A DNA stretch of 54,684 nucleotides, taken from UHGV virus genome UHGV-0199215. One strand, written 5' to 3'. Of the stretch, positions 1 to 54,684 are shown one piece after another. The notes under the pieces were generated by a model. The model did not search any database. It had not been told where the DNA came from and saw only the letters and a list, made by a program, of their open reading frames with translations. Source of the stretch: a virus. How positions within the stretch are numbered: the first letter of the stretch is position 1; every line of letters begins with the position of its first letter. The position numbers were made by a program, and so were the translations under genes.

Positions 1-51
1 ATCTTTATCACGGGAAGCAGCGATGGGTTGCTTATGAACGAGGGTGTGAAA

Positions 52-435
52 ATGGGAATGTATACCGAATTAGTGTTGAAGTGTCAGATTAAAGAAAATG
101 TACCTGTGGATGTGAAAGCTGTTATTGCACATATGTTCTGTGGTGAAAAAGAACCAGAGAAACTACCACAACATAAGTTTTTCAGTCTCCCCAGATGGAA
201 TTTTATTGGTAGTTGTAGCAGTTTTTATCATCACCCGGAAGTAATAAATAGTTGCCCTAAATTTGATTTCACCGATACTCAATATATTTTTAGTCGTAGC
301 GATATTAAAAATTATGATGGTGAGATTGAACAATTTATCGACTGGTTGAAACCGTATGTTGATGCTGAAGATGGTGCGTGTATTGGTTGGACGTGGTACG
401 AAGAAGAATTACAACCAAAATTAATCATTAAATAA
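52..435 (+). CDS. hypothetical protein
   Basis: ORF 28..435; ATG at 52 follows GAGGGTG Shine-Dalgarno; no recognisable motif. Confidence 0.45.
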   Translation: MGMYTELVLKCQIKENVPVDVKAVIAHMFCGEKEPEKLPQHKFFSLPRWNFIGSCSSFYHHPEVINSCPKFDFTDTQYIFSRSDIKNYDGEIEQFIDWLKPYVDAEDGACIGWTWYEEELQPKLIIK

Positions 436-450
436 CTCCGAGACGCTAAA

Positions 451-830
451 ATGAAGAAACTGATTCTATGCGCAATGTTAACAACCCTGACAGCCTGTGA
501 TAACGCTGCTGATGTTGCCAGTCGTAACGTTGCAACCGCTGCAGCTAACTTTGAAGTAAATCGTCGTATCGTTTTCTATAACGTTCGTAATGGTGAGTAT
601 CGTTTTCTATCGAAGGTCGTTGTGCCCGTGAGAACACTAGCAAAGAGATCGAAATCACCTGTAAAACTGGTCCGAACGACGTTAAGAAACACTTTATGGG
701 GTTAACCACGGAGGTAACTTATTTCATTGAACAAACAGACTCCTCGCCAACAGATCAGTATCGTTATCGTGTTACGTTTAACCCGATGCAAATTCTCCCG
801 GATCTAAACATCCGTCACCTTGGAGAATAA
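451..830 (+). CDS. putative lipoprotein with a reading-frame break near 594-600 (continues in -1 frame to TAA at 828-830)
   Basis: N-terminus MKKLILCAMLTTLTAC is a signal peptide plus lipobox; frame-1 ORF ends at 705 but an open -1 frame runs 597..830. Confidence 0.4.
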
Positions 831-833
831 CCT

Positions 834-995
834 ATGGGTAAAAAGAAAAGGAAACCGCCAGTTAAGAAAGAACCATATAAGCCACGACATGTTAATGAAT
901 TATGGGCTAAAGATGTGGACGATTTTACTGAATCTGACTGGAGTAAAGTCACAAGGTTGATCGTTAAATTAAAACGTCTATCGAGGTATGCATAA
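834..995 (+). CDS. small basic protein (53 aa)
   Basis: ATG at 834 with GGAGAA 8 nt upstream; below the ORF-track size cutoff. Confidence 0.3.
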   Translation: MGKKKRKPPVKKEPYKPRHVNELWAKDVDDFTESDWSKVTRLIVKLKRLSRYA

Positions 996-1270
996 TGTGT
1001 GACTGTATGAAAAAAGTTGGTGACGAACTTCAAAAACGTCTGATGGAAAAAGTACCAGTAGGTTCGGAAGTCAGCACTAACCTGTTTGATAAAGTTGGCT
1101 GGGATAATCAGTGTTTCGGTCTGACGTCTGGTAAAATACACGTTATGTTGAAATATCGTCTTGCATACCGCGCTAAAAAGAAAAACGGTGAACTGGCGAA
1201 GAACTTCACACGCCTGGAAACCAACATCAAAATGTCTTATTGTCCGTTCTGCGGGGAGAAACAGGAGTAA
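995..1270 (+). CDS. small Cys-rich protein (possible zinc ribbon)
   Basis: ORF with CxC at N-terminus and CPFC at C-terminus. Confidence 0.45.
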   Translation: MCDCMKKVGDELQKRLMEKVPVGSEVSTNLFDKVGWDNQCFGLTSGKIHVMLKYRLAYRAKKKNGELAKNFTRLETNIKMSYCPFCGEKQE

Positions 1271-1275
1271 CCGCT

Positions 1276-1506
1276 ATGGGAATGAAACAAATATGGGATG
1301 GTAAAAACCTTCCTCCCATTGGTTGTGAAGTGTTGATCCATCTGGCAAGCATTAACAAGTGGGTGGTACGAACTGTTCAGGGTTATGAAATATGGCCTTC
1401 TGTTTATGAAAATGATACTGCACATCACAGGATAAACATAAAATTTGAAGATAATGTTCGTCTGTTATGTGATGTGCGACCTCTTGACTGGCGTGAACCT
1501 GATTAA
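1276..1506 (+). CDS. hypothetical protein with WDGxxLPPxG motif
   Basis: ATG at 1276 after CAGGAG; shares N-terminal motif with ORF 4927..5391. Confidence 0.45.
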   Translation: MGMKQIWDGKNLPPIGCEVLIHLASINKWVVRTVQGYEIWPSVYENDTAHHRINIKFEDNVRLLCDVRPLDWREPD

Positions 1507-1539
1507 CTGGGTTCGATGGTTGTACTGAGTGGTTAAAAT

Positions 1540-1573
1540 GGAATCCAAATATAACCACTCTAATACGTATAAT
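1540..1573. terminator. hairpin between convergent genes
   Basis: 9-bp inverted repeat gagtggtta / taaccactc; no strong U-run. Confidence 0.3.
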
Positions 1574-2532
1574 CACGGGATAACATTTATATCTTGAGGG
1601 AGAGAATAAGCAACCCGGCAACGACAATTAATCACGTTCGCGGCACTACCGTTAGGATCACGAGGAAACATAAGTGGTCCTAACGGCGTTGAAAACGGTC
1701 TGTCCATTGGTATCCAGCCATTCGTTTCACCTGTGGAAATATGCGCGTCACGTGTCCGACCATCCTTCCTGTACAACCAACGTTTTAATAATTCATTACT
1801 GATCGACCCCGTAACCTGACCCTGACGAATAGCCTGGTCCTGACCAACGGATACAGCACGAAGTGATTCAGTACGCGCTATTGTCTCTGTACGCTGTTTT
1901 ACGTAACGCAAGCGTGTCTGTTCGATTATCTGGTCAATCTTCGCCTGTGATAGTTTCCCGGCACTTACAGCGTTCTTCGCACTGTCTGTAACAGTGGTCA
2001 GACTGTTCACATAACCTGCTTCACCTTTTTCCAGTGCTGACCGCAGACGTTGAACCGTCATTTCCTGCCGTGTGGTTAACCCTATTGATGATCGAAAATC
2101 ACGGGCTATCTGACGCGGATTTCGTCCGGTTACCACACCCTGATTAACTGCAATCTGAACAGCTTTGACTGTTTCGTCACTGACTTCACGGATCAGTTGT
2201 CCGACATAGTTGTTGATGTATGTACTGACCTGTGGGGTGACCAGACTGAACACAACCGGACCTGTCACAGCCGCTTTCGGTAAAACCTGAACGACTACAC
2301 GACCTGATTCGGCGATAGCATCTTCAATAACCGGGCGCAACTGTGCACTAAGTTCATCAGGGAGTGTTTCAAGAATGGGAAGTAATCCGGCAACACCCTG
2401 AGTTTCAATGATGTATTCCAGGTTAGCTAACGACTCACTACGACGCACGTTTTCCCACACGACATCAAGTGCTTCGCGAATGCGAGCGTCATACTTGTCT
2501 GAAATATCCGGGTATGGGTCTTTAGTAGCCAT
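1573..2532 (-). CDS. head morphogenesis protein (Mu F / SPP1 gp7 family)
   Basis: 319 aa; RTESLRA and NCRCR motifs typical of this family; sits after portal in minus-strand order. Confidence 0.8.
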   Translation of the reverse strand: MATKDPYPDISDKYDARIREALDVVWENVRRSESLANLEYIIETQGVAGLLPILETLPDELSAQLRPVIEDAIAESGRVVVQVLPKAAVTGPVVFSLVTPQVSTYINNYVGQLIREVSDETVKAVQIAVNQGVVTGRNPRQIARDFRSSIGLTTRQEMTVQRLRSALEKGEAGYVNSLTTVTDSAKNAVSAGKLSQAKIDQIIEQTRLRYVKQRTETIARTESLRAVSVGQDQAIRQGQVTGSISNELLKRWLYRKDGRTRDAHISTGETNGWIPMDRPFSTPLGPLMFPRDPNGSAANVINCRCRVAYSLPQDINVIP

Positions 2533-2560
2533 AAAAAAGCCTCAGTTAACACACTGAGGC
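2533..2560 (-). terminator. hairpin plus U-run immediately upstream of the MuF start
   Basis: gcctcagttaacacactgaggc palindrome followed on minus strand by U6; 3' arm contains GAGG 9 nt before the ATG. Confidence 0.45.
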
Positions 2561-2705
2561 CGATTATATCATGTGTTACGGGCGTGGAAGATTACGTTTT
2601 TCAGTTCCCTGAATGCGGTTCTTAACTTCGCGGATCTGTTCTTCCAGAAACTGTAACGCTTTTTGCGCTCGTTCGTAGTCTATTTCAAGTTCACGTAATA
2701 ATTTT

Positions 2706-2900
2706 TCATCTTTTGTCACGAGTATAACGTCCTTTAAAACCGGGTCTGACCATCAACTTACCATTCACTACCGCGTGAAATTCACCGTTGGTGTCATCCA
2801 TATATTTATAAACTGTCGCTTTATTACACCCAATCCGCCTGGCAAGTTCTGTCACGTTGCCATAAACGGTGGGTAGTAATTCAGAAATAGTTTGAACCAT
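2706..2900 (-). CDS. putative HTH DNA-binding protein
   Basis: 64 aa; helix-turn-helix-like segment VTELARRIGCNKATVYKYM. Confidence 0.5.
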   Translation of the reverse strand: MVQTISELLPTVYGNVTELARRIGCNKATVYKYMDDTNGEFHAVVNGKLMVRPGFKGRYTRDKR

Positions 2901-3115
2901 TATAATAGTTCCCCTCTGTCATGTGCCACACGTTCGATTAACCGAATCGTGGCAGACCGTTTATCACCGTCATAAGGTTCTTCATAACGAAGATCGTCTG
3001 TGAAAACGATTTGTTCACGGTCACAGTGAATAACAATAATATCGTACTTGACCAGAAGGTCGAATGCCTGTTCACCGTTCATCGTTAAGATATTCCTCTG
3101 CGTGTAATGCAGCAT
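2900..3115 (-). CDS. hypothetical protein
   Basis: 71-aa ORF contiguous with neighbours on minus strand. Confidence 0.45.
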   Translation of the reverse strand: MLHYTQRNILTMNGEQAFDLLVKYDIIVIHCDREQIVFTDDLRYEEPYDGDKRSATIRLIERVAHDRGELL

Positions 3116-3830
3116 AGCTGATCAGGTCTTCCAGACTGTCACGATGTGGTGTTTCAGTGTTGGAATAGAAACGAACCGCTTTTAACAGCATCAGGAATAA
3201 CCACCCTTCACCCGGTGTTAAGTCGCGCCCGGTAATTGTGTTAAACGCAGCAACGATTTTAGCTGACGAACGTTCCTGACCAGACGTGTCATACTGCTTA
3301 CCACGTTCTGTCAGTAGCTGTTCAGCCTGTTTCAGTAAGTCAGACGCTGTTGATGGTTGTTGGACAGGTGTGAATGTACAGCGACAATTTGAAAGTGGTG
3401 TAATTGTTTCAGTTCCGACGGTCATTGGTGACCAGGAACGTTTGTCTGTAATACGAATAGCATAACCATGTTCGACTAACTGGTCGTCATTCCACCCGGT
3501 CGCAATGAATTCTTCGTAAGTATTACCACGGGCTTTCGGTGTCATTAACAGTTTTGTTTTGACAGATGTTGCTGGACCACAAGGGCGTTTTTCAAAGATT
3601 TCAAAGTCATCAGCATTGTCGATAATTTGTGGCGGATTTCTTAAAATTGGTGCGTACATTGAACCGTCAGACCATGCAAAAGTGTTTGTTGTCTTATTAA
3701 GAACAACACATGTAGCCCAGTCTGGCGCTTCACTCCAGTCTACTTGTTGTGTTTTCATTCGATAGTTAAGTGATTGTTTTTCACTTTCAGCATCATATGC
3801 AGGTATGTTCCACGGATGTTCAAACATCAT
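3072..3830 (-). CDS. hypothetical protein
   Basis: 252 aa; internal TYEEFIATGWNDDQLVEHGY motif also found at C-terminus of ORF 30824..31615. Confidence 0.55.
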   Translation of the reverse strand: MMFEHPWNIPAYDAESEKQSLNYRMKTQQVDWSEAPDWATCVVLNKTTNTFAWSDGSMYAPILRNPPQIIDNADDFEIFEKRPCGPATSVKTKLLMTPKARGNTYEEFIATGWNDDQLVEHGYAIRITDKRSWSPMTVGTETITPLSNCRCTFTPVQQPSTASDLLKQAEQLLTERGKQYDTSGQERSSAKIVAAFNTITGRDLTPGEGWLFLMLLKAVRFYSNTETPHRDSLEDLISYAALHAEEYLNDER

Positions 3831-3857
3831 TTATTCCTCATTGGTTAACGTTGACAG

Positions 3858-3903
3858 AAGTTTAAAATAATTCTTGACACATTGCAAGCGGTCACACTAA
3901 CAT
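3858..3903 (+). promoter_or_regulatory. conserved phage promoter (UP-like TTTAAAATAATTC, -35 TTGACA)
   Basis: TTGACA at 3874-3879, 17-18 nt spacer, weak -10 CTAACA/TAACAT; member of repeated promoter family. Confidence 0.6.
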
Positions 3904-3937
3904 TTGTCACGAACGAAACACACTGAGGAATCAAACA

Positions 3938-4108
3938 ATGACTAATGAAGATGTTGCTAAACAATTGCGAAAAATCGCGGATCTGATTGATAGTGGTGAA
4001 CTTTTACCAATTCGTGTCCGTAAGAATAACGATATTTTAGGTCAAACTGGTAAACTTGAAATTGTTTTTCATTTACCCGCAAAACAAGAGGAATCAAACA
4101 ATGACTAA
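3938..4108 (+). CDS. small protein (56 aa) upstream of dUTPase
   Basis: ATG at 3938 with GAGGAA; stop overlaps the dUTPase start (ATGACTAA). Confidence 0.4.
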   Translation: MTNEDVAKQLRKIADLIDSGELLPIRVRKNNDILGQTGKLEIVFHLPAKQEESNND

Positions 4109-4604
4109 CCTGTATATCAAAAAACTAACATCCCACGCTGAACTTCCGACACGTGTAACACCAGACAGCGCCGGGTTAGACGTTCGTGCTTGCCTGTGGG
4201 AAGAATCGGTAACCATATTCACAGAATCAGGCGCTAAAGTGGAACGTCCGGTTGTTGCAGGAACAATCGCATTATGGCCCGGCGACCGCGCTATGATCCC
4301 CACTGGTCTGAAAATGTCAGTTGATAGCGGATATTGCATTAAATTATATCCACGTTCCGGCATGAGTCTTAAACACGGGCTGTCACTGATCAACTGTGTG
4401 GGTATCGGTGATCGTGATTACAAAGAAGAATACTACGTTACGCTGACTAACCACGGGCAGAAATTACAGACTATCGCAGACGGTGAACGCGTTTGTCAGC
4501 TCATGGTTGAACGTGTCGAACCTGTTAACCTGGTTGAAGTGGAAGAATTACCAGATATTGATAGTCAGCGTAATGGCGGGTTTGGATCAACAGGACGGGC
4601 GTGA
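4101..4604 (+). CDS. dut: dUTP diphosphatase (dUTPase)
   Basis: Motifs AGLDVRA, IPTG, PRSG, GIGDRDY and RNGGFGSTG match the five dUTPase motifs. Confidence 0.9.
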   Translation: MTNLYIKKLTSHAELPTRVTPDSAGLDVRACLWEESVTIFTESGAKVERPVVAGTIALWPGDRAMIPTGLKMSVDSGYCIKLYPRSGMSLKHGLSLINCVGIGDRDYKEEYYVTLTNHGQKLQTIADGERVCQLMVERVEPVNLVEVEELPDIDSQRNGGFGSTGRA

Positions 4605-4930
4605 TGAACAATCGTGATTTATTAGTCAACGCAGCACGGGCTGCTGAAATCCAGGGTAAATATTACGTCGCGTACGACGAACATTACATAAACGAAGGTA
4701 TTGATATAGGTAATGGTCGCCTGTGGAACCCTCTTACACGTAATGAGGATGCTTTCAGTCTGATGGTTAACATGTACATGGATCTGGATGTTCGTGACAA
4801 CGAAGTGACGGTTAATAACCCTGACACTGGCGTTAGTTATAAGCAACCAGTTAGCCACGGAGAAGACCGTGAAAAAGCAACGCGTTTAGCGATCGTCAAC
4901 TGTGCTGCAATTGTGGGATCGTATTTATGA
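4604..4930 (+). CDS. hypothetical protein
   Basis: ATG at 4604 overlaps the dUTPase stop (TGATG). Confidence 0.5.
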   Translation: MNNRDLLVNAARAAEIQGKYYVAYDEHYINEGIDIGNGRLWNPLTRNEDAFSLMVNMYMDLDVRDNEVTVNNPDTGVSYKQPVSHGEDREKATRLAIVNCAAIVGSYL

Positions 4931-5391
4931 AAAGTTTTTGTGAAAAACACATGCGTGATAACAGTGATCAAAAACATGGTATTTGTCCTGACTGTGTGAA
5001 TGAAAAACAACAATGGGATGGTGAAGGTTTACCACCTGTCGGTACAGTATGCGAGTGGTTAGCAAGCGTTGATCACGATTGGGTAAAGGTGACGGTATTA
5101 GGTCATCATGGTGATGATACATGGTTAAAGCCTGATGACGGTACACAATCATTTATTGTAGGTAACGCGGAAAACTTCAGACCTATTCCGAATGAACGTG
5201 AAAAGGCTATTGATGAAATGAGAAATTCGGTTACTAACTATAACAATACATCTGTTATTCACGCGATAGAGCAACTTTATGATGCTGGTTATCGTAAATT
5301 GTCAGCAATGCCCAGTTTTAAATGGCAATATTTCTGCAGTACATGTGGGCGTATAGTTGAACCAGGTCAGGAACATAATCACAGGTGCTAA
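4927..5391 (+). CDS. hypothetical Cys-rich protein with WDGxxLPPxG motif
   Basis: 154 aa; CPDC and CSTCG clusters; ATGA overlap with upstream gene. Confidence 0.5.
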   Translation: MKSFCEKHMRDNSDQKHGICPDCVNEKQQWDGEGLPPVGTVCEWLASVDHDWVKVTVLGHHGDDTWLKPDDGTQSFIVGNAENFRPIPNEREKAIDEMRNSVTNYNNTSVIHAIEQLYDAGYRKLSAMPSFKWQYFCSTCGRIVEPGQEHNHRC

Positions 5392-5393
5392 CC

Positions 5394-5642
5394 ATGACGA
5401 TATTTAAAAACGCAATGGGCGATACTGTCGCGTATCTGCCGAAAGTCATTATTGCAGATCCGTCCTGTGTTGATTACCCACACAGCAAGCAATCTGAAGC
5501 GACCTACAACGACCTGTGCGTTGATATTATGCGTGGTTGTGACATCGGTATTGAACGACTTCAGAAACTTCGGGAGGAATACGAAAAACGGTCTGTACAG
5601 GCCGCAATGGGTTTACCGACTGTCTACGACAATTTAAAATAA
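5394..5642 (+). CDS. hypothetical protein
   Basis: ATG at 5394 after AGGTG; track ORF begins at a GTG at 5385. Confidence 0.45.
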   Translation: MTIFKNAMGDTVAYLPKVIIADPSCVDYPHSKQSEATYNDLCVDIMRGCDIGIERLQKLREEYEKRSVQAAMGLPTVYDNLK

Positions 5643-5680
5643 TTCTCGACGGATTACACAAGGACGTGTAACCTACAAAC
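5636..5680 (+). promoter_or_regulatory. degenerate copy of the conserved promoter (-35 TCGACG)
   Basis: TTTAAAATAATTCTCGACGGATTACACA matches the family except T to C in the -35. Confidence 0.35.
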
Positions 5681-5704
5681 ATCAAAACAAAGGAGGACAT
5701 AATC

Positions 5705-6049
5705 ATGTCATTCACTATTTTATGGATTCTTTTCTCTCTGGTTGTCGCGGGTGTTGCCAAACAAACAGGTCGTAACCCTGGTGTATGGTTCTTTATCGCA
5801 TTTCTCACAAGTCCTGTGATCGGTGGTCTGATTTTGCTAATAGCATATCTGTTTAACGGTAAGGTCGTAAGGGGACAACCGAAAGTGGTAACCACGGGGA
5901 TGTTCAGCAATTACCTTGCAGCCTATAACTATGTCAATGAACATTACACTATTGATACTGACTACCGGGCAGAAGCAGCAAGTGACCTGTTTAAGTATGC
6001 TACCTGTCGCGAGGACTGTGATAAACTGATCTCGAAGTATGTTAACTGA
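5705..6049 (+). CDS. small membrane protein
   Basis: Strong AAGGAGGA Shine-Dalgarno; two hydrophobic helices at N-terminus. Confidence 0.55.
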   Translation: MSFTILWILFSLVVAGVAKQTGRNPGVWFFIAFLTSPVIGGLILLIAYLFNGKVVRGQPKVVTTGMFSNYLAAYNYVNEHYTIDTDYRAEAASDLFKYATCREDCDKLISKYVN

Positions 6050-6064
6050 CAGGAGAAGACTTAA

Positions 6065-6397
6065 ATGCGTTTTGAAATTCTTGAGCTTGTTAAATATGAC
6101 AAGACTGCTGCTGAAATTCTGGTTGATGCAGTTGCTGACAATGAAGTGAAATTTAAACTACTTAACAAAGTCTGGAAATACATTGTAACCACGACTATTG
6201 TTGAGCAAGCATCACAGTTTAAGGAAGTTGTCGCTGACATGTACGCGTTCACTGGCGATGATGAAGTCAAACTGCAATTGCTTGATAAAACGCTGGAACG
6301 TGCGATCAACAACAGTTATCCGTTACAGACTCGTATTCAGACTGCGATTGATGAAGCGAGTAAATTACTGTCAATCGTGCAGCCTGAAACTAAGTAA
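6065..6397 (+). CDS. hypothetical protein
   Basis: 110-aa ORF with AGGAGAAG upstream. Confidence 0.5.
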   Translation: MRFEILELVKYDKTAAEILVDAVADNEVKFKLLNKVWKYIVTTTIVEQASQFKEVVADMYAFTGDDEVKLQLLDKTLERAINNSYPLQTRIQTAIDEASKLLSIVQPETK

Positions 6398-6403
6398 AAT
6401 TAA

Positions 6404-6428
6404 GGGACCAGGAACGGTCCCTTTTTCA
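6404..6428 (+). terminator. rho-independent terminator
   Basis: gggaccaggaacggtccc hairpin followed by TTTTT. Confidence 0.7.
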
Positions 6429-6429
6429 T

Positions 6430-7785
6430 TCAGTCGTCAATAGACGGTAATCCGTCCCCAGCTTTATCAATCCCCGTAATAGGTAGACCCGCCTCTTTAT
6501 ATACGTATTCCTGAAGGTCTGGATCCGGGAATACAGGTGCGCCAGCTTGTGCTAAACGAGCAAGTGCCGTAGTCAATGTTTCAATACTGTCTTTACTGAT
6601 CGACCCGGCGCGAATCGACGGGCGGTATTCATCAGGAAATGCGTTTAACGACCATAACTGCGGTATCAACTGACGATTAACACATTCTACAATACTATCA
6701 ATACGTGATTGCATTGCGCGGATCCATAATTCAGTACGACTACCCAGGTTAGCGTTATTCCCGGTATTACCACCCGTTCCGAAAAACATGAAATCTGCCA
6801 GTAACGCGCGGGCAATACTGGTATCCAGACGTTTAATCGTCCGGTCAATATCCACAGAACTGGTCTGGTTAGGTGTAACGAATTCCAGTTTCACCTGTTG
6901 TTCACCACCATACGTGGTAACACCTGTTTCGTTATCATAACCCGTGATATACGGTTTAGAATAAATCACCAGCCCTGATTGTTCATTGCGTTTGATATTG
7001 GCGACGATATTTTCATAGTTATCAATCATCGCCTGTGCTGCCTGACGTTGTTGTTCAGGAACGTTGGGGTCATTAGCCGCTTTCTTAATATCTGCGTTAA
7101 CAGTAATTACCGGGAACCCTGTACCACGTTCGGCAAGTATGGATTCGATTTCCATATTCACTTTTTTGTAGTACCACGGACGATAAGCTGTGCGCAGCAG
7201 TGATAAACCTTCCGGGTTACCTTTATTCGGACTTGAAATCAAATGAAGCGAACGGTCACGCGTGATTAACGTCGTTGTACCCTGGTTAGGTGAACGTTGA
7301 TAAATACCACGAACATAACCTGTCGGCTCTTCAATATCCCAGCCAGCAAGCGTTTCAGGTGCTACAGGAACCAGACGGGCAATACCCACAGTGCCGTCAT
7401 CAAGGTCTTTGACCCAGATGTCATACCAACCCCAGCCGAATACATCAACGTCTGTCCATGTCTGAACGAACGCGGACCAGGTATCATCCGGGAGTGCACC
7501 ACGCGGATCACCCATTTTATTTTCAATAGCATCCTGTAACCATTCTGAATAACGAATAGCTTCTGGATCATCTTTGTCAGACGGGTCAAAAATCCACTGT
7601 ACAGAACGATAAACGCTACTCATAGCGAATAACACACCGCCAATAGTTTCGTCGTTCTCAGCCATCTGACGCAGAATACGACGGCCTTGTTTACCGTTCA
7701 GCTTAGGAAGGAAATCGTCGTTTACCTGGTTGCCTGTTCGACTGTACCCGGCAACGGCTAGTTGTTCGAATTGTTGATCAGCCAT
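6430..7785 (-). CDS. portal protein
   Basis: 451 aa, between terminase and head morphogenesis genes in minus-strand order; portal-like size and composition. Confidence 0.8.
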   Translation of the reverse strand: MADQQFEQLAVAGYSRTGNQVNDDFLPKLNGKQGRRILRQMAENDETIGGVLFAMSSVYRSVQWIFDPSDKDDPEAIRYSEWLQDAIENKMGDPRGALPDDTWSAFVQTWTDVDVFGWGWYDIWVKDLDDGTVGIARLVPVAPETLAGWDIEEPTGYVRGIYQRSPNQGTTTLITRDRSLHLISSPNKGNPEGLSLLRTAYRPWYYKKVNMEIESILAERGTGFPVITVNADIKKAANDPNVPEQQRQAAQAMIDNYENIVANIKRNEQSGLVIYSKPYITGYDNETGVTTYGGEQQVKLEFVTPNQTSSVDIDRTIKRLDTSIARALLADFMFFGTGGNTGNNANLGSRTELWIRAMQSRIDSIVECVNRQLIPQLWSLNAFPDEYRPSIRAGSISKDSIETLTTALARLAQAGAPVFPDPDLQEYVYKEAGLPITGIDKAGDGLPSIDD

Positions 7786-7851
7786 GTTCTACAGGCTCCA
7801 TACGGTTTACGGTTCTTAACGTATGTTATATCAGTGATGGTTTTTTTGCAC

Positions 7852-7896
7852 GGTGTTAAAATAATTCTTGACGTATTGCAAACGTACGATTATGCT
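7852..7896 (+). promoter_or_regulatory. conserved phage promoter
   Basis: -35 TTGACG 7868-7873, 17 nt spacer, -10 TATGCT 7891-7896, upstream TTAAAATAATTC. Confidence 0.65.
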
Positions 7897-7927
7897 TTAG
7901 TCATCAAATGAACGAAGGGTGATAACT

Positions 7928-8239
7928 ATGAAACCGAATGAAAATATTACACAACTGGATATTGCTTTTGGACCTAAAAACATTGCTGAATTTCTCCCGG
8001 CGATGGGTAGTATTCCGAAAGAATTTTTCGAAAATTCTAACCCGTGGAATCAGTGGGTCAGCAAATGGTTTTTCAATGGTCTGAAAGAATACGCAGTTGC
8101 TGTTAACGGTGTGAACTTTAAACAGGCCCACGCGCATATCAAAGTGATCCTGGGTAGTTTCGAACCTAAACACGAACATAAAATTGCCGGGTGTGCGTAT
8201 CTCGCGTCAATGTGGTTTGTACCGGAGACACTAAAATGA
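7928..8239 (+). CDS. hypothetical protein
   Basis: ATG at 7928 after AGGGTGA. Confidence 0.5.
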   Translation: MKPNENITQLDIAFGPKNIAEFLPAMGSIPKEFFENSNPWNQWVSKWFFNGLKEYAVAVNGVNFKQAHAHIKVILGSFEPKHEHKIAGCAYLASMWFVPETLK

Positions 8240-8571
8240 AAATAAATATGGGAAACGGTAAAGTAATAATTGACGGTAGGGAATTTACAGGACGTAAATT
8301 TGAAATTAACGGTGATAAAGTAATTGTTGATGGCATACAGGTTGATGGTAATCTGGTTGGTAACATATCTATCAGTGTTTATGGTGATGTTGAATCCATT
8401 GAAACGACTAACGGTGAAGTTAACATTTCAGGAAACAGTGGAGATATCAAAACGGTTAACGGTAATGTTTCTGTTACTGGGGATAGCGGTAATATCAAAA
8501 CAGTTAATGGAAATATTACTACAAAGTCATGTACTAATTCACATTCCGTCAACGGTATCATCCGTAACTGA
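8236..8571 (+). CDS. repeat protein, bactofilin-like / beta-helix-like
   Basis: Periodic Gly/Asn/Val repeats (e.g. SGDIKTVNGNVSV, SGNIKTVNGNITT). Confidence 0.5.
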   Translation: MKINMGNGKVIIDGREFTGRKFEINGDKVIVDGIQVDGNLVGNISISVYGDVESIETTNGEVNISGNSGDIKTVNGNVSVTGDSGNIKTVNGNITTKSCTNSHSVNGIIRN

Positions 8572-8583
8572 GGAAGAATAATC

Positions 8584-8913
8584 ATGAATCATGTAAACGC
8601 TATTCGCTGTAATGATGAATATCAGTGTTCACACTGTGGTAAATCGTGGGATATCCACGAAGAAGCGCCAGATTGTAAAATGACACTGATTGAAATGGGT
8701 CTTTGTAAAACTGTAATGTATTTTGGATTGTCAGTAAGTATACCAGAAAACTATACAATTATTACTACTGATGCTGATGGTGAAGTTTATGCGTGGGAAC
8801 ACGACCCATACATTAGCGGTAGCTCATGGTATGATCCTGATATTCCGTTTATTCATATATGTAAAGTAAACCTACACGGACTGAACTGGCGGGAGACTCT
8901 AAGAAAATGTTAA
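8584..8913 (+). CDS. Cys-rich hypothetical protein
   Basis: 109 aa; CxxC pair near N-terminus; GAGGAAG upstream. Confidence 0.5.
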   Translation: MNHVNAIRCNDEYQCSHCGKSWDIHEEAPDCKMTLIEMGLCKTVMYFGLSVSIPENYTIITTDADGEVYAWEHDPYISGSSWYDPDIPFIHICKVNLHGLNWRETLRKC

Positions 8914-9068
8914 TTGGTTATGTACTGGTACTTGTTCTGCATGGTGTGGCTATTGAACCTGTGACAGAACGCATTATGACGTTCGAACAGTGTCAGGGTG
9001 CATTACAAGCTGAACAGGTTTACAACCCTGGTAAAATTTATGGGTGTGCTGAAGTTTATCGGGACTAA
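8907..9068 (+). CDS. small hydrophobic protein (53 aa)
   Basis: ATG 8907 overlaps upstream stop; hydrophobic N-terminus. Confidence 0.35.
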   Translation: MLIGYVLVLVLHGVAIEPVTERIMTFEQCQGALQAEQVYNPGKIYGCAEVYRD

Positions 9069-9073
9069 TCATT

Positions 9074-9349
9074 ATGGAATACATGTACATTGCTTTTTCA
9101 CTTCTGTTAATGATTGTTGTCGTTATTACAACTGAGAAAAAAGAACAAGGGGTGATAGGGTTAGCAGTTGCTCTGATTCGTGTTCTTTCAATCATGTTGC
9201 TGGTAACTAGTTTTTCAATTGCTTTTGATATTGTGGAATTACAAAGCGATTATTACGGTTTTGTGAAACTCCAACATCAGCTAACATACGCCGTCATATT
9301 CGGTTTAGGTTCTGTTAGTCTCGCTGTTCTTTCATCTTTCAGACGTTGA
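9074..9349 (+). CDS. small membrane protein
   Basis: 91 aa with two or three hydrophobic segments. Confidence 0.5.
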   Translation: MEYMYIAFSLLLMIVVVITTEKKEQGVIGLAVALIRVLSIMLLVTSFSIAFDIVELQSDYYGFVKLQHQLTYAVIFGLGSVSLAVLSSFRR

Positions 9350-9374
9350 AAAAAGCCCCGGAACTGTCCGGGGC
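9349..9374 (-). terminator. terminator downstream of large terminase (probably bidirectional)
   Basis: gccccggaactgtccggggc hairpin; U-run follows on the minus strand. Confidence 0.55.
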
Positions 9375-9475
9375 AAAGTCAATCAGTAAAACGTGAACGC
9401 GGAAAACTGTAATGGTACTATGAACGGACTGGTAAACCCTATAAAAACGGGCGGGAATAATCCCGCCACACTGTT

Positions 9476-11239
9476 TTAAAAAATGTCACCGTATTCAGGA
9501 GTACCAACAGGATTCACACCACCAGTAAATGGTTCTTCAACGAATTCAGTGCGTTTTGGTGATAGTGCAATAACCGCAGCATCGAAAAAGTTTGGTGACT
9601 TACTTCCGTTTGGTTTCTTGTCGATCACAATCTTCCCGGCACCGTTACTGGTATACGTTGGCTGACTTAACTCAGCTTCTAACCGTTGTGCATTTTCCAG
9701 TGATGGATCAATCAGAATGATTTCGTCCGGATCCTGTGGTTGACCTTCCACATACCATTTATAAATTCGCTGGCAACGCAAACGTAATGCCCACGAAGCC
9801 TGTGCTTTATAATTTGAGAAATAATCTTTGTTTGATTTACGGTCTTTGTCACCAGGTTTCGTACCACCGATAATATCACCACCCGGATCCACAACTTTTC
9901 CATTCGGTAACCACGGGCGCACACGGAAGCGTAAAGTATCTTTACGGTCATTTGCCGCTACTTTAACGCCTGTACCAACACCGTTAACTTCGTACCAGTA
10001 TTCATCAACACCCAGCATATTAGCCATCGTCAGCATCCCTGGTGCAGCCAGTTCAGCGCCCCTGTTGTCAAGTTGCAAATGTGTCAGGAATACCCCGTGA
10101 GCAATTACCAGTGCGCTTGCGTCTTCACCACCGTCTGCGGCATCCTGTCCGGCGATACGTTGACCTGTTGGTGTAAGTAGTCCATTAGCTTTGCGCCATT
10201 CTGTGTCACGGAACGCATCAAAAGCAGCGCGTACCCATTCAGCTTTAATCAGTACACCCTGAACAGCAGCGGCATAATCGCGGTCAACTTCCTGTGCGAA
10301 AATATGCTGTAAACCTTTTTCAGCGAATGATTGTTTTTCTCGCTTATACCATTCGTCATCTTTAGCCGGGTGATCGCGCCAGTCCAGAACCATGACACGC
10401 AATTTACCACGAGGTAATTTCTTGCCCGGTTCCCACTCCAGACCAGCTTTACGATTGCGATAAAAAACGTTACCAACGCCATTAACTGAACTGATGTCGA
10501 TACGAACGTTGGTGTTAGCTGACAACGACGCTTCGATCAGCTCAGGACGATCTACGTGTGCCGCTTCATCCAAGAAATAGACAGACTTACGACCACCACG
10601 ACCGATGTTATCGCCAGCTTCGCCAGTAATTGTTGCACCGTTTTCAGGATTGATACATTTCATATAAACCAGATGGTCTTTTTCACGCAGGCCAACAGGA
10701 CGTAATTCCGGTGGTAATGCGCGGATAATCTGGCGAATCTTTTCAAAAATACTATCCGGGTCACCCAGTTTATCGACAAGCTGTTCTTTACGTGATCCCC
10801 AGCCAACTGAAGAACCGGGACGATACAGCCACGCCCACACAGACAAACCACAGGCTACCCAGGTCGCGCCATAGTCTCGCGATTTTTCCCAAAGCCCTTT
10901 TTCTTTGTCTTCAAGCGCTTCGTAAACAAACTGAACCATATCAATCTGACGTTCGAACAGGCAGAAAGGCATGTTGGGTGGGTATTCAGTACCAACGTTA
11001 CGCGGGTCATAAGTAAACGCCCAGTCGAGAATGAACGCTACAGGGTTTGTTTCGTAATACTTTTTCAGTACCGGGACAATTGCCCGATCCGTGCGCATAC
11101 GATTTAACAGGTTAATACGGTCAATATAACACTGTTTGTAATCTGGTCGTGGCTGACCTTTTCGCCAGATACGTTCGTCGTTTGCGTAAGCATCCCGCCA
11201 ACGCGGGTAATTATGAATATTTCCAGTAAACTTATTCAT
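9476..11239 (-). CDS. terL: terminase large subunit
   Basis: 587 aa, ATPase plus nuclease-sized protein upstream of portal in minus-strand order. Confidence 0.85.
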   Translation of the reverse strand: MNKFTGNIHNYPRWRDAYANDERIWRKGQPRPDYKQCYIDRINLLNRMRTDRAIVPVLKKYYETNPVAFILDWAFTYDPRNVGTEYPPNMPFCLFERQIDMVQFVYEALEDKEKGLWEKSRDYGATWVACGLSVWAWLYRPGSSVGWGSRKEQLVDKLGDPDSIFEKIRQIIRALPPELRPVGLREKDHLVYMKCINPENGATITGEAGDNIGRGGRKSVYFLDEAAHVDRPELIEASLSANTNVRIDISSVNGVGNVFYRNRKAGLEWEPGKKLPRGKLRVMVLDWRDHPAKDDEWYKREKQSFAEKGLQHIFAQEVDRDYAAAVQGVLIKAEWVRAAFDAFRDTEWRKANGLLTPTGQRIAGQDAADGGEDASALVIAHGVFLTHLQLDNRGAELAAPGMLTMANMLGVDEYWYEVNGVGTGVKVAANDRKDTLRFRVRPWLPNGKVVDPGGDIIGGTKPGDKDRKSNKDYFSNYKAQASWALRLRCQRIYKWYVEGQPQDPDEIILIDPSLENAQRLEAELSQPTYTSNGAGKIVIDKKPNGSKSPNFFDAAVIALSPKRTEFVEEPFTGGVNPVGTPEYGDIF

Positions 11240-11302
11240 GATTATCGGTCCGTTTGTAACTGTTCTGTACAGTTTACCACGGGTGACAGGTGGTAACAGA
11301 GG

Positions 11303-11344
11303 TTTAAAATAATTCTTGACAGATTACAGGCTTGCGGTTATGCT
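11303..11344 (+). promoter_or_regulatory. conserved phage promoter
   Basis: -35 TTGACA 11316-11321, 17 nt spacer, -10 TATGCT. Confidence 0.65.
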
Positions 11345-11487
11345 TTAGTTATCAAATGAACAGGGGTAGTGAATCGTGGAAGAATATACGTTTGTAATAG
11401 GCTTTATCACGGGTGCTTTAACCGTGTTCGCAGGTATATATGTTGGGTCTAAAATCAGTCGGTAAATGAACAGAGGGTTTAAAGAAG

Positions 11488-11664
11488 ATGAAAGTTAAAA
11501 TTACAAAATCAAACTGTACTTTCGTTAAAATTGGTGAAGTTACAGAAGTTTTAGATAGTATCAGTGGTCATAAACTATTGTGGTCTAATTCACTCCTGAA
11601 ATACGAAAAATTATCATGGGTTGTAAATTTCTGGGGTGTGAAATACGAAGAAGTAAAAGATTAA
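11488..11664 (+). CDS. small protein (58 aa)
   Basis: ATG with AGAGGG/AAGAAG upstream; below track cutoff. Confidence 0.35.
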   Translation: MKVKITKSNCTFVKIGEVTEVLDSISGHKLLWSNSLLKYEKLSWVVNFWGVKYEEVKD

Positions 11665-11728
11665 CATGATTATATAAAACCGAATATTATTGAAACATAC
11701 ATTCAAGAAAACAAGAGGATTATACAGA

Positions 11729-11947
11729 ATGAAAATCACTAAACAAGAACTGAAAAATTTTGGCGCATGTCAGGAAGGTTTTAAACGTTTCATCATTCAG
11801 ACTAACAACACTGATGAACCGGTTGAAGTTATTAGTCTAATCGGTGGTAAAAACTTTCGTGATTGTCTGAAACAGGCTAAAAAAGCTGGTTGGGTTTTCA
11901 AAGAAAACAATACAGTTTGTTTTGCACCAGGTCATGGAGTCAAATAA
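11729..11947 (+). CDS. hypothetical protein
   Basis: ATG 11729 after AAGAGGA. Confidence 0.45.
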   Translation: MKITKQELKNFGACQEGFKRFIIQTNNTDEPVEVISLIGGKNFRDCLKQAKKAGWVFKENNTVCFAPGHGVK

Positions 11948-12264
11948 TGAATGTATCTGATAATCAAAACATGTGGTTTATCCGCAAACCTACTTGTAGT
12001 GATAAATATAAAGCTCTTGATGTCCATCATTATATTGAACAATATGAGATTATAAATAAAACACCAAAAGGTTGGCGTGTTAAATGTCGTTACAGCGATA
12101 AAGGTCGTGTATTACTCAAAAACTCTTATCACTGTTTTTGTTCTGAAAAAGACGCGCTAGAATTCCTCGCAAATGAGGCCAACAACATGGCGGCGTTGTT
12201 AGATGAACGTAAATTAACATATGTTCGTCTATTGTGTGATTGTCGTGATGCGTTAAAAAGGTGA
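11947..12264 (+). CDS. hypothetical protein
   Basis: TAATG stop-start overlap with upstream ORF. Confidence 0.45.
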   Translation: MNVSDNQNMWFIRKPTCSDKYKALDVHHYIEQYEIINKTPKGWRVKCRYSDKGRVLLKNSYHCFCSEKDALEFLANEANNMAALLDERKLTYVRLLCDCRDALKR

Positions 12265-12271
12265 TTGAACT

Positions 12272-12433
12272 ATGAAGATATTTCTCAAACGATTATTCTG
12301 CAAACACGAATGGTATTTATATCGTACTATCCACGGTGATGAACGTAATTACGCCACTCAGGAACACCGTTGTAAGTTGTGTGATAAACATCGCTATTCA
12401 GGTGGTAATTATAATGTGGAACATTTGTCATAA
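12272..12433 (+). CDS. small Cys/His-rich protein (53 aa)
   Basis: CKHEW...CKLCDKH pattern; short. Confidence 0.35.
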   Translation: MKIFLKRLFCKHEWYLYRTIHGDERNYATQEHRCKLCDKHRYSGGNYNVEHLS

Positions 12434-12686
12434 ATCCGGGCGCGTACTGTTCACCACAAATGATGAACGGACCGCTATGAATCGTGCTAAATACGGGTGG
12501 AGGGTTAAAAAAGTGGATGACCGTTACGAAATTGCAAAACAACATGGAATGTCGATAGAGTTCATCGACTGGTTCTGGGAGAACAAGAAAGCCAGTTCAG
12601 GTAGTGTCTGGTTTATCACCATGAGCGCAATGTGGGAAGGATGGAAAGCCAGTCGGGAACAGTTACATGTGGAGACATTGAAATGA
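12414..12686 (+). CDS. hypothetical protein
   Basis: In-frame ATG at 12414; start uncertain. Confidence 0.4.
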   Translation: MWNICHKSGRVLFTTNDERTAMNRAKYGWRVKKVDDRYEIAKQHGMSIEFIDWFWENKKASSGSVWFITMSAMWEGWKASREQLHVETLK

Positions 12687-12904
12687 GTTTGCTTGGTTTA
12701 GTTAGTGCATTTGTAGTCGGTATGATAGTTGGAGTAATGTTAATGGTGTTGATTGTTGTACTGGTAATGCGAACTTAGTTGGGAAAGGTGAAAAGTCAGT
12801 CGTTAACAACGTACCAGCCGAAACCCCTGTTAAATTATCGTAAATCCTATACCATCTTCACCAGTTCCACACTACCCTGAAACTATCAAACAGGAGTGTG
12901 GAAC

Positions 12905-13111
12905 ATGTTCAGATACGTTTTAAAATTACTCGCCATCATTGCAACCTGGCTGATCATACAGTCCGGGTATGACCTTCGTGTTCGTAACCAATGCTCAGAC
13001 TATCAACGAATTACACGAACTGCGACAATCTACAGTCACGGTATTTGTTACGCCGCAGACAGTGACGGACAGTTTAAAATAATTCTTGACGGTTTACACA
13101 TCATCAGATAG
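12905..13111 (+). CDS. small membrane protein
   Basis: CAGGAG 8 nt upstream of ATG 12905; hydrophobic N-terminus. Confidence 0.4.
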   Translation: MFRYVLKLLAIIATWLIIQSGYDLRVRNQCSDYQRITRTATIYSHGICYAADSDGQFKIILDGLHIIR

Positions 13112-13114
13112 ACT
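13070..13114 (+). promoter_or_regulatory. conserved phage promoter
   Basis: -35 TTGACG 13086-13091, 17 nt, -10 TAGACT. Confidence 0.6.
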
Positions 13115-13146
13115 TCAGTTTGTGTAAAACAACTGGAGTTATCACC

Positions 13147-13413
13147 ATGTTTAAAACTGGTCAACACGTAGAAATCACCAGTCCACGACTGTTAGAAATT
13201 CTCGCACGTCGCAAATCTCAACCGTTCGGCACTGTTGTAGCGGTCGATCTGCAAGCTGAATACCCGGTTAAAGTTCGCATCACTGACGATACAGGGTTTC
13301 AAATCCCCTTCACGTTCAACGGTGAACAGTGCAATTACACTTTCTCATTTACTATGAACGGTCATCATGACCATCGTAGCCTGACACCTGATTTAAAAGT
13401 GGTGAACGTATGA
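13147..13413 (+). CDS. hypothetical protein
   Basis: ATG 13147 after GGAG. Confidence 0.45.
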   Translation: MFKTGQHVEITSPRLLEILARRKSQPFGTVVAVDLQAEYPVKVRITDDTGFQIPFTFNGEQCNYTFSFTMNGHHDHRSLTPDLKVVNV

Positions 13414-13565
13414 TCTTAGATTACATGATTAAATTATTAGGTTCCGCTAACACGTTGTGGGGTGTTCCACCACAAGGAATTATTACTGATCGTAAACAAC
13501 CACATCGTAAAACAGGTATTGCAAAAGCCCGGCGCGACGCGAAGAAAAGAAGGAACAGGAAATGA
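13410..13565 (+). CDS. small basic protein (51 aa)
   Basis: ATGA overlaps at both ends; Lys/Arg-rich C-terminus. Confidence 0.3.
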   Translation: MILDYMIKLLGSANTLWGVPPQGIITDRKQPHRKTGIAKARRDAKKRRNRK

Positions 13566-13759
13566 AACTATCAGAAGCACAAGATTATCAGCGTAGAATT
13601 TCAGACCTCATTAAACAGTTAAACTGTACGATACACGAAGCCTCAATCGTCGGAATTAATGTTGAACTTGATTTATACGAAGAACAAAAACTAAGTGGTG
13701 TAAACACTGTTGTTCTTGACGGAAAAGTTACTATCAAACCACAGGACATTGAACTATGA
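13562..13759 (+). CDS. hypothetical protein
   Basis: 65-aa ORF translationally coupled to neighbours. Confidence 0.45.
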
Positions 13760-14679
13760 ACTTCTTTAAAAACGCAATCGTTTATCGTCTGACTAATCCT
13801 ATGGTATTAATGGCCCAGTTACCAACACTGGAAGACAGTCTGTGTGCGTTTCAATTCAATCCGTGCGGTTCACAGGATATGGCACGTACTGGTTGGGTTC
13901 CGGCAACTGAACAACATCATACACTGGTTCACCAGGCTAACGGGCAATATTTGCTGACCATCCAGAAACAGGAAAAGATTATTCCGGGTCCGGTCATTAA
14001 ACAGCATCTGAACGCGCGAATCGCCAAACTGGAAGCTGAACAGGCGCGTAAACTGAAGAAAACAGAGAAAGATAGCCTGAAAGATGAAGTATTGCACAGT
14101 CTGTTACCACGAGCATTCGTTAAAAACAGTCGTACACAGTTGTGGATTGATATCACTAGCGGGTTGATCGTGGTTGATGCGTCCAGTGCTAAACGGGCTG
14201 AAGATGCATTAGCACTGTTGCGTAAATCCCTGGGTAGTCTGCCAGTCGTCCCGCTGACGATGGAAAACCCTGTTGAACTGACAGCAACGGAGTGGGTACG
14301 TTCAGGAAACGCACCAGCAGGTTTTACAATGGGTGACGCTGCTGAACTGAAAGCGATCCTGACTGACGGTGGTGTTGCACGCGTTAAAAAACAGGATTTA
14401 ACCAGTGACGAAATAGCCACGCATATTGAAGCCGGGAAAGTTGTTACAAAACTGGCGTTGGACTGGCAGCAGCGGGTAACGTTTACGCTAACTGACAGTA
14501 TGACATTAAACCGTGTGAAGTTCTGCGATGAACTGGTGTTACAGAATGACGATATTGAACGTGAAGATATGTTAGCCCGGTTCGACGCTGATTTTGTACT
14601 AATGACAGGTGAACTTCAGGCGCTGATCAAACAACTTATCACTGCTTTGGGTGGGGAGGCGAAACGTACAAGTTACTGA
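13756..14679 (+). CDS. rdgC: recombination-associated protein RdgC homologue
   Basis: 307 aa; N-terminus [12 protein letters not shown] resembles E. coli RdgC (MLWFKNLMVYRL) and length matches. Confidence 0.75.
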
Positions 14680-14687
14680 AACAAAGT

Positions 14688-14728
14688 TTAAAATAATTCT
14701 TGACGGATTACACAGGGAAGTGTAAATT
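14688..14728 (+). promoter_or_regulatory. conserved phage promoter
   Basis: -35 TTGACG 14700-14705, 17 nt, -10 TAAATT. Confidence 0.6.
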
Positions 14729-14763
14729 ACTCACATAGACAACAAAATGTGAGGAACTGGAAA

Positions 14764-14937
14764 ATGACTAAATCTAAGATGAAAAAAGTGCTGAAAACCT
14801 GGATGGAAAACTACAACTGTTCTCTGGAAGATGCTGTTATCATCGCTCACAAAAACCACCCGTCACTTTCCGCAGTTATCGCCAGCGCTGAAATGGATCT
14901 AATGGTTGAAGGTTTATTGAATGCTGCTGGAATCTGA
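14764..14937 (+). CDS. hypothetical protein
   Basis: ATG 14764 after GAGGAA. Confidence 0.45.
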   Translation: MTKSKMKKVLKTWMENYNCSLEDAVIIAHKNHPSLSAVIASAEMDLMVEGLLNAAGI

Positions 14938-15184
14938 AAAACAAGCCGTCGCCCTATTTGAAAAAATGGGGCGTTTTTACGTTGAACAACGACTGAATGA
15001 AATTAGTGATTCAGCTACTGAACGTTATAACAATTGCCGTGATATTCCTGGTGGTTGGTGTGTGATTGATTTTATGACACCAGATGAACTATCAGAACGT
15101 CACATATTGTTATTGGCTTTGACACTATGTACCGATCCGGTTAACGAAGCACGACAAAGAATTTTGCAGAGACGTTTAAAATAA
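14921..15184 (+). CDS. hypothetical protein
   Basis: 87-aa ORF; 3' end overlaps the next promoter. Confidence 0.45.
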   Translation: MLLESEKQAVALFEKMGRFYVEQRLNEISDSATERYNNCRDIPGGWCVIDFMTPDELSERHILLLALTLCTDPVNEARQRILQRRLK

Positions 15185-15217
15185 TTCTTGACGGATTACA
15201 CTGTTTTACCCTATAAT
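15172..15217 (+). promoter_or_regulatory. conserved phage promoter
   Basis: -35 TTGACG 15188-15193, consensus -10 TATAAT at 15212-15217. Confidence 0.7.
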
Positions 15218-15252
15218 TATCTCATTGAAACAGACAAGTTAGGAACTGGAAA

Positions 15253-15441
15253 ATGAAAAACTTCGAAACTAAAGCAGAGTGTGAAAAATATATCGTAGCT
15301 GAATATGGTGAATGTGCTTTTCAGGTCGGTGTAATTTTCGCTTATCGTGTAAAACCAATCGAAGCAAAAATGTTTGGTTTGGTTGAAGGTTCTTATATGT
15401 CCAGTAACGAATTTGATGAAGCAACAGGGTACGGTCGTTAA
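15253..15441 (+). CDS. hypothetical protein
   Basis: Initiation region GGAACTGGAAAATGA duplicated from the 14764 gene. Confidence 0.45.
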   Translation: MKNFETKAECEKYIVAEYGECAFQVGVIFAYRVKPIEAKMFGLVEGSYMSSNEFDEATGYGR

Positions 15442-15647
15442 TGAATTATATTCCAAAATGCCTTCGTGAAATACCGAAGGTAAAACAAAAACCCCGTAAA
15501 CAAGCGATAAAAGAAGCGAAAATTGAGGCTTTCAATATCGCCATTTCTATAATCAACGATAAATGTCGTATCGAAAAATCTGATCGCATGAAATCAAACA
15601 TGTTTTCAGCAATGAGCGAAATAGCGATTTTACGTGATAAGCTCTAA
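15441..15647 (+). CDS. hypothetical protein
   Basis: 68-aa ORF, ATG overlaps upstream stop. Confidence 0.45.
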   Translation: MNYIPKCLREIPKVKQKPRKQAIKEAKIEAFNIAISIINDKCRIEKSDRMKSNMFSAMSEIAILRDKL

Positions 15648-15650
15648 AAC

Positions 15651-15667
15651 GCCCCGTAAGGGGCTTT
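15651..15667. terminator. bidirectional terminator hairpin
   Basis: gccccgtaaggggc stem-loop with T-rich flank; lies between convergent plus cassette and terminase small subunit. Confidence 0.5.
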
Positions 15668-15755
15668 AACACCTTCAGCAGTACACTTGCACTACTCAAC
15701 CCTGTTTATCGAAAAAGCAAACGGTTTCCGGCACGATTTAAGCCGGAATAACCGC

Positions 15756-16391
15756 CTATTTAAGCGCATTCTGATACAGTTGCGCGATATCGTCGATGGT
15801 TGCACCTTCAGGAACACTCTGAACCACGTTACCAACCACACCAGACAATTCCACCCGGTCGATACTGTTACCGGTGATCTTATCCAGTTGTTCAGACGCT
15901 TTTGCACGAGTTTTCGGGTCGAACAGTTCACGCGTCACCAGAATGTATCCGCCCAGCATGTAACGTTTGTAGCAAACTACGTACTGTTGCAGATGGCTGG
16001 GGATATCGTCGGTACTGTTCACCCACAGGTGTTTCGCTTCTGTGTCGTCTTCACCAGGGACGATAACGCGTTGACAATACGGTTCCAGTAATTCTTCAGC
16101 CGTGCTTGCCGCTCGTTTCCACCACTCGACACGACTCGTTAACGATTCCCCGACAGACTCAAGCGCATGACTTCCCATCGCGTCCAGATAGTTCAACACC
16201 TTCGTATTCGACAGGAGGCGGTGTGCAGTGACTTTAGCTGCGTCAGGGTCTTTATGCCCCGGATAAGCGTGTAAGACGCACTGAGCGTTGCTGAAGCCGT
16301 TATTGACACGATCTAACCACAGGTTAGCGAAACGGAGTTGATCAGTTGTTAACTCCAGAGCAGCCCTTTTAGCCCGGTCTGAAATTTTCAT
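15756..16391 (-). CDS. terS: terminase small subunit (putative)
   Basis: LTTDQLRFANLWL...AYPG resembles the LTxKQxxFxxEY...AGYS signature of small terminases; first in minus-strand packaging order. Confidence 0.55.
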   Translation of the reverse strand: MKISDRAKRAALELTTDQLRFANLWLDRVNNGFSNAQCVLHAYPGHKDPDAAKVTAHRLLSNTKVLNYLDAMGSHALESVGESLTSRVEWWKRAASTAEELLEPYCQRVIVPGEDDTEAKHLWVNSTDDIPSHLQQYVVCYKRYMLGGYILVTRELFDPKTRAKASEQLDKITGNSIDRVELSGVVGNVVQSVPEGATIDDIAQLYQNALK

Positions 16392-16454
16392 AAATTTGTC
16401 TCCCATAAATTTTAAATTAGTTTCCCACAGATACCCACGGGTTGTCCACACGCC

Positions 16455-16892
16455 CTGTTTTACAGCTAATACAATGTTAGTATTAATTTTACAGTTAGTG
16501 CACAACATGCACTAATTTTCGACTATATACATAAATACGCAATCCATAATCACAATAATTTCAAAGACTTGCATAAAAACATAGATTACAATAGGTATCT
16601 CCCAGACTTTTATTTTAGCTCTATTTACAGCTAATACACTATATGCACTATCTCTATCTTTCTATACTACTTCTTTTTTATATCTATGTTTTCTATGTTA
16701 TCTATGAAAAGATAATAAAAAGAATAAGATAGGGAAGGGTTGGTTAAAAAGTAAACATGACGAAATCTATGTTAAATATAACTTTAATGCACAATATGCA
16801 CTATATAATTCACAACGTGCATTAGCTGTACCAACATAGATACACAACGTGCACTAACAGCTAATACACAACGTGCATCTTGCACTAGCTGC
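16455..16892. promoter_or_regulatory. array of operator-like sites (core GCTAATACA / ACACAACGTGCA)
   Basis: At least 6 related sites at about 16462, 16498, 16627, 16786, 16809 and 16841-16892 in a 550-bp AT-rich divergent intergenic region. Confidence 0.5.
16685..16771. repeat. 87-bp conserved intergenic element, copy A
   Basis: About 93 percent identical to 54457..54543. Confidence 0.7.
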
Positions 16893-16908
16893 TAAAGCAC
16901 GTTATGAT
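16880..16908 (+). promoter_or_regulatory. sigma70-like promoter overlapped by operator repeats
   Basis: TTGCAC, 17 nt spacer, TATGAT. Confidence 0.5.
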
Positions 16909-16939
16909 TTACCCGTGGTTAAATAAGAAGGGTGTGATA

Positions 16940-17653
16940 ATGAAAAAGAACCTTTTAGACGAATTGATAGATTTAAAAGGCGGGGTACAAAATGCTGTTG
17001 AATACCTTAATCGTCGAGGTGTTAAGGTAACCATTGGTCGTTACAACCAATGGTTAAGCGGTAGGTTTCATCCTAAATATGAAACGATCAGTATTATTCT
17101 TGAAGAGATTACTGACTTCACACTGTCACCTTCGCCAGTACAACATTCTGACGAAAACATTGTTCTTAAACACACAATACCGGTTACCGAACTGCGTCAG
17201 AAATTACCATACAGGCGTTTTGCTAATAACTACTGGCAACGTGTCAGATACGTTGATTCACAGATCCTGGAAGCTGTTCACGGTCACGACGTGTGGGCAC
17301 GGTTTGAGGCGATGTGCGGTAATTTTGAATGTGCAAGATACGTGTTACGCAGGAATTTAAACGAACACACCGTTACTGACAGTTGGATTCAGAATGGTTT
17401 GCGCCGGGGCTGGATCCCAGAATGTGTAAACGTGATGGTCGATTTGCTTGAAAAATACGAAGGCACCGGAACACCGTTTAACGTGATGGTTTGTGAAGCA
17501 CCTGTAGCACGAGTGGAAGCACCTGTAGTCGATGTCAGCGATTTGAAGGAGAAAATCAGACTGTATGCGTTATCACACAACCCGCATTGCGATGTAGATA
17601 ATATGCCGGACGATGTTGTTTTGATGATGTATAAAGATATGATGGGTCAATAA
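16940..17653 (+). CDS. putative DNA-binding regulator
   Basis: ATG 16940 after AAGGGTG; N-terminal HTH-like segment; directly downstream of the operator array. Confidence 0.5.
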   Translation: MKKNLLDELIDLKGGVQNAVEYLNRRGVKVTIGRYNQWLSGRFHPKYETISIILEEITDFTLSPSPVQHSDENIVLKHTIPVTELRQKLPYRRFANNYWQRVRYVDSQILEAVHGHDVWARFEAMCGNFECARYVLRRNLNEHTVTDSWIQNGLRRGWIPECVNVMVDLLEKYEGTGTPFNVMVCEAPVARVEAPVVDVSDLKEKIRLYALSHNPHCDVDNMPDDVVLMMYKDMMGQ

Positions 17654-17658
17654 AGATA

Positions 17659-17683
17659 GCGGGGTAGTTAGCCCCGCTTTTTT
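17659..17683 (+). terminator. rho-independent terminator
   Basis: gcggggtagttagccccgc hairpin followed by TTTTTT. Confidence 0.7.
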
Positions 17684-17684
17684 G

Positions 17685-17879
17685 TTAGTATTCGTCGCTA
17701 TCATCCTTGTCATTGTATTCGATAAAATGACCCAATCGTTGTAATTCAGCACCTGCCATGAAATAACCTAGTGCGTCTGCTCTTTCGGAATCATTTTTAA
17801 ATTCAGAAAGCGGATAACGTTCATAGAATTTATTAATCAAAAGTGCTTGATCGAATTTTGTTGCGTCATGATTCTTCAT
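17685..17879 (-). CDS. hypothetical protein
   Basis: 64-aa ORF at end of a minus-strand gene block. Confidence 0.45.
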   Translation of the reverse strand: MKNHDATKFDQALLINKFYERYPLSEFKNDSERADALGYFMAGAELQRLGHFIEYNDKDDSDEY

Positions 17880-17918
17880 CCGTACACCTCCCGGAAAACG
17901 TGCGCCACATAGAGCGCA

Positions 17919-18125
17919 CTAATGATTAGCCAGGCTTTCGAACTGGCGGTTAGTCGTATCAAAATCGTCTACTATTTTGTCCAGTATCCCGTAAGAATGA
18001 GAAACCAGCGAGTTAAATTCATCATCACTGGTTACCGGTACAGGGACAAATCTAATCCCGGCATGTGCAAGACTGTTTGCCATTTCAAGACATTTGCGTA
18101 TTTCTGCAGGCGATACTTTATTCAT
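17919..18125 (-). CDS. hypothetical protein
   Basis: 68-aa ORF. Confidence 0.45.
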   Translation of the reverse strand: MNKVSPAEIRKCLEMANSLAHAGIRFVPVPVTSDDEFNSLVSHSYGILDKIVDDFDTTNRQFESLANH

Positions 18126-18360
18126 GTGTTAGTTCCTCCGGGTAACGTTTCAAAAAATTGGTGTAACCACAATATACGACAGGACCGTCATCACCGTATC
18201 TGAACATAACCTTAAAACCACGACCTGCTCTGTAGACGTTGAGCACTTTTACAAATACCTGTGGTTTATTTACATCACGACAAAACCTTTTATTAATCAG
18301 GTCCGCGCGTAGTTTACACAGTAAGTTATCTACACTCATCGCCACCACCATTCGAAACAA
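18118..18360 (-). CDS. hypothetical protein
   Basis: 80-aa ORF, overlaps neighbour by 8 nt. Confidence 0.45.
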   Translation of the reverse strand: MFRMVVAMSVDNLLCKLRADLINKRFCRDVNKPQVFVKVLNVYRAGRGFKVMFRYGDDGPVVYCGYTNFLKRYPEELTHE

Positions 18361-18475
18361 AGACGACCGATCCAGAATGCGCGGTACGGCCCGTCATACC
18401 ACAGTTTGAAATAACCCCACTTACTGTAACTGTTCCAGCTTACGGCGAACCAGTACCCGGCACATTTTAGTTTCA

Positions 18476-18646
18476 TTACGGGTTTTCCTTAATATACTTA
18501 GCCAGTTTTTCACCTTTATTCAATTTCTGAATTAAAAGCGTATCAGATAAAGAACATGGTGGATTAACCACTATCCAGTTATTTTCAACAGTAATTTGAT
18601 GACCAGCAGCACGTAAACGTTTAACCAGTTGTTCTATTTCTTTCAT
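18476..18646 (-). CDS. small protein (56 aa)
   Basis: ATG adjacent to the stop of the HD hydrolase gene; below track cutoff. Confidence 0.35.
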   Translation of the reverse strand: MKEIEQLVKRLRAAGHQITVENNWIVVNPPCSLSDTLLIQKLNKGEKLAKYIKENP

Positions 18647-18648
18647 AA

Positions 18649-19266
18649 TCACAGATCTCCCATCGCTTTAACCAGTGCGTCGTAGTGTTTGTCAAACGCG
18701 GTTAACTGGACGTTCGTTAGTTTGTATTTGGCTTTAAACAATTCACGCTCAACAAGCGCGTATAACTCCTGATTACTGGCGTCTGACAGGTGAGCAAGCA
18801 TGAGTTGTTTTTCAGCCAGGTATGTTACAGCAAACTTCGGATCGTGTCGGACAATTGAAGAGGTGTTATCCAGCAGATCACACAGTTTTATAGTTTTCAC
18901 CACAGGTTCAGCCCGTGATAAATGGTCGATATCCCGTGCTTTACGCTTAACACGGTTGCCGTGGTGTGGACGACTCACATCAGTAAGCTGATCAACATAA
19001 CGTGCCACAGTCTCACCGAACTGCGAACACACATCACCCACGGTCACGGGCGTATCTTCAACGACGTCATGCAGCCAGGCAGCGGTAACCATATCCGGCG
19101 TACCACCATAGCGTTTAACCAGTTCAGCAACGTTCCGGCAGTGGTTCACATATGGGTCGTTGGTGTACTTACGAAGTTGATCACCGTGTGCTGCTGTTGC
19201 GAATTGTTCAGGTGTCATCATAGTTTTTGATAGTGGTGAAAAACCAAGTTGAAGTTTAGTGCTCAT
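18649..19266 (-). CDS. HD-domain (p)ppGpp hydrolase-like protein (small alarmone hydrolase)
   Basis: AAHGDQLRKYTNDPYVNHCRNVA and AAWLHDVVEDT match the SpoT/Rel hydrolase HD motifs; ATG 19266 after AAGGGT. Confidence 0.7.
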   Translation of the reverse strand: MSTKLQLGFSPLSKTMMTPEQFATAAHGDQLRKYTNDPYVNHCRNVAELVKRYGGTPDMVTAAWLHDVVEDTPVTVGDVCSQFGETVARYVDQLTDVSRPHHGNRVKRKARDIDHLSRAEPVVKTIKLCDLLDNTSSIVRHDPKFAVTYLAEKQLMLAHLSDASNQELYALVERELFKAKYKLTNVQLTAFDKHYDALVKAMGDL

Positions 19267-19268
19267 AT

Positions 19269-19545
19269 TCAATACCCTTTTAATTTTCTACACTCAGGAC
19301 AGCGCCATCTACCTTTTTGATAAACTCGCGCATGACCACGTTTACATTTATTGGTTACCAGTGATATACCGAGACGTGACGCTTTAATGTGCACCGCTTC
19401 AACGTCCCGGCGAAGGTAATACGCTATTTCGTCCGCACTGATCTTTCCTGCATTAATTTTTAATAACGCCAGATCTCGTGCGGACCATTTCAAACCGTTA
19501 CGAGGGAACCTGTTAGTCGAATACTCATACACGAACACACCTTTT
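19269..19545 (-). CDS. putative HTH / zinc-ribbon protein
   Basis: C-terminal CPECRK ribbon; start placed at a GTG after AAAGGTG because the first ATG overlaps the upstream gene. Confidence 0.35.
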
Positions 19546-20013
19546 ACGAAGCTGTATGGCGCGATTATTGGCCTGCTGGAGAACCATCTTCCATCCCACA
19601 ACATCGTGCATATCAGATGAGCACGACTGATTGGAGAATTTGACCAACATTGTTTCAGCCACACCAGCTAAACTATCAAGTTCGCTGGCCCGTACTTCAG
19701 CCAGGAAAGAGTCGGTGGCTGGAGTTTCAGTGAGCTCACTAACCCAGTCGGGTCCAAATTCTTCTGCGCACATCTTATCGAACTCACGCTCAGATTCTTT
19801 CAGCTTTGCATTCTCCGCCGCCAGAGCCGCGCACTTGGCCTCAAGGTTATCAATCGTGATTCCAGCAGAACGACACTCCCGCAACGCCGTTTCTAGTTTT
19901 GATTCAAGTTCAGCAAATTTACGCGCCAGATATTCAGCGTTTGTTTCGTTAACTTTCAGGTCGCCCGGAATACATTTACCACGAAGAAAACCTTCCATTT
20001 CATATACAGTCAT
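19525..20013 (-). CDS. coiled-coil protein
   Basis: 162 aa rich in heptad-like Ala/Glu/Lys/Leu stretches. Confidence 0.45.
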   Translation of the reverse strand: MTVYEMEGFLRGKCIPGDLKVNETNAEYLARKFAELESKLETALRECRSAGITIDNLEAKCAALAAENAKLKESEREFDKMCAEEFGPDWVSELTETPATDSFLAEVRASELDSLAGVAETMLVKFSNQSCSSDMHDVVGWKMVLQQANNRAIQLRKRCVRV

Positions 20014-20238
20014 TTAACGCACCTCGACATCAATTATTAAATCTTCTGGTACTGTCACCACAACGCGGTCGTTTTCGCAAAATGGTGACAGCGGTTCCTC
20101 TTCCGGTTGTAAGCGAATGGTAAGTGTTGCCCCGTGGTAATTGATATAGCGTACCCAATACCAATCGTTAAACACTTCAATCTTGTCACCCGGTTTAATA
20201 TCACGGGCAACGGTTGGATTTATCAGTCGGATAGTCAT
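20014..20238 (-). CDS. hypothetical protein
   Basis: 74-aa ORF. Confidence 0.45.
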   Translation of the reverse strand: MTIRLINPTVARDIKPGDKIEVFNDWYWVRYINYHGATLTIRLQPEEEPLSPFCENDRVVVTVPEDLIIDVEVR

Positions 20239-20531
20239 ACTTTCACCTCACGGTTAGAACAGCCACGTTCAATCATCCAATCCTGAACAGGAAAGCGACT
20301 ACCGAATACTTTTGTTTCTTTATCGTCACAGAAACGCCAGTTTTCCGCTTCAGGCCAGTTTAATTTAACATGGTGTTCTGCCTGTTTTTGATCATCAACA
20401 TCGACCAAAGCAACAAGCGTTGCACCTTTTTCAACATGTCCTGTACACCACCACGCGAGAATCTTTTCAGTAGGCGGGTAATTGATCGGACGATAATCAT
20501 CGGTTGGTTGATACCAAGAGATCCATTTCAT
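20235..20531 (-). CDS. hypothetical protein
   Basis: 98-aa ORF with ATGA overlap. Confidence 0.45.
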   Translation of the reverse strand: MKWISWYQPTDDYRPINYPPTEKILAWWCTGHVEKGATLVALVDVDDQKQAEHHVKLNWPEAENWRFCDDKETKVFGSRFPVQDWMIERGCSNREVKV

Positions 20532-20731
20532 CAGAACACCTTTTTAATTAATTGATAGATCAGTACAAGAATCGACAGTACCAAGTAAAAAGGCCAGAAG
20601 ATCGTGATTAGCACAAAACAAATTATTTGAATTTTCCAACCCGGGTTAATTCGTGTTAATTTTGCATCAATGTAATCTAATAATGCATTCAGAACACCCA
20701 GTATCAGATACAATGACAATAATTTAATCAT
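20531..20731 (-). CDS. small membrane protein
   Basis: 66 aa with two hydrophobic helices. Confidence 0.5.
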   Translation of the reverse strand: MIKLLSLYLILGVLNALLDYIDAKLTRINPGWKIQIICFVLITIFWPFYLVLSILVLIYQLIKKVF

Positions 20732-20892
20732 TTCTTTTTACTCCCGGTTAGTTTAGCAATCCAACGATTTTCATTAACGCTGGGAAAACTGTTATTGAAC
20801 TTACACTGACGTTCTTCTTCTTCTTTTGTCAACGGTTTAAATTTAGAACGACAGGTCAATGTACCGTAAATTGATGTTAAGTTGTCTGACAT
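20728..20892 (-). CDS. small protein (54 aa)
   Basis: Strong AAGGAG 8 nt upstream of ATG; ATGA overlap downstream. Confidence 0.45.
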   Translation of the reverse strand: MSDNLTSIYGTLTCRSKFKPLTKEEEERQCKFNNSFPSVNENRWIAKLTGSKKK

Positions 20893-20895
20893 AAA

Positions 20896-21084
20896 CTAGT
20901 CTCCTTTAGTGCGCAGGTGGTTTTTCCAGCGGTTTTGCGCCGCGCTGGGCTTTTTGCAAAAACCACAATCCATCATCCCGTAATATTTTATTAACCCCAT
21001 TCGTCGGTTGCTGAGTCTCACCCACTGCCAGACGCCGGGACCGTTTCTACGAACTAACAGAATCTTTGCTTTACGGTTTTTCAT
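20896..21084 (-). CDS. hypothetical protein
   Basis: 62-aa ORF with CGFC pair. Confidence 0.45.
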   Translation of the reverse strand: MKNRKAKILLVRRNGPGVWQWVRLSNRRMGLIKYYGMMDCGFCKKPSAAQNRWKNHLRTKGD

Positions 21085-21848
21085 AACCGGTGCTCCTTCA
21101 GTGCTTTTAACGCTTCAAACTGTTCAGCAGTAAGTTCAACCAGGACTTTACCACCTTCCTGGCGGGTTGCAGACCATTCACCACGGATTGCTTCCACTGC
21201 AGACCGTACCAGTTTAGCGGGTGGACGACGCGTGACTACAGGTTCTTTATCACCTGCTTTAAACTGGCGAATGGCTGCTGATGCGCTGATTTCACCATTC
21301 TGGATCCGGCGTTTAAGTTCCAGCGGCATATCAAGAATATTCAGTTGTTCGTAAACGTGCTGAACGGTTTTACCGACCTGTGTAGCGATCTGCTCAACAC
21401 TCATGCCATATGAACGGAAACGACCGTAAATAACAGCACGTTCAACAGGGGACCACGGTTTACCTTCATTACCTTTTAACAGTGTCAGGGTCTGTTGTAG
21501 TTCGTCACCGGACGATTCAACAACATCTACTGTCAGAATCGGCGTCCCGGCTTCAATAGCTGCCAATACGCCACGTAAACGATGCTCACCATCCTGGACA
21601 TACGGAACACCGTCAACAACCTGTACCACGATGGGTGGAACGAAATCGCCGTTGGTATAAGCCTGACGAAAGTTTTCAATGTGTGCCAGTGCTGCTTCAG
21701 TTTCCCAGTAGTTGTCGGTAAACACACCGCGTGGGTTATGTCCTGGACGAATCTTGATAATACGCGGATCAATGCGATATGCGTTACCACGTTTTACGTT
21801 GGTTTTATCGGTATCAGACAGCTTGCGAAGGGAGTTAATGTTAGCCAT
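21081..21848 (-). CDS. ParB-like nuclease domain protein
   Basis: 255 aa; ParB/sulfiredoxin-type N-terminal region plus HTH (SVEQIATQVGKTVQHVYEQL). Confidence 0.7.
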   Translation of the reverse strand: MANINSLRKLSDTDKTNVKRGNAYRIDPRIIKIRPGHNPRGVFTDNYWETEAALAHIENFRQAYTNGDFVPPIVVQVVDGVPYVQDGEHRLRGVLAAIEAGTPILTVDVVESSGDELQQTLTLLKGNEGKPWSPVERAVIYGRFRSYGMSVEQIATQVGKTVQHVYEQLNILDMPLELKRRIQNGEISASAAIRQFKAGDKEPVVTRRPPAKLVRSAVEAIRGEWSATRQEGGKVLVELTAEQFEALKALKEHRL

Positions 21849-21882
21849 TTGTGTTTAGCCTCATGTGTGTTAACTGAGGCTA

Positions 21883-21924
21883 ATTATCGGGGAGGTTTGG
21901 TAATCTGTCAAGAATTATTTTAAG
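21883..21924 (-). promoter_or_regulatory. conserved phage promoter (minus strand)
   Basis: Reverse complement gives AAAATAATTCTTGACA, 17 nt spacer, -10 GATAAT. Confidence 0.6.
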
Positions 21925-22315
21925 GATATGGAACCCACACAGTTAAACCAGCTTTCAACATGCGACGATGCATATCAGCAGTACCACGCCCACCGGGGAA
22001 CACAACACCGTATGTAGGACGTGGCTCACCCTCTAACATCGCCTGATTACGTTGATGACCTGCAACAGCGTTATAAGCCCCGTGCTTACCCTGTTTTACA
22101 ACCGCACCAGGTACAGTCAGATCGTCCCACGCTGCCGGGCAACTACGCACAGGAATACCGTGTAATTGCGCCCATTGCTTACACAGGTTATCAACACCTG
22201 ACGCACCACCTTCAATTAGTTCGGTAACCGGAAATTGTTTGTGAAGTAGTCCTAACGCGGAAAACACTGCTGTTCTGTCGTTAAAGTCACGACCACCTGT
22301 GACGACAATTATCAT
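21920..22315 (-). CDS. DUF2493-like (SLOG / Rossmann-fold) protein
   Basis: VVTGGRDF...GGASGVD...VFPGGRGT pattern. Confidence 0.55.
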   Translation of the reverse strand: MIIVVTGGRDFNDRTAVFSALGLLHKQFPVTELIEGGASGVDNLCKQWAQLHGIPVRSCPAAWDDLTVPGAVVKQGKHGAYNAVAGHQRNQAMLEGEPRPTYGVVFPGGRGTADMHRRMLKAGLTVWVPYP

Positions 22316-22992
22316 TGTTTATTAGCCTCAAATACAGCGCGAGCAAAACCACGCGGGGTTAATGAACGTAACTGTTTAGTTGTTTCAGACTTACCACCCA
22401 GATATTTCCAGCCCCAGAAGAAACCAATATTAATCGGTCCAGGACGTTTTTCAGGCATTCTGAAACCGTTACCGAACCACAGACATGTTTTCTTCGTGTA
22501 TCCGTCAAACATCGGCATTTTAGGGTGAAAAGGTTTATCATCTGTTGTCATATAACCGCCATATTCCCACGGATGAAAATAAGCGTCAGGTGTCCCCATC
22601 ATTTCAGGACGTGATAAAGCACCGACAGGGTTTTCGACCATCCAGGGTACATCATAACGTTCTCCAAGTTCCCGGATTAGTTTTGCGTTTGCCAGTGCAT
22701 ACTGTAGTTCAGCGTCATCCCGGTCATGTTGTGAACCGCTTTGAGCAAACAGGGTGCAATCCGGGAAACCAAAAATAATCGACGGTAAAGGTGTTCCCAG
22801 TATTTCCTGCTTAATTGCAAATTGTGGGTCAATCCACTGATTAACGTAATGAAGATTGGGGTGATCAGCTTTAATAAAATATTCCCCGTGATTAGCGGAA
22901 TCAGCATTAAAACAATAAACCTGATAACCATGTATCGCCCACGGTAAACCCATAATCCCGGAACCGTCGAACAATGACCAGACAATTTTCAT
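22312..22992 (-). CDS. DNA (cytosine-5)-methyltransferase-like protein
   Basis: Motif I LFDGSG, motif IV-like FPDCTLFAQSG, motif VI ENPVG, C-terminal RSLTPRGFARA. Confidence 0.55.
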   Translation of the reverse strand: MKIVWSLFDGSGIMGLPWAIHGYQVYCFNADSANHGEYFIKADHPNLHYVNQWIDPQFAIKQEILGTPLPSIIFGFPDCTLFAQSGSQHDRDDAELQYALANAKLIRELGERYDVPWMVENPVGALSRPEMMGTPDAYFHPWEYGGYMTTDDKPFHPKMPMFDGYTKKTCLWFGNGFRMPEKRPGPINIGFFWGWKYLGGKSETTKQLRSLTPRGFARAVFEANKQ

Positions 22993-23204
22993 CCTTCTGT
23001 CTCCTCGACGATCCTCGTGATTTTAACCGGCGCGATTGTTACTTTTCTGCAATTGAAACCTTGATCACGAAGTGCTTTAAGTGCAACACCAGCCATGTAA
23101 GTTGAACTGAACAGAGTAGCTTCACTGATATCAACCCAGGTAATCCGGGTATCAATATGTGCATAACGGTCTTCTTTTTTGATTACAGCACCGAATTCAG
23201 TCAT
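22989..23204 (-). CDS. hypothetical protein
   Basis: 71-aa ORF. Confidence 0.45.
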   Translation of the reverse strand: MTEFGAVIKKEDRYAHIDTRITWVDISEATLFSSTYMAGVALKALRDQGFNCRKVTIAPVKITRIVEETEG

Positions 23205-23439
23205 GATCGTTTTTCACTCCCCACATGCAAGCACCAATTGATGCAGCAGCCGCTAATAATCCAAGACCCGCCAGAAACCACCACGGTGTTTCCGCATGAT
23301 TACCACGGGTCATTAGTCCGACAATACAAGACGCGAGTGTTACGGATACAAGAAATACAATAACAGTAATTAAACGGTCAAATATGTTTTTCATAACAAT
23401 CACTCCTTGTTCACTTGATGTACAGACTATAGCGCACAC
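23197..23439 (-). CDS. small membrane protein
   Basis: 80 aa with two hydrophobic helices. Confidence 0.5.
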   Translation of the reverse strand: MCAIVCTSSEQGVIVMKNIFDRLITVIVFLVSVTLASCIVGLMTRGNHAETPWWFLAGLGLLAAAASIGACMWGVKNDHD

Positions 23440-23468
23440 ATCTGTAATTCGTCAAGAATTATTTTACA
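23426..23468 (-). promoter_or_regulatory. conserved phage promoter (minus strand)
   Basis: Reverse complement gives TAAAATAATTCTTGACG, then -10 TATAGT. Confidence 0.6.
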
Positions 23469-23484
23469 CATCCTTGTGCAATGA

Positions 23485-25839
23485 CTAACTATTACTCGCA
23501 GGTGGAAAAGGCACTACATTAGCTGTTGACTGAAAAGGGAGAAGACGAATACCCCTGAAACCGTTTAGTCGAACGTTATTTATATTAACAACGTCTTTTT
23601 TCACTTTACCACGAAGGGTGGATTTAAACGCCCGACTAAATGCAGTTTTAGTCATTGCTGGACCACCTTCCTGTGTTTTCCAGAGACGATAACGACCATA
23701 GAGTTCTTCAGTGTGCACCTCACCATCAGATACCAATTCGCAACAATCTCTGATAAAACTTCTAAGTGGTGATTGTTGATCCATAATTTCCTGACGTTCT
23801 TCCAGACTTGCTTTTGGTTCAGTAAACCGTCCGTTTGCACGTAACCGTTGTAAACCTTCAATCGCCCAGTTACAGATCCCCGGTAGTTCTTTCATCAGTC
23901 GTGCTTCCAGAGTGGTATCTTCACGACCCAGGAACGAAATGTTGAACGGCAGGATCAGCAAACGGTTAGCCATTGCACCGGAATCATCAGCAAATGCAGG
24001 TATGTTGTTAGCAGCCAGTGTCATACGTCCAGGTAAACGACCGTTCCATGCACCTTTATACTTACGATTAACCGGAATCGCATCACAACCTGTAATAGAT
24101 TTGAAACGGTCCAGAATTCGGTTGCGGTCAGGCCCGGACACACTGTGAGCATCACCAATAAACAGCACAGATTTATCCAGCACAGTTTCAAGTACCGCAT
24201 CACTGGCTAAACCCTCCAGTGTGATCCCTGCATACGCTTCATCACCTACCAGTGCCTGAATGATGCGACCAATCGTACCTTTACCGGAACGTGGCGCACC
24301 AATCAACAACATCGCTTTCTGATAGTCGTACGAGTTGACAAGCATGTAACCCAACCATTCCTGCAACAGTGCAATACGTTCCTGATCACCTTCCAGAGTT
24401 GTATTAAGAAACTGTTCAAATGCTGGCGCACGGGCAAACGGATCGTAGCTATACGGTAAAATACTGGTCGTAAAGAAATCAGGGTTATGTGCATCACATT
24501 TACCCGTGTGTACATCCAGTATCCCGTTCTGACAAACAATATAGTGTGATACATCAACGCCGGGCCATGTTCCAAGCTCACGATCAGCGCGTGTGAATAA
24601 ATACGACAAAACCTTGTACGTACCGTTAATTACGTCAGCTTTTGGTTCGCTGGCGAGCATTGCCATAGATATCTGATGTTTCAGTTCATCTTCACTCACA
24701 CGTTCCCACACGCGACCGTTGAACCGGTACGGCTGTTGCTGGACAAAAATCAATGTGTTGTTTGGATAATAGTTATTAACGAACGTGGATGCGTTAACCG
24801 TATGGTTTGAACCATATGCACCTTCACCGGGTTTCACACTCATGTACGCAGGTGTTCCACCATTAGGAACGACGGTAGGCGCTGGTGTGACTGCTTTCAT
24901 CAGTTCTGGTGTCATTGTCGGTTGACTACGATACACAGTATCACAACGTTCCACAGCGCCCAAAATCGTGTTTTCACGGTAATCCTGACGATCTGTCCAT
25001 TTACCACGAACCAGCCCAGAACGGTTAAACAAACGTTCAATACGTTCGCAATCTTTCCCTGTCCAGAACGCAAGGTGTGAGCACAGGGCAGCATCAGCGG
25101 CAGATGCATTGTAGTCTTTTCCCTGGTCGCTGGGGTATGACACAGACAGGCGTTCAACGTTTGCATTCCACAGATCTGCAAATGACGCTTTATTACCAAA
25201 TACTGAAGCAGCACTGGACGAATTTAACGCCATTTTAATCAGTTCATCATCGTCTGCCGGACCTGACCAGTCATCACAGGGTGCTGTTGTCCAGCGTGCG
25301 GAACGGTCTGAACGGATACGACCATACCGGGCAATAGAATCATGAATGCCCTGGGTATAATCAATATCAACATCGCCATTACCCGTGAGCGTCATCGCGA
25401 CGAAACGATCACGCCAGTACATTTCCAGCCCGGTTTTCTGGTCGTTCAGACTGTTAAAACCTTCCGGTATGCTGGTATAAGCACAGATGATATGCAAACC
25501 TGTTCCTGACTGGCTGACTTCAGTGTAAGCATTTGGAAAACGGTTTACGAATTCATGCGCCAGTGGTGACCATGTGGCTGTTGCCTGATCTACCAGACAG
25601 TTATCGACATCAATAAAGAAATAAGGGTCATTTTCTGTGAATACAAAACCAACACCAGACATGCCGTACATTTGCGCCATACCTAACGCGGTGTGATAGT
25701 CAGACCAGTCGTTAGGGTTAGTGGTACTGGCTTTATAACCGTGTACCGGGCTGTATGGTACTTTCGTTGGTTTTGGACGATCGGCAACTGTCTCAAGTCG
25801 CCACATGACCCACTGTTTACGGTTCAGTAACCCTTTCAT
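23485..25839 (-). CDS. DNA primase / helicase (prim-pol plus P-loop NTPase)
   Basis: 784 aa; Walker A GAPRSGKGT in C-terminal half; primase-sized N-terminal domain. Confidence 0.8.
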   Translation of the reverse strand: MKGLLNRKQWVMWRLETVADRPKPTKVPYSPVHGYKASTTNPNDWSDYHTALGMAQMYGMSGVGFVFTENDPYFFIDVDNCLVDQATATWSPLAHEFVNRFPNAYTEVSQSGTGLHIICAYTSIPEGFNSLNDQKTGLEMYWRDRFVAMTLTGNGDVDIDYTQGIHDSIARYGRIRSDRSARWTTAPCDDWSGPADDDELIKMALNSSSAASVFGNKASFADLWNANVERLSVSYPSDQGKDYNASAADAALCSHLAFWTGKDCERIERLFNRSGLVRGKWTDRQDYRENTILGAVERCDTVYRSQPTMTPELMKAVTPAPTVVPNGGTPAYMSVKPGEGAYGSNHTVNASTFVNNYYPNNTLIFVQQQPYRFNGRVWERVSEDELKHQISMAMLASEPKADVINGTYKVLSYLFTRADRELGTWPGVDVSHYIVCQNGILDVHTGKCDAHNPDFFTTSILPYSYDPFARAPAFEQFLNTTLEGDQERIALLQEWLGYMLVNSYDYQKAMLLIGAPRSGKGTIGRIIQALVGDEAYAGITLEGLASDAVLETVLDKSVLFIGDAHSVSGPDRNRILDRFKSITGCDAIPVNRKYKGAWNGRLPGRMTLAANNIPAFADDSGAMANRLLILPFNISFLGREDTTLEARLMKELPGICNWAIEGLQRLRANGRFTEPKASLEERQEIMDQQSPLRSFIRDCCELVSDGEVHTEELYGRYRLWKTQEGGPAMTKTAFSRAFKSTLRGKVKKDVVNINNVRLNGFRGIRLLPFQSTANVVPFPPASNS

Positions 25840-25842
25840 AAT

Positions 25843-26016
25843 TTACGCTCCGAACTGACGTTCAGCAGCCATCAGTTTGACCAGGTTGATAGCAGATCGC
25901 CCGGTAAGCAGATTACGTTTAACATGAATTTCAGTAACGTTCAGACGTTTAGCAACAGCCTCAATACCGTGGTTATCAATCAGTTTTTGCAGACGTTTAA
26001 TGCGTTCAGTATTCAT
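25843..26016 (-). CDS. small HTH protein (57 aa)
   Basis: Translated by hand: MNTERIKRLQKLIDNHGIEAVAKRLNVTEIHVKRNL... Confidence 0.4.
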   Translation of the reverse strand: MNTERIKRLQKLIDNHGIEAVAKRLNVTEIHVKRNLLTGRSAINLVKLMAAERQFGA

Positions 26017-26504
26017 TGTTTAATCCATTTTTCAAATTGTGAAGGATGAGTGATGAAACGAAATTCACCACCTGCGTTTTCAACAATCGCACCGAAAGTG
26101 GCCTGTGCTTGTGCACGTCTGTCACTCGGGGTCATGTGCCAGTCAGGGCGTTTCATTTCGGCAGCAATAAAGACACCCACTTTCGAACCGATCATATCCG
26201 GTGTAACGATTTTGGTTTTAATGCCGATGTAGTCGCTTGACTTCATAACAGCGTTGATTTTCGCACTGGTGTTACCAAGACCATAACGAACCATCATTCC
26301 TTTTTCGTTTTTCAGAGCACCTGAGTTATTACGCCAGATACGTTGCCCTGCGCGTGCCGCAATCAGTTCACACTCTTTACTGGTGGCGCTTTCACTTACA
26401 CCGTCTTCGTGTGGTGTTCCATCAGGCTGATAAAGCGCGTATAACTCGTACAACGCCATCTGACTAATACCGTGACGAATCGCCCATTGTTCAAGCGTTG
26501 TCAT
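26013..26504 (-). CDS. VRR-NUC-type PD-(D/E)xK nuclease
   Basis: PDMIG...AEMKR arrangement matches the PD...ExK catalytic core. Confidence 0.55.
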   Translation of the reverse strand: MTTLEQWAIRHGISQMALYELYALYQPDGTPHEDGVSESATSKECELIAARAGQRIWRNNSGALKNEKGMMVRYGLGNTSAKINAVMKSSDYIGIKTKIVTPDMIGSKVGVFIAAEMKRPDWHMTPSDRRAQAQATFGAIVENAGGEFRFITHPSQFEKWIKQ

Positions 26505-27007
26505 AATGTTTTAGTCCCACTAGTAAGATATTTAATCTGGTGTAAACAGTCGTCTAACGCATTGTGGTAAGTACCGTCACGGGTAAATTCTTTCGGGTTA
26601 ATACCCAGCAAATCAACAGCGGTACGAACATCACGGACGTTCCAGAACTTCCACGGGCAACGAACACCAATCGCATTAAACCATGCTTCCAGAATAGTGA
26701 TATCGAATGTGGAACCATTGCCCCACGGTTTAGCATCGTGCCAGATGAATTTGGCAAAATCTTTAGCAACCTGAACAGGATCGGCAGTACCACCAAAAGC
26801 ATCTTTTTGTGCTTGTTCTGACTGCTGCGACCACCACTTCATAGTGTCAGGGTCTGTGTGACCGTAAGCGAGCGCATTAAAACCCATTGATGCGTAAAAC
26901 GTTTCACCAATGTTACCCTGACGATCAAAGTAAACAGCGCCAATTGACAGCACTGCACAACCTGGTTTAGTACCACACGTCTCAATGTCAACCATCAAAT
27001 CACGCAT
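26501..27007 (-). CDS. 3'-5' exonuclease (DEDD family)
   Basis: VDIETCG motif I and YHNALDD motif III. Confidence 0.7.
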   Translation of the reverse strand: MRDLMVDIETCGTKPGCAVLSIGAVYFDRQGNIGETFYASMGFNALAYGHTDPDTMKWWSQQSEQAQKDAFGGTADPVQVAKDFAKFIWHDAKPWGNGSTFDITILEAWFNAIGVRCPWKFWNVRDVRTAVDLLGINPKEFTRDGTYHNALDDCLHQIKYLTSGTKTL

Positions 27008-27048
27008 TACAGTTCCTTACGTTTAAAATATTTCTATGCAGATTACCA

Positions 27049-28716
27049 TCAGATTAATGAACTTGCAACCCTTGCGGCGAGTTCATTAGCTTCACGAGTA
27101 CGTAACCCCTGAGCGCTAAGTACATCAACACCAAACACCCTGTAAAACATCTTGTAAGCGTCATCAACGGGTATACCTTTATCACGCTGAATACCCGCCC
27201 ATGTGGTGATCATACTGCGTAATTTACGCTGTGCATCGTTCATTGCCTGAATGTTTTTCATTGCACTGTAAGCTGCAATAGGGGGTGCACCAGCGTTTAA
27301 CATTTGTTCTTTTACTGCAACAGGGTCACGGTCGATTATCACCACTGCCCGGCGTAATTCTTCCAATTCTTCAGGTGTCAGTTCACGTAAATTACCTTCT
27401 ACACGATCCGGGCCTGAGCGTTCGGCTTTTTCAGGAATATGACCACAATACGGGCAGCACGGAAGACCAGACGGATAAGGCTTCAGACACGGTGGAATAC
27501 CATTATCAGGATCACCCTTGTTTGTACATGTTGTATTACTGTTCCCACTGCTGTTAGATGAACGACGATCACGGTCATCTAAAGACCAGTTGTAGTGCTG
27601 ATCGGGAAGTGGAAAACCACGGGCCAGAAATCGACGAACATTACCGACTTTATCAATAATCAGTGCTTTTTTACCGGGTTTGAAACGCAATGGTCGACCC
27701 ATCTGTTGTACAAACAAAGAGTAAGATTCTGTTGGACGGTCCATTACAGCGCATTCCATCGCCGGGCAATCGTACCCTTCACCGAATAAATCGTTGTTAC
27801 ATAGCACGAGTGTTTTACGTCGTTCAAAACGTTCCAGAATATCCGCTCGTTCCTGATTGCTGTTTCGTGAGCTGATCGCCTCTGCAGGAATGCCAGCATC
27901 GCGAAATTCTTTTGCGAGTGCTTCAGCAGAATCTACGTCACACGTAAACACAACAGTGAGTAAACCGTCTGCGTACGTTTTCCACGTACTGACGGTATCA
28001 CCAACGATGTTTGAATCTTCCATCGCTTTTTTTAACGCAGAGGGTTTGTAATCACCCGTAGTATGGGAAATCATTTCTGCAGTTAATTCCAGGTCTGTTT
28101 CAGCCATGATCAGGCGATAATCAGCCAGGTGTTGTTGGCTGATTAACTCACGCATTGATGGACCGATGATCATCTGATCTGCGTAACCTGACGCATGACG
28201 ACCCAAGCCTTTACCGTCAGCACGGATCGGTGTAGCTGTAACACCCAGACCTTTAGCGTTAGGGAATTTTTCCCGGCAGTCTCCCCACTGTGTGCCACGT
28301 ACCAGGTGATGCGCTTCATCGCTGAATACAAGAGACACGTCGTTGTACCATCGTTCGTACTGTTTTGTTCTTAACGTTTGTGAACTGGTAATAACGATGT
28401 CAGCGCCGGGGGAATAGGTACTGTAACCAAGCGTTTTCATCTGCTGATTAGTTGCAAACTTAACAGTATCTTTTTGCGCTATAAATCTGTGTGGTAATCC
28501 CTGGCGAGCAACAGCCATTGCGATTTGACTAACCAGTTCTTTACGGTGTGCCTGGATGACTTTTACACCGTCGGATTTTACCAGTTCTGCAAGCGCTCGG
28601 GTCTTTCCTGCACCCGTGGGAAGTACAAGAATCACGTCATCAGCACCGTTCGACCATGCCTGGCGCACGTTGTTAACGGCATCTTGTTGATAGTGACGAA
28701 GTGGTTGTTGACTCAC
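27049..28716 (-). CDS. SF2 DNA helicase (DEAH box) with C-terminal Cys cluster
   Basis: Walker A VLPTGAGKT, FSDEAHH box, CPYCG ribbon. Confidence 0.85.
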   Translation of the reverse strand: MSQQPLRHYQQDAVNNVRQAWSNGADDVILVLPTGAGKTRALAELVKSDGVKVIQAHRKELVSQIAMAVARQGLPHRFIAQKDTVKFATNQQMKTLGYSTYSPGADIVITSSQTLRTKQYERWYNDVSLVFSDEAHHLVRGTQWGDCREKFPNAKGLGVTATPIRADGKGLGRHASGYADQMIIGPSMRELISQQHLADYRLIMAETDLELTAEMISHTTGDYKPSALKKAMEDSNIVGDTVSTWKTYADGLLTVVFTCDVDSAEALAKEFRDAGIPAEAISSRNSNQERADILERFERRKTLVLCNNDLFGEGYDCPAMECAVMDRPTESYSLFVQQMGRPLRFKPGKKALIIDKVGNVRRFLARGFPLPDQHYNWSLDDRDRRSSNSSGNSNTTCTNKGDPDNGIPPCLKPYPSGLPCCPYCGHIPEKAERSGPDRVEGNLRELTPEELEELRRAVVIIDRDPVAVKEQMLNAGAPPIAAYSAMKNIQAMNDAQRKLRSMITTWAGIQRDKGIPVDDAYKMFYRVFGVDVLSAQGLRTREANELAARVASSLI

Positions 28717-28753
28717 GTATCTTTCCTTCAGTTAATATCGAATCGTGAAAAAA

Positions 28754-28797
28754 GTTTAAAATAGTTCTTGACGTATTGCAACTTATTCCTCTAACAT
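28754..28797 (+). promoter_or_regulatory. conserved phage promoter (first of a tandem pair)
   Basis: TTTAAAATAGTTCTTGACG, 17 nt spacer, CTAACA/TAACAT. Confidence 0.6.
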
Positions 28798-28818
28798 CTG
28801 CATCAACGAAAGGCGAGT

Positions 28819-28860
28819 GTAAAAATAATTCTTGACAGATTACACAACACCTTTTAAAGT
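28819..28860 (+). promoter_or_regulatory. conserved phage promoter (second of a tandem pair)
   Basis: AAAAATAATTCTTGACA, 17 nt spacer, TAAAGT. Confidence 0.6.
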
Positions 28861-28892
28861 TAGCGATAACCAAACAACAAGAGGAAAACGTA

Positions 28893-29663
28893 ATGTTCGA
28901 AGTTAAATTACTTGTAACTGCTCCGGGTCTGGAAACTGCGATCAACAATCTGGCAAATGCTATTGCGACTGGTGCTGCACCACTCATGACTGCTCAGGAT
29001 GATGGTATCACTAAAGAAACCGTGACAGTCGTTGCTGAATCACTGCCTGTTGTATCAGCAACAACTGAAGATATTGACGATAACGAAACCAGCACTGAAG
29101 AGTTCGACAAATGGGGTTTGCGCCACGATCCACGTATCCACACTGACAGTAAATCCCTGAACAAAGGTGATGGTCTGTGGCGTCAAAAGAAAAAACTGGA
29201 TGAAGCGTTTGTTGACGGTGTTAAACGTGAACTTATTGCTGAAGCAGTTGAAGCAGGGCGTTATACCGGACCTGCAGAACTTGCACCGGGTTATGTAGCA
29301 CCTGTTGATCCTGCTCCAGCGGTTCCTGCCGCTCCGGTAGCTCCAGTTGTACCAGCAGCACCGGCTGCACCAGTCGCGCCTGTCGAGCAACCTGTAACCA
29401 CGGATCCAGCTAAAGTTTATAATACCCAGGTTCTTCAGTCAGCACTAATGCAGATGTTTGGACAAATTACGGGTGACCGTGCCGCGCCATTAAGTCAGCG
29501 AATCATGGGACTGTATGAAACTCAGAACGTGATGCAGATTGACGACCCAGTAAAACTGAAATCTATCATCGAACTGATTGAACGCATTAACGCGGCCCCG
29601 GCTGATGCTGAAAACATTGTTGGTCAGGCTGAATCTGTTAAACAAATGGGTGGGGCATTCTGA
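28893..29663 (+). CDS. hypothetical protein with Pro/Ala/Val-rich linker
   Basis: 256 aa; AAGAGGA upstream; central PAPAVPAAPVAPVVPAAPAAPVAP. Confidence 0.55.
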   Translation: MFEVKLLVTAPGLETAINNLANAIATGAAPLMTAQDDGITKETVTVVAESLPVVSATTEDIDDNETSTEEFDKWGLRHDPRIHTDSKSLNKGDGLWRQKKKLDEAFVDGVKRELIAEAVEAGRYTGPAELAPGYVAPVDPAPAVPAAPVAPVVPAAPAAPVAPVEQPVTTDPAKVYNTQVLQSALMQMFGQITGDRAAPLSQRIMGLYETQNVMQIDDPVKLKSIIELIERINAAPADAENIVGQAESVKQMGGAF

Positions 29664-30808
29664 TGACAAGTCACGCTACCTTTAGTGCCAGTGGATCAAA
29701 ACGTTGGTTAGCTTGTCCGGGTAGCGTTCAACTGTCACAGCGGATTGATTATGTAGAACCATCATCACCCAGTGCTGAAGAAGGTACAGCCGGGCACTGG
29801 GTGTTAGAACAGAAGATTAAAGGTAAACAGCCATTAATGCCGTGTATTGCTCCTAACGGTGTTCAGGTTACTGAAGACATGCACATTTACGCGGATGACT
29901 TTATAGCAGATGTTCTTTCAGTTGGTGCGAAACTTGATCCGCTGTTTTCAGAAGTTCGCATTCACATTGACTGGTTGTTACCCGGTCAGTACGGAACCTG
30001 TGATTATCGCTGGTATGACTTTAATACTGATACGCTTTATGTATGGGATTATAAATACGGTCATGTTGCAGTTGACGCAGTTGATAACTCACAGGGGGTC
30101 TATTATGCACTGGACCAACGTTGCATCGACACTGTTAAGCGCGTTGTGTTCACAATTGTTCAGCCACGGGCTTATCACCCACTCGGACCTGTAAGACGAT
30201 GGGAGTTTAACCTGGCAACATTGATGGAATGGGCTGAACGATTTAAACACGGGTTTAACGAAGCACATAAACCAGACGCACCTTTAAATGTTGGTAGTCA
30301 TTGTCATTACTGTCCGGCGCGTGGTATGTGTCCGGCGATGTATGAGAGGGTTTTAGAATTGGCTACTGTTCTTGATGCACCACCATCACTTACGCCAGAA
30401 GAAGTAGCGCGTCGTCTGGCACTTCTTGAAGAACTGTATACGCGTTCTTCTGAAGCAAAAACAGCGTTACATACTCAGGGGTTACATTTTGTTCGTATGG
30501 GTAAAGTTTTACCGGGTTTTAAACTTGCAACAAAACAAACCCGACGTCAGCTTACGGACGAAGGAAAACTGATCGGTGCTGCACCCATGTTTGGTGTAAA
30601 CCCTGAAACATTGTACGAACGTAAATTAAAACCATTGTCAACACTGGAAAAATCACTGCCTCCGGCACTTGTTGACATGTGTACGACAAAACCAGAAGGT
30701 CAGCCAGTTTTAGTACCTGACAGTGACCCGCGTAAAGGTCACAGCACACTGGCAGAATCTGTTTTTAATAAACCCGTGACGATGCCGACTGGCGCACGTC
30801 CACTTTAA
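29663..30808 (+). CDS. Cas4-like PD-(D/E)xK nuclease (DUF2800-like)
   Basis: N-terminus ...SASGSKRWLACPGS; Cys cluster CHYCPARGMCP. Confidence 0.7.
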   Translation: MTSHATFSASGSKRWLACPGSVQLSQRIDYVEPSSPSAEEGTAGHWVLEQKIKGKQPLMPCIAPNGVQVTEDMHIYADDFIADVLSVGAKLDPLFSEVRIHIDWLLPGQYGTCDYRWYDFNTDTLYVWDYKYGHVAVDAVDNSQGVYYALDQRCIDTVKRVVFTIVQPRAYHPLGPVRRWEFNLATLMEWAERFKHGFNEAHKPDAPLNVGSHCHYCPARGMCPAMYERVLELATVLDAPPSLTPEEVARRLALLEELYTRSSEAKTALHTQGLHFVRMGKVLPGFKLATKQTRRQLTDEGKLIGAAPMFGVNPETLYERKLKPLSTLEKSLPPALVDMCTTKPEGQPVLVPDSDPRKGHSTLAESVFNKPVTMPTGARPL

Positions 30809-30823
30809 AAGAAGGTTAATAAC

Positions 30824-31615
30824 ATGGCACAGAAAGAATCTTTTGTAACTCCGGTTGGTCGTCTGGTTGGCGGTTCTTTTTTCGATATCAACACCCATGA
30901 CCACGAAAACAAACCGTTAGCACCTGAAAAACACAACTGGTGGGTTGGTCTGGCGTTTCCTAAAACAGCGGCGAACTGGTGGGAAGAACAAGGTGAACTG
31001 GGTGCGGTATTCCAGGCGATTATGCGAGCGGCTAATTCACACTATGTGAATGGCGAACCACAACAACCTACTTTCGCATGGAAAATTATTAACGGTGACG
31101 ACCCGAAACATGCGAGTAAAACTGGTTATGCTGGTCACTGGGTAATTGGTTTCTCACGCAACGTGGCTATTGACGCGTGTCCGGTTTATAACGCAGCGTA
31201 CCAGCCAGTTATTGATAAAAATCTGGCGAAAAAAGGTTATTACTACCGTATCAGCGGATCATCTGTTGCAAACGGTCGTACAGGTAATCAGGCTGGTGTG
31301 TATATCAACATGGAAATGGCGCAATTGCTTTATGCAGGTGAAGAAATCATTTCCGGTCCGGCTCCTGCCTCTGTGTTCGGTGCGGCTCCTGCAATGCCTG
31401 AAGGTGCACGTCCGATCGGCGTAACACCAGCGGCAGCACCTGTAGCAGCGCCTACACCAGCGGCAGCACCTGTGAAAGTAATGACTGAAAAAGCAGGTGG
31501 TGCAACTTACGAACAGTTTATTGCACAAGGTTGGAACGATGAACAACTGATCGCTAACGGTTATATGGTAATGACCACTCCGGCCCCGAATTTTCTCAAC
31601 GGTAACGGTTACTGA
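30824..31615 (+). CDS. putative ssDNA-binding protein (DUF2815-like)
   Basis: Position between nuclease and polymerase; N-terminus VTPVGRLV...F; Ala/Pro linker then conserved C-terminal motif. Confidence 0.5.
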   Translation: MAQKESFVTPVGRLVGGSFFDINTHDHENKPLAPEKHNWWVGLAFPKTAANWWEEQGELGAVFQAIMRAANSHYVNGEPQQPTFAWKIINGDDPKHASKTGYAGHWVIGFSRNVAIDACPVYNAAYQPVIDKNLAKKGYYYRISGSSVANGRTGNQAGVYINMEMAQLLYAGEEIISGPAPASVFGAAPAMPEGARPIGVTPAAAPVAAPTPAAAPVKVMTEKAGGATYEQFIAQGWNDEQLIANGYMVMTTPAPNFLNGNGY

Positions 31616-31655
31616 TAGTTACTGGAACTGGGACGACATACCGCTTTAAACAGAC

Positions 31656-31675
31656 ATGGGGCCATAGTGCCCCAT
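31656..31675 (+). terminator. possible attenuator hairpin upstream of the polymerase gene
   Basis: atggggccatagtgccccat stem-loop without a clear U-run. Confidence 0.3.
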
Positions 31676-31695
31676 TTACTTATCAGGGTTTTATT

Positions 31696-33552
31696 ATGTC
31701 AGATGCTTACGTTCACGATATTGAAAACTATCCTAATGTTTTTCTGTTCGGTGCTATTCACGCGTTAACTGAAACACCTTATATTTTTGAGATTTCACAT
31801 CGTCGCGATGATCGTCAGGCTTTTTACCTGTTCACAGAATATTTGCGTGAATATCGTGCTGAAGAAGTTGGTTATAACAATCTGGGTTACGACTATCCTG
31901 TTCAGCATTCTATTTTGAACAACATCATGTATATCACCAACGCAGACATTTATAAAAAAGGTGATTCGATAATTAACGCTGGTGATGAAAATCGTTTTGC
32001 TCATATGGTGTGGGAAAAAGACTGGATAGTTCCCCAGCTTGATTTATATAAAATTCATCATTTCGACAATCAGGCAAAACGAACAAGTCTGAAAACACTT
32101 GAATTCAATATGAGAATGGAAAACATTGAAGACCTCCCGTTTACACCAGGGACTTATTTAACCGATTCTCAAATTGATACGCTTCGTCAATATCTGATAC
32201 ACGATTTAAAAGCGACTTTGATGTTTTATAAACACAGTAAAAAGCTAATCGATTTTCGTCGTGAACTTTCTGCTAAATACGGTCGTAATTTCATGAACCA
32301 TAATGACACGAAAATCGGTAAAGACTATTTCATTATGGAACTTGAAAAATCAGGTATTCAATGTTTCGAACCGGGTAGCAGAAAACCACGGCAGACGCAC
32401 AGACCATCAATCGCATTGAACAGTGTGATTTTCCCTTATGTTCGTTTTGAACAGCCTGAATTTAATCGTGTTCTTAACTGGTTACGTCAACAGGTCATCA
32501 CTGAAACAAAAGGTGTATTCACAGATTTAAGCGCAGACATTAACGGGTTCTCGTTTGATTTTGGTACGGGTGGTATCCACGGGTCTATTGAATCTCAAAC
32601 TGTCAGGTCCACTGAAAATTATGTGATCATCGATCTGGACGTTGCCAGTTTTTACCCGAACCTTGCGATCAGTAATGAACTCTATCCGGCACATCTTGGA
32701 AAGCAATTTTGCACCATTTATAAAAATGTTTATGACATGCGTTCCAGTTACCCGAAAGGTACACCAGAAAACGCAATGTTAAAACTGGCGTTAAACGGTG
32801 TGTATGGTGACAGTAATAACGTATACAGTCCGTTCTACGATCCTGCTTACACAATGGCTATTACGATTAACGGACAGTTACTTTTGTGCATGTTGGCTGA
32901 AGAACTTCTGAAAATCCCTGGTTTGTCCATGATTCAGGCTAACACAGATGGTCTTACGGTTTACGTACCACGAGTGTTTACCGGACAAGTAGAACAGGTT
33001 CGTCACGCGTGGGAAAAATTAACCAGACTCCAGCTTGAAGAAGCGATTTATGACGTGATGTTTATCCGCGATGTAAATAACTACATCGCTGTTTACGAAG
33101 GTGGTAAGAAAGTTAAACGTAAAGGTGCTTATTGTCACAGTGTTGATCTGGGTTGGCATCAAAACCACAGTATGCAGGTTGTCGCAAAAGCGGCTGAGGC
33201 AGCACTGGTACACAATAAAGATATTCGTGATTTTATAACATCACACGAAGATATTCACGATTTTATGTTAGTGACGAAAGTACCGCGTAACAGCAAATTA
33301 CTATGGGGTGATAAACAGGTTCAGAACATTACCCGTTATTACGTCAGTACAGATGGTGCACCGTTGACAAAAGTCATGCCACCGCTGACAAAATCACTGA
33401 AACTGAACCCTGACGCGCCTGAACGCCGCATGTCAGTGTGTAAAGGTTGGTTGACCACTGAGTGCAACGACATGAAACGTTTTAACCGGGCAACGCTCAA
33501 TTATGATTTTTACATCAAAGAAGCTGAAAAACTCGTTGCACCACTTCGGTAA
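31696..33552 (+). CDS. DNA polymerase (polymerase domain only, family B-like motifs)
   Basis: DVASFYPNL, KLALNGVYGDS and ANTDGL resemble family B motifs A, B and C; no exonuclease motifs seen. Confidence 0.75.
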   Translation: MSDAYVHDIENYPNVFLFGAIHALTETPYIFEISHRRDDRQAFYLFTEYLREYRAEEVGYNNLGYDYPVQHSILNNIMYITNADIYKKGDSIINAGDENRFAHMVWEKDWIVPQLDLYKIHHFDNQAKRTSLKTLEFNMRMENIEDLPFTPGTYLTDSQIDTLRQYLIHDLKATLMFYKHSKKLIDFRRELSAKYGRNFMNHNDTKIGKDYFIMELEKSGIQCFEPGSRKPRQTHRPSIALNSVIFPYVRFEQPEFNRVLNWLRQQVITETKGVFTDLSADINGFSFDFGTGGIHGSIESQTVRSTENYVIIDLDVASFYPNLAISNELYPAHLGKQFCTIYKNVYDMRSSYPKGTPENAMLKLALNGVYGDSNNVYSPFYDPAYTMAITINGQLLLCMLAEELLKIPGLSMIQANTDGLTVYVPRVFTGQVEQVRHAWEKLTRLQLEEAIYDVMFIRDVNNYIAVYEGGKKVKRKGAYCHSVDLGWHQNHSMQVVAKAAEAALVHNKDIRDFITSHEDIHDFMLVTKVPRNSKLLWGDKQVQNITRYYVSTDGAPLTKVMPPLTKSLKLNPDAPERRMSVCKGWLTTECNDMKRFNRATLNYDFYIKEAEKLVAPLR

Positions 33553-33591
33553 ACCGTATAGAATTATTTAAAACTTATTGAGGCGATAACA

Positions 33592-34128
33592 ATGCATACT
33601 TCACACAAATTCGTAGCTGGTTCACCGATTGGTGTCTTTACTCCCGGTAAAATTTACAACCGTGTTGACGGGTTCACCCGTGATGGTCGTTCCCGTGGTT
33701 TTTATATTGATGACCGTGGTGAATTCCGTTTAACAGACGACGACATGTTCGAACCTGCAGAACAGGTCCAACTGCGTTTACCACAGATGCCAATGTTTCC
33801 GGCCCGTCAGGAACGTCTGAAACTGGCTGCGCGCTGGGGAACGTCTGAAATCAGTATCAGTAACTGGTACAAAGTTGATGACCTGATGAAACCGTGGCGC
33901 ATCAGTGACGCTATCTGTGGCACTCGTGTTCTTACAGAACCTAATACAACGACGTTTAAACCCGGTGAACTGGCTGAACTGGCTAACTCCCGTGGTTATC
34001 TGCTGTCAGAATTATCCGTTCGTTGGGGTTGGCATTACGGATGTGAAACTCTACACACTATCAGCACGGATCCGCGTCGTGTTGCACTTATCTGGGATAT
34101 GTTAGAAGGAATGAATCGTCATGACTGA
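33592..34128 (+). CDS. hypothetical protein
   Basis: 178-aa ORF. Confidence 0.5.
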   Translation: MHTSHKFVAGSPIGVFTPGKIYNRVDGFTRDGRSRGFYIDDRGEFRLTDDDMFEPAEQVQLRLPQMPMFPARQERLKLAARWGTSEISISNWYKVDDLMKPWRISDAICGTRVLTEPNTTTFKPGELAELANSRGYLLSELSVRWGWHYGCETLHTISTDPRRVALIWDMLEGMNRHD

Positions 34129-34441
34129 TTACAGTAAGTTGAGCGATAGAGAGATCGATCGTCTTGTCTTGAATATTATCTACGGTGTTCATGCTGACGA
34201 TAAAGATATTCAAGGTTGTTGGTCACGGGGCGGTTTCAAATATACCAGTGACGCTTCTGATGCATGGCAAATTATTGTTGATAATGGTATTTCGCTGGAA
34301 TGTATTATAGTGAATAGGCACGAGAAAACATGGCGAGCGCAATTCAAACCTGCATATGTTAAACATCATACGAACCATAAAAACCCACTCCGTGCCGCAA
34401 TGATTGTGTTCTTACAGATGCAGGAAAACAACCATGATTAA
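34121..34441 (+). CDS. hypothetical protein
   Basis: 106-aa ORF with ATGA overlap. Confidence 0.5.
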   Translation: MTDYSKLSDREIDRLVLNIIYGVHADDKDIQGCWSRGGFKYTSDASDAWQIIVDNGISLECIIVNRHEKTWRAQFKPAYVKHHTNHKNPLRAAMIVFLQMQENNHD

Positions 34442-34787
34442 ACTCTGTTACATTGCCGGGCCTTATCGTGCTGACTGTGCGCTTAAAACATCCCGTAACG
34501 TGTCACGTGCTGAACAGGCGGGTAAACGACTGGCTTTACAACGTCCGGGATGGTTCCCGGTTATTCCTCACAAGAACACCGAATTGTGGGACTTTGACGG
34601 CGGTTTACGCAATATACAACCTGAATACTACCTGTCAGGCACATTAGAAGTTATGCGCCGCTGTGACGCTGTTCTGGTGCTTCCTGATTATCGTCGTTCG
34701 TCCGGGACTATTGCAGAAATTGCAGAAGCTGAACGTCTGGGTATTCCTGTGTATTACAGCGTGGAGAGTGTACCTGAACATGGCTAA
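34434..34787 (+). CDS. nucleoside 2-deoxyribosyltransferase-like protein (DUF4406-like)
   Basis: N-terminal YIAGPYR and CDAVLVLP...GIPVYY pattern; ATG 34434 overlaps upstream stop. Confidence 0.55.
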   Translation: MIKLCYIAGPYRADCALKTSRNVSRAEQAGKRLALQRPGWFPVIPHKNTELWDFDGGLRNIQPEYYLSGTLEVMRRCDAVLVLPDYRRSSGTIAEIAEAERLGIPVYYSVESVPEHG

Positions 34788-35301
34788 AGACAACTGGGAA
34801 ACACCGTGGGATTTTATTGATAACGTTTCTCGTGAATTCCCACTTGTTCTTGATGTGTGTACCGATGGTTCTAACACTAAATGTTCGTTATTTATCACTG
34901 ATAGTCTGAATAAAGACTGGCATTCGATTGTTCAAAATAATGGTGGTGGGTTCATCTGGTGTAACCCACCGTACAGCGATCCGTCTCCCTGGGTTAATAA
35001 AATAATAACCACTGTTCATCAGGGAACTGGTTCGTTATTACTCGTGAACGCTATGACGTCTGCAGACTGGTTTCACAAAGCACTGACACATTGTTCGGAA
35101 CTATGGGTGTTTAAAGGCCGTATAGCGTTTGTAGACCCTGACACCGGGTTACCAGCAGGAGGAAATGACCGTTCACAGGTGATGTTTGTTTTCGACCCAC
35201 ATCGTATAGGTGAATGTAAAACGAGATCTGTAAAAGTTTCCGACTATCAGAAAATAAAACGACAAGCGTACAGGAGTTATTGTTATGTCCACAATCGTTG
35301 A
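34780..35301 (+). CDS. DNA N6-adenine methyltransferase (phage Dam-like)
   Basis: Catalytic NPPY motif (WCNPPYSD); ATG 34780 inside ATGGCTAA overlap with upstream gene. Confidence 0.75.
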   Translation: MAKDNWETPWDFIDNVSREFPLVLDVCTDGSNTKCSLFITDSLNKDWHSIVQNNGGGFIWCNPPYSDPSPWVNKIITTVHQGTGSLLLVNAMTSADWFHKALTHCSELWVFKGRIAFVDPDTGLPAGGNDRSQVMFVFDPHRIGECKTRSVKVSDYQKIKRQAYRSYCYVHNR

Positions 35302-35518
35302 GTTTAACCCTATGGACCCGGCGAAACGTCCCACAGGGCGCTTTGCACGGTTGCCACAAACACGCGAACAGTTTTTTCCATTGTTGAACATGCGAGGGAT
35401 TAAAACAGATCCACATGGGTTGATAGGAACATCCTTGTTCATGTACCGGACTGAATATCCGGTTCCCGCATCGTGGATTGAAGTATCGGTTGAAGATTTA
35501 CTGAAGACTGTCTACTAA
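35285..35518 (+). CDS. hypothetical protein
   Basis: 77-aa ORF. Confidence 0.45.
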   Translation: MSTIVEFNPMDPAKRPTGRFARLPQTREQFFPLLNMRGIKTDPHGLIGTSLFMYRTEYPVPASWIEVSVEDLLKTVY

Positions 35519-35746
35519 TGCGTTGTGAATAGTTGCACATTTGAAATAAATATCTAACCACTTGTCATTAACATCTGTTGAATCACTTCCTGTCAGACCG
35601 TTCAGCCGTGGAAGGTTTTCGGTCTGACACTTCTGAACTAATGCGGCCTGATAAACGGGCTTCTGCTTCGGTAACTCGTTCGTTGTACAGGCGTTGATAT
35701 TCAGAAGTAAGACACTCATTACGAAAAACAGTATTAGTCTTTTCAT
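35498..35746 (-). CDS. o-spanin (Rz1-like lipoprotein)
   Basis: Signal peptide ending LNINAC; overlaps the 3' end of the Rz-like gene in another frame. Confidence 0.5.
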   Translation of the reverse strand: MKRLILFFVMSVLLLNINACTTNELPKQKPVYQAALVQKCQTENLPRLNGLTGSDSTDVNDKWLDIYFKCATIHNALVDSLQ

Positions 35747-35981
35747 GTCGTATTTCCACGATTTTAGTATTCTGCGACCAGTCAGCTAAACCACGAAGTA
35801 CATCATCCGCCAGTTCCTGTTGTGCCTTTAACCGTTGTTGTTCCCGTTGTGCATCGTCTAAACGTTCCTGACGTTCTTCATTTACCCGTGCTTTATATCC
35901 CGCGTGGTAACACGTATACGCACCAGCGCCTAATACCAGAATAGTTGCAACAACGGTGATTAACACGCTACGGGTTGTCAT
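35583..35981 (-). CDS. i-spanin (Rz-like)
   Basis: N-terminal transmembrane helix followed by charged coiled-coil region. Confidence 0.55.
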   Translation of the reverse strand: MTTRSVLITVVATILVLGAGAYTCYHAGYKARVNEERQERLDDAQREQQRLKAQQELADDVLRGLADWSQNTKIVEIRHEKTNTVFRNECLTSEYQRLYNERVTEAEARLSGRISSEVSDRKPSTAERSDRK

Positions 35982-36198
35982 TTGGCGTACCTCGTTGTTT
36001 ATCTACAGCGATTTTTTTAGCACCAACATACTGACCTATACAGAAACCGAAATAGGTTAACAGCACTGTATCATCAAGTGTGCGATCCACGGCCTGGTAA
36101 ATCAGAATGCCTGTTACCACAAGGAAGCCTAAAGCCGCTTGTGCGCGGCTTAAAGAGATCCCCCCGGTTGTGTTACGTAATATGCTGAACTTGTCCAT
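35968..36198 (-). CDS. holin-like membrane protein
   Basis: Two hydrophobic helices; adjacent to endolysin; start chosen at MDKFSILR. Confidence 0.45.
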   Translation of the reverse strand: MDKFSILRNTTGGISLSRAQAALGFLVVTGILIYQAVDRTLDDTVLLTYFGFCIGQYVGAKKIAVDKQRGTPNDNP

Positions 36199-36208
36199 GA
36201 CAGTTATC

Positions 36209-36598
36209 TCACGCCGGATATTTCGCATGTGGTAACTGGAAGTGTGGACCATCTTTCAGTGTTTTCCAGTCACCACCCCATTCAACAGAGATATTCAGTT
36301 CTTTTGCAGCCTGTTTAAATGCAGTGGCAATTTGTTCGTAATACTTCCACTCCCACGACCCGGCAGATGTAGGATAAGCAAATACATCCACGGCGTGACC
36401 CGAAATATGGCGACTGTTCATCGTCTGACTTTTACCTGCAGCAACCAGTTGTCGTTGTCGTTCAACAGTTCGTAAACCTTCTGTGATACCGAAATCAACG
36501 GGTGATAACTGAAGTGCTCGACGCACGATTTTCACAAGATCCGGGTTAACCCCTTTCAGATTATTTTCACTTCTCTGACTGAATTTAAAGTTACTCAT
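36209..36598 (-). CDS. endolysin, L-alanyl-D-glutamate peptidase (T5 Lys-like)
   Basis: N-terminus MSNFKFSQRSENNLKGVNPDLVKIVRRAL closely resembles T5 endolysin; His/Asp metal-ligand pattern. Confidence 0.8.
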   Translation of the reverse strand: MSNFKFSQRSENNLKGVNPDLVKIVRRALQLSPVDFGITEGLRTVERQRQLVAAGKSQTMNSRHISGHAVDVFAYPTSAGSWEWKYYEQIATAFKQAAKELNISVEWGGDWKTLKDGPHFQLPHAKYPA

Positions 36599-36918
36599 TG
36601 CTTACTCCCGGTTTTACGTTGTTCCGCTTTTAAACCTTCAATAACAACTTTCAGGTCATTTGTTGACTGTGTTAGCTCTTTAACACTAGTGAGGATTTCA
36701 GCGTTCTGTGTTGCCTGATATTCAATTTTGATGTCGTGAACATCCACTCGGGATTCCACTCGCTTTGCCAGATTAAGCGCCTCGTGTGCATAGGTTTTTG
36801 CATCTGCAATATCTTTTTCATTAGAATTGATTTGGTTTTGAGTTACCCCGTAACCTACCAACCCTGTAGCAACAAATGCTATTATAGGCCAATACCTCAA
36901 CACTGGGTTATCAGACAT
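36595..36918 (-). CDS. lysis-associated membrane protein (holin or antiholin candidate)
   Basis: One N-terminal transmembrane helix then coiled coil; heads the lysis cassette. Confidence 0.45.
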   Translation of the reverse strand: MSDNPVLRYWPIIAFVATGLVGYGVTQNQINSNEKDIADAKTYAHEALNLAKRVESRVDVHDIKIEYQATQNAEILTSVKELTQSTNDLKVVIEGLKAEQRKTGSKQ

Positions 36919-36944
36919 TGTTCTACACTCCTGGAGACTTAAAG

Positions 36945-38933
36945 ATGGCTAACTGTAATGATTATATCAGTGCTGATGATTTGAAAACAGGCAAACAAGC
37001 GATTTTACATATCGAACACGTTGCGAAAAGTCGTGATGATAACGGTAACCCCGCACTGGAAGTAACAGATATCATCCGTGGTGAATCAGTTACTAACCCT
37101 ACGCTAGATGGTTTTTTTAGTTCGGTAGGTTTTAAACCTGCAGACGGTTCATTTGAAGACGGTGGTACGATTAATCATCGCTGGGAAACTTTATTATATA
37201 AAGCAGAAGGTAATTACTATCAATGGATGGGTGTACTACCTAAAGTTGTTCCTGCCGGTTCAACACCTGCGACTACGGGTGGTGTTGATGTTACACACTG
37301 GGTAAATCAAAGTGATTTAACATTACGAAACGATCTTAAATCTAATAAAGGCAGTTCAATAGTAACGTCGGCGTCTGGGGTTTCTGCGCAAAGATTGGCA
37401 TCCGGGTATAATTTCATAGGGCTGTCAACATCAGAAAATGTGATTAATAGTAATATTGACGCAATAAAAGACCCGGCAACTGGACTGTTTTGGGTATATG
37501 AAGGTGCTGTTTCGTCACCATTAATTGTCCCTGCAGGTACTGTTCCTCCCGAGCAACCATTGGCAAGGTACACGTCTACTAATTGGCGGTGTGTAGGACT
37601 ACTTGACGGCTATAAGGAGACAAACGCTAAAAATTACGGTGCTAAATGTGATGGGGTAACTGATGATTATTACGCCTATCAGTTGGCGCTGTACCACACT
37701 AAAAGTCACGTAACCCATATTGGCGACGCACGAATTGCCACAGCTACGCTCATTAAACCAGTTGGAGTGAGCATTGTTGGTGCATCTGGGTACGTAGGTG
37801 CGCAGCTTGGTAATAATCTTCCATTTACTACTTTTACGTTCGACGGTCCTTACGGTAAAGACACGTACGCTATCGATAACGGTGAAAGTGCTGGAACTGA
37901 AGATTCGGGACGCATTCAGTATGTATATCTCCGTGCGATCAATGACTCTAAGGATAATCTTAACGCAGTTAAATTGACCAAGGCCGGGCAGTTGATGGAT
38001 TGCGGGATTTTAAATTTCTGGAACGGTGTTAAATACGATGGGGGAAGCGCCTACGTACAAATCCACAGAAATAATATTAACTCCTGCAACTGCTGCATTG
38101 ATGCAGCTGGAAGTGAGTCACATATCACCAATAACCACGGGTATAATGACAGCATACGTACTTCTGCACAGTTCAGACCTGCTATTCTTATCAGAAGTGC
38201 TGGTAACATCGTTACTGAGAATAAATTCTTTGGCGACGGGGCAAATACCCCAAAAGGAGTAGAGATATGGGGTCCGGGTAATGTGGTGGCAAATAACGTT
38301 TTTGACGCTTTTACCGACATTGGGATCCTGATAACCTGCAATGACGCCTCTGTCCTGCCTGATAATAATTTAATATCAGGAAACCTGATTACGGGGATTG
38401 GTGATTCGTCTGATACGGCTAATACATTCCGAGCAGGAGTAGTGGTAAGCAATTCTGGTGCGGGGGCCGGGACTATAACAGGAACTGTTGTATATGGAAA
38501 TAGTATGTATAACAAAAGAACAGACCGACAGATGCAGTATGGAGTAGTGATAAATGCGATATCTGGTTCTTTTCCTGATTCACGGACCATATACAACACT
38601 TTGATTACGGGCAACACTTTCGGATTCGGGATTACCGGGCGGAAGGTGATTGCTCTTGGGGCTAACCATTCAGGAAGCAGAAGTAACAATAACTCCGGCG
38701 TTATTACTGAAGCAATTGGGAGTGGTACGTATTCAAACGGAGCAGTGATACAACATGGAATGTCAAGACCACCAGAATTTATAGAGTTCACACTTATAGA
38801 TTCTGGAAATCCAGTTGCTATTTCATTCTCTGCGGTAACTGATACAACATTTACTATTATGATCAGAGATTCTTCTGGAGGGATAAGCGGAACCCGTGCT
38901 GTTGCATGGAAAGCATCAAGATTAACGCCTTAA
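36945..38933 (+). CDS. tail fibre / tailspike with beta-helix-like domain
   Basis: ATG 36945 after GGAGA; Gly/Asn/Thr-rich repetitive C-terminal half; convergent with tail genes. Confidence 0.65.
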   Translation: MANCNDYISADDLKTGKQAILHIEHVAKSRDDNGNPALEVTDIIRGESVTNPTLDGFFSSVGFKPADGSFEDGGTINHRWETLLYKAEGNYYQWMGVLPKVVPAGSTPATTGGVDVTHWVNQSDLTLRNDLKSNKGSSIVTSASGVSAQRLASGYNFIGLSTSENVINSNIDAIKDPATGLFWVYEGAVSSPLIVPAGTVPPEQPLARYTSTNWRCVGLLDGYKETNAKNYGAKCDGVTDDYYAYQLALYHTKSHVTHIGDARIATATLIKPVGVSIVGASGYVGAQLGNNLPFTTFTFDGPYGKDTYAIDNGESAGTEDSGRIQYVYLRAINDSKDNLNAVKLTKAGQLMDCGILNFWNGVKYDGGSAYVQIHRNNINSCNCCIDAAGSESHITNNHGYNDSIRTSAQFRPAILIRSAGNIVTENKFFGDGANTPKGVEIWGPGNVVANNVFDAFTDIGILITCNDASVLPDNNLISGNLITGIGDSSDTANTFRAGVVVSNSGAGAGTITGTVVYGNSMYNKRTDRQMQYGVVINAISGSFPDSRTIYNTLITGNTFGFGITGRKVIALGANHSGSRSNNNSGVITEAIGSGTYSNGAVIQHGMSRPPEFIEFTLIDSGNPVAISFSAVTDTTFTIMIRDSSGGISGTRAVAWKASRLTP

Positions 38934-38939
38934 AACAAT

Positions 38940-38955
38940 CCCCGCCGAAGCGGGG
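38940..38955. terminator. bidirectional terminator hairpin between convergent tail genes
   Basis: ccccgccgaagcgggg stem-loop. Confidence 0.5.
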
Positions 38956-38961
38956 TTATAC

Positions 38962-41490
38962 TCAATCATCCTGATAATAACGTGCATCGTAATTGATGCA
39001 CGTTAAACCTACCTGATAATTGTTATCCCTTCCTGACGGTTCCATACTCTGAACAAGCATCGCTAATTTGCTACGTTCGTTATCAGCACGGATCACATAT
39101 GCGGTACGGTCACGTAACCACCCCGTGTAAATTTCTTCAGACGGTTGATAAGCCATTACCACTGAAAATTCATCATCCCCGGCAGTTACAGGAATATTTT
39201 CAAGTGTTCCCAGTCGGTGGGTTAACGTTATACTGTATGTATTACCCGTGGTGAACGTAACAGGATCACTAAGAATAAGCGTTAAACCGTCAACATCGAC
39301 TACGACACCTTCGTGTTGTTTCATACGGGTATTATCAATCATGTCCACACGCATACCCGGGGTAGCCTGTAACCCGATACTAAGCGCTGTGCACTCATGA
39401 GTGATACGCTGATAACGTAATTTATTCATCTCACGATTAGCACGGATGTTTGCAAGATATCGCGACTGACACGCAACAAGGTCTATCTTATTAAGGTTTG
39501 TTTCTTCACCTTTAGTTACATACAAATATGATTTTTCATTGTGATCGAAGTATTTAACCTGAACGCCCGTATATTCTTTAGGTGGTGCGAAAGAACGTGT
39601 GCGTTTATCACTGTCAGGGATCTTAAACGCGTGACCAAACTGCATTGCTGACTGGTCCTGCGGTAATTCAGGCCAGAAATACAATACACTACCGATCTGA
39701 TACGGTTTAACATTCACCGTGTTACAGATAGTGTCCAATCCTTCTTCGTACGTCGTACTGTTGTTATCAAACGTATAACCAACTTCAATTGCTCGTTGGT
39801 CACCAAAATATTCAAGAAGTTGTGCCTGAACAGCATATAAAGCATCGCGATCAATAGTGTCCAATGTGCGACGACCAAATAAAGGATCTGTGTGCATTGA
39901 CATTACAACGTCTGCAAAATTACTACTTGCAACACCGTTATACACACGTGTTGCAATCATGTTTAATTTACGTTCTTTTTGTTTCAGTGCCGCGTTTGTT
40001 GCTTTCGTCACGGTGTGAATTAACGTCACATCACCATAGGAGCGCGGAGAAACGTTCGTGATAGCGTATAAATCGCGCCACTTGATGTTGTCAACAACAG
40101 ACCCTTCGAATTCTTTATCTGTGTCTGACAGTCGTCTTACAGACACATTGACAGGACCGTCAAAAGGGTTGTCCACAATTAACGAACTGCCTACAGCTTC
40201 TGTATAGCGACCACTGACAGACATAGAATGTGTCACATTCGCCTTCACACCGTTCGGGTCCGACAAAACTACCTGGAAGTCACAGGTAAACGGATAAATG
40301 TCGCCATCAGTTTTATACACACCATTCTGTGCATAAAGATTAATCATCAACTTATCCGCACTATCAATCAGATAAGGTCCGACAACATATGGCATGGTAC
40401 TGTCAAGAGACGGTGAAAATTTGTATAAAAAATTTCCGCTTCCTTCAGTGGGTTCAAATTCCCAGTAACCGTCGTTTCGCAAGTAAGCCTGTGTATATGC
40501 AGCCTGACCACTTTCAGACAGAGCATCCCAACCATCACGACCATTAGTATCAATGATTAACGTATTCTCACCTGCATAAATAATGTCATATTCACCAGAC
40601 AGATCATTACGTACATACGTGTTTAATGGTAAAGTATTAGGTGTAAAACTGTAAAATTGCGATAAACGTATTTTACTACCGATTGGTGCACGTTCCGACC
40701 AGTCAATCGTAATGTTATCATCACTGGTAATCGTAGTGTCAATTTCACCAGTGCTGTAAATTTTAAAACTCGCTTTGCTGATATCAGCATAGTTTGGTGG
40801 CTTGACTTCAGATCCGTCTGCTTCGTTCGATGACTTAGCAACCATGATCGGAAAAGTGTTAATATCAATTGCACCACCGATATTCATATATGGAGAACCA
40901 TACCCTGGTGCATTACCTTTTTTATAAAAGTCTAATTTTTCACCGCTGATATTTACAGCAGGTGTAATACCATCACGAACGTCTTCGACTTCGTATTCAC
41001 CAGCACCCAGACACAGAAACTGAACTTCGTATTCTGTTCGGTCAATGAAGATTCGGTAATCCATTAACAAATCAGGGTATGCCAGTACACGACCACGAAT
41101 ATCAGAGATACGCTCACCCGGTCGCGAAGCATTAGTACGCCCCTGAAGCGCGTTGTTAGACGACGCTGAACGTGAGTTCTTAAGATTAGCCGATGCACTG
41201 GTATTCGGCATGAACAACTTTAAAATGGGGTTTAAAATTGTGCTGATAACTTTTGTTATTGCACTAATCACCCCACCTTTTGGTAATTCATAAATATGAT
41301 AAACAGCGTCAGGATCAGTCAGTACGCTGGGATCAGTAACCCATTTCTGGGTAATGTTTTCGTCGTTTTTATAAATCAGTAACCCACGCGGACGAACTGT
41401 ACCCACAGGCCAGCGTTTCAGCACCCATTCACCAAAGTCAACGTTATCCGCGTGTTCAACAGGATTAGTGTGATAAATGACTTTAGACAC
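38962..41490 (-). CDS. tail tip / central tail fibre protein (J-like)
   Basis: 842 aa, last large gene of the minus-strand tail module. Confidence 0.6.
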   Translation of the reverse strand: MSKVIYHTNPVEHADNVDFGEWVLKRWPVGTVRPRGLLIYKNDENITQKWVTDPSVLTDPDAVYHIYELPKGGVISAITKVISTILNPILKLFMPNTSASANLKNSRSASSNNALQGRTNASRPGERISDIRGRVLAYPDLLMDYRIFIDRTEYEVQFLCLGAGEYEVEDVRDGITPAVNISGEKLDFYKKGNAPGYGSPYMNIGGAIDINTFPIMVAKSSNEADGSEVKPPNYADISKASFKIYSTGEIDTTITSDDNITIDWSERAPIGSKIRLSQFYSFTPNTLPLNTYVRNDLSGEYDIIYAGENTLIIDTNGRDGWDALSESGQAAYTQAYLRNDGYWEFEPTEGSGNFLYKFSPSLDSTMPYVVGPYLIDSADKLMINLYAQNGVYKTDGDIYPFTCDFQVVLSDPNGVKANVTHSMSVSGRYTEAVGSSLIVDNPFDGPVNVSVRRLSDTDKEFEGSVVDNIKWRDLYAITNVSPRSYGDVTLIHTVTKATNAALKQKERKLNMIATRVYNGVASSNFADVVMSMHTDPLFGRRTLDTIDRDALYAVQAQLLEYFGDQRAIEVGYTFDNNSTTYEEGLDTICNTVNVKPYQIGSVLYFWPELPQDQSAMQFGHAFKIPDSDKRTRSFAPPKEYTGVQVKYFDHNEKSYLYVTKGEETNLNKIDLVACQSRYLANIRANREMNKLRYQRITHECTALSIGLQATPGMRVDMIDNTRMKQHEGVVVDVDGLTLILSDPVTFTTGNTYSITLTHRLGTLENIPVTAGDDEFSVVMAYQPSEEIYTGWLRDRTAYVIRADNERSKLAMLVQSMEPSGRDNNYQVGLTCINYDARYYQDD

Positions 41491-41842
41491 TTTTCATTCT
41501 CCAGAACGTGATTTCTTTATGTGCTGTCTTGATTATACTTAAAGGTGATCTGATTGTCTGTCCTGGTGAATCACCAGGTGGCTGATAACAATGATGAACC
41601 ATTCCACAATCCCACACGCCGACATGAAAACCGCCTGAATATCGGTTCTTCATCAGTACAAGCGCGCCTTGTTCCGGTGTGGTAATTGGTGAAAAACGTT
41701 TTCGCATCCATCTGACAAACGCAATATCCCATTCATCACCTGAAACAGTTTTCAATACGTGTGGGTAATTGTGCACCTGATACCACTGACTGACCTCGTG
41801 TGTACAATTCCATTTATCAATATCGTAGCGATCACCGATCAT
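41483..41842 (-). CDS. tail assembly protein, NlpC/P60-like
   Basis: Conserved Cys (WNCTH) and His (GFHVGVW, MVHHC) residues; position matches lambda K. Confidence 0.45.
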   Translation of the reverse strand: MIGDRYDIDKWNCTHEVSQWYQVHNYPHVLKTVSGDEWDIAFVRWMRKRFSPITTPEQGALVLMKNRYSGGFHVGVWDCGMVHHCYQPPGDSPGQTIRSPLSIIKTAHKEITFWRMKSV

Positions 41843-42357
41843 GTTGCATACGCCAGCAATGTAGGAAAACGTTCGAACGTATATGATTCACCTGTCCCGG
41901 CGAAGTTTGTAATAGGTGGTGATGCTGTGAACGTACAACCCTGTGGTTCGGTAGTAATGTCACCAGATTCCAGAAGATATGGCCCATCCTGAATATCAGA
42001 CATGGAACCATCTTCACGGTAAACAAATGTTCGTAACTCAACAGATGGTTTTTCATTACTGTCAAGCGGAATTAAGTCCAGATATACACCGACTACTTCA
42101 TTCAGATCCTGAATGGTGAATGAATAATCCTGTGATAAATCGTTTTGTTTATTCGCCTTCTTGACGGACATCGGAACGTATTCGTACTCATATTCCTTAC
42201 CGTCTTCATGTACAGCGATAAATCCCGGATAAACACTGGTGATGTATAGCGGATTAGGCCATGAACTATGATTCAGTTTCACACCGTCAACAACACCTTT
42301 ACCAGTTGTTGCGACCGTTAATAATTCACGCAGTTCGTCTTTCATTCTGGTGTCCAC
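41839..42357 (-). CDS. minor tail protein
   Basis: Position between tape measure and tail tip genes. Confidence 0.45.
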   Translation of the reverse strand: MDTRMKDELRELLTVATTGKGVVDGVKLNHSSWPNPLYITSVYPGFIAVHEDGKEYEYEYVPMSVKKANKQNDLSQDYSFTIQDLNEVVGVYLDLIPLDSNEKPSVELRTFVYREDGSMSDIQDGPYLLESGDITTEPQGCTFTASPPITNFAGTGESYTFERFPTLLAYAT

Positions 42358-42845
42358 GCGTTATTTAAGAGTAGGCCAGTATCAATAATTTCTTTAAGGT
42401 AACAAGCAGCGTAATCACCCTGGCATTTAGTGATTAACAATCGTGATGCCATTGCGCAACGGTCGATTACAGGAACAGCTTGTAACTGTAGATCGACAGA
42501 TCCTTTCCATCCTACAACAGAGGATGACGGGTTGCTGACAATCTGAACAACGTGTTCCTGAATCAAACCGTTCACAAACAGTTGCATCACAAACCGCTTA
42601 CTACCTTCAGCGATTTCCAGATTATAAAAATCGTCCCACCACTGAAGCATCGCAGGACTATATAACTGAATTGTACACGATACCTGAGCAGGGCCACCAA
42701 AGGCGCTACGACCTAACCGTGATAGCGTCCCGGAAATATCAGATTTAGTTACACCCCACGGTGGACTATAACTGTAATTATCACGCTCAGGTAACACCAT
42801 TTTCGCGCCGTACTCAAGCCGTGGTAAATCATCTGTATTGCTCAT
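42342..42845 (-). CDS. minor tail protein
   Basis: Immediately downstream of tape measure gene. Confidence 0.45.
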   Translation of the reverse strand: MSNTDDLPRLEYGAKMVLPERDNYSYSPPWGVTKSDISGTLSRLGRSAFGGPAQVSCTIQLYSPAMLQWWDDFYNLEIAEGSKRFVMQLFVNGLIQEHVVQIVSNPSSSVVGWKGSVDLQLQAVPVIDRCAMASRLLITKCQGDYAACYLKEIIDTGLLLNNAWTPE

Positions 42846-45760
42846 TATATTTTCCTGTTCGCATCATAGTTAGACCTGAACGCTTTATTCGTCTGACTGT
42901 ACGGGTCATTCCATTGTGCCGCTGATTGTCGTGGGAATTCTTCACCTATGATAAGCACTACGTCATCCCGTGTTAATCCTTGTTTCACCTGAACACGTTC
43001 ACCACCGTAGTTATGAACCTGAATATTAGGTGATGAGCCACCTTCAGATCCGGGGGTGTATGTCCCACGATTCATTGCTTCCAGAGTGCTACGATAACGA
43101 CTGGTAGCCTGTTTGGTACTGACAAACTCACCATTACTCAAACGTGCGTTTATACTGTCACTCTGACCTGTACCCGGACCTTTAACATAACCACCCGTTG
43201 CAAAACCTGTTGCAGCCACAGACTGAATGTTACCTAACACGCTTGTTCCATATGACAAAGCCTGTGCAATGAACGGAATATTCGCCGGGAACGGCAACGC
43301 CATAGCCTGGCTAACTGCTGTCCACAGGTTAATGCTTGCCTGTGCAATACTAAAGGCTTTAGACAGTGCAAACATCGCTTTATACGCGTTTGATTGCTCA
43401 CCTTTAGATTGTGCCAGACCAGCAGCCATTTGACCCAAAAAATCAGCACTGGATTGTAGCAACAAGCTGTAATTAGCATTTGCAAGATTCGTACGGGCTT
43501 GTTCCCCAGCCTGTTGAATCTGCGTTTTCATATCCTGGTATTGTTGCTCGTTGATTAAATCTTGTTCACGGGCTTGTTGTATGACAGTAAGGCGTTGTGC
43601 TTCCTGCTGATTAACCTGATCAACCTGTGATTGATACGGGTTTAACTCACCCTGTACATCGGTTTGTACCTGTGAAACCTGACCAGCTAACTGTTGCGCC
43701 TGTTGTTGACGTTGCAATGCAGCCACATGTGCATCAACAGCGGCACGTTCAGCATCAGTTGCGTCTTTATTCAGTCGTGACTGTGCTTCAGCCTGTTGTG
43801 AAGCCAGCGTTAACTGTTGACGTACCTGATATTCTTTCTGATACGTTGCTGTAAGTTGTTCAACAGACGACCCCTGTGTTAAAGCAATCTGAACCTGTTC
43901 GCGGGCTAACTGAACATCATAATTACCAGCATTGATTTTATCCTGAAGCGTTTTCAGGTATTTCTGGTTAGCAGCCTGATTACGTTCCAGTTCTTTCTGT
44001 GCACGTTTAGCCGCAGATGCTTCAGCACTGGCTAATTTCTTCTGGTTTTTTTGATTTTCTTTATATTCTGCCTGTTGTTTCAACAACGCAGCATAGTCTG
44101 CAATCTGTTCCTTCGTTGCTTTATTACCCAGTTTCTGACTTGCTGCCAGTTCATAGTTACCGTCAGCAAGCGCCTGGGTGTAAGTGATCTGTTCTTTCAG
44201 GTTTTTAATCTGTTTTGCAGATTCGGCATCAGGACGTCCGGCAGCCTGAGCAGCCGTAATACTCGCCTGTAAAGTGCTTGCCTGATTTGCAAGATTTTCA
44301 GCAACACCCTTACCCAACGGAGTAGCCTGAACAACCCCTCGTTGTGCTTCTGCTTGTTGTTTTGTTAACTGAACATCAAGTTTTTTAAGTTCGTTTAATT
44401 TCTTCTGTGCAGCGCTTGTATCACCAACAAATTTTGTATACCCACCAATTGACTGTGTTGTATACCCACGCTGAATTTGTGCTTCCAGATCTGCAATTTC
44501 TTTCAGATTGGCTTCACGTTTTGCGGTAACACTGTTCAGATTGTTAGTGGCTTGTGCCAGTTTGTCAGCACCTGCAGCGGCTTTTATTAACTCTGTTGTA
44601 CCCGATACACCACCTGCTAACAGGTCCAGGAATTTAGCCAGGAATTTAGATGCACCAATCTGCTGATCGAGTTCAGCGATAGCCACGGACAGGTTGTTAC
44701 GTAACGCAGTGGCAGACTGATCTACAGAACGAGGAAGTTTATCGAACTGTGCGCTGATTTCATCAGTCGCGTTGTTTAACAACAACAGTTTATCACGGGT
44801 AATTTCACCATCAGAACCTAACTGTTTAAGTTCCCCCGTGGTAACACCCATTTGTTTAGCCAGCACCTGAAGAACAGTCGGTAATTGTTCAGATACAGAC
44901 CTGAATTCATCACCCTGTAACCGACCAGATGCAAACGCCTGTGATAACTGGTAGATTGCGGCTGATGCTTCAGCACTGGATGCACCAGAAACACGGGCCA
45001 TTTTCTGTAGGTTATCGGTGAACTGCAGAATAACCTGGTTACTGATCCCGGCATCTTTACCAGCAGCGGCAAAACGCTGAAAACTGTTTGCCGCTGCGTC
45101 AATATCGGTTCCGGCCCGGTTAGCCTGTTGTATGAGTTGCGCGAAGATTTGCTGTGATTCAACTGATGTTGCTGTATATAAACTGATACGGCTTTGCAAC
45201 AGTTCAACTTTCGTTGCTGTGTCTACAAATGCTTTACCCCAGTCGTAAAGTGACCCTGCAATCTGTAAACCAACAAACGCTTTTGCACCAGTGACAAGTG
45301 TTTCAAGAGCGCCTTTAGTTTTTTGTGTTGATTGATTAGTGTTATTCTGCTGATTATCAAGTTTTTTAAGACTGTTAGTCAGATCGTCAATTGCTTTCTT
45401 TTCATCAGCAGTTGCTTGTTTGATAATTTTGGCTAATTCAGCAAATTTCTGTTGATTATTAACAGTCTGACCAGCCGCACGAGCAGCAGCACCCTGTGTT
45501 GCTAACAGGCGTGATTGTTCCTGTGCTGCTTCACGAGTAGCCCTAGCTACAGCAACAGCTTTAGCAGCCTGATTAGCTTGTTGTTGTGCCAGTTGCTGTG
45601 CTGCTTTTGCAACCTGCTGTTCAGCCACAGATAACTGATTGGCAGCCTGTGCAGCAGCTATGGTTGATTTTTCAGTCTGATCTAACTGACTGTTAAGATT
45701 ATTAAGATTGCGGTCAGCCGAACCGGTGTCAATCTTAATATCAATAGGATATTGTGCCAT
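42845..45760 (-). CDS. tail tape measure protein
   Basis: 971 aa, Ala/Gln-rich coiled-coil N-terminal two-thirds; follows the G/GT chaperone pair. Confidence 0.85.
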   Translation of the reverse strand: MAQYPIDIKIDTGSADRNLNNLNSQLDQTEKSTIAAAQAANQLSVAEQQVAKAAQQLAQQQANQAAKAVAVARATREAAQEQSRLLATQGAAARAAGQTVNNQQKFAELAKIIKQATADEKKAIDDLTNSLKKLDNQQNNTNQSTQKTKGALETLVTGAKAFVGLQIAGSLYDWGKAFVDTATKVELLQSRISLYTATSVESQQIFAQLIQQANRAGTDIDAAANSFQRFAAAGKDAGISNQVILQFTDNLQKMARVSGASSAEASAAIYQLSQAFASGRLQGDEFRSVSEQLPTVLQVLAKQMGVTTGELKQLGSDGEITRDKLLLLNNATDEISAQFDKLPRSVDQSATALRNNLSVAIAELDQQIGASKFLAKFLDLLAGGVSGTTELIKAAAGADKLAQATNNLNSVTAKREANLKEIADLEAQIQRGYTTQSIGGYTKFVGDTSAAQKKLNELKKLDVQLTKQQAEAQRGVVQATPLGKGVAENLANQASTLQASITAAQAAGRPDAESAKQIKNLKEQITYTQALADGNYELAASQKLGNKATKEQIADYAALLKQQAEYKENQKNQKKLASAEASAAKRAQKELERNQAANQKYLKTLQDKINAGNYDVQLAREQVQIALTQGSSVEQLTATYQKEYQVRQQLTLASQQAEAQSRLNKDATDAERAAVDAHVAALQRQQQAQQLAGQVSQVQTDVQGELNPYQSQVDQVNQQEAQRLTVIQQAREQDLINEQQYQDMKTQIQQAGEQARTNLANANYSLLLQSSADFLGQMAAGLAQSKGEQSNAYKAMFALSKAFSIAQASINLWTAVSQAMALPFPANIPFIAQALSYGTSVLGNIQSVAATGFATGGYVKGPGTGQSDSINARLSNGEFVSTKQATSRYRSTLEAMNRGTYTPGSEGGSSPNIQVHNYGGERVQVKQGLTRDDVVLIIGEEFPRQSAAQWNDPYSQTNKAFRSNYDANRKI

Positions 45761-45831
45761 GTTGGTTAACCTTTTCGTGAAGCATGTACACAGTTTAACA
45801 CGTTAACCATAATATATGAAAAAGCCCGGAA

Positions 45832-46137
45832 CTAACCGGGCTTATGTTTATTTTTCTTCATCTCGGCAACTCGTGCAGACCGTAATGCTATCAATAATTT
45901 CCACAAGAATTGTACATCAACGTTATACACCCGTGCATAACGCTCACAAGCAACCCAATCAGCTTCCATAAGATCCAAATAAGCATTCCAGTAAAATATA
46001 GCATCAGGTCGCAATTCAGGACGTTTCTGTACAACAACCGGAACAGATATACCACGAGCAGCCGCCCCTTGTGTAACCCAGTCCAGGTCGTCCCCGTCTG
46101 TCTTATCGTTCCACAAGAGGAAGTCGATCAGTTTTTT
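45832..46137 (-). CDS. T segment of the tail assembly chaperone G-T frameshift product
   Basis: Open -1 frame continues from slippery A_AAA_AAC at 46131-46137 to 45832. Confidence 0.55.
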   Translation of the reverse strand, partial: KKLIDFLLWNDKTDGDDLDWVTQGAAARGISVPVVVQKRPELRPDAIFYWNAYLDLMEADWVACERYARVYNVDVQFLWKLLIALRSARVAEMKKNKHKPG

Positions 46138-46550
46138 TCAATCTGTTTTTCCCATTCGTCCTGGAAGAATGCGGAATTAATTGCGAACTGAATAACACGA
46201 CTGTAGATCACCTGACCGAAACGTTCATCACTTAACAGTTCAATAGCTTCTTCAACACTGAATGGTTCCGGTTTGTCATCTTCACCAATCAGTTTCCAGT
46301 CCAGCATAAGAACGTTAGCCACGAACTTAACACCTTCTGGTGTATATTCCTGATTCCACAGTTTTTCAAAGAAGTTTTCAGACAACACACCGTTCTGTTT
46401 TACATAGTCCGCGACTGTTACGTTATATACCTGGTTAGCGGTGTTCAGGTTCAACACAGTGATACTGAAATTTTCATTTAAAATCAGTTCAGCAGAAGAC
46501 TTCAGCACTAATGGAGAAAGTGCTTTTTTCAGATGGTCAAATTTTGACAT
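46128..46550 (-). CDS. tail assembly chaperone (G-like)
   Basis: 140 aa directly upstream of tape measure; ends ...EKN* on a slippery heptamer. Confidence 0.65.
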   Translation of the reverse strand: MSKFDHLKKALSPLVLKSSAELILNENFSITVLNLNTANQVYNVTVADYVKQNGVLSENFFEKLWNQEYTPEGVKFVANVLMLDWKLIGEDDKPEPFSVEEAIELLSDERFGQVIYSRVIQFAINSAFFQDEWEKQIEKN

Positions 46551-46611
46551 GGTTTTTACCTTTTATGTAGTAGACGATTAGATAGTAATAGTTCTGTACA
46601 AATTACGCAAC

Positions 46612-46635
46612 AAAAAAGCCCGGCGTTAACCGGGC
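46612..46635 (-). terminator. rho-independent terminator after the major tail gene
   Basis: gcccggttaacgccgggc hairpin followed by U6 on the minus strand. Confidence 0.6.
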
Positions 46636-46655
46636 AACCACTACCATCTACCATG

Positions 46656-48113
46656 TCATGCTGTAGGCAAGTACGGGAACAAGCTGAATCCAATCATAAA
46701 ACCGATCGACTCTTCTTCGTGGGCGTTACCGCTAACAGTGACTTTCACTTTTTCGCCCGTCGCAAGGTTCTTGGAACCGTCACCCAGTGTCATAGCGGGG
46801 ATGTTAACCACAATTGCACCGTCACCGTTTACCCCGGCAAGTTCGAAGTTAACGGTCGCGTTGTTACGGATCGCAGCCAGTACAGCACCGTCCGTCATCA
46901 CCGTTTCAGTTTCCATCGTGATTTCCAGGTTACCGATGTTGGTAAACGCAGCACCCATCACGCCCAGCACGTTTTCACCTGACACGTTGTTATTCACGGT
47001 GACAGTAACGTCTTTCAGGAACGTACTGAGGCCACTATCATCAATCCCGGTCAGTCGTACACGGTTCAGGTTCGTTACGGTGTTGTACGCTTCGTTAGCC
47101 ACGAATTCAACATACCCGGAACCCGGTAGCGCGGTTTCTGACGGTGCTGATAAATCCTGTGCTACAAACGTCAGATCCATTGTCATTTTTTCAGTCAACG
47201 GTGCGTTGATCGTCATCTGGTTTGCAGCTACAGCACGCGCATATTCATAAATAACAGGTGTCGTGTTGTAACGTGCTTCCATTGTGTATTCAGTTTTAAC
47301 GAACTCTGCAGAGTCAACAGGAACGTTTCGAACAAAACTGGAAACAAATAAACGTACAGTTTTACCTGTACCTTCTTCAGTGGTGAATTCACTGTTAGCG
47401 AGAGTCAGAACATGATCACCAACCATAGTCACGCGGGCCATTTTACTGGTAACCGACTGTGTTAGACCGTCAATATAAATATACTGGCCAGGTACTAAAC
47501 CCAGTGTGGAAAAATCTAGGGTGGTAGACGTCAACTGACCATTACTATTAACAGCGATATCACCAGACGTTGCAGCATAACCCACAAGATACAAACGAGC
47601 TTCAGCAGGCGGTGACGCTTCGGCACTAAGCCCTGACACGTTGATAGCCGTAGTGGTACTACCAGCGCCTACAGTTTTCAAACCGTTGTTTGCAGCCAGT
47701 GTAAAACCTGTTGCATAAACCAGTGCACCTTCAGGCAATGTTGCGTCAAGAGTAGCAACGTTATAAGCGTCAGTATCAACACTGGTAACGTCAATATCAA
47801 TTGCACCAGCACCGACCCATTTACTATAAAGTAACCCGTCACCCCAGTAGCGGAACGTATCAAGTGTCAGGTCTGTCTGAAAACCCGGTGCAACTTCAAC
47901 GTTAGTTACCGTGCCTTTACGTGCAGATCGGTCCGTACTGATCGGTGTACGCTGAGTCTTTGTAATATCAGCACTATAAGAACTGATTTCGTTCGGTTGT
48001 TGAACCGTCCAGGGTGTACCAGAAACAGGTTCACAGACTTTTGCCACACTGAGTCGTGTTGCGTTTACATCAGCCGCAGGTGTTTGCGAACATTTAAAAA
48101 TTGATTCAGCCAT
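46656..48113 (-). CDS. major tail protein
   Basis: 485 aa, Thr/Val/Gly-rich beta composition, upstream of chaperones; terminator after it. Confidence 0.6.
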   Translation of the reverse strand: MAESIFKCSQTPAADVNATRLSVAKVCEPVSGTPWTVQQPNEISSYSADITKTQRTPISTDRSARKGTVTNVEVAPGFQTDLTLDTFRYWGDGLLYSKWVGAGAIDIDVTSVDTDAYNVATLDATLPEGALVYATGFTLAANNGLKTVGAGSTTTAINVSGLSAEASPPAEARLYLVGYAATSGDIAVNSNGQLTSTTLDFSTLGLVPGQYIYIDGLTQSVTSKMARVTMVGDHVLTLANSEFTTEEGTGKTVRLFVSSFVRNVPVDSAEFVKTEYTMEARYNTTPVIYEYARAVAANQMTINAPLTEKMTMDLTFVAQDLSAPSETALPGSGYVEFVANEAYNTVTNLNRVRLTGIDDSGLSTFLKDVTVTVNNNVSGENVLGVMGAAFTNIGNLEITMETETVMTDGAVLAAIRNNATVNFELAGVNGDGAIVVNIPAMTLGDGSKNLATGEKVKVTVSGNAHEEESIGFMIGFSLFPYLPTA

Positions 48114-48149
48114 TGTTCTAAGCCTCGTTTGATTGCAATCATTCGTAGT

Positions 48150-48575
48150 TTAATATATTTCTTCGTATTCGTAACTAAGTACAACGTTTGTTAAAAACCA
48201 CGCGTTATCACGACCCTGATGACGAATATCAACACTCGTGTAAATTAACGGGCGATCCTGCCAGATACCTTCAAATAATTTTGCAAGCCGATCCGCAATA
48301 TCAATACTCAAAGTGTCCATACCATACTGAGCAGGTGTGCGTACCTGTAAAAAAACATTTCCTGTTCTTAAACGACGACGACAAACACCTTCCCCACCCA
48401 GCGTGGTTATTGTCCACGGACCGGGATTGTGTGTCAGAATCAGACCGGGTTTTTCTGTAGTGTCATCAGGGAGTTGACCAGAAGCGATTGTAAATCTGTC
48501 AGGCGTAATTTCCACGGGGAGATTCGCCAGAACGCGATTATAAACAATTCCTGAAACATCTGAGAGTGTCATCAC
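48150..48575 (-). CDS. tail completion / head-tail joining protein
   Basis: Position between head and tail modules. Confidence 0.4.
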   Translation of the reverse strand: MMTLSDVSGIVYNRVLANLPVEITPDRFTIASGQLPDDTTEKPGLILTHNPGPWTITTLGGEGVCRRRLRTGNVFLQVRTPAQYGMDTLSIDIADRLAKLFEGIWQDRPLIYTSVDIRHQGRDNAWFLTNVVLSYEYEEIY

Positions 48576-49042
48576 TGATTAAACCTCACCATTATTCCGG
48601 CTTTTAATATAGCACGTTCGACAAACCCGGAAGGTGTCTGTGTACTGCTACCACCATTGAGAACCCCAATGTAAGGAACGTTGTTAGTAATATGCAGTTC
48701 CTGACCATTAACTTTAATACTGCTGATAGTGACCGTATCCTGTTCGATACGTGCTTTACTGGCTTCAACATTACCTGTTGGTGTATCAGGACTATTAGCG
48801 GGTTGTCCCTGATCGAACCACCAGTTGTTACTTGCCCAGCCTATATCCACAGGTGTACCGTCAGGTGGTTCACTGACAAGAATGTTACGTAACGTCAGGA
48901 CATACCGGATGACTTCACGATCGGTAAAATCTCGCAGGTCGGCTTTAATGTCTTTAAAGACACCTGTTATCCGGTTTATATCGTTAACGTTAGCCTTAGC
49001 CATATCAGGCCGCTCCAACAGGGTGAATAAATGCCATATCAT
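48572..49042 (-). CDS. head-tail joining protein
   Basis: Position; overlapping starts and stops with neighbours. Confidence 0.4.
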   Translation of the reverse strand: MIWHLFTLLERPDMAKANVNDINRITGVFKDIKADLRDFTDREVIRYVLTLRNILVSEPPDGTPVDIGWASNNWWFDQGQPANSPDTPTGNVEASKARIEQDTVTISSIKVNGQELHITNNVPYIGVLNGGSSTQTPSGFVERAILKAGIMVRFNQ

Positions 49043-49382
49043 CCCCTAACAATCGTGGGTTTTGACGATCAAGAAGGCGATATTCTTTACCACGTTCATC
49101 AACCACAACATCCCCCCGATCGGGAACGAATCGTGGTTCAAAACTCTGACTATCCATAATTACCATCGTCGTAGTTATCCTGGTCATAGTAGTCGGATCC
49201 CATTTTTCTAATGGGTAAATATAACCACGACAGGTGTGTGATTCAGTAACGGTTGTACCCGGTAATGTAGGATTAGACGGGTTGGGAACTGTTGTCACAC
49301 GTTTTACCGTCAAATCCTCACCTACTTCAGCAAGTGCACGAGTAACACCATTCAGGACACTTTGACGTTTGTCTGCCATCAC
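49005..49382 (-). CDS. head-tail joining protein
   Basis: Position in module. Confidence 0.4.
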   Translation of the reverse strand: MMADKRQSVLNGVTRALAEVGEDLTVKRVTTVPNPSNPTLPGTTVTESHTCRGYIYPLEKWDPTTMTRITTTMVIMDSQSFEPRFVPDRGDVVVDERGKEYRLLDRQNPRLLGDDMAFIHPVGAA

Positions 49383-49789
49383 CGTTCACCCTCGTTAAGT
49401 GCACGACCACCGCTTTCAAGTGTTACAGGTGGGTTGTCGAACTGACCACGTTGAATAGCAGGTTGCATACCAGCGCCAGTTAATGTAGCTCCACCAACAC
49501 CCATAAAACCACCTAACAAACCACCACCTGAATCAGCGCCAGTATTAATGCGTAAAATAAAATCTTTTTTAAGTTTATTCCAGGCGTCTGCTGACTGACT
49601 ACTGCTGAGTGAGATCGGACCTACTTTAATGTCAGTATCGTTGCTGGCAATAGACGCCATATAATCACAGAGAGCGACGCAAATACTGAGAGGATTTGTA
49701 TAACCGTTGTCAATGTACCACTGAATTTGTTCATCAGTAACATCAGGGACACTGATCAAATAACGAATACCTTCAACTGTAATAGCCAT
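49379..49789 (-). CDS. head-tail connector / adaptor protein
   Basis: Start moved to ATG 49789 (after AGGTGA) because the longer ORF reads through an intrinsic terminator. Confidence 0.4.
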   Translation of the reverse strand: MAITVEGIRYLISVPDVTDEQIQWYIDNGYTNPLSICVALCDYMASIASNDTDIKVGPISLSSSQSADAWNKLKKDFILRINTGADSGGGLLGGFMGVGGATLTGAGMQPAIQRGQFDNPPVTLESGGRALNEGER

Positions 49790-49828
49790 GTGATCACCTG
49801 TGAGAAATGTTTTCGTTATATTAGCACG

Positions 49829-49854
49829 AAAAAAAGCCGTCTTAAACAGACGGC
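49829..49854 (-). terminator. rho-independent terminator
   Basis: gccgtctgtttaagacggc hairpin followed by U7 on the minus strand. Confidence 0.65.
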
Positions 49855-50415
49855 AAATGGCTCTGGGTGATAATGAGGGTTTTACATAACTGGTCATCCA
49901 CACCTGATGTCCCAACATACCCCTATGCGTGACCCGTGAATAACCAGTTATGTAAAACGACACGCAGTTCAGGATGTTTCACAACATGCTTTACCCACGA
50001 TTTGCGGCTTTCCCGCCAGCAAGATAAGGATCACCTCCTTATCAGCGAGTGTTTGGGTTGTGGCGGTCGGTGCTGAACCCCGACTTAATGACGATAGGCG
50101 TGTACCGACGCCTCGTTTTACTTCCTCCGCTTTCACGGCTTCACCCTAGACCAGCTTTACGAAATCCTCGTAAACCTAACCGCGGCAGATATGACCGGCA
50201 CGGTGTGCCATATCACGGACCGGCGGGTGTCTCGTTCACCTGATTAACGCATCAGCCTGCGTATTCACCACAACGATAAGAGCACTGAGATGTATGATAA
50301 TCGTCGCAGCACCACTTTAAACAACTCAATGCTCTTACCTGTTGTGTGCCGGTTACGTTTATCCGGCGTCTTTCGACCGATTAAGTGATAGTGTCTGCTA
50401 TGCAGTTCTGTCACT
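49855..50415 (-). ncRNA. candidate structured non-coding RNA (GC-rich, promoter-to-terminator unit)
   Basis: No credible ORF; at least five hairpins in 50023-50214 plus a 12-bp long-range stem; minus-strand promoter-like site upstream and terminator downstream. Confidence 0.4.
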
Positions 50416-50421
50416 GACTTA

Positions 50422-50450
50422 ACAATAGGTCAAGAATAGTTATATGTCAA
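50422..50450 (-). promoter_or_regulatory. promoter-like site (partial match to conserved family)
   Basis: Reverse complement gives TTGACA, 17 nt spacer, TATTGT. Confidence 0.4.
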
Positions 50451-50783
50451 GCCTTGTGATTCACACCATTCAGCAGCGGCACTTTTACTACTAAACGATT
50501 CTGAATTCATCGGCATACCCATAACATAAACGTTATAGGTTTTTGGCGCGTCACGTCGGATTTCAGCAGCTGTGGTTGATGCCGATTCTTCGGTTGCTAC
50601 AGTCACTGGTTCTTCAATGGTCACAGTAGCTGGTTCAATGTGGCGCATACGCACAAGGGCATTTAAAACAGCCGGGATAGCTTTTGATGTTGATACTTTA
50701 TCGCCAGCGGACATCTGTTTACCATTCCACAGCATCGGACGGGTGAAAACATATTTCAGTGACGGATCATATGAATTACGCAT
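50430..50783 (-). CDS. hypothetical head-associated protein
   Basis: ATG 50783 after GAGGT; follows major capsid gene and its terminator. Confidence 0.45.
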   Translation of the reverse strand: MRNSYDPSLKYVFTRPMLWNGKQMSAGDKVSTSKAIPAVLNALVRMRHIEPATVTIEEPVTVATEESASTTAAEIRRDAPKTYNVYVMGMPMNSESFSSKSAAAEWCESQGLTYNYS

Positions 50784-50796
50784 GATTTTAACCTCA

Positions 50797-50824
50797 TAAA
50801 AAAGGGGCAGCATAAGCCACCCCT
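50797..50824 (-). terminator. terminator after major capsid gene
   Basis: ggggtggcttatgctgcccc hairpin followed by U6 on the minus strand. Confidence 0.55.
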
Positions 50825-50844
50825 TAATGATATCACAGTTGTTA

Positions 50845-51864
50845 TTAAACCGCGTCGTAGAACAGAACGCCCAGGTCAGGTGCAACCATCTGAACATCAA
50901 TGGCAAATTCCGCTTCAACGAAATTACCACGGCGACCTTCAACACCCGGATAGGTGCGGATAGACGGACCGTTGTTAACACCCAGACCGATGAATTCGTT
51001 CCACACGAAGCCAGCAGCAGCAACAGGTTTCATGTTACCAACAGTCGGTTCAACATAGTTGAGCATCAGCACACCAGTTTTAGCAAACTGGAAGTCTGAC
51101 ATCGGATTGCCGTCACCGTCTTCAACGCCATCAGCAGCCATGTTGACCACGGATTGCATGATTTCCAGTTCGTCAACTTCCAGCAGTGCAGCCAGTGCCT
51201 GTTTAGTCACGATCCCCGGATTCTGAGTGGTAGAACCACCGTTAATGCGGTCAATAACAGCCGGGCTACGGGTCAGTGCGTCATACACGTCCAGCGTCAT
51301 CAGTGCTTTGTTCCAGCGACGACCACCGGATGCCAGAGAGAACGCAACACGACGTGACAGGATATCACCAATCGGATCGGCATTCGCATTAGACCATTTC
51401 AGGAATTGACCCGTGGACGGAGACGCGTCTTTACCCTGGAAATCAAGACCCCATTTACCAGCGGTCAGGAATTTTTCAGCAAAATCCACTTCTTTGTTGA
51501 TCAGTAACGCATCTGTGGTTACTGCAGACGCTTCCATATCCAGTTGCTGACCGTTCTGAACGTTTGCACGTTTTTTGTCAGAAATGAAGATACGGATCGC
51601 ATCGTCATCAACGGTGTAACCCTGGTTTTTGGTTTTGTAACCAATAGTGTTAGCAACACCATCTTCGGCACGTTTGGAGTTAACCGGACGACCGAAATAC
51701 CCTTTCGGGTAAGTCAGAAACTTACCAGCAGCCTGATTAACAGGAACTACCGGGAAATAACGAGTGCCGACAAACAGTGATGTATCCTGCCAGTAACTTA
51801 CAGAAAAATTAGACAGGAATGTATCTGGTGCGCCAACGTCGCGAAAATTCTGTTTGTAACTCAT
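50845..51864 (-). CDS. major capsid protein
   Basis: 339 aa; position after decoration and scaffold genes; strong terminator follows. Confidence 0.75.
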   Translation of the reverse strand: MSYKQNFRDVGAPDTFLSNFSVSYWQDTSLFVGTRYFPVVPVNQAAGKFLTYPKGYFGRPVNSKRAEDGVANTIGYKTKNQGYTVDDDAIRIFISDKKRANVQNGQQLDMEASAVTTDALLINKEVDFAEKFLTAGKWGLDFQGKDASPSTGQFLKWSNANADPIGDILSRRVAFSLASGGRRWNKALMTLDVYDALTRSPAVIDRINGGSTTQNPGIVTKQALAALLEVDELEIMQSVVNMAADGVEDGDGNPMSDFQFAKTGVLMLNYVEPTVGNMKPVAAAGFVWNEFIGLGVNNGPSIRTYPGVEGRRGNFVEAEFAIDVQMVAPDLGVLFYDAV

Positions 51865-51867
51865 CGG

Positions 51868-52278
51868 TTATGCTCCTTTAGAATACGGTGCAATAAGTAA
51901 TGCGGTAACTACCTGGTTTTCAGCAGTGGCACCAGTTTGAGAAATAGCCACAACCAGTTGTTCAGCAATAGCGGTCTGGAATCGTCCGTCAGCACCAACA
52001 GCAAGTTCGACACCTGTGGCGAACGTTGCAGCGGCTTTTACTGGTACGAATTTTTCTTTTTCATTCACCAGATCAAAGAATACACCAGCAGTAGCATCAT
52101 CAACAGCTACACCGTCGATACGACCGCCAGCCGTTGGGAGTTTGTATTTAGGTACACACTGGTTAGTGTCACCTAAACTGGTATCCAGAACAAGACCAAC
52201 ACCTGCCGAAATAGCCACGGATGCAACGGCACGGGTCGGGCGCTCATAGTTCCAGTAGATTTTGCTGTTCTTAGCCAT
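51868..52278 (-). CDS. head decoration protein (putative)
   Basis: 136 aa, Ala/Gly/Val-rich, immediately upstream of capsid gene. Confidence 0.45.
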   Translation of the reverse strand: MAKNSKIYWNYERPTRAVASVAISAGVGLVLDTSLGDTNQCVPKYKLPTAGGRIDGVAVDDATAGVFFDLVNEKEKFVPVKAAATFATGVELAVGADGRFQTAIAEQLVVAISQTGATAENQVVTALLIAPYSKGA

Positions 52279-53537
52279 TATTCGTCACCTCGCATCGCTT
52301 CGATTGCTTCCTGACCTTTTTTAGTTGCAGAAATGGCCTGCATAGCCTGGGTGCGTGTTTTACCCGGATTTGCTTTCAGCCATTCGTTGATCATGTCTTC
52401 CAGTGCACTGGAACCTTTACCACTGCCATTCGGCGCGGCTGGCTCTTTACGTGCTTTCCAGAGTTCATCGGCCTGTTTGAGTTTTTCAACCAGGAAGTTA
52501 CGATCCGCTTCCGGCAAACGCTCAAGAGTCATGACCATCTGGGTTTTCTGTACCATTTCACCCGGGATGTGTGCGAAATCAGTGTTCACGGTTTCTTTAG
52601 CTTTCGCCAGTGCCGCTTCGGTCTGTGCTTTGCGAAGTTGTTCGTCCTGAGATTTCAGAACGTCATACATCGGACCAGCTACAGATTTCTGAACAACCTG
52701 ACCAGCAATCGTGGTAAATGATTCATCAGCCTGTTTAGCCATCGTCACGAGGGCATCGCGAGCAGTCGCATCCATTTTACGGAATGCTTCCTGATCAGAT
52801 TCAGGCAGAGAATTATGATACGCCTTATGGACGTCGTTCATCTCAGCCAGGGCTTTGTATTTTTCCAGTTCGGACATTTCGATTTCCTCTGCCGTTTTTA
52901 AAACTTGAGGTACTTCCTGGTCCGGGTGTAATTTTTCCCACGCGGATCGGACTTTGTTTTTCACACCTGCTAAATCGGCTTCAGGGATTTCAACTTTGTT
53001 ACCGCGATAACCCGGACCTAATGCAGCAAGTGCAGCGCCTACAATACGCGCATCAGGTTCACCGCCAGGGGTAGCTGTTAAACGAAGTTTCCAGGTTGAA
53101 GGTTTTTCTGGATCTGGTACATATGCATAATCAGATGCCGGAAAAACTTTACCGTCTTCAGTTTTGCCACCTTTCGCTTTATTCATCGAAATACCAGCGG
53201 CCTGTTGCAACGTTATAATATATTCATTTACCGCGTCACGCAATGCTGCTTGTTTATCGGTAATAGAATCATCTTTTGCAATATCCTCTGCTGCTTCATA
53301 AAGCGCATCGTTCAACATCCACGAATTAGAGAGGAAATCACGAACTTTCTGTTCAAGTTCTTTTTCAGCCAGTGCCGCACTGAATGTTGACTTTAAAAGA
53401 GCAACGGTAGGTGGTTCTGAATGTGATTTAAGAACAAGAGCGTTTGCTCCCTCGTGAGCAGGTTTTGTCACGCCGGACAGAAAACCGATCTTCATCGATT
53501 TAGCGCGGCGTAAATGATTAGTACCATCTGTACGCAT
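52278..53537 (-). CDS. capsid scaffolding protein (possibly protease-scaffold fusion)
   Basis: 419 aa with long Glu/Lys/Ala-rich helical C-terminal half. Confidence 0.5.
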   Translation of the reverse strand: MRTDGTNHLRRAKSMKIGFLSGVTKPAHEGANALVLKSHSEPPTVALLKSTFSAALAEKELEQKVRDFLSNSWMLNDALYEAAEDIAKDDSITDKQAALRDAVNEYIITLQQAAGISMNKAKGGKTEDGKVFPASDYAYVPDPEKPSTWKLRLTATPGGEPDARIVGAALAALGPGYRGNKVEIPEADLAGVKNKVRSAWEKLHPDQEVPQVLKTAEEIEMSELEKYKALAEMNDVHKAYHNSLPESDQEAFRKMDATARDALVTMAKQADESFTTIAGQVVQKSVAGPMYDVLKSQDEQLRKAQTEAALAKAKETVNTDFAHIPGEMVQKTQMVMTLERLPEADRNFLVEKLKQADELWKARKEPAAPNGSGKGSSALEDMINEWLKANPGKTRTQAMQAISATKKGQEAIEAMRGDE

Positions 53538-53947
53538 TATTCCACATCCTCATAATATGCAGTTCCGCCAATGGAATATCCAGTATATTCACCAGTCTGA
53601 AACTTTTTCAAAACTTCGTCATCAGTTATCAACGTGCCAACAATGACGCCTGTCTGATCCAGTTTATCAACCAGACCAAAACTTGCCGCAATGTCTTCAG
53701 TCATCGGGAACGCAAACACAACTTTCCCAACAGGTTGTTCATTGTGCATATTGTCCATGATGCGCTGATCAGAATTCATGAAGTCCATCCATGCTTTCAG
53801 GGTGACATCCTCGGGAAATTGCTCGTTGTCCGTGTCTGTGTAAATTTCTAACTGACCTGTCTCCTGATTACGTTTTTTACAGATGCTACCCCAACCGAAT
53901 ACCATACGTAGTGAGTTGTCAACCTTATTAACTTTTACGTTAATCAC
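53537..53947 (-). CDS. hypothetical head-module protein
   Basis: 136 aa; position between MuF-like gene (across window join) and scaffold. Confidence 0.4.
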   Translation of the reverse strand: MINVKVNKVDNSLRMVFGWGSICKKRNQETGQLEIYTDTDNEQFPEDVTLKAWMDFMNSDQRIMDNMHNEQPVGKVVFAFPMTEDIAASFGLVDKLDQTGVIVGTLITDDEVLKKFQTGEYTGYSIGGTAYYEDVE

Positions 53948-54291
53948 GGGGATTGTCCTCGTATTGTTTCAACATGACTAAATTCTAACATTTCGGATGA
54001 ATAATTGCACTGGTGATACACGCTGTTTACAACGTTACCGAATATCTCAGAAAGATTCTTGATCGGTTCAACAGCAGTCGTTACTGGTTCAACAGCAGTC
54101 GTTACTGGTTCAACACCGTCCAGATGTTCAGCGACAACCTGGAAAAACACTGTGTTAGTTTCACGGTCAATAATAACCACTGTGCTGGAACTATCTTCAA
54201 CAATGCTGAATGAGTAGTCGTAACGATCACCGTGAACTTTACGGGCGCGACGAATGAATTCGTCTGTAGCAACTCTGATGTTCGGATCCAT
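53944..54291 (-). CDS. small protein with homing-endonuclease-like N-terminal motif and internal tandem repeat
   Basis: KVHGDRYDYS...VVAEHLDG motif; VEPVTTAVEPVTTAVEP repeat; ATG 54291 after AGAAGGG. Confidence 0.4.
   Translation of the reverse strand: MDPNIRVATDEFIRRARKVHGDRYDYSFSIVEDSSSTVVIIDRETNTVFFQVVAEHLDGVEPVTTAVEPVTTAVEPIKNLSEIFGNVVNSVYHQCNYSSEMLEFSHVETIRGQSP
54065..54120. repeat. 21-bp tandem repeat, about 2.6 copies
   Basis: ggttcaacagcagtcgttact repeated at 54065, 54086 and partially at 54107. Confidence 0.85.
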
Positions 54292-54321
54292 ACCTTCAAC
54301 CCTTCTTGTTTTCTTGACCAC

Positions 54322-54362
54322 AGGGTAGTTGTGTCGATGTAATCCGTCAAGAATTATTTTAC
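54322..54362 (-). promoter_or_regulatory. conserved phage promoter (minus strand), weak -10
   Basis: Reverse complement gives TAAAATAATTCTTGACGG; -10 region poor. Confidence 0.5.
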
Positions 54363-54456
54363 GTATAGATTCATGAGAAGTATGCGACTCCCTATACCTT
54401 TTAAACCTCTTCTACTTACAACGACTTTTACTACTTATACCACTCTTCTATTTATT

Positions 54457-54543
54457 TATGTTTTCTATGTCATCTATAAAAAGATAATAAAAAGAATAAG
54501 ATAGAGAGGGGTTGGTCAAAAAATAAACATGACGAAATCTATG
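54457..54543. repeat. 87-bp conserved intergenic element, copy B
   Basis: About 93 percent identical to 16685..16771. Confidence 0.7.
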
Positions 54544-54557
54544 AATCTATGATCTAC

Positions 54558-54643
54558 TAATACAGAACGTGTATTAGCTGCAACTCAAAATCATGAAACC
54601 TATGTAAAACCATGTGTAGCTAATACAGAACGTGTATTAGCTA
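54558..54643. promoter_or_regulatory. two palindromic operator-like sites
   Basis: TAATACAGAACGTGTATTA at 54558-54576 and TAGCTAATACAGAACGTGTATTAGCTA at 54617-54643. Confidence 0.5.
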
Positions 54644-54647
54644 TATC

Positions 54648-54684
54648 TTTAAAATAATTCTTGACGAATTACAGACGGTAGGGT
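54648..54684 (+). promoter_or_regulatory. conserved phage promoter, truncated by window end
   Basis: CTTTAAAATAATTCTTGACGAATTACAG; -10 lies beyond the window. Confidence 0.55.

Follow-up and report, generated by a model that had tools for sequence, protein, structure and literature searches.

Phage-encoded small alarmone hydrolases (SAHs) are not a new kind of system, having been described and tested in 2020. The nearest characterized relative of the gene analyzed here, SSU5_099 (PaSpo) of the Salmonella phage-plasmid SSU5, neutralizes all five of the toxic small alarmone synthetases (toxSAS) against which it was tested in E. coli, namely CapRel, PhRel, PhRel2, FaRel2, and FaRel (PMC7229694). 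It also strips the 3'-pyrophosphate that FaRel2 puts on tRNA (PMC11245113), and CapRel-SJ46 has been tamed with the same enzyme (PMC9712102). The same phenotype, neutralization of all tested toxSAS, is reported for gp220 (PbcSpo) of phage PVP-SE1 and for C. marina ATfaRel (PMC7229694). For SSU5 PaSpo, toxSAS neutralization was observed on co-expression and not in phage-infected cells (PMC7229694).

Here we analyze a SAH gene in the UHGV virus genome UHGV-0199215, and we refer to the whole stretch of DNA under analysis, 54,684 nucleotides, as the window. With ≈96% nucleotide identity to Escherichia phage KarinMuster_Bas82 (Bas82), the window is that of a Sashavirus/Nonanavirus-like coliphage, in agreement with an earlier sequence-only reading that had taken the gene for a phage copy of a SpoT-type HD hydrolase. 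The span proposed in that reading, 18649-19266, is exactly that of an open reading frame (ORF) of 205 codons plus stop on the minus strand; the plus-strand translation of the same positions is riddled with stops. The first 16 codons of the ORF, however, are not native to the hydrolase. The strand, this chimeric N terminus, and the prior characterization of phage SAHs of the same clade had all been missed. The ORF is thus divided as follows.

18649..19218, minus strand: native SAH coding sequence, 189 amino acids plus stop, starting at M17 of the 205-residue ORF
19219..19266, minus strand: non-native N-terminal leader MSTKLQLGFSPLSKTM, 16 codons, the first 15 of which form the 5' end of a gene of the DUF7446 family

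A stand-alone hydrolase of the RSH superfamily

In searches against the HD_4 and RelA/SpoT profiles, the top match of the 205-residue ORF was Pfam HD_4 (PF13328; E 5e-15, 56 bits against a gathering score of 27.2; residues 21-142), no other HD subfamily was found, and the 189-residue form gave nearly the same result (E 3.9e-15, 56.4 bits). The match to TIGR00691 (spoT_relA) is confined to the N-terminal HD part, at model positions 4-122 of 687. As had been claimed from the sequence, searches at E ≤ 1 turned up no synthetase domain; Pfam returns HD_4 and HD only at this threshold, and neither a TGS nor an ACT domain was found in the SAH. Identity as a long RSH or (p)ppGpp synthetase was rejected on these grounds and because the protein is too short. 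The gene also matches PHROG 990 (E 2.6e-39) and has 1833 database homologs at E ≤ 1e-5. Given these homologs, the HD_4 and PHROG 990 matches, and the purely synonymous differences from the Bas82 ortholog described below, the ORF is far beyond chance.

The AF2 model of the SAH (pLDDT 93.5, pTM 0.88) leads to the same family. The protein consists of one HD_4 domain followed by two C-terminal helices. Sequence matches in the PDB are exclusively to MESH1, bacterial SAHs, and Rel/SpoT hydrolase domains, and when the PDB was searched with the model using Foldseek, RSH hydrolases made up all of the top 50 matches, the best being MESH1 (TM 0.82, rmsd 2.1). dNTPases, HD-GYP/PDEases, and 5'-nucleotidases are absent from the Pfam, NCBIfam, and PDB-sequence matches and from the top 50 fold matches. 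Identity as a Ppx/GppA exopolyphosphatase was likewise rejected, since the protein has HD_4/HD domains only and all of its structural neighbors are RSH hydrolases. Profile, fold, and residues thus confirm that the gene encodes a stand-alone, single-domain hydrolase of the RSH superfamily, that is, a small alarmone hydrolase, as the sequence-only reading had it.

Public records label the orthologs as "metal-dependent phosphohydrolase," "polyphosphate hydrolase" (those of AVIO78A, PJ16, and SP-062), or "(p)ppGpp synthetase." Given the lack of synthetase, TGS, and ACT domains, the PDP46 ortholog is mislabeled in GenBank as "RelA/SpoT family (p)ppGpp synthetase." A gene labeled vaguely or wrongly in public records is thereby given a specific, testable function.

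Because MESH1 is the best structural match and has been solved with NADPH and PAPS bound (5vxa, 9chy), the substrate might be sought outside the alarmones. The enzyme would then act on NADPH, as with metazoan MESH1, or on some other phosphorylated nucleotide, and the gene would serve metabolic reprogramming; an orphan bacterial SAH is described as metabolically promiscuous in the available text of its report (PMC9765508). We hold this to be highly improbable, as identity to MESH1 is 27-35%, against 50% to the toxSAS-neutralizing SSU5 enzyme. MESH1 itself, moreover, reportedly reverses tRNA 3'-pyrophosphorylation and hydrolyzes ppGpp, so that likeness of fold does not discriminate between these substrates.

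Conserved residues and a clade signature

Both of the motifs that the sequence-only reading had quoted are present, at residues 25-39 and 62-72. They lie, together with the other conserved features of the active site, at the following positions.

19150..19188, minus strand: motif 1, H27-G-D-Q-L-R32-K33-...-P38-Y39, aligning with MESH1 H19...R24 K25...Y32 in the substrate-binding region
19141..19143, minus strand: H42, first metal ligand, invariant and aligned to MESH1 H35
19051..19083, minus strand: motif 2, AAWLH66D67VVE70D71T (HDxxED), residues 62-72, with the HD metal ligands and the ED catalytic pair
18949..18987, minus strand: clade signature LTDVSRPHHGNRVKRK, residues 94-109, with D96, S98, G103, N104, R105, and R108 invariant
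18865..18879, minus strand: D130-L-L-D-N134 (within KLCDLLDN), last metal ligand Asp and conserved Asn, corresponding to MESH1 D122 and N126

The first motif reads AAHGDQLRKYTNDPY over residues 25-39 and includes H27, R32, K33, P38, and Y39. The catalytic His and Asp residues are all in place; in an alignment of 121 homologs, R32, K33, Y39, H42, H66, D67, E70, D71, D130, and N134 are invariant. H66-D67 and E70-D71 align with H61-D62 and E65-D66 of MESH1, and the MESH1 query used for these sequence comparisons agrees with the PDB alignment.

The signature between the second motif and D130 marks a clade within the family. SSU5 PaSpo carries it as LTNIARPEDGNRIQRF, whereas MESH1 and PVP-SE1 gp220 are without it, and DVS[RK]Px[HD]GNR was one of the three peptide patterns with which we retrieved clade members. 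The best plasmid matches are homologs of SSU5 PaSpo on ≈108-kb non-mobilizable plasmids of Klebsiella, Enterobacter, E. coli, and Salmonella. Orphan chromosomal members exist as well; the copy in Serratia rubidaea, for instance, does not lie in a prophage. The idea of a clade exclusive to phages was rejected on account of these copies, which also show that the clade is not dedicated to phage counter-defense. As a bolder variant of the function proposed below, the RPxxGNR loop could adapt the SAH to another 3'-pyrophosphorylated immune signal or RNA.

A chimeric N terminus

The native 189-residue SAH is 100% identical in amino acid sequence to Bas82_0088. At the DNA level the two orthologs differ at 15 nucleotides, all of them synonymous and none non-synonymous, and the SAH is therefore under purifying selection.

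The leader has a different origin. No SAH ortholog was found in E. coli complete genomes, where the 51-nt leader alone matches prophage DUF7446 genes, and these matches led to the finding of a deletion and fusion. A three-way DNA alignment places the junction at ≈19216-19224, where a 194-nt deletion flanked by ATCATG microhomologies joins the leader in frame to the SAH. The neighboring Bas82 gene, Bas82_0087, encodes a DUF7446 protein (Pfam E 3.2e-18) that starts MSTKLQLGFSPLSKTIM. Since the junction is split into two pieces in all six of the related phage records, the deletion is unique to UHGV-0199215, and the conserved hydrolase begins at M17 (window position 19218), not at ORF codon 1. In the AF2 model, pLDDT is below 50 for leader residues 1-8 and above 95 from residue 21 to the C terminus. 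Residues 9-16 resemble the N terminus of the SSU5 protein and were considered as native; this was rejected, as the DNA alignment derives them from DUF7446. N-terminal extensions vary naturally among the aligned SAH homologs, and the 16-residue leader could alter SAH expression or activity.

Upstream of the leader, we read one further element from the sequence.

19275..19281, minus strand: Shine-Dalgarno-like AAAAGGG, 8 nt upstream of the ATG at 19266

An identical AAAAGGG sits upstream of Bas82_0087, and inspection of the sequence ahead of M16/M17 revealed no comparable purine run. The element is thus a putative ribosome-binding site, inherited from the DUF7446 gene. Translation would proceed from this site and from the start codon of the deleted gene, adding a disordered 16-residue tag to the N terminus of the hydrolase. 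The in-frame fusion of the first 15 codons of a DUF7446 gene, with its candidate ribosome-binding site, to an alarmone hydrolase is a new detail.

A gene that some relatives dispense with, and whose 5' deletion and fusion occur in UHGV-0199215 alone, might be a decaying or non-functional passenger, its expression perhaps harmed by the loss of 194 nt. Such decay is very improbable. The fusion preserves the reading frame and a good candidate ribosome-binding site, variable N-terminal extensions are natural among homologs, and the core has kept its catalytic residues and its full identity to the Bas82 protein, with only synonymous differences in the DNA.

Gene neighborhood

The SAH gene occupies a variable accessory stretch of small genes at the distal end of a helicase/exonuclease/primase-polymerase/ParB operon. 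It is present in eight relatives and absent from phage Sasha, a pattern that, together with the location, is usual for anti-defense and host-takeover genes. Two candidate regulatory features flank this part of the operon.

17658..17678, both strands: bidirectional intrinsic-terminator-like hairpin, 8 pairs, 6 of them G-C, with a T-run (consensus scan)
21883..21911, minus strand: candidate sigma-70-like promoter, TTGACA-17-GATAAT, 11/12 consensus match, the best of the region, just upstream of the ParB-like gene

The hairpin closes the leftward operon ≈1 kb downstream of the SAH, with five small genes in between, and phage Sasha has an annotated terminator at the corresponding position. The promoter-like site is a weak candidate for an internal promoter of the stretch from ParB through the SAH to the terminator, as promoter-like sites in the region number 10 against 15.7 in shuffled sequence, that is, fewer than in shuffled sequence. 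The SAH would be transcribed within this leftward replication and accessory operon, probably as an early or middle gene.

The neighbors of the SAH are small genes of the PHROG category "unknown function," with no toxSAS (RelA_SpoT-domain) gene beside it, and tblastn finds just one RSH-like gene in the window. A role as the type IV antitoxin of a toxSAS operon was rejected because no toxSAS gene adjoins the SAH; the contexts of distant homologs are also without one. A PADLOC scan of the SAH and nine neighbors gave no match. No tRNA genes were found in the window, which argues against counter-defense by tRNA substitution. No lysogeny genes were detected in the relative AVIO78A, according to the paper on that phage; the available text of the publications on AVIO78A and Bas82 makes no mention of the SAH gene.

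CapRel-SJ46 is activated by the capsid protein of phage SECphi27 (PMC9712102). The structural proteins of the phage studied here have no similarity to those of SECphi27, the matches being limited to an unrelated gene (22312-22992) and a short segment (34954-35214), so nothing specific suggests that CapRel is triggered by this phage.

Proposed function

On balance, we favor an active, SSU5-PaSpo-like SAH that serves mainly in counter-defense, an explanation that we consider, taken as a whole, somewhat probable. The SAH would be a Mn2+-dependent HD-domain enzyme that acts on purine nucleotides and RNA ends carrying a 3'-pyrophosphate and cleaves off that group. Most likely it would undo the pyrophosphorylation of the tRNA 3'-CCA end by enzymes of the CapRel, PhRel, and FaRel2 types, it would also undo the (pp)pApp made by toxSAS of the FaRel type, and it would probably lower host (p)ppGpp too. 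Alarmone-based growth arrest or abortive infection would then fail to stop phage production. Of the two roles suggested in the sequence-only reading, blunting the stringent response by degrading host alarmones and countering alarmone-synthetase toxins, both are discussed in the literature, and the second has been shown, including removal of the tRNA modification, for the 50%-identical phage homolog (PMC7229694, PMC11245113). We infer by analogy with that homolog that the SAH studied here may act likewise.

More specifically, we put forward only tentatively that during infection by Sashavirus/Nonanavirus siphoviruses the SAH repairs tRNA 3' ends pyrophosphorylated by toxSAS and destroys (pp)pApp, acting as a broad-spectrum, catalytic anti-CapRel/toxSAS factor. 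If true, this would extend to phage infection an activity so far seen in plasmid co-expression of homologs and never with a phage during infection. As far as the available text of the BASEL study goes, Bas82, which encodes the identical enzyme, showed no noticeable gain in robustness toward the defense systems tested there, and that text makes no mention of toxSAS among those systems. The same phage offers a tractable system, with the identical enzyme in a BASEL phage and natural relatives that are without the gene, in which one could probe whether a phage SAH protects against toxSAS (CapRel-type) immunity or against restriction by the stringent response during infection.

The selected role might instead be hydrolysis of the (p)ppGpp made by host RelA/SpoT, which would keep the stringent response from restricting phage transcription, replication, and translation, with activity on toxSAS products a side effect of promiscuity. 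Removal of the 3'-pyrophosphate from (p)ppGpp is the canonical HD_4/RSH activity, for which the SAH has all catalytic residues intact, and the PADLOC scan and the SECphi27 comparison yielded no toxSAS link specific to this phage. Moreover, a 2026 preprint reports restriction of T7 and other coliphages by (p)ppGpp, which T7 counters with its portal protein (10.64898/2026.01.27.700999), so that selection for lower alarmone levels exists. Against this, the available direct functional data on the clade, those on SSU5 PaSpo, concern toxSAS neutralization and tRNA repair rather than (p)ppGpp; E. coli already has SpoT; and close relatives such as Sasha do without the gene, as one would hardly expect if it met a general physiological need. 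As the main role we therefore consider it rather unlikely, although the two roles are compatible and not mutually exclusive.

Detoxification of (pp)pApp delivered or made by competitors, for instance through (p)ppApp-synthetase toxins of type VI secretion systems or MuF polymorphic toxins of temperate phages, would keep ATP and purine synthesis intact in the infected cell, and SSU5 PaSpo does neutralize the (pp)pApp synthetase FaRel (PMC7229694). In the available text of the respective reports, temperate phages are linked with MuF toxins that contain adenosine 3'-pyrophosphokinase domains (PMC12226406), and the P. aeruginosa SAH, whose structure 6yvc is among our fold matches, degrades (p)ppApp (Steinchen et al.). 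Aph1, a dedicated (p)ppApp hydrolase, is however the weakest RSH-like match (E 4e-3; TMq 0.47), we found nothing that connects such toxins with this phage or with its hosts, and the proposal is a subset of the broad-specificity explanation. As the main job of the SAH it is improbable. We retain broad anti-toxSAS counter-defense as the preferred reading.

Comparison with known systems

Among the known HD-domain hydrolases, those of the Aph1 type (7smg), to which the SAH does not belong, share a distantly related fold (E 4e-3, TMq 0.42-0.51, 19-24% identity). The long RSHs SpoT and Rel have HD_4 and HDxxED chemistry in common with the phage protein, and their structures are among its fold matches, but the SAH is without their synthetase, TGS, or ACT domain. 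Solved structures of bacterial SAHs include those of P. aeruginosa (6yvc/6z3n) and Leptospira (7qoe), C. glutamicum RelH (7qoc/7qod), and Lmo0812 (4yf1). These have the same fold and motifs (E 4e-15 to 7e-5, up to 60 bits, TMt 0.66-0.75, 22-26% identity by Foldseek) but, unlike the phage SAH, belong to other subfamilies and serve as housekeeping or immunity enzymes encoded on chromosomes.

MESH1 (human HDDC3 and Drosophila Mesh1) remains the best structural match, with TMt of 0.80-0.82 and rmsd of 2.0-2.4 over ≈170 columns, and all metal and catalytic residues align. Identity is 27-28% by Foldseek and 35% over a 127-residue BLAST segment (63.5 bits). Unlike the SAH, MESH1 is metazoan, is a reported NADPH phosphatase, and lacks the clade-specific loop.

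PVP-SE1 gp220 and ATfaRel are, like the SAH, stand-alone RSH hydrolases with the pattern H...HD..ED...D...N, and gp220 is also phage-encoded. In contrast to the SAH, gp220 has no RPxxGNR insertion and falls under the HD_4 gathering score, and ATfaRel belongs to a TA operon of three genes, whereas the SAH gene is an orphan. Similarity to gp220 is 36% identity over 73 residues (E 6e-6, 30.4 bits), and membership in PbcSpo was rejected because there is no full-length similarity to this protein.

By sequence comparison, the SAH is closer to SSU5 PaSpo (E 9e-46, 137 bits; 50-52% identity over 145-158 residues) than to members of the other SAH subfamilies in the classification of Atkinson 2011 and Jimmy 2020. 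We label it SSU5-PaSpo-like rather than PaSpo because the P. aeruginosa SAH is just 22-25% identical and the breadth of PaSpo is uncertain. The two phage proteins differ in their C-terminal ≈45 residues, which align poorly, and in the foreign 16-residue leader on the copy in UHGV-0199215; SSU5 is a temperate phage-plasmid, whereas the phage studied here is a siphovirus of the Sashavirus/Nonanavirus group. Both, however, have one HD_4 domain extended by helices at the C terminus, both carry RPxxGNR and KLxDLLDNTSSIV, and both are encoded by phages of Enterobacteria with no toxSAS gene adjoining.

A minus-strand gene for a small alarmone hydrolase

The ORF listing of the window contains a minus-strand ORF at 18649-19272 (207 codons, TTG start), and an in-frame ATG at 19266 gives 205 codons plus stop, matching exactly the hydrolase gene that the sequence-only reading had placed at 18649-19266. 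Many stops interrupt the plus strand of this interval, which assigns the gene to the minus strand. Both Rel/SpoT hydrolase motifs quoted in that reading are found in the protein, a small alarmone hydrolase (SAH): AAHGDQLRKYTNDPY at residues 25-39 and AAWLHDVVEDT at residues 62-72.

The best Pfam match is HD_4 (PF13328), the RelA/SpoT-type hydrolase domain (E 5e-15, 56 bits, gathering score 27.2), with the generic HD family a weak second, and PHROG 990 ("metal-dependent phosphohydrolase") matches at 2.6e-39. The NCBIfam model spoT_relA aligns at model positions 4-122 of 687 only, its N-terminal hydrolase part, and the NCBIfam search returned no synthetase-domain match, bearing out the claim that this domain is missing. 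Sequence matches in the PDB are all RelA/SpoT homolog (RSH) hydrolases, except two marginal ones to HTRA1 (E 0.29-0.72).

PDB sequence matches of the SAH
Lmo0812: 4e-15
Human and fly MESH1: 1e-13 to 1e-11
Rel/SpoT catalytic domains: about 1e-10
Leptospira, Corynebacterium and Pseudomonas SAHs: 6e-9 to 7e-5
(p)ppApp hydrolase Aph1 (weak): 4e-3

AlphaFold2, given a 121-sequence alignment, returned a confident, all-helical model (pLDDT 93.5, pTM 0.88) with disorder confined to residues 1-8. The top 50 Foldseek matches in the PDB are RSH hydrolase domains only, the closest being MESH1 (TM 0.80-0.82, rmsd about 2.1 Å). The MESH1 residues responsible for Mn2+ binding and water activation are H35, H61-D62, D122, E65-D66, R24-K25, Y32, and N126; their SAH counterparts, H42, H66-D67, D130, E70-D71, R32-K33, Y39, and N134, are each invariant among the 121 homologs. 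Profile and fold searches therefore agree with the family proposed from sequence, and the catalytic His and Asp residues are in place. Given this intact active site and what is known of the RSH hydrolase family, the SAH would remove 3'-pyrophosphates in a Mn2+-dependent reaction.

A chimeric start in the window

In three E. coli chromosomes, prophage DUF7446 genes begin with a stretch that matches the ORF's first 51 nt. In Escherichia phage KarinMuster_Bas82 (Bas82), an 81-aa DUF7446 gene, Bas82_0087 (MSTKLQLGFSPLSKTIM...; Pfam E 3.2e-18), lies directly upstream of the SAH gene, and its stop overlaps the SAH ATG (TCATGA). In the window, 194 nt flanked by two ATCATG microhomologies are missing, and the junction reads ...AAAACTATGATGACACCT.... 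The deletion took almost the whole DUF7446-family gene (window 19216-19266, minus strand; compare 3765-4010 of L001, a DNA compared with the window) and joined DUF7446 codons 1-15 and one Met codon in frame to M17, where the native 189-aa form begins. Because the junction was matched only as two separate pieces in all six related phage records, the deletion is private to the window among deposited phages. The fused ORF keeps the predicted ribosome-binding site of the DUF7446 gene (AAAAGGG, 8 nt before the ATG), and no comparable site precedes M16/M17, so the window phage probably makes the 205-aa form with a disordered tag.

Orthologs and distribution

The window belongs to a Sashavirus/Nonanavirus-type coliphage, and the 4 kb around the SAH gene are ~96% identical to Bas82 and to phages 536P12, AVIO78A, PJ16, PDP46, and BDX09P1. 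The exact native protein is already deposited: the 189-aa form is 100% identical to Bas82_0088, and the 15 nucleotide differences between the two genes are synonymous without exception, pointing to strong purifying selection. A non-functional passenger gene, a minor alternative, is contradicted by this 15:0 pattern. The SAH gene is absent from phage Sasha, in which only three small genes and then the terminator follow the ParB-like gene; coverage by the 4-kb query is reduced in the same way in Sergei and Solent.

Orthologs at ≥90% identity occur in eight phages (ten records) under the labels "metal-dependent phosphohydrolase," "polyphosphate hydrolase," and "RelA/SpoT family (p)ppGpp synthetase." GenBank entries PQ783785 (PDP46), MZ726797 (AVIO78A), OQ955832 (PJ16), and KC139632/KC139650 (SP-062/SP069) carry "(p)ppGpp synthetase" or "polyphosphate hydrolase." The former label is wrong, the protein having no synthetase domain, and the latter lacks support, no Ppx/GppA domain being present.

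A search of a large protein database gave 1833 homologs at E ≤ 1e-5, those beyond the orthologs being mostly single-domain proteins of 160-190 aa with 45-60% identity. Two homologs whose loci we inspected sit in runs of small ORFs that resemble phage gene arrays, and one of the two has a DnaB-type helicase gene nearby. Homologs occur in 287 phage records, among them those of jumbo phages of Pseudomonas and Erwinia and of phages of Rhizobium and Caulobacter. Among the best 80 loci in bacterial genomes (one per species), only about a dozen reach ≥41% identity, in Serratia, Pantoea, Biostraticola, and several metagenome-assembled genomes, among others. The Serratia rubidaea NCTC12971 chromosome (LR590463.1, 146549-154992) carries a member of the otherwise mostly phage-borne clade (51% identity), an orphan in an ordinary neighborhood (LuxR-type response regulator, EptA fragment, histidine phosphatase) whose flanks show no phage similarity and no toxic small alarmone synthetase (toxSAS).

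Genomic neighborhood

The SAH gene sits in a leftward operon, listed here in order.

Leftward operon containing the SAH gene
27049-28716: SNF2/DEAD helicase
26501-27007: Rv2179c-like exonuclease
23485-25839, minus strand: NrS-1-like primase-polymerase/D5 helicase
21920-22315, minus strand: YAcAr/SLOG protein
21081-21848: ParB-HTH protein
Between the ParB-HTH gene and the SAH gene: about seven small genes, function unassigned
18649-19266, minus strand: SAH
After the SAH gene, before the hairpin: five further small genes
17658-17678: bidirectional terminator-like hairpin, operon end

The hairpin is G+C-rich, has T-runs on either strand, separates the operon from the convergent plus-strand gene 16904-17653, and is likely a bidirectional terminator; a terminator is annotated at the equivalent site in Sasha, whose homolog of 16904-17653 has an annotated tandem-repeat region. 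Near the SAH gene we found no tRNA gene, second RSH gene, or PADLOC-recognized protein.

The 784-aa protein of 23485-25839 combines an NrS-1-polymerase helix-bundle domain with D5_N and DUF5906, a predicted primase-polymerase/helicase fusion architecture. The 131-aa product of 21920-22315 matches Pfam YAcAr (YspA/cpYpsA-related SLOG family; E 1e-19) and is possibly nucleotide- or ligand-binding; in Bas82 it corresponds to a protein annotated "GTP-binding domain." The ORF at 22312-22992 (minus strand, 226 aa) has no Pfam match at 1e-3, occupies the position of Sasha gp74 ("C-5 cytosine-specific DNA methylase"), and gives the strongest tblastx match between the window and SECphi27 (summed E 1e-44), the sole other being the short 34954-35214.

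In parts, the accessory stretch around the SAH gene forms a mosaic with lambdoid phages (HK629, HK106, Stx phages) and prophages. Within the minus-strand ORF 19525-20013 (PHROG 614), 19682-20015 is 77-80% identical in nucleotides to HK629, HK106, HK75, and mEp506 genes, and the 4-kb query also draws matches to many Stx-converting phages; these matches show that the SAH neighborhood is a mosaic zone in which DNA is exchanged with temperate coliphages. This ORF overlaps the downstream minus-strand ORF 19269-19664 by 140 nt as mechanically called. In Bas82 the counterpart of the latter is 112 aa long, which makes an internal ATG near 19604 the probable real start. This downstream ORF matches PHROG 323 ("D5-like transcriptional regulator") weakly (E 5e-6) and has a C-terminal CxxC...CxxC-like motif (KCKRGH...WRCPECRK).

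Proposed role and comparison with known SAHs

Jimmy et al. (2020; PMC7229694) assigned the enzyme of the Salmonella phage-plasmid SSU5 to subfamily PaSpo and that of PVP-SE1 to PbcSpo; each neutralized all five of the toxSAS tested (CapRel, PhRel, PhRel2, FaRel2, and FaRel). Kurata et al. found that the SAHs MESH1 and ATfaRel restore aminoacylation of FaRel2-pyrophosphorylated tRNA. PaSpo(SSU5) is reported in a later paper to remove the tRNA modification, leaky expression being enough (PMC11245113), and has been used so that CapRel-SJ46 can be expressed (PMC9712102).

We favor a counter-defense role in which the window SAH would counter toxSAS-type immunity, with lowering of (p)ppGpp a probable additional effect, because toxSAS neutralization and tRNA repair are the clade's only functional data and because the gene has the character of an accessory gene that phages can do without. 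Host (p)ppGpp as the selected target is a plausible rival, since a 2026 preprint reports restriction of coliphages by the stringent response and suppression of RelA and SpoT by the T7 portal protein (10.64898/2026.01.27.700999). The two roles are compatible, and the evidence does not separate them. Detoxification of (pp)pApp from competitor toxins and a MESH1-like non-alarmone substrate are minor alternatives to counter-defense.

Phage SAHs, toxSAS neutralization, and the idea of bypassing alarmone-based defense were all published in 2020 (PMC7229694), and phage-encoded SAHs are now routine entries in phage genome papers; specialists would find no surprise here. Modestly new are the placement of the Sashavirus/Nonanavirus gene in an SSU5-PaSpo-like clade, which corrects public annotations, its variable presence within that group, and the private DUF7446::SAH fusion. 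Because Bas82 is a distributed phage of the BASEL collection, the gene offers a convenient system for testing SAH function in infection.

Plasmid tblastn with the SAH gave top matches on ~108-kb non-mobilizable plasmids of Klebsiella, Enterobacter, E. coli, and Salmonella, one of which has SSU5-like gene content. SSU5 itself has one SAH-like gene, SSU5_099 (213 aa), 50% identical to the window SAH over 158 residues (E 9e-46); PVP-SE1 gp220, the other experimentally tested phage SAH, aligns over only 73 residues (E 6e-6). All-against-all BLAST, with one RSH-like gene per genome compared, gave the window SAH 137 bits with SSU5, 63.5 with MESH1, and 30.4 with PVP-SE1. We call the protein "SSU5-PaSpo-like," a name given by sequence similarity. 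Unlike MESH1 and PVP-SE1 gp220, which lack it, the window SAH shares with SSU5-type proteins the clade-specific loop (L)T..(S/A)RPxxGNR.

Follow-up and report, generated by a model that had tools for sequence, protein, structure and literature searches.

The minus-strand gene that is the subject of this analysis encodes a 226-aa protein from an already known and very common family of small phage C5 methyltransferases, within which it is nothing out of the ordinary. It is likely that this protein acts as an orphan, SAM-dependent DNA C5 methyltransferase of the phage Dcm-like mini family. The window (the whole stretch of DNA analysed, 54,684 nucleotides) comes from a 9NA-like (Sashavirus/Nonanavirus) siphophage, and genes nearly identical to the one studied here carry the label "cytosine specific methyltransferase" or cytosine methyltransferase in phages PJ16, PDP46, Sasha and 9NA. 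The gene and the features discussed with it are listed in Table 1.

Table 1. Position and supporting evidence of the methyltransferase gene and of the associated features in the window.
Feature	Position	Strand	Evidence
ParB-like protein, 255 aa, downstream of SLOG	21081..21848	-	PF17762 HTH_ParB E 2e-6; phrog_1033 E 3e-60, full length
Sigma-70 promoter-like site TTGACA-17-GATAAT, 11/12 matches	21883..21911	-	consensus match only
Stand-alone SLOG-superfamily protein (YAcAr/DUF2493), 131 aa	21920..22315	-	PF10686, phrog_289
Mini C5-cytosine DNA methyltransferase, Dcm-like, phrog_757 family, 226 aa, ATG start	22312..22992	-	ORF + motifs
71-aa ORF (phrog_26050)	22989..23204	-	stop overlaps methyltransferase start (ATGA)
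Sigma-70 promoter-like site TTGACG-18-TATAGT, 10/12 matches	23426..23455	-	consensus match only
NDT-like protein (DUF7768/DUF4406)	34434..34787	+	DUF7768 E 9e-9; Nuc_deoxyrib_tr E 0.006, below cut-off
Dam-family N6-adenine DNA methyltransferase	34780..35301	+	PF05869 E 3e-31

The family assignment is based on a match to phrog_757 (E 1.1e-78, residues 1-225) and on 629 homologues, mostly of 215-250 aa. No match was found for the protein in Pfam, even at E<=10, or in NCBIfam and PADLOC, and sequence searches of the PDB with the single sequence and with a 26-sequence profile gave nothing relevant. The gathering threshold of PF00145 was thus not reached by the protein itself, while 9 of its 26 close homologues matched this profile weakly and colinearly, one of them (P0083) above the gathering score (27.3 vs 22 bits), with residues 3-107 corresponding to profile positions 3-100. 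The AlphaFold2 model of the protein had a pLDDT of 88.8 and a pTM of 0.88, and the fold test indicated a class I Rossmann-like methyltransferase with C5-cytosine methyltransferases as the nearest structural neighbours. Against the 9NA-like orthologues the dN/dS was 0.08-0.16 (~0.1), indicating strong purifying selection and therefore a functional protein, which is not the same as proof of enzymatic function. The genome annotation of T1, which is all that was consulted for this phage, has no such methyltransferase gene and shows an HNH endonuclease at the position that the gene occupies in relatives. In the literature, we found nothing specific on methylation in 9NA or Sashavirus or on phage methyltransferases devoid of a target-recognition domain. 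The family makes up ~3% of phage records and is yet missed by the Pfam and NCBIfam models, and as a result its members are annotated inconsistently, either as hypothetical proteins or as methyltransferases.

Profile-profile alignment (hhalign) of 50 diverse family members with M.HhaI, M.HaeIII and E. coli Dcm bore out the original prediction of a C5-methyltransferase-like protein with motifs I and VI, at moderate significance (E 1.7e-4, probability 49%) and with motif VIII and the C-terminus lying outside the alignment. Against E. coli Dcm alone the match was weak (E 0.13), and the value of 1.7e-4 was obtained when M.HhaI and M.HaeIII were added. For motif I, F8-D-G-S-G12 aligned to F18-A-G-L-G22 of HhaI, the loop being degenerate across the wider family (F-D-x-[ST]-G), and for motif VI, E120-N121-P122 aligned to E119-N120-V121. 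Motif IV indeed reads F76-P77-D78-C79-T80, as had been predicted, and so lacks the canonical Pro-Cys followed by Gln or Asn: D78-C79-T80 aligned to P80-C81-Q82 of HhaI, with C79 opposite C81 and the Asp in the place of the Pro. A one-residue insertion was considered as the origin of this motif and was dismissed, as the family members with FPPCT show a straight replacement of P by D. All of 26 close and 50 diverse homologues have C79, and a set of 50 sequences with ~30-58% identity shows no variation at P77, C79, E120, P122, Y165, K167 and T169. The residue that precedes the catalytic Cys is D in 90, S in 18 and P in nine of 120 close homologues, and among 128 representatives of the family it is P in 88, E in 10, V in eight, D in four and S in four, followed in most family sequences by Thr after the Cys. 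The usual motif IV of the family is thus FPPCT, and FPDCT is the variant of one subfamily in which the Cys is invariant. Since the position is variable in the family, the Asp, as judged from these alignments, is no sign of altered chemistry.

The C-terminal part of the protein is short. Downstream of motif VI there is a motif VIII-like stretch, Y165-T-K167-K168-T, in which Y165-x-K167-x-T169 is invariant and which has no confident sequence alignment to QxRxR; it is a plausible equivalent of the motif VIII arginines. When the family alignment to M.HhaI, M.HaeIII and Dcm was extended towards the C-terminus, no confident columns were obtained for motifs VIII to X. The protein ends 17 residues past R209, the first residue of the stretch R209-SLTPRGFARAV. 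The motif X that had been proposed earlier consequently lacks a confident alignment, and what stands of it is that RSLTPRGFARAV looks, by its residues, like a compressed motif IX/X. From Y165-W172 to R209 the target-recognition region has only ~35-40 aa, with neither a sizeable domain nor separate motifs IX and X. How enzymes of ~225 aa can be sequence-specific with hardly any target-recognition domain is a question of enzymology for the whole family, not for this locus in particular.

Functional evidence comes from a homologue. A preprint reports that retron Ec86 (Eco1) is triggered by the 711-bp dcm gene of K42, a phage whose genome is 95.4% identical to that of KarlJaspers (bioRxiv 10.1101/2023.08.16.553469). 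In that study 5mC was detected by LC-MS on the msDNA of retron Ec86 in the presence of the K42 Dcm, a C82A/E128A/K175A/K176A mutant was inactive, and the CCWGG site of the msDNA was required, the specificity resting on one msDNA mutant (bioRxiv 10.1101/2023.08.16.553469). The substrate-binding role of K175 and K176 was assigned by superposition on DNMT3A, and the enzyme worked alone from a plasmid, with a single-stranded msDNA stem-loop as the assay substrate (bioRxiv 10.1101/2023.08.16.553469). The window protein is 43-44% identical to the products of the 711-bp genes of KarlJaspers (Bas06) and JakobBernoulli (Bas07) (E 2e-58 and 3e-60), and C82, E128, K175 and K176 of the K42 enzyme align to its C79, E120, K167 and K168.

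These data bear on the idea that the FPDCT subfamily has changed its chemistry, cofactor or substrate, for example, by using carboxymethyl from host Cx-SAM or by acting on single-stranded DNA or RNA, which we consider very unlikely. Cx-SAM is made by E. coli itself, which counts for this idea, and the active site would have another shape with an Asp beside the nucleophile and a compressed C-terminus. In CmoX a single Asn-to-Arg change in motif X determines which cofactor is used (PMC12783734), and in the window protein the equivalent of motif X falls outside the alignment, with R214 and R218 flanking the G215-F216 position; the single-stranded substrate in the K42 assay points in the same direction. 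However, the 43%-identical homologue yields 5mC, every signature residue apart from the P to D replacement is common to the K42-type enzyme, and family members differ freely in the residue that precedes the Cys. Moreover, no genes for a TET/JBP dioxygenase, a glycosyltransferase, a hydroxymethylase or CmoA/CmoY-type proteins were found among the 26 window ORFs scanned against Pfam, and the annotation of the whole record of PDP46, a 96%-identical relative, contains none of these companions either. Of the two alternatives offered by the original prediction, simple anti-restriction methylation is thus favoured by the homology to the K42/KarlJaspers 5mC enzyme, whereas the less common modification pathway is not supported. 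That FPDCT-type enzymes, in which the Pro of Pro-Cys, a full target-recognition domain and a recognisable motif X are absent, might differ from the FPPCT-type K42 Dcm and transfer a non-methyl group from a host cofactor, or might act with low specificity on single-stranded replication intermediates, perhaps assisted by the occasionally adjacent YAcAr SLOG protein, is a conjecture from the sequence to which we give very little weight.

Fold, conserved motifs, kinship with the K42-type enzyme and purifying selection are what the analysis shows for this FPDCT-type protein, and from these we infer its activity, sequence specificity and anti-restriction role. As an orphan C5 methyltransferase it would attack C6 of a flipped-out cytosine with C79, E120 of the ENP motif would protonate N3, and K167 and K168 would stand in for the motif VIII arginines. 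C5 would then receive the methyl group from SAM, and beta-elimination would release 5mC. The enzyme would represent the catalytic large domain only, with the short target-recognition region described above, and its gene would be expressed from the early/replication region in translational coupling with its small neighbours. Replicating phage DNA would most likely be methylated, perhaps at sites resembling CCWGG, the specificity put forward for the K42 enzyme; the 89 CCWGG sites in the window correspond to the chance level (z -0.6) and are uninformative on specificity. Such methylation would block cytosine-methylation-sensitive restriction, at the cost that it can trigger retron Ec86 (Eco1). 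For phages with a gene of this family we predict recognition by defences of the retron Ec86 (Eco1) type, and these phages may be shielded from cytosine-methylation-sensitive restriction, both of which bear on the prediction of host range.

The authors of the BASEL collection could not relate resistance to restriction in any simple way to the methyltransferase genes of the phages, and the anti-restriction benefit of the methyltransferase is thus only putative. The BASEL paper's citation for methyltransferase-based anti-restriction, Olsen et al. 2020, treats Dam only. The restriction sensitivity of phage Bas82 was also considered as evidence and is uninformative, as Bas82 is without the methyltransferase gene. 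The missing correlation would also fit a protein that is catalytically impaired, because Pro-Cys has lost its Pro and the acidic SAM-ribose ligand is gone, and that serves instead as, for instance, a DNA-binding protein or a decoy. This would agree with D78 in the place of the canonical Pro, with N29 at the end of strand 2, where Glu or Asp is usual as the SAM-ribose ligand, and with the absent Pfam match. Nevertheless, it is highly improbable: the subfamily shows no variation in the nucleophile Cys, the Glu of ENP, the KK pair or the FDGSG loop, the active K42-type enzymes share the Asn of strand 2, and the purifying selection, although it speaks for function in general and not for enzymatic function, is strong.

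The gene downstream of the methyltransferase was originally recognized as encoding a DUF2493/SLOG-like protein, and this assignment is solid, as the protein scores 70.5 bits with PF10686 YAcAr (E 1.1e-19), for which the cut-off is 28.2 bits. It has 806 homologues, and PF10686 was present in 120 of 120 among the matches listed. G7-G8-R9, G36, G40 and D42 are invariant in 28 SLOG sequences, and with its GGR and G-x3-G-x-D signatures the window protein is a typical YAcAr/DUF2493 member. It has no sequence relative in the PDB, and no demonstrated function for any YAcAr/DUF2493 member was found in the literature; roles in NAD+/ADP-ribose-derived signalling are predictions (PMC7824862).

A functional link between the two genes had been implied, and it is conceivable that methyltransferase and SLOG, perhaps together with ParB, form one module in which the SLOG protein supplies the methyltransferase with a processed nucleotide or cofactor, or acts as its regulator. 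The SLOG ATG overlaps the methyltransferase stop by 4 nt (ATGA), the methyltransferase start is likewise part of an ATGA overlap, and such an arrangement would mean translational coupling. Adjacency of the two gene types also recurs in unrelated contigs: SLOG is followed directly by a mini-methyltransferase (L167), or by a 105-aa ORF and then a 437-aa PF00145 protein (L091), or by an NDT-like gene and then Dam (L108), and in one case a canonical C5 methyltransferase is followed by SLOG after 222 bp (L148). We nevertheless regard such a module as unlikely, since no SLOG gene was found within 5 kb of the methyltransferase in any of the 73 loci that are not 9NA-like, even at E<=10. Conversely, any C5 methyltransferase lies within 5 kb in only nine of 80 SLOG loci, four of these being 9NA-like, and immediately next to 65 non-redundant SLOG genes an SF2 helicase is seen most often (10), followed by sigma-70-like proteins (7), with a Pfam-detectable DNA methyltransferase only once. 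Phage 9NA carries the methyltransferase but no SLOG gene, Bas82 carries SLOG but lacks the methyltransferase, and the ability of the K42 enzyme to act alone from a plasmid likewise argues against the module (bioRxiv 10.1101/2023.08.16.553469). The linkage is confined to 9NA-like phages, among whose close relatives the genes assort independently, and the implied functional link is not supported. We regard the SLOG protein as a probable member of the early/replication gene region rather than as a partner dedicated to the methyltransferase.

The other neighbours were in part as originally described. The ParB-like protein matches the ParB HTH domain and, over its full length, phrog_1033, and the nuclease domain ascribed to it is putative. 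A strong promoter-like site lies within the 72-nt gap from the SLOG stop to the ParB start, so that ParB does not have to rely on the upstream transcript. The second promoter-like site is upstream of the cluster of the small ORF, methyltransferase and SLOG, and across the region such sites are no more numerous than in shuffled sequence. The 71-aa ORF is kept upstream of the methyltransferase in 9NA-like loci. The Dam-like methyltransferase and the NDT-like protein are both present at the predicted place, with an overlap of 8 nt between the two genes; the length of the NDT-like gene was taken from PDP46, and the start of Dam (~34780, MAKDNWETPW) was deduced from the translation and the PDP46 gene length.

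Compared with known systems, the window protein aligns in motifs I, IV (Cys) and VI (Glu) with the canonical PF00145 enzymes M.HhaI, M.HaeIII and E. coli Dcm, and covalent catalysis is presumably the same. It differs from them in size (226 aa vs 327-472 aa), in the target-recognition region from motif VIII to the C-terminal motifs (~35-40 aa vs ~100 aa; in the HhaI sequence we checked that ~107 residues separate R165 from R272), in its compressed motif IX/X region, and in having Asp-Cys-Thr for Pro-Cys-Gln, ENP for ENV and YxKKT for QxRxR. The catalytic domains of DNMT3A and DNMT3B have a similarly small target-recognition region, but they are only 12-16% identical to the window protein, and the DNMT3 enzymes are eukaryotic, ~280 aa, carry a PCN motif and form oligomers with DNMT3L; the likeness is one of shared minimal architecture, not of close kinship. 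CmoX of Synechococcus phage S-B43, a DNA cytosine C5-carboxymethyltransferase (8yf3; PMC12783734), has 372 aa with an Arg replacing the motif X Asn and is accompanied by phage CmoA and CmoY genes (PMC12783734), whereas none were found with the window protein. The K42/KarlJaspers Dcm-like enzyme (236 aa) is a full-length homologue of similar size and 43% identity, and for both proteins a DNMT3-type enzyme is the closest structural match. SLFDGSG, CFN, ENPVG, Y-x-KKTC-x-W and RSLTPRGFARA are common to the KarlJaspers and window proteins, while motif IV is FPPCT in the former and FPDCT in the latter. The KarlJaspers gene belongs to Drexlerviridae and adjoins a helicase with no SLOG neighbour, whereas the window gene belongs to another phage family.

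The window comes from a 9NA-like siphophage (Sashavirus/Nonanavirus group) and covers nearly all of its genome. Over bases 21000-23300 it shares 95.6-96.1% identity with Sashavirus BDX09P1 and with PJ16 and PDP46, two phages of Escherichia. The 74% of this interval that can be aligned with the Salmonella phages Sasha, Sergei and Solent is ~96% identical, and identity with phage 9NA is 83%. The 226-aa methyltransferase-like ORF with an atypical motif IV was correctly described in the original prediction, and it is joined by ATGA overlaps to both the 71-aa ORF and the 131-aa SLOG ORF (see table). The region from primase to ParB is a mosaic: among the window, Sasha, Sergei, Solent, 9NA, Bas82 (a 9NA-like BASEL isolate) and AVIO78A, the methyltransferase, SLOG, HNH homing-endonuclease genes and small ORFs are present in some and missing from others. 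Among the other genes of the window, the 207-aa HD protein may be an alarmone hydrolase; its PDP46 orthologue is annotated as "(p)ppGpp synthetase", with only a hydrolase-type HD domain detected. The DUF6378 protein is annotated in PDP46 as "nucleotide modification associated domain 1".

Coordinates of the methyltransferase cluster and of further genes in the window
Feature	Coordinates	Strand	Remarks
ORF, 71 aa	22989-23204	minus	
Methyltransferase-like ORF, 226 aa	22312-22992	minus	
SLOG ORF, 131 aa	21920-22315	minus	PF10686
ParB-like ORF, 255 aa	21081-21848	minus	after 72-nt gap
Sigma-70 promoter-like site TTGACA-17-GATAAT, strong	21911-21883	minus	gap before ParB; consensus match only
Second sigma-70 promoter-like site	23455-23426	minus	upstream of cluster; consensus match only
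NDT-like DUF7768/DUF4406 gene	34434-34787	plus	overlaps Dam by 8 nt
Dam gene	~34780-35301	plus	
207-aa protein, RelA/SpoT-type HD hydrolase domain	18649-19272	minus	PF13328 HD_4, E 5e-15
RdgC homologue, full-length	13756-14679	plus	PF04381, E 5e-115
DUF6378 protein, divergent neighbour of dUTPase	3072-3830 and 4056-4604	minus and plus	

The methyltransferase gene is an ordinary one: the phage family to which it belongs is already known and widely annotated, and it has an experimental anchor. Sequence searches of Pfam, NCBIfam, PADLOC and PDB gave no match for the protein, and PHROG 757 ("DNA methyltransferase") matches it over its full length (E 1.1e-78). At 90% clustering it has 629 homologues, almost all of them 215-250 aa long; at 50% identity there are 1,768 clusters if E<=0.001 is allowed, and 749 if E<=1e-10 is demanded. 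A match is found in 1,497 of 50,697 phage records, the carriers including Drexlerviridae (Webervirus, Hanrivervirus), Dhillonvirus, rV5-like and other large myophages, Campylobacter and Vibrio phages, and temperate phages; GenBank names range from "cytosine specific methyltransferase" and "Dcm-like C5 cytosine methyltransferase" to "hypothetical protein". In BFVD the mini C5-methyltransferase fold also appears as one domain within two very long helicase-like proteins from uncultured phages (A0A6J5SE15, 1397 aa; A0A6J5NPY6, 1126 aa; 26-28% identity, TM ~0.65).

The AlphaFold2 prediction, for which 26 homologues were supplied, was confident (pLDDT 88.8, pTM 0.88), with only residues 85-89, directly after the catalytic loop, poorly defined. 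M.HhaI and M.HaeIII sequences, checked to be identical to the PDB chains, were aligned with E. coli Dcm, and hhalign was run between this alignment and a profile built on 50 diverse members of the family (E 1.7e-4, probability 49%). Motif I (F8-D-G-S-G12) aligned with F18-A-G-L-G22 of M.HhaI and motif VI (E120-N-P122) with E119-N-V121, both being C5-methyltransferase-like as predicted, and D78-C79-T80 of FPDCT fell on P80-C81-Q82 at motif IV. PF00145 was matched weakly and colinearly by nine of the 26 close homologues, one of which exceeded the gathering score (residues 3-107 on profile positions 3-100). The C-terminal third, with the motif X of the original prediction, gave no confident sequence alignment to M.HhaI, M.HaeIII or Dcm; R209-SLTPRGFARAV resembles motif IX/X in compressed form. 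Only ~35-40 residues separate the motif VIII-like Y165-T-K-K-T-C-L-W172 from R209, whereas the corresponding interval in M.HhaI is ~107 residues, and in essence the protein is a catalytic domain whose target-recognition region is vestigial.

The odd motif IV is a tolerated subfamily variant. Of 128 representatives of the family at 50% clustering, 88 have P before the Cys, 10 have E, 8 have V, and D and S occur in 4 each, which makes FPPCT, with its normal Pro-Cys dipeptide, the family consensus; Thr follows the Cys in most representatives. In the 120 closest homologues D prevails before the Cys (90), ahead of S (18) and P (9). An insertion in motif IV was rejected, FPDCT being a subfamily replacement of the Pro. 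Across sequences 30-58% identical to the window protein P77, C79, E120, P122, Y165, K167 and T169 are invariant, and purifying selection on the FPDCT-type gene is strong (dN/dS 0.08-0.16; orthologues at 69-97% amino-acid identity). It is most improbable that the FPDCT subfamily has an altered chemistry or substrate, possibly with help from SLOG. Standard covalent catalysis is the most likely mechanism: C79 would attack C6, E120 would protonate N3, and the SAM methyl group would be transferred to C5, followed by elimination.

Fold, conserved motifs, homology and selection were demonstrated by the analysis; that the FPDCT-type protein is active, and what its specificity and its benefit to the phage would be, we infer. 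The 89 CCWGG sites in the window equal the chance expectation (z -0.6, second-order Markov model), and the sequence is thus uninformative on methylation specificity. By the same model the whole window has an excess of CCNGG (z +6.2) and CCGG (z +4.9) and a deficit of AGCT (z -5.0), GATC (z -3.0) and GGCC (z -2.9); the scarce palindromes may reflect restriction avoidance. The BASEL authors saw no simple link of phage methyltransferase genes with restriction resistance (PMC8594841). Bas82 is restriction-sensitive (PMC11990801) and is without the mini-methyltransferase gene.

The SLOG neighbour is a typical stand-alone YAcAr/DUF2493 member (PF10686, E 1.1e-19) with 806 homologues, PF10686 being present in 120 of 120 among the matches listed and the GGR and G-x3-G-x-D signatures invariant. 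No experimental function for YAcAr/DUF2493 was found in the literature, the published roles being predictions of NAD+/ADP-ribose-related signalling (PMC7824862). A few independent adjacencies could suggest that SLOG and the methyltransferase form a real functional module: viral-contig loci were found with SLOG followed directly by the mini-methyltransferase (L167), a canonical methyltransferase followed by SLOG (L148), SLOG, one ORF and a PF00145 protein (L091), and SLOG, an NDT-like gene and Dam (L108). However, among 81 methyltransferase-bearing loci (80 viral contigs and phage PDP46) SLOG lay within 5 kb in seven, all 9NA-like, and the remaining loci had none within 5 kb even with E<=10 and one profile iteration. 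Phage 9NA carries the methyltransferase without SLOG and Bas82 the reverse; 80 SLOG-bearing viral loci had a mini-methyltransferase within 5 kb in six and a canonical C5 methyltransferase in three. The commonest Pfam families directly next to 65 non-redundant SLOG genes were SF2 helicases (10 loci; ResIII/DEAD/Helicase_C) and sigma-70-like proteins (7), with a Pfam-detectable DNA methyltransferase directly beside one. Roughly these adjacencies would be expected from genes that simply reside together in the early/replication region; a functional module is unlikely, and SLOG is an independently assorting cassette, to whose function the helicase neighbourhood may give a better lead than the methyltransferase.

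The Dam-like and nucleoside 2-deoxyribosyltransferase-like (NDT-like) genes foreseen at 34434-35301 are both present. In the unrelated viral contig L108 (5001-6264) the order is SLOG and, directly after it, NDT-like gene and Dam; in L099 (2581-3535) it is SLOG, a 222-bp ORF and an NDT-like gene. Small genes of this nucleotide-related kind seem to travel as interchangeable cassettes. TET/JBP, glycosyltransferase, pyrimidine hydroxymethylase and CmoA/CmoY-type genes were absent from the window ORFs scanned and from the annotation of the 96%-identical PDP46. The natural carboxymethyltransferase CmoX depends on an Arg in motif X and on companion genes (PMC12783734); nothing here points to such carboxymethylation, although the motif X position did not align.

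The experimental anchor is phage K42, with a genome 95.4% identical to that of KarlJaspers (Bas06), whose isolated escape mutants had all lost either a 711-bp "dcm" gene or the expression of it (bioRxiv 10.1101/2023.08.16.553469). In the same preprint dcm expression activated retron Ec86, 5mC was detected on msDNA by LC-MS, the CCWGG site of msDNA was required, a C82A/E128A/K175A/K176A mutant was inactive, and an AlphaFold model of K42 Dcm was superposed on DNMT3A (bioRxiv 10.1101/2023.08.16.553469); the same result is cited in later work, there for retron Eco1 (PMC12916289). KarlJaspers and JakobBernoulli (Bas07) carry 711-bp Dcm-like genes encoding proteins with 43-44% full-length identity to the window protein (E 2e-58 and 3e-60), and C82, E128, K175 and K176 fall exactly on C79, E120, K167 and K168. 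The window protein ends strand 2 with an Asn (N29), at a position that an acidic SAM-ribose ligand occupies in canonical enzymes; this substitution is compatible with activity because the KarlJaspers and JakobBernoulli enzymes share it.

Follow-up and report, generated by a model that had tools for sequence, protein, structure and literature searches.

The gap between two structural genes

In the window, by which we mean the whole 54,684-nt stretch of the virus genome UHGV-0199215, two minus-strand genes of the structural region, adjoining the major capsid gene, are separated by a gap. The upstream gene (50430–50783, 117 aa) is similar to gp37 of phage Sasha and matches phrog_19242 (E 3.8e-66), and the downstream one (49379–49792, 137 aa) is similar to Sasha gp38 and matches phrog_21889 along residues 2–137 (E 2.5e-85). 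The gap is 637 bp long (49793–50429), and not 466 bp as given in an earlier, sequence-only reading of this DNA; the latter figure was obtained with a GTG-extended ORF (49379–49963) that would cross both a terminator and a 15-bp hairpin. The ATG at 49792 as the gene start is backed by the Sasha annotation and by the PHROG match.

The same reading saw no credible ORF in the gap, and this is upheld. The ORFs of 64, 55, 49, 46, and 32 aa have no Pfam match, and the first four of them have no match in PHROGs; together with an ORF comparison, these searches yielded no conserved small protein. That the gap encodes one is scarcely credible: a 64-aa ORF on the plus strand and a 55-aa ORF on the minus strand do exist, and plus-strand ORFs are annotated at the gap in PDP46 and PJ16, but the ORFs span module and allele boundaries, so that their starts and ends are not conserved, and in the 119 E. 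coli genomes that carry the identical segment PGAP annotates no gene on it. A 17-codon ORF following the Shine–Dalgarno (SD) core described below is not conserved either, being cut to 6 codons by a change that preserves a hairpin, and all small-protein readings of the gap were rejected.

The gap is flanked by two putative transcription signals, both on the minus strand. A sigma-70-type promoter-like site, TTGACA-17-TATTGT (50422–50450, 10 of 12 matches), overlaps the end of the upstream gene; this site is an annotated promoter in phage AVIO78A, and the cassettes of other genera discussed below likewise start with TTGACA-type sites. At the other end, ~40 nt upstream of the start of the next gene, there is an intrinsic terminator, GCCGUCUGUUUAAGACGGC followed by U7 (49829–49854; stem 49854–49836 plus T7), annotated in Sasha, Sergei, Solent, and AVIO78A and conserved in 9NA, SP069, and Carvaje. 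The promoter-like site, the strong terminator, and the layout of a discrete unit running from one to the other had been pointed out before, and all are present as sequence patterns; matches to such patterns are, however, no more numerous in the sequence than in shuffles and thus do not prove function. We infer that minus-strand transcription would produce an untranslated precursor of ~585 nt, started at the promoter-like site of the unit itself and/or by transcription reading through from the capsid operon, and extending up to the terminator.

The gap had also been described as GC-rich. The interval 49900–50299 indeed has 51.5% GC against 43.8% for the window, which is the 98th percentile among 400-bp intervals, but it is not the maximum, similar values being reached in the capsid gene region. 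The excess is due to an imported 235-bp segment of 54.9% GC; the GC-richness is therefore explained by a horizontally acquired allele and not by a special composition. The unit (49829–50420) folds far more stably than its shuffles on both strands, with −220.4 kcal/mol (z −5.67) on the minus strand and −198.2 kcal/mol (z −5.54) on the plus strand. All five hairpins listed from the sequence fold as proposed, including the 8-bp GAUAAGGA/UCCUUAUC hairpin around an SD-like sequence, and the 12-bp long-range pairing is real as well, although it is actually a helix of ~20 bp. The folding models support reading the unit on the minus strand, on which two of its elements, D1 and B4, are each 11–12 kcal/mol more stable. 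A ribozyme had been considered possible from the sequence, yet no ribozyme or riboswitch family was matched in the Rfam scan at E ≤ 10, and the best matches in 49300–51000 were miRNA and sRNA models far below their gathering scores.

Modules of the minus-strand RNA

As modelled, the minus-strand RNA is a chain of autonomous structural modules, in the order leader hairpins, D1, D2, SD block, B4, and terminator. The leader module, B1 (50347–50412; −15.5 kcal/mol, z −2.8), consists of two hairpins, the first (GGUC-GAAA-GAC) capped by a GNRA loop and the second formed by CCGG-AUAAACGUAA-CCGG. It is 90–97% shared with Saltrevirus, Shuimuvirus, and Klebsiella Ackermannviridae; its tetraloop variants are confined to GAAA, GAGA, GACA, and GUAA, and its second stem covaries (CCGG/CCGG versus CUGG/CCAG).

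D1 (50270–50345), the long-range pairing mentioned above, is formed by ACAAC-A-GGUAAGAGCAUUGAG and CUCAGUGCUCUUAUC-GUUGU around a 27-nt apical loop; in the window it comprises 19 bp and one bulged A. It folds with −28.7 kcal/mol (z −5.1) when read on the minus strand, versus −17.6 kcal/mol on the plus strand. In 24 examples belonging to 12 sequence classes, cognate arms pair over 17.2 bp on average, non-cognate arms over 4.9 bp, and arms read on the opposite strand over 11.9 bp, and the sense strands of these examples hold 36 G·U pairs. With about two turns of mostly Watson–Crick double-stranded RNA, kept by compensatory change, D1 has the shape of an RNase III site. In its near-perfect duplex of ~20 bp it is like the known RNase III hairpins (rRNA operon stems, T7 early sites, lambda late leader); the sequence of D1 drifts while the pairing is kept, the helix brackets a variable insert, and its cleavage is a prediction. 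RNase III sites in lambda late RNA are the subject of Daniels et al. 1988, going by the title of that paper as cited in PMC7547250.

D2 (50057–50274) is a tRNA-shaped domain made up of the closing stem GUUGUGGUG/CGCCACAAC, AAU, two 5-bp hairpins, and a variable interior. The 5' hairpin, ACGCA-GGCUGA-UGCGU, has a 6-nt loop, and the 3' hairpin, GUCGG-GGUUCAGCA-CCGAC, abuts the 3' closing strand. This architecture recurs in 20 distinct alleles of 58–218 nt, and one of them, of 130 nt, contains the D-arm-like GCUCAAUGGCGAGC and a true T-arm, GGUUCGAUUCC. The D2 allele of the window is no more stable than its shuffles (z −1.43), and its variants are too few for covariation testing. A tRNA-like 3' CCA following D2 (CACAAC-CCA), present in the window and in lambda, was dropped from consideration, as it is not conserved in other cassettes.

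The SD block (49962–50050) contains three hairpins, located at 50043–50023, at 50016–50004 (GCGG-GAAAG-CCGC), and at 49987–49974 (AUGUU-GUGA-AACAU, with a GNRA loop). The first of them holds the SD-like sequence seen earlier, which is longer than had been stated: TAAGGAGGTGATCC (50041–50028) is complementary at 14 of 14 positions to the 3' end of 16S rRNA and is unique in the window, where even its 9-mers occur nowhere else. In alignment A2, comprising 13 distinct sequences from four lineages, 99.5% of the cells are paired, versus 35–49% with the partners slid, and four pairs change on both sides. The block can be imagined as a ribosome-binding element that docks the 30S subunit via 10–14 nt of pairing with the 16S 3' end and either works as a sponge or decoy or stabilises the RNA in the manner of STAB-SD. 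The full complementarity agrees with such a role, as do the core, GGAGGUG(A/G)UC, which is kept in four lineages with an A-to-G change that preserves pairing as G·U, and a UUG mini-ORF always placed 11 nt after it. The conservation of the core is, however, partly imposed by the search pattern, and in every lineage the core is predicted to be sequestered, each time by different partners (in the window in the 8-bp hairpin). Moreover, the folding energy of the block has no strand preference, and the block is absent from most cassettes: R1, its covariance model, has a single match in the window, and Saltre-type, Shuimu-type, and lambdoid cassettes contain none. Ribosome binding as an explanation of the unit is very improbable.

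B4 (49879–49958; −36.7 kcal/mol, z −7.6, versus −24.3 kcal/mol on the plus strand) has a perfect stem of 15 bp, which is extended to ~22 bp, and AUAGGGGUAUGUUGGG as its apical motif. In the cassettes of the Saltre/Shuimu type this motif is held by an unrelated 12-bp stem, one pair of which is U-A seven times, C-G six times, U·G three times, and C·A once. Covariation across the two types of B4, which MAFFT did not align in register, was judged by eye. In a pattern scan of viral contigs most matches were due to chance, only the copies of the Saltre/Shuimu type and of the Sasha type being real, and B4 is absent from 9NA, SP069, and Carvaje. On the whole, comparison with related phages revealed the covariation expected of a structured RNA in several helices (SD block, leader, D1); owing to compensatory changes and strand-specific G·U pairs, selection at the RNA level is supported for D1, the SD block, and the leader, and less strongly for B4, with covariation counts that rest on few independent lineages.

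Exchange of modules and alleles among phages

The GC-rich core of the gap, from the 3' arm of D1 through the 3' closing strand of D2 (50051–50287, minus strand), is a horizontally acquired segment. It is found with 99.6% identity over 237 bp in 119 of 5426 complete E. coli genomes and with 98–99% identity in phages CUS-3, Huey, and IME10. In E. coli prophages its copies occupy the spacer that separates Q from the holin gene and are oriented to transcription as in the window. Different alleles take its place in the sister phages Sasha, PDP46, AVIO78A, and L018/L031, and at least five allele combinations occur in near-identical phages of the Sashavirus level. The swaps fall exactly at conserved stem halves (ACAAC.., ..GUUGUGGUGAAU, ..CCACAAC), and the junctions are all located in conserved blocks, namely GTGGTGAAT, CACAAC, and, in PDP46, CCGG. 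From this comparison the GC-rich interior of D2 in the window can be traced to a P22-like prophage, from which it came by a swap at the stem halves.

The same modules are present, in varying order, in phages of the Saltre, Shuimu, Jeduna, and Ackermann types; the order differs in ZCEC13 as well, and phages whose flanking genes are 98% identical vary freely in which modules they have and in what order. In Saltrevirus, Shuimuvirus, and Jedunavirus the cassette is antisense to the flanking structural genes and has its own promoter and terminator. As judged by homology, the modules are common to, and exchanged among, many enterobacterial phages, and in other genera this scaffold bears real tRNA genes. 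The cryptic prophages DLP12 and Qin of E. coli K-12 lack the modules. In 9NA and SP069 the gap is much shorter and is devoid of B1, D1, and B4, SP069 keeping a short D2-like remnant; since both phages do well without them, most of the modules are dispensable in this phage type.

These findings bear on the idea of a cis-acting leader, in which the structured RNA, and especially the sequestered super-SD, would control translation, stability, or termination of the downstream head-tail genes. In its favour, the gp38-like gene of the window and of every 9NA-like phage directly follows the unit in the same orientation, the minimal gaps of 9NA and SP069 retain only the SD block and the terminator, and in lambdoid phages D1 and D2 belong to the leader of the late operon. 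Such control is nevertheless distinctly unlikely, because a strong terminator lies between the unit and the gene, the modules stand alone and antisense to their neighbours in three other genera, and their free variation takes place beside almost unchanged flanking genes. The private regulatory RNA or leader of the head-tail genes envisaged in the sequence-only reading cannot be maintained either, the same modules being present in lambdoid late leaders and in antisense cassettes elsewhere. Although real and structured, the unit of the window is mosaic, is shared with other phages, can in part be dispensed with, and is no unique regulator.

The position of the junctions brings to mind 'boundary sequences', an established concept in phage mosaicism (PMC3029335). 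The conserved blocks could act mainly at the level of DNA, as homology patches or cruciform-prone sites for module shuffling, and not as RNA; every allele junction lies in such a block, and boundary sequences were annotated by the CUS-3 authors next to the segment homologous to that of the window. As the main role of the blocks this is quite improbable, given that the 36 G·U pairs are concentrated on the sense strand, that the helices shorten from 17.2 to 11.9 bp on the opposite strand, that GNRA loops are conserved as a class, and that the orientation is always that of the adjacent tRNAs. As in lambdoid boundary sequences, junctions in the window coincide with short conserved blocks; the difference is that the blocks of the window are RNA-helix halves, apparently under strand-specific structural selection, which provides a reason for their conservation other than recombination. 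A boundary function is compatible, as a side effect, with the explanation favoured below.

Relation to tRNA cassettes, late leaders, and prophage sRNAs

A tRNA gene lies within 900 nt, on the same strand, in 22 of the 47 sampled cassette copies, and in none of the 47 is a tRNA found only on the opposite strand. Klebsiella 9NA-like phages (Carvaje type) carry a tRNA-Ser gene in the very same gap, and the link between cassettes and tRNA genes finds support in Sy et al. ARAGORN detects no tRNA gene in the whole window, and the Rfam tRNA model RF00005 (gathering score 29 bits) has no match at E ≤ 10 in 49300–51000 or in the other D2 alleles. With phage tRNA cassettes (tRNAs of Stx phages downstream of tR', tRNA-Met/Ser/Arg of Saltrevirus and Shuimuvirus, and tRNA-Ser of Carvaje) the unit shares the leader, D1, D2, B4, the promoter-to-terminator organisation, and the orientation of the tRNAs, and with those of the Carvaje type also the genomic slot. 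It differs from them in having no tRNA gene and, sharing their modules, can be filed as a tRNA-less variant. Readings of the T-arm-bearing copies of D1 and D2 as Y-RNA/YrlA-like or tmRNA-like were discarded, the tmRNA matches being sub-threshold and located on the T-arms and those to YrlA being nil. Literature searched on ileZ/argN/argO and on 9NA-like phages contained nothing informative.

In lambda both arms of D1 recur directly behind tR', and CUS-3 has them in identical form. Compared with the lambdoid late leader (lambda ~44,790–44,940; the Q–S spacer of CUS-3 by 'bsq3/bsq4'), the D1 arms of the window match lambda over 23 nt at 100% and 25 nt at 88%, the joints GUUGUG.UGAAU and CACAACCCAA are shared, the D2 interior is 99% identical to that of CUS-3 and the E. 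coli prophages, and the orientation with respect to late transcription is equal. By this similarity D1 and the ends of D2 are homologous to the late-leader sequence that follows tR' in lambda and CUS-3, the lambda counterpart of D1 lying at 44,791–44,861. The copy in the window differs in its position, which is not between Q/tR' and the lysis genes but between capsid-accessory and head-tail genes of a 9NA-like siphovirus; it is not accompanied by Q, PR', or tR' and adds the leader, the SD block, B4, and a promoter-like site of its own.

Another resemblance is to STnc100 (RF02076) and PasD (PasD1/PasD2), abundant Hfq-bound prophage sRNAs. Like D2, they are built of a closing stem, GGUGAAU, and two short hairpins, one on the 5' and one on the 3' side of an interior, the latter hairpin adjoining CACC and the closing strand, and like the homologues of D2 they are located in the Q–holin region of lambdoid prophages. 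They are, however, primary PR'-tR' transcripts with a terminator at their end; D2 forms an inner part of a longer unit and is not directly followed by a terminator in the sequence. The STnc100 model (gathering score 47 bits) has no match in the window at E ≤ 10, its positive control being phage Magnus (L005, 3072–3286), with 52.9 bits; in Rfam scans of the window and 19 related loci the modules remained unmatched, apart from STnc100 in Magnus and true tRNAs. A blastn comparison (word size 9) with the PasD1, PasB, and PasD2/PasA loci of E2348/69, taken from the PasA–D coordinates in Table S6 of PMC8550237, gave no match.

The tRNA cluster of phage T4 includes co-transcribed stable RNAs (species 1 and 2), structured non-tRNA molecules of no known function that are released by processing. 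They have been demonstrated experimentally, whereas RNAs from the modules of the window are predicted, and the resemblance is that of structured RNAs within a tRNA transcription unit.

We consider it probable, though by no means certain, that the gap contains, as a tRNA-less allele, a phage stable-RNA/tRNA cassette that is horizontally mobile, widespread, and poorly described. The long duplex of D1 would be a processing site of the RNase III type, and the tRNA-like fold of D2 may offer a handle to tRNA-processing enzymes, with possible cleavage by RNase P, both steps being suggested by shape. Cleavage of the precursor would release small stable RNAs resembling STnc100/PasD or those from the tRNA cluster of T4, and the stems would serve both as processing sites and as recombination joints. 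The alternative of a decaying relic, in which a tRNA cassette that has lost its tRNA persists without function and its conserved blocks represent young DNA from recent recombination, is unlikely. It is in keeping with the absence of a tRNA from the window and the presence of tRNA-Ser at the same place in relatives, with broken T-arm fragments in some D1 loops, with the loss of most modules in 9NA and SP069, and with the unremarkable stability of the D2 allele. Against it, compensatory and G·U changes preserve helices in many sequence classes and genera, the leader and B4 retain their loop motifs on changing stems, and tRNA-less versions persist in lambda, CUS-3, 119–735 E. coli prophages, Sashaviruses, and ZCEC13-type phages.

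If the gap is indeed such a tRNA-less cassette allele, the untranslated stretch after tR' in lambda-like phages, the STnc100/PasD sRNAs, and the leaders of tRNA cassettes in virulent phages would form one family of exchangeable RNA modules, the classical boundary sequences would obtain a functional reason as halves of RNA helices, and the recurrent unannotated or mis-annotated gaps in phage structural operons would be explained. A bolder idea, which we offer tentatively and hold to be of low probability, is an 'RNA socket' system across many families of enterobacterial phages, in which the D1 duplex and the acceptor-like closing stem of D2 are fixed and the RNA cargo is swapped by recombination, its products possibly serving as decoys or replacements where host defences attack tRNA, rRNA, or the translation apparatus. 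The cargo would then comprise true tRNAs, tRNA-like folds, and even a 16S-rRNA-like helix; the locus would be a hypervariable site of the arms-race type, and the SD block a further translation-directed module. The reading as a tRNA-less cassette would also define at least three RNA motifs absent from Rfam: D1, the SD block, and B4.

Content and borders of the gap

The window comes from a Sashavirus/9NA-like siphophage, and over 49300-51000 it shares 98% identity with phages PDP46, Sasha, Sergei, Solent, and KarinMuster. Genes in this region are encoded on the minus strand. The upstream flanking gene (50430-50783, minus) encodes a 117-aa protein of phrog_19242 (E 4e-66), and the downstream one (49379-49792, minus) a 137-aa protein of phrog_21889 (E 2.5e-85) starting at ATG 49792, as annotated in Sasha. 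The true protein-free gap is 637 bp (49793-50429) and not 466 bp, a figure that the sequence-only reading obtained because it took a GTG-extended ORF, 49379..49963, which would span the strong terminator and a 15-bp hairpin. Its claim that the gap is non-coding was borne out: ORFs of the gap have no Pfam support, the four searched in PHROGs were also without a match, and a conserved ORF is absent. In related phages, N-terminal extensions of the gp38/gp42-like gene cross the terminator (in PDP46 also the B4 hairpin), and plus-strand "hypothetical proteins" that lack family support are annotated within the RNA cassette; both are likely mis-annotations, found in L003 (PDP46, 1580-2164 and 2324-2545), L009 (9NA, 972-1517), and L144 (PJ16, 1075-1512), given in the local coordinates of the fetched loci. 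Another strong intrinsic terminator directly follows the major capsid gene (window 50802-50825, minus). It drove a weak isrP hit at 50798-50947 (27 bits vs. an Rfam gathering score of 45), which was rejected.

The unit 49829-50420 is much more stable than its dinucleotide shuffles on both strands, with folding energies of -220.4 kcal/mol (z -5.67) for the minus and -198.2 kcal/mol (z -5.54) for the plus strand. All five hairpins originally proposed fold as described, and the proposed long-range pairing is real, corresponding to a helix of about 20 bp. The promoter-like site TTGACA-17-TATTGT is present at 50450-50422 and the intrinsic terminator at 49854-49836 plus T7; hits to promoter and terminator patterns in the region are no more numerous than in shuffles. 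The reported GC-richness also holds, since 49900-50299 has 51.5% GC vs. 43.8% window-wide, which places it at the 98th percentile among 400-bp windows, the maximum lying elsewhere. No credible Rfam family matched the gap region at E<=10, and ARAGORN found zero tRNAs in the window. The description of a real, structured, non-coding unit was essentially correct.

Structure of the modules

On the minus strand the unit comprises a leader, D1, D2, the SD block, B4, and the terminator. Structure is conserved strand-specifically in D1 and in the hairpins of the leader and the SD block, and more weakly in B4. The leader (50412-50347, minus) has one hairpin with a tetraloop limited to GAAA, GAGA, GACA, or GUAA, and a second hairpin that covaries (CCGG/CCGG vs. 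CUGG/CCAG). D1 (50345-50270, minus) is a stem of 19 bp with a bulged A, compared here in 24 examples representing 12 sequence classes. Its paired arms include AAGAGCAUUG/CAGUGCUCUU, AAGGGCAUUG/CAGUGCCCUU, GGUGAGCGUAUUGG/CCAAUACGCUCACC, CUGUAACGACGCUUC/GGAGCGUCGUUACAG, and CCACGAAUGAGAGUAUUG/CAGUAUUCUCAUUCGUGG. Cognate arms pair over 17.2 bp on average, as compared with 4.9 bp for arms combined across classes and just 11.9 bp on the complementary strand, the latter because 36 G·U pairs sit on the sense strand. In the window the minus-strand D1 is 11 kcal/mol more stable. Apical inserts of D1 range from 22 to 105 nt, some with tRNA T-arm-like pieces.

D2 (50274-50057, minus) follows a plan common to 20 distinct alleles: a 7-9-bp closing stem, an AAU trinucleotide, a 5-bp hairpin whose loop has 6 nt, a stretch of 40-170 nt that forms the variable interior, and, abutting the 3' closing strand, a second hairpin of 5 bp. 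The 5' hairpin has compensatory variants (ACGCA/UGCGU, GCGCA/UGCGC, and GCUCA/UGAGC). The topology of a 130-nt allele is tRNA-like, since it contains a D-arm-like GCUCAAUGGCGAGC together with GGUUCGAUUCC, which is a canonical T-arm. The window allele showed no extra stability relative to shuffles (z -1.43) and no variants for covariation. The motifs ACAAC and GUUGU(GG) alternate four times along the minus strand (50345-50341, 50274-50268, 50063-50057, and 49985-49980), and the second, GUUGUGG, can pair either with the first to close D1 or with the third to close D2, which puts the closing stems in competition for 5 shared nt. This alternation could constitute a switch, or the motifs could merely be shared recombination joints.

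The SD block (50050-49962, minus) consists of two covarying hairpins and the anti-16S sequence TAAGGAGGTGATCC (minus 50041-50028), the Shine-Dalgarno-like element noticed from the sequence, which complements the 3' end of 16S rRNA at 14 of 14 positions. It occurs once in the 54.7-kb window, and its 9-mers likewise nowhere else, hence no real gene of the phage uses such an extended Shine-Dalgarno. In an alignment of 13 distinct sequences from four lineages, the hairpins GCGG-GAAAG-CCGC (one pair G-C in 8, A-U in 5) and AUGUU-GUGA-AACAU (one pair U-A in 6, C-G in 6) covary, both sides have changed in four pairs, and 99.5% of the alignment cells are paired vs. 35-49% with slid partners. The core GGAGGUG(A/G)UC is invariant, though it was demanded by the search pattern. 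A UUG-initiated ORF following the core has 17 codons with non-synonymous differences in 9NA-like phages and only 6 codons in two other lineages, because a hairpin-preserving change makes a stop; it is therefore the RNA structure, not a peptide, that is conserved. Used as a covariance model, this alignment retrieved one copy from the window and none from Saltre-, Shuimu- or lambdoid cassettes, which makes the module optional.

B4 (49958-49879, minus) is the most stable element of the unit, with a minus-strand energy of -36.7 kcal/mol (z -7.6) and a plus-strand energy of -24.3. Its apical motif AUAGGGGUAUGU(A)UGGG recurs in Saltre-/Shuimu-type cassettes, where the enclosing 12-bp stem is unrelated and one of its pairs has U-A, U·G, and C-G variants.

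Allele exchange and the spread of the cassette

Rather than being a unique riboregulator, the unit belongs to a widespread family of phage RNA cassettes, for the most part unannotated, of which it is a mosaic member lacking a tRNA; its modules are shared with many other phages. The unit's GC-rich core represents an imported allele. The segment 50051-50287 is 99.6% identical in 119 of 5426 complete E. coli genomes and shares 98-99% identity with the P22-like phages CUS-3, Huey, and IME10, where it sits between the Q antiterminator and holin genes and is oriented the same way with respect to transcription. At precisely this position, other sequences are found in sister phages whose flanks are 98% identical, and part of the unit was recently acquired from a P22-like prophage. 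Across whole gaps of Sashavirus-level phages, the leader, SD block, B4, and terminator form a constant frame, each at least 98% identical, with two hypervariable positions within it. The window has the D2 interior of the CUS-3/E. coli prophage type (218-nt D2), Sasha a 58-nt D2, PDP46 a hybrid D2, AVIO78A a D1 loop identical to that of lambda, loci L018 and L031 a ZCEC13-type D1 loop with a 130-nt D2, and PJ16 a Klebsiella-type leader. The modules are homologous, and their alleles are exchanged horizontally at conserved stem halves. Klebsiella-type cassettes and the E. coli phage PJ16 have, on the 5' side of D1, a further conserved leader block (..GGTATTCCAGTTCCTCAT..AATCTGGCGCACTGGCCCGGTGTGATTAATAATGGGCAC..) that is absent from the window (L011, Carvaje, 430-600; L012 200-370; L017; L028; L144 1280-1440).

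Sensitive blastn of the gap matched 206 phage records via short blocks. In non-lambdoid phages the blocks occupy separate transcription units. Those of Saltrevirus 64795_sal3 and Shuimuvirus IME207, antisense to neighbouring tail and head-tail genes, comprise a TTGACA-type promoter, leader, D1, D2, and a B4 homologue, followed by tRNA-Met or tRNA-Ser plus tRNA-Arg(UCU). The unit of Escherichia phage ZCEC13 (Jedunavirus), antisense to baseplate genes, has an order unlike that of the window: promoter, D1, SD block, D2, and terminator. In the Klebsiella 9NA-like phages Carvaje and VLCpiS10a, the gap corresponding to that of the window contains tRNA-Ser(GCU) and two D1 units, the 9NA gap has the SD block and terminator only, and that of SP069 additionally a short D2-like remnant. 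Erwinia phage Gungnir39 shows a lambdoid-like layout with tRNA-Met, and Klebsiella phage Magnus (Ackermannviridae) has several modules alongside an above-threshold STnc100 hit (52.9 bits, L005 3072-3286). The Magnus region L005 1400-3300, annotated solely as 30-45-aa ORFs, probably represents a non-coding RNA array that has escaped annotation.

The cassette is associated and co-oriented with tRNA genes: among 47 copies in all fetched loci, a sample biased by the way the loci were gathered, in 22 a same-strand tRNA lies no more than 900 nt away, and none has solely an opposite-strand tRNA. Within the ZCEC13 D2 interior (L013 1321-1367), a 47-nt piece matches small-subunit rRNA models (E 1.2e-7) and resembles 16S helix 11; the variable cargo of D2 can thus be rRNA-like as well as tRNA-like. 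That the locus is a hypervariable socket, i.e., conserved stems into which such cargo is swapped to supply tRNA- or rRNA-like decoys, seems unlikely.

Relation to the lambdoid late leader and prophage sRNAs

The cassette family corresponds in part to the lambdoid late leader. In lambda several gap blocks lie directly downstream of the late-leader terminator tR', including the D1 arms ACAACAGGTAAGAGCATTGAG...CCAGTGCTCTTTCCGTTGTGCTGAAT and, further downstream, the block CACAACCCAAAC; CUS-3 holds the lambda-type blocks too. Of 5426 E. coli genomes, 735 contain the block spanning the D1 3' arm and the start of D2, and none annotates it. The unit would be transcribed from 50415 to 49829, RNase III may then cleave D1 and tRNA-processing enzymes may recognise D2, and stable small RNAs would be set free. 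Daniels et al. 1988, cited by Sy et al., concerns RNase III processing sites of lambda late RNA; these sites may lie in the lambda D1 homologue.

Lambdoid prophages encode, between Q and the lysis genes, the sRNAs STnc100 (RF02076) and PasD1/PasD2, which are abundant and associate with Hfq (Zhu, Shabalina and Storz 2026; Pearl Mizrahi et al. 2021). D2 shares the architecture of these sRNAs, though identity with them is not claimed: the STnc100 consensus has the D2 layout, and PasD1 is arranged as GCAUGGUGAAU-[hairpin]...[hairpin]-CGCCAUGC. Assignment of the window to STnc100/PasD failed, with no Rfam hit and no blast similarity to the PasD1, PasB, and PasD2/PasA loci of E2348/69, the Pas loci compared. 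PasD1 itself (L014, E. coli E2348/69, 1024-1233) begins directly behind a TTGACT-17-TATTAA promoter that lies downstream of Q-region genes, and its end is formed by a terminator; it therefore looks like the PR'-tR' short transcript of its prophage, of the class of lambda 6S RNA and StxS.

Follow-up and report, generated by a model that had tools for sequence, protein, structure and literature searches.

Phage modules in which operators and helix-turn-helix (HTH) proteins, or iterons and initiators, exchange their specificity together are already well known. In the lambdoid CI/Cro systems with their OR and OL operators (including P22 C2, N15 Cro and P2 C), proteins of Cro/XRE-type fold read several dyad-symmetric sites at two loci, the sites overlap the regulator's own promoter, and recognition domain and operators are swapped together as immunity-style classes among mosaic relatives. 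The system described here has dyad-symmetric sites at two loci, a predicted Cro/XRE-type fold in its proposed binder and a joint change of recognition domain and sites; in region A, weak sites also lie over a putative promoter of the binder gene. Other precedents are origin organisers, such as lambda O at its ori, SPP1 G38P at oriL and oriR, and P4 with ori and crr. Lambda O and G38P work on arrays of dyad-symmetric sites of about 20-27 bp beside the most AT-rich DNA, with the binder gene adjacent; specificity resides in an N-terminal domain, which a flexible linker joins to a conserved remainder. The proposed binder and its sites resemble them in these respects, and SPP1 also has two distant loci. 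Phi29 p4, which is not an XRE-type HTH protein, is a regulator of a virulent phage; its several sites separate early-type from late promoters of opposite direction, and the AT-rich DNA there is intrinsically curved. Our locus resembles this arrangement, with a late-promoter side that is less well defined than that of phi29. Finally, the regulator gene adjoins terS and its sites lie upstream of terS for the late activators of the RinA/LtrC/ArpU superfamily in Gram-positive phages, as is the case here for the candidate regulator.

The window, that is the whole stretch of 54,684 nucleotides that we analysed (virus genome UHGV-0199215), is a whole genome in circularly permuted form, in which base 54684 joins base 1; it belongs to an E. 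coli siphovirus of the 9NA-like group. We conclude on circular permutation because Bas82 reads unbroken across this junction, from "...ggtagggt" into "atctttatcacggg...". Positions 54300-54684 are about 90% identical to the E. coli phages KarinMuster/Bas82, PDP46, BDX09P1, AVIO78A, 536P12 and PJ16, and the Salmonella phages 9NA and Sasha are more distant relatives across the same segment. Phages that share the dyad class of UHGV-0199215 are called W-type below. Some 9NA-like phages already serve in biocontrol and therapy or have been put forward for these uses. The group was reported to be virulent and to lack lysogeny genes, its molecular lifestyle has had no detailed study, and the 2014 announcement of 9NA describes none of the features presented here (PMC4153490). 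As far as could be checked, the new elements are an orphan protein family of unusual architecture, its place in a virulent phage group, a two-locus design around an AT-rich core, and five specificity classes.

Two intergenic regions are concerned. Region A (16392-16939) separates two divergent genes, the leftward small terminase gene terS (15756-16391, minus strand, start MKISDR at 16391) and a rightward gene for a 237-aa protein (16940-17653, plus strand); the order of terS, site array and HTH gene is kept even in the distant L022 and Carvaje. Region B (54292-54684 plus 1-33) has small rightward genes on one side and the leftward head operon on the other. This operon begins with a 115-aa gene with VEPVTTA repeats (53944-54291, minus strand); next come genes for an XkdF-like protease (53537-53947), a protein of 419 aa, the scaffold and, last, the major capsid protein. 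An initial sequence-only reading had placed both loci beside the packaging and head modules, and indeed the regions flank terS and the head operon. These are the two likeliest places from which transcription timing or DNA replication may be controlled in this genome.

That reading had also described a perfect palindrome with 11-bp arms and a 5-bp spacer at 54617-54643, which we confirmed: dyad B2 is TAGCTAATACA-GAACG-TGTATTAGCTA, and it has the top weight-matrix score in the genome (29.0). The second copy proposed at 54558-54576 holds up as the core of a full site, CTACTAATACA-GAACG-TGTATTAGCTG, at 54554-54580 (dyad B1); its arms are perfect over 8 bp and match at only 9 of 11 positions over the longer length, so that it is an imperfect palindrome across 11 bp. 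B1 is centred at 54567, 24 bp beyond the end of an AT-rich element and at about -129 from the predicted start of the rightward promoter P(+). The centre of B2, at 54630, lies 63 bp away and at about -66 from the same start, and B2 abuts the UP-like element of P(+).

Motif and weight-matrix scans detected further dyads in region A. A1 (16463-16489) and A2 (16492-16518) are located in the terS leader, A3 (16628-16654) just left of the region A copy of the AT-rich element, and A4 (16781-16807) and A5 (16802-16828) in the right part of the region (16781-16915), where weaker or half sites are also centred at 16847, 16871 and 16902. The array of region A (16463-16915) holds about 8-10 sites and that of region B (54554-54643) two. 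Across the whole genome, the motif TARTRCA-N5-TGYAYTA, allowing at most one mismatch, has 7 matches against 0.27 expected, all of them within 16467-16824 and 54558-54639. A half-site weight-matrix scan likewise confines the best seven dyads and three weaker ones to regions A and B, with the two region B dyads scoring highest. A lone palindrome with 11-bp arms is unremarkable, being one of three in the genome and of a length reached in 4 of 30 shuffles; unlike it, the recurrence of the dyad motif exceeds chance. The arms of B1 and B2 are kept in six W-type genomes, whereas the 5 bp between them change: in B2 they flip between GAACG and its reverse complement CGTTC, and in B1 the variants GATTC and CGTTC occur besides GAACG. 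Kept arms around a changing spacer are the pattern that would be expected of a symmetric dimer reading the arms.

Each array contains one copy of an AT-rich element. The first reading had pointed to an 87-bp element shared by the two loci; in our alignment 54457-54543 and 16685-16771 are about 90% identical, and the repeat extends to 100 nt (copy A, 16672-16771; copy B, 54444-54543; 90% identity), which makes it the longest dispersed repeat in the genome. In copy B, the 9-mer (T)ATCTATRYT is repeated three times in tandem; this copy also has phased A-tracts and carries GGTTGGTCAAAAAATAAACATGACGAAATCTATG as a 3' block. A core of the three 9-mers and an A-rich run is kept in both regions of every lineage examined, including 9NA and L008 and, where the copies were read by eye, L022 and Carvaje. 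The extra 3' block of about 40 bp is the mark of the region B form of the element; W-type phages carry this form in region A too, hence the 100-nt repeat. Copy A is the least stable duplex in the genome (GC 16%) and copy B the second least stable (GC 18%), both about 4 sd from the genome mean (GC of 16-18% over 60 bp). A-tract phasing reaches about +5 sd in copy B and +2.7 sd in copy A, and dyads stand 23-24 bp from the element ends. A sigma-70 promoter scan of the element gave one weak site in region B, TAAACA-18-TATGAT (54524-54553), and none in the region A copy; by eye we found only -10-like GATAAT/TATAAT sequences without a -35.

Of special interest is the 237-aa protein encoded at the right edge of region A, which belongs to phrog_25538, a family of unknown function. 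An exhaustive profile search retrieved about eight members. The protein is modular, with a variable N-terminal stretch of 70 aa, a conserved helical centre, an EAPVARV linker of variable length and a conserved C-terminal domain of about 40 aa. Pfam and PDB sequence searches returned no matches. In an AlphaFold model built from ten family members (mean pLDDT 81.7), the N-terminal four-helix domain locally matches Cro/XRE HTH proteins, from which we predict that the first 60 or so residues form an HTH of this type; a fold search with the remainder gave no informative match. Overall, the UHGV-0199215 and 9NA proteins are 45% identical, and over the N-terminal 70 aa only 25%.

Judged from the sequences of the relatives, five dyad classes follow five N-terminal alleles of this protein. 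The first, TAATRCA-N5-TGYATTA, is that of UHGV-0199215, Bas82 and region A of Sasha. In 9NA and L008 the site is ATAACAC-N3-GTGTTAT; 9NA has CAGATAACAC-N3-GTGTTAT at the corresponding positions in regions A and B, and elsewhere only two chance matches with one mismatch. A third type, ACTATSATAGT, occurs in the viral contig L021, directly upstream of the gene for its homolog P0003 and after the same AT-rich element. P0003 is near-identical to the UHGV-0199215 protein except in its N-terminal 70 aa, which have been swapped. The fourth type, ATAACC-N3-TGGTT, accompanies P0010 of L022, and the fifth, CTTACCA-N3-TGGTAAG, is present in both regions of the Klebsiella phage Carvaje, whose protein is gp99. 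Five W-type genomes, 9NA and Carvaje carry the cognate class at both loci. Sasha combines W-type sites and a W-type protein in region A with two Carvaje-class sites in region B, and Sergei and Solent (by BLAST) share with it the P(+) promoter, the W-type region A and other-class sites in region B. Among close relatives with the same promoter, the palindromes thus persist in the six W-type genomes noted above but are replaced by sites of another class in Sasha, Sergei and Solent. The mixed classes of Sasha imply that the two loci are separable by recombination and that cognate control of region B is not essential.

This covariation makes it very probable that the 237-aa protein binds the dyads of both regions. 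It agrees with the first of the candidates named from the sequence alone (16940-17653), since dyad class follows the N-terminal HTH allele, and it renders the initial proposal of a single DNA-binding protein for both loci the most probable one, as both regions in 9NA and in Carvaje hold the phage-specific dyad. A concrete candidate job, sequence-specific reader of two control regions, can thereby be suggested for phrog_25538, which has no Pfam match, and the five natural pairs of protein and site could serve as orthogonal parts.

The palindromes of region B had been described as lying between divergent promoters, and both promoters are predicted by consensus. P(+) (54644-54684 plus 1-5, plus strand), a candidate of the early type, comprises the UP-like TTTAAAATAATTC, against which B2 lies directly as first reported, a -35 TTGACG (54661-54666), a 17-nt spacer and a -10 TATCTT that spans 54684 and continues through 1-5; downstream of it are genes from about 34/52 to 1506. 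P(-) (54322-54363, minus strand) comprises the UP-like AAAATAA, a -35 TTGACG (54350-54345), a 17-nt spacer and a -10 TACCCT (54327-54322), and precedes the 115-aa gene and the head operon. It is present in W-type relatives, but 9NA and Sasha lack it at that place. P(+) and P(-) are members of a family whose core, AAAATAATTCTTGAC, has 13 copies against 0 expected, each facing a downstream gene, and whose full motif is gTTTAAAATAATTCTTGACGGATTACA, about 10 nt, then TAnnnT. We found no dyads near the other 11 copies, and region A contains no member of the family. A putative promoter of the HTH gene in region A consists of TTGCAC (16880-16885), a 17-nt spacer and TATGAT (16903-16908), and the weak sites at 16871 and 16902 overlap it.

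We regard the chances as even that the sites are operator arrays of an autoregulated phage HTH protein that gates the flanking promoters, and this is the interpretation we prefer. Dimers of the 237-aa protein would bind the palindromes, with the N-terminal HTH reading the half-site AGCTAATRCA, in arrays each built around one copy of the AT-rich, A-tract-phased element. In region A, the protein would repress its own promoter through the sites over its -35 and -10 and would also bind the sites in the terS leader. In region B it would occupy two sites of high affinity, which at a distance of 63 bp face the same side of the helix and lie against the UP-like element, to gate P(+), and might further gate the leftward late promoter through the bent AT-rich DNA. 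Four features speak for such a role: an HTH of the repressor type, sites in the terS leader, sites over the putative -35 and -10 in front of the HTH gene, and the contact of B2 with the UP-like element of P(+). A simple occlusion of P(+) is not evident, because B2 is outside the predicted core promoter, ending 17 bp upstream of the -35, and the distance from site to -35 varies between classes from 22 to 33 bp. The spacing of the two region B dyads also changes, from 63 bp in UHGV-0199215 to 69-70 bp in 9NA and Sasha; with both distances varying, a face-of-helix activator geometry is not conserved between classes. Against operator arrays stands the narrow regulon they would serve, since 11 of the 13 family promoters and the late genes for TerL, portal and tail have no sites. 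In addition, the non-cognate region B sites of Sasha imply that control of this region by the 237-aa protein is dispensable.

Operator arrays in this phage would depart from each of the regulatory precedents. The present group differs from the lambdoid phages in being reported as virulent and devoid of lysogeny genes. Its 237-aa protein does not match CI or Cro in sequence; the central domain is unrelated to theirs, and a variable linker of heptads and a C-terminal domain are also present. The region B sites lie upstream of the core promoter, and a conserved AT-rich element stands inside each array. A search for a small Cro-like partner was negative: tblastn, prompted by the 69-aa SP069 protein, detected no small paralogue of the N-terminal domain in UHGV-0199215 or 9NA. 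Unlike phi29 p4, the protein has a predicted XRE-type HTH and the geometry of its sites is not conserved between classes. In contrast to the RinA/LtrC/ArpU activators, the gene is divergent from terS, the lack of any Pfam match includes these families, and the other late operons have no sites.

Binding itself, dimerisation, the sign of regulation and looping are steps that we infer, as is transcriptional co-regulation of the two loci, and a role in replication origins would fit the anatomy about as well. The conserved AT-rich core, the least stable DNA at both loci, is left unexplained by transcription. Regulation through operators has our preference at even chances, and an origin function is a tentative alternative that deserves serious attention. 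In the latter case, the two loci would be replication origins, or an origin and an enhancer, and the 237-aa protein an origin-binding organiser. The dyads would act as iterons, the central and C-terminal domains would recruit the NrS-1-like primase-helicase to the melting AT-rich element, and sites over the protein's own promoter would reflect the autoregulation that is usual for initiators. The two possibilities are not exclusive, because initiators commonly autoregulate.

Several observations are consistent with origins. No duplex in the genome is less stable than the two AT-rich elements, whose three tandem 9-mers are conserved family-wide, as is the primase (92%). Sites flank the elements on one or both sides, next to the gene of the binder, and occur at two loci only instead of being spread over promoters. 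A modular N-terminal specificity, a conserved C-terminal part and a flexible repeat linker parallel lambda O, and SPP1 and P4 likewise have two origin-like loci far apart. The cumulative GC skew has its extremes at regions A and B, although genes also change their orientation there, which confounds this signal. Other findings weigh against origins. The 237-aa protein has no homology or fold match to initiator or replisome-organiser families, including lambda O, G38P and the Rep families, and its only recognisable domain is of the repressor Cro/XRE type; its sites are outside the gene and not within it, unlike those of lambda O and G38P, and the gene is beside terS, at a distance from the replication genes. 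Neither region of UHGV-0199215 or 9NA contains consensus boxes for DnaA or IHF, and TTGTCCACA at 16442-16450 is not kept in 9NA. Sasha-type phages, moreover, live with non-cognate region B sites. PDB matches to the primase cover only its N-terminal prim-pol region, and a P4-type origin-binding domain was dismissed for this protein, as no PDB match to such a domain was obtained.

Under this tentative alternative, the system may be pictured as a cassette of exchangeable replicon specificity. At two origins, at 16.7 kb and 54.5 kb, the organiser would be an orphan protein whose N-terminus is Cro-like, and class-specific iterons would surround a family-conserved unwinding element of three 9-mers used by the primase-helicase. 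Phages would swap N-terminal domain and iterons as a joint unit, of which there would be at least five classes, and one origin would be dispensable or non-cognate in recombinants such as Sasha. If true, this would be the first origin assignment that we found for the 9NA-like group, and an example of an HTH of the repressor type taken over to read an origin.

Returning to the protein that reads the dyads, very probably the 237-aa protein on the grounds given above, we consider it improbable that some other phage or host protein does so and that the 237-aa protein follows the site class through linkage only. The covarying protein and sites are DNA neighbours, which leaves room for linkage, and L021 is only 2 kb long. 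Nevertheless, the swap between P0003 and its W-type counterpart is limited to the N-terminal 70 residues and the sites immediately upstream. NinH-like HTH proteins diverge too: the one encoded at 2706-2900, another of the candidates first named, is moderately diverged from that of 9NA (71% identity) and 59% identical to that of Sasha. It is an unlikely reader, because Sasha has the region A sites and the N-terminal domain of UHGV-0199215 but not its NinH. The remaining DNA-binding candidates are conserved across dyad classes: between UHGV-0199215 and 9NA, the ParB-like protein is 90% identical, the primase 92%, and the 57-aa protein (25843-26016), the third candidate of the initial reading, 88%, although the dyads differ. 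TerS was also considered as a reader; it is 87% identical, N-terminal domain included, while the dyads are wholly different. Such conservation means that none of these four proteins can set dyad specificity.

The behaviour of TerS also bears on a packaging role, in which the arrays would be the pac recognition region that recruits terminase and region B a secondary pac site. Region A is directly upstream of terS, and the synteny of terS, array and HTH gene extends to L022 and Carvaje. The SPP1 pac lies upstream of and within terS and has bent DNA. Furthermore, 9NA packages by a pac/headful mechanism (PMC4153490). However, site sequence does not follow TerS across the two dyad classes compared above, which makes a pac role very improbable, and a Pfam DNA_Packaging_2 match was dismissed as weak and covering only 16 residues.

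That the 87-bp element is expressed, as a small hydrophobic protein (43 aa, from an ORF at 54373-54504 that is annotated in Bas82 and intact in UHGV-0199215, Bas82 and L009-L011, with an in-frame 29-aa analogue in region A sharing the ending ...VFYVIY(K/E)KIIKRIR) or as a two-copy small or cis-acting RNA, is hardly credible, given that the ORF is frameshifted in L012, has no homologous start that could be found in 9NA or Sasha (by eye, Sasha has an in-frame stop and no start codon) and has by eye no ribosome-binding site ahead of it, that conservation runs 40 bp beyond its stop codon, and that no sigma-70-like promoter matches both hexamers in either orientation. A structured or small RNA was rejected on the absence of Rfam matches in 53900-54684 at E<=1 and on RNA folding z-scores of -0.8 to -1.7 on both strands of both copies, which are not significant.

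Two minor features of the regions may be added. The motif WTCTATR is not over-represented genome-wide, yet 12 of its 21 copies are in regions A and B. Region A of Bas82, L004-L006 and Sasha carries an extra 63-bp unit with further sites, which has been gained or lost among the relatives.

A promoter-like motif, gTTTAAAATAATTCTTGACGGATTACA-N10-TAnnnT, is highly conserved and occurs 13 times in the whole window against 0 expected. Copies lie on the plus strand at 3864, 5636, 7858, 11306, 13076, 14690, 15178, 28758 and 28822, and on the minus strand at 21907-21921 and 23451-23465; the remaining two are in region B, the interval between the head operon and the rightward small genes (54292-54684 plus 1-33). 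Many of these predicted promoters would drive small rightward genes in 1-15.6 kb, which alternate with oppositely oriented leftward packaging and head genes. Over the whole window, cumulative GC skew has its maximum at about 15-17 kb and its minimum at the window end; these extremes correspond to region A (16392-16939, between terS and the HTH gene) and region B, and gene orientation also switches at both points. Between the convergent genes 36918-38933 (+) and 38962-41490 (-) sits a palindrome with perfect 11-bp arms, TAACGTGCATC-GTAATT-GATGCACGTTA (38978-39005), which is probably a bidirectional terminator.

Another recurring element is the 10-mer CCCGTGGKWA, found 13 times on both strands of the window where 0.32 occurrences are expected (minus copies at 3523, 4448, 5889, 9908, 11274, 16432, 23300 and 38132; plus copies at 16912, 20131, 28613, 33989 and 44835). 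Some copies fall within genes; others are in leader sequences, namely those of TerL, terS and the HTH gene, and in the HTH-gene leader TATGAT (16903-16908) is followed immediately by the 10-mer. Phage 9NA has nine copies, part of them at homologous places, and in both 9NA and Carvaje the leader of the head operon has the sequence TATGAT-N7-ACCCGTGGTTAA. Possible roles are a late-leader element or a site for a primase or methylase. The terS leader also contains a block, AGTTTCCCACAGATACCCACGGGTTGTCCACA (16411-16450), that is kept with changes in 9NA, Carvaje and the contigs L008 and L022; it includes a DnaA-box-like TTGTCCACA, which is not conserved in 9NA. This block could be the terS promoter or leader, or a component of pac.

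The linker of the 237-aa protein encoded by the HTH gene is a tandem 21-bp repeat coding for EAPVARV (17490-17560), with a number of units that runs from about two here to about 16 in Sasha (record 52088-52369). A VEPVTTA repeat in the 115-aa protein encoded at the start of the head operon (53944-54291) resembles it. Inside the HTH gene, a palindrome with perfect 11-bp arms, TAACCATTGGT-CGTTACA-ACCAATGGTTA (17028-17056), occupies exactly the stretch that codes for the predicted recognition helix (TIGRYNQWL), and its ACCA..TGGT cores are similar to the classes of site seen in L022 and Carvaje. Chance may account for this palindrome, as arms of 11 bp were reached by 4 of 30 shuffles.

A hydrophobic 43-aa ORF (54373-54504), which the Bas82 annotation lists as a gene, overlaps the AT-rich element of region B. 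This ORF is probably spurious: a frameshift disrupts it in L012, and the search for a homologous start found none in either 9NA or Sasha.

Comparison of the window with its close relatives L001 and L009-L012 shows that the region B dyads (54617-54643 and 54554-54580) keep their arms, and that their 5-bp spacer switches between GAACG and CGTTC, which are reverse complements of each other. This switching suggests inversion or template switching inside the palindromes, or exchange between copies of the site. In Sasha (KX987158), the gp37-gp38 gap holds near-copies of that phage's own region B motif, ACCAGTTATGTA, at 19974 (-) and 20034 (+), forming an inverted pair separated by 60 bp that may represent a third cluster of non-cognate-class sites.
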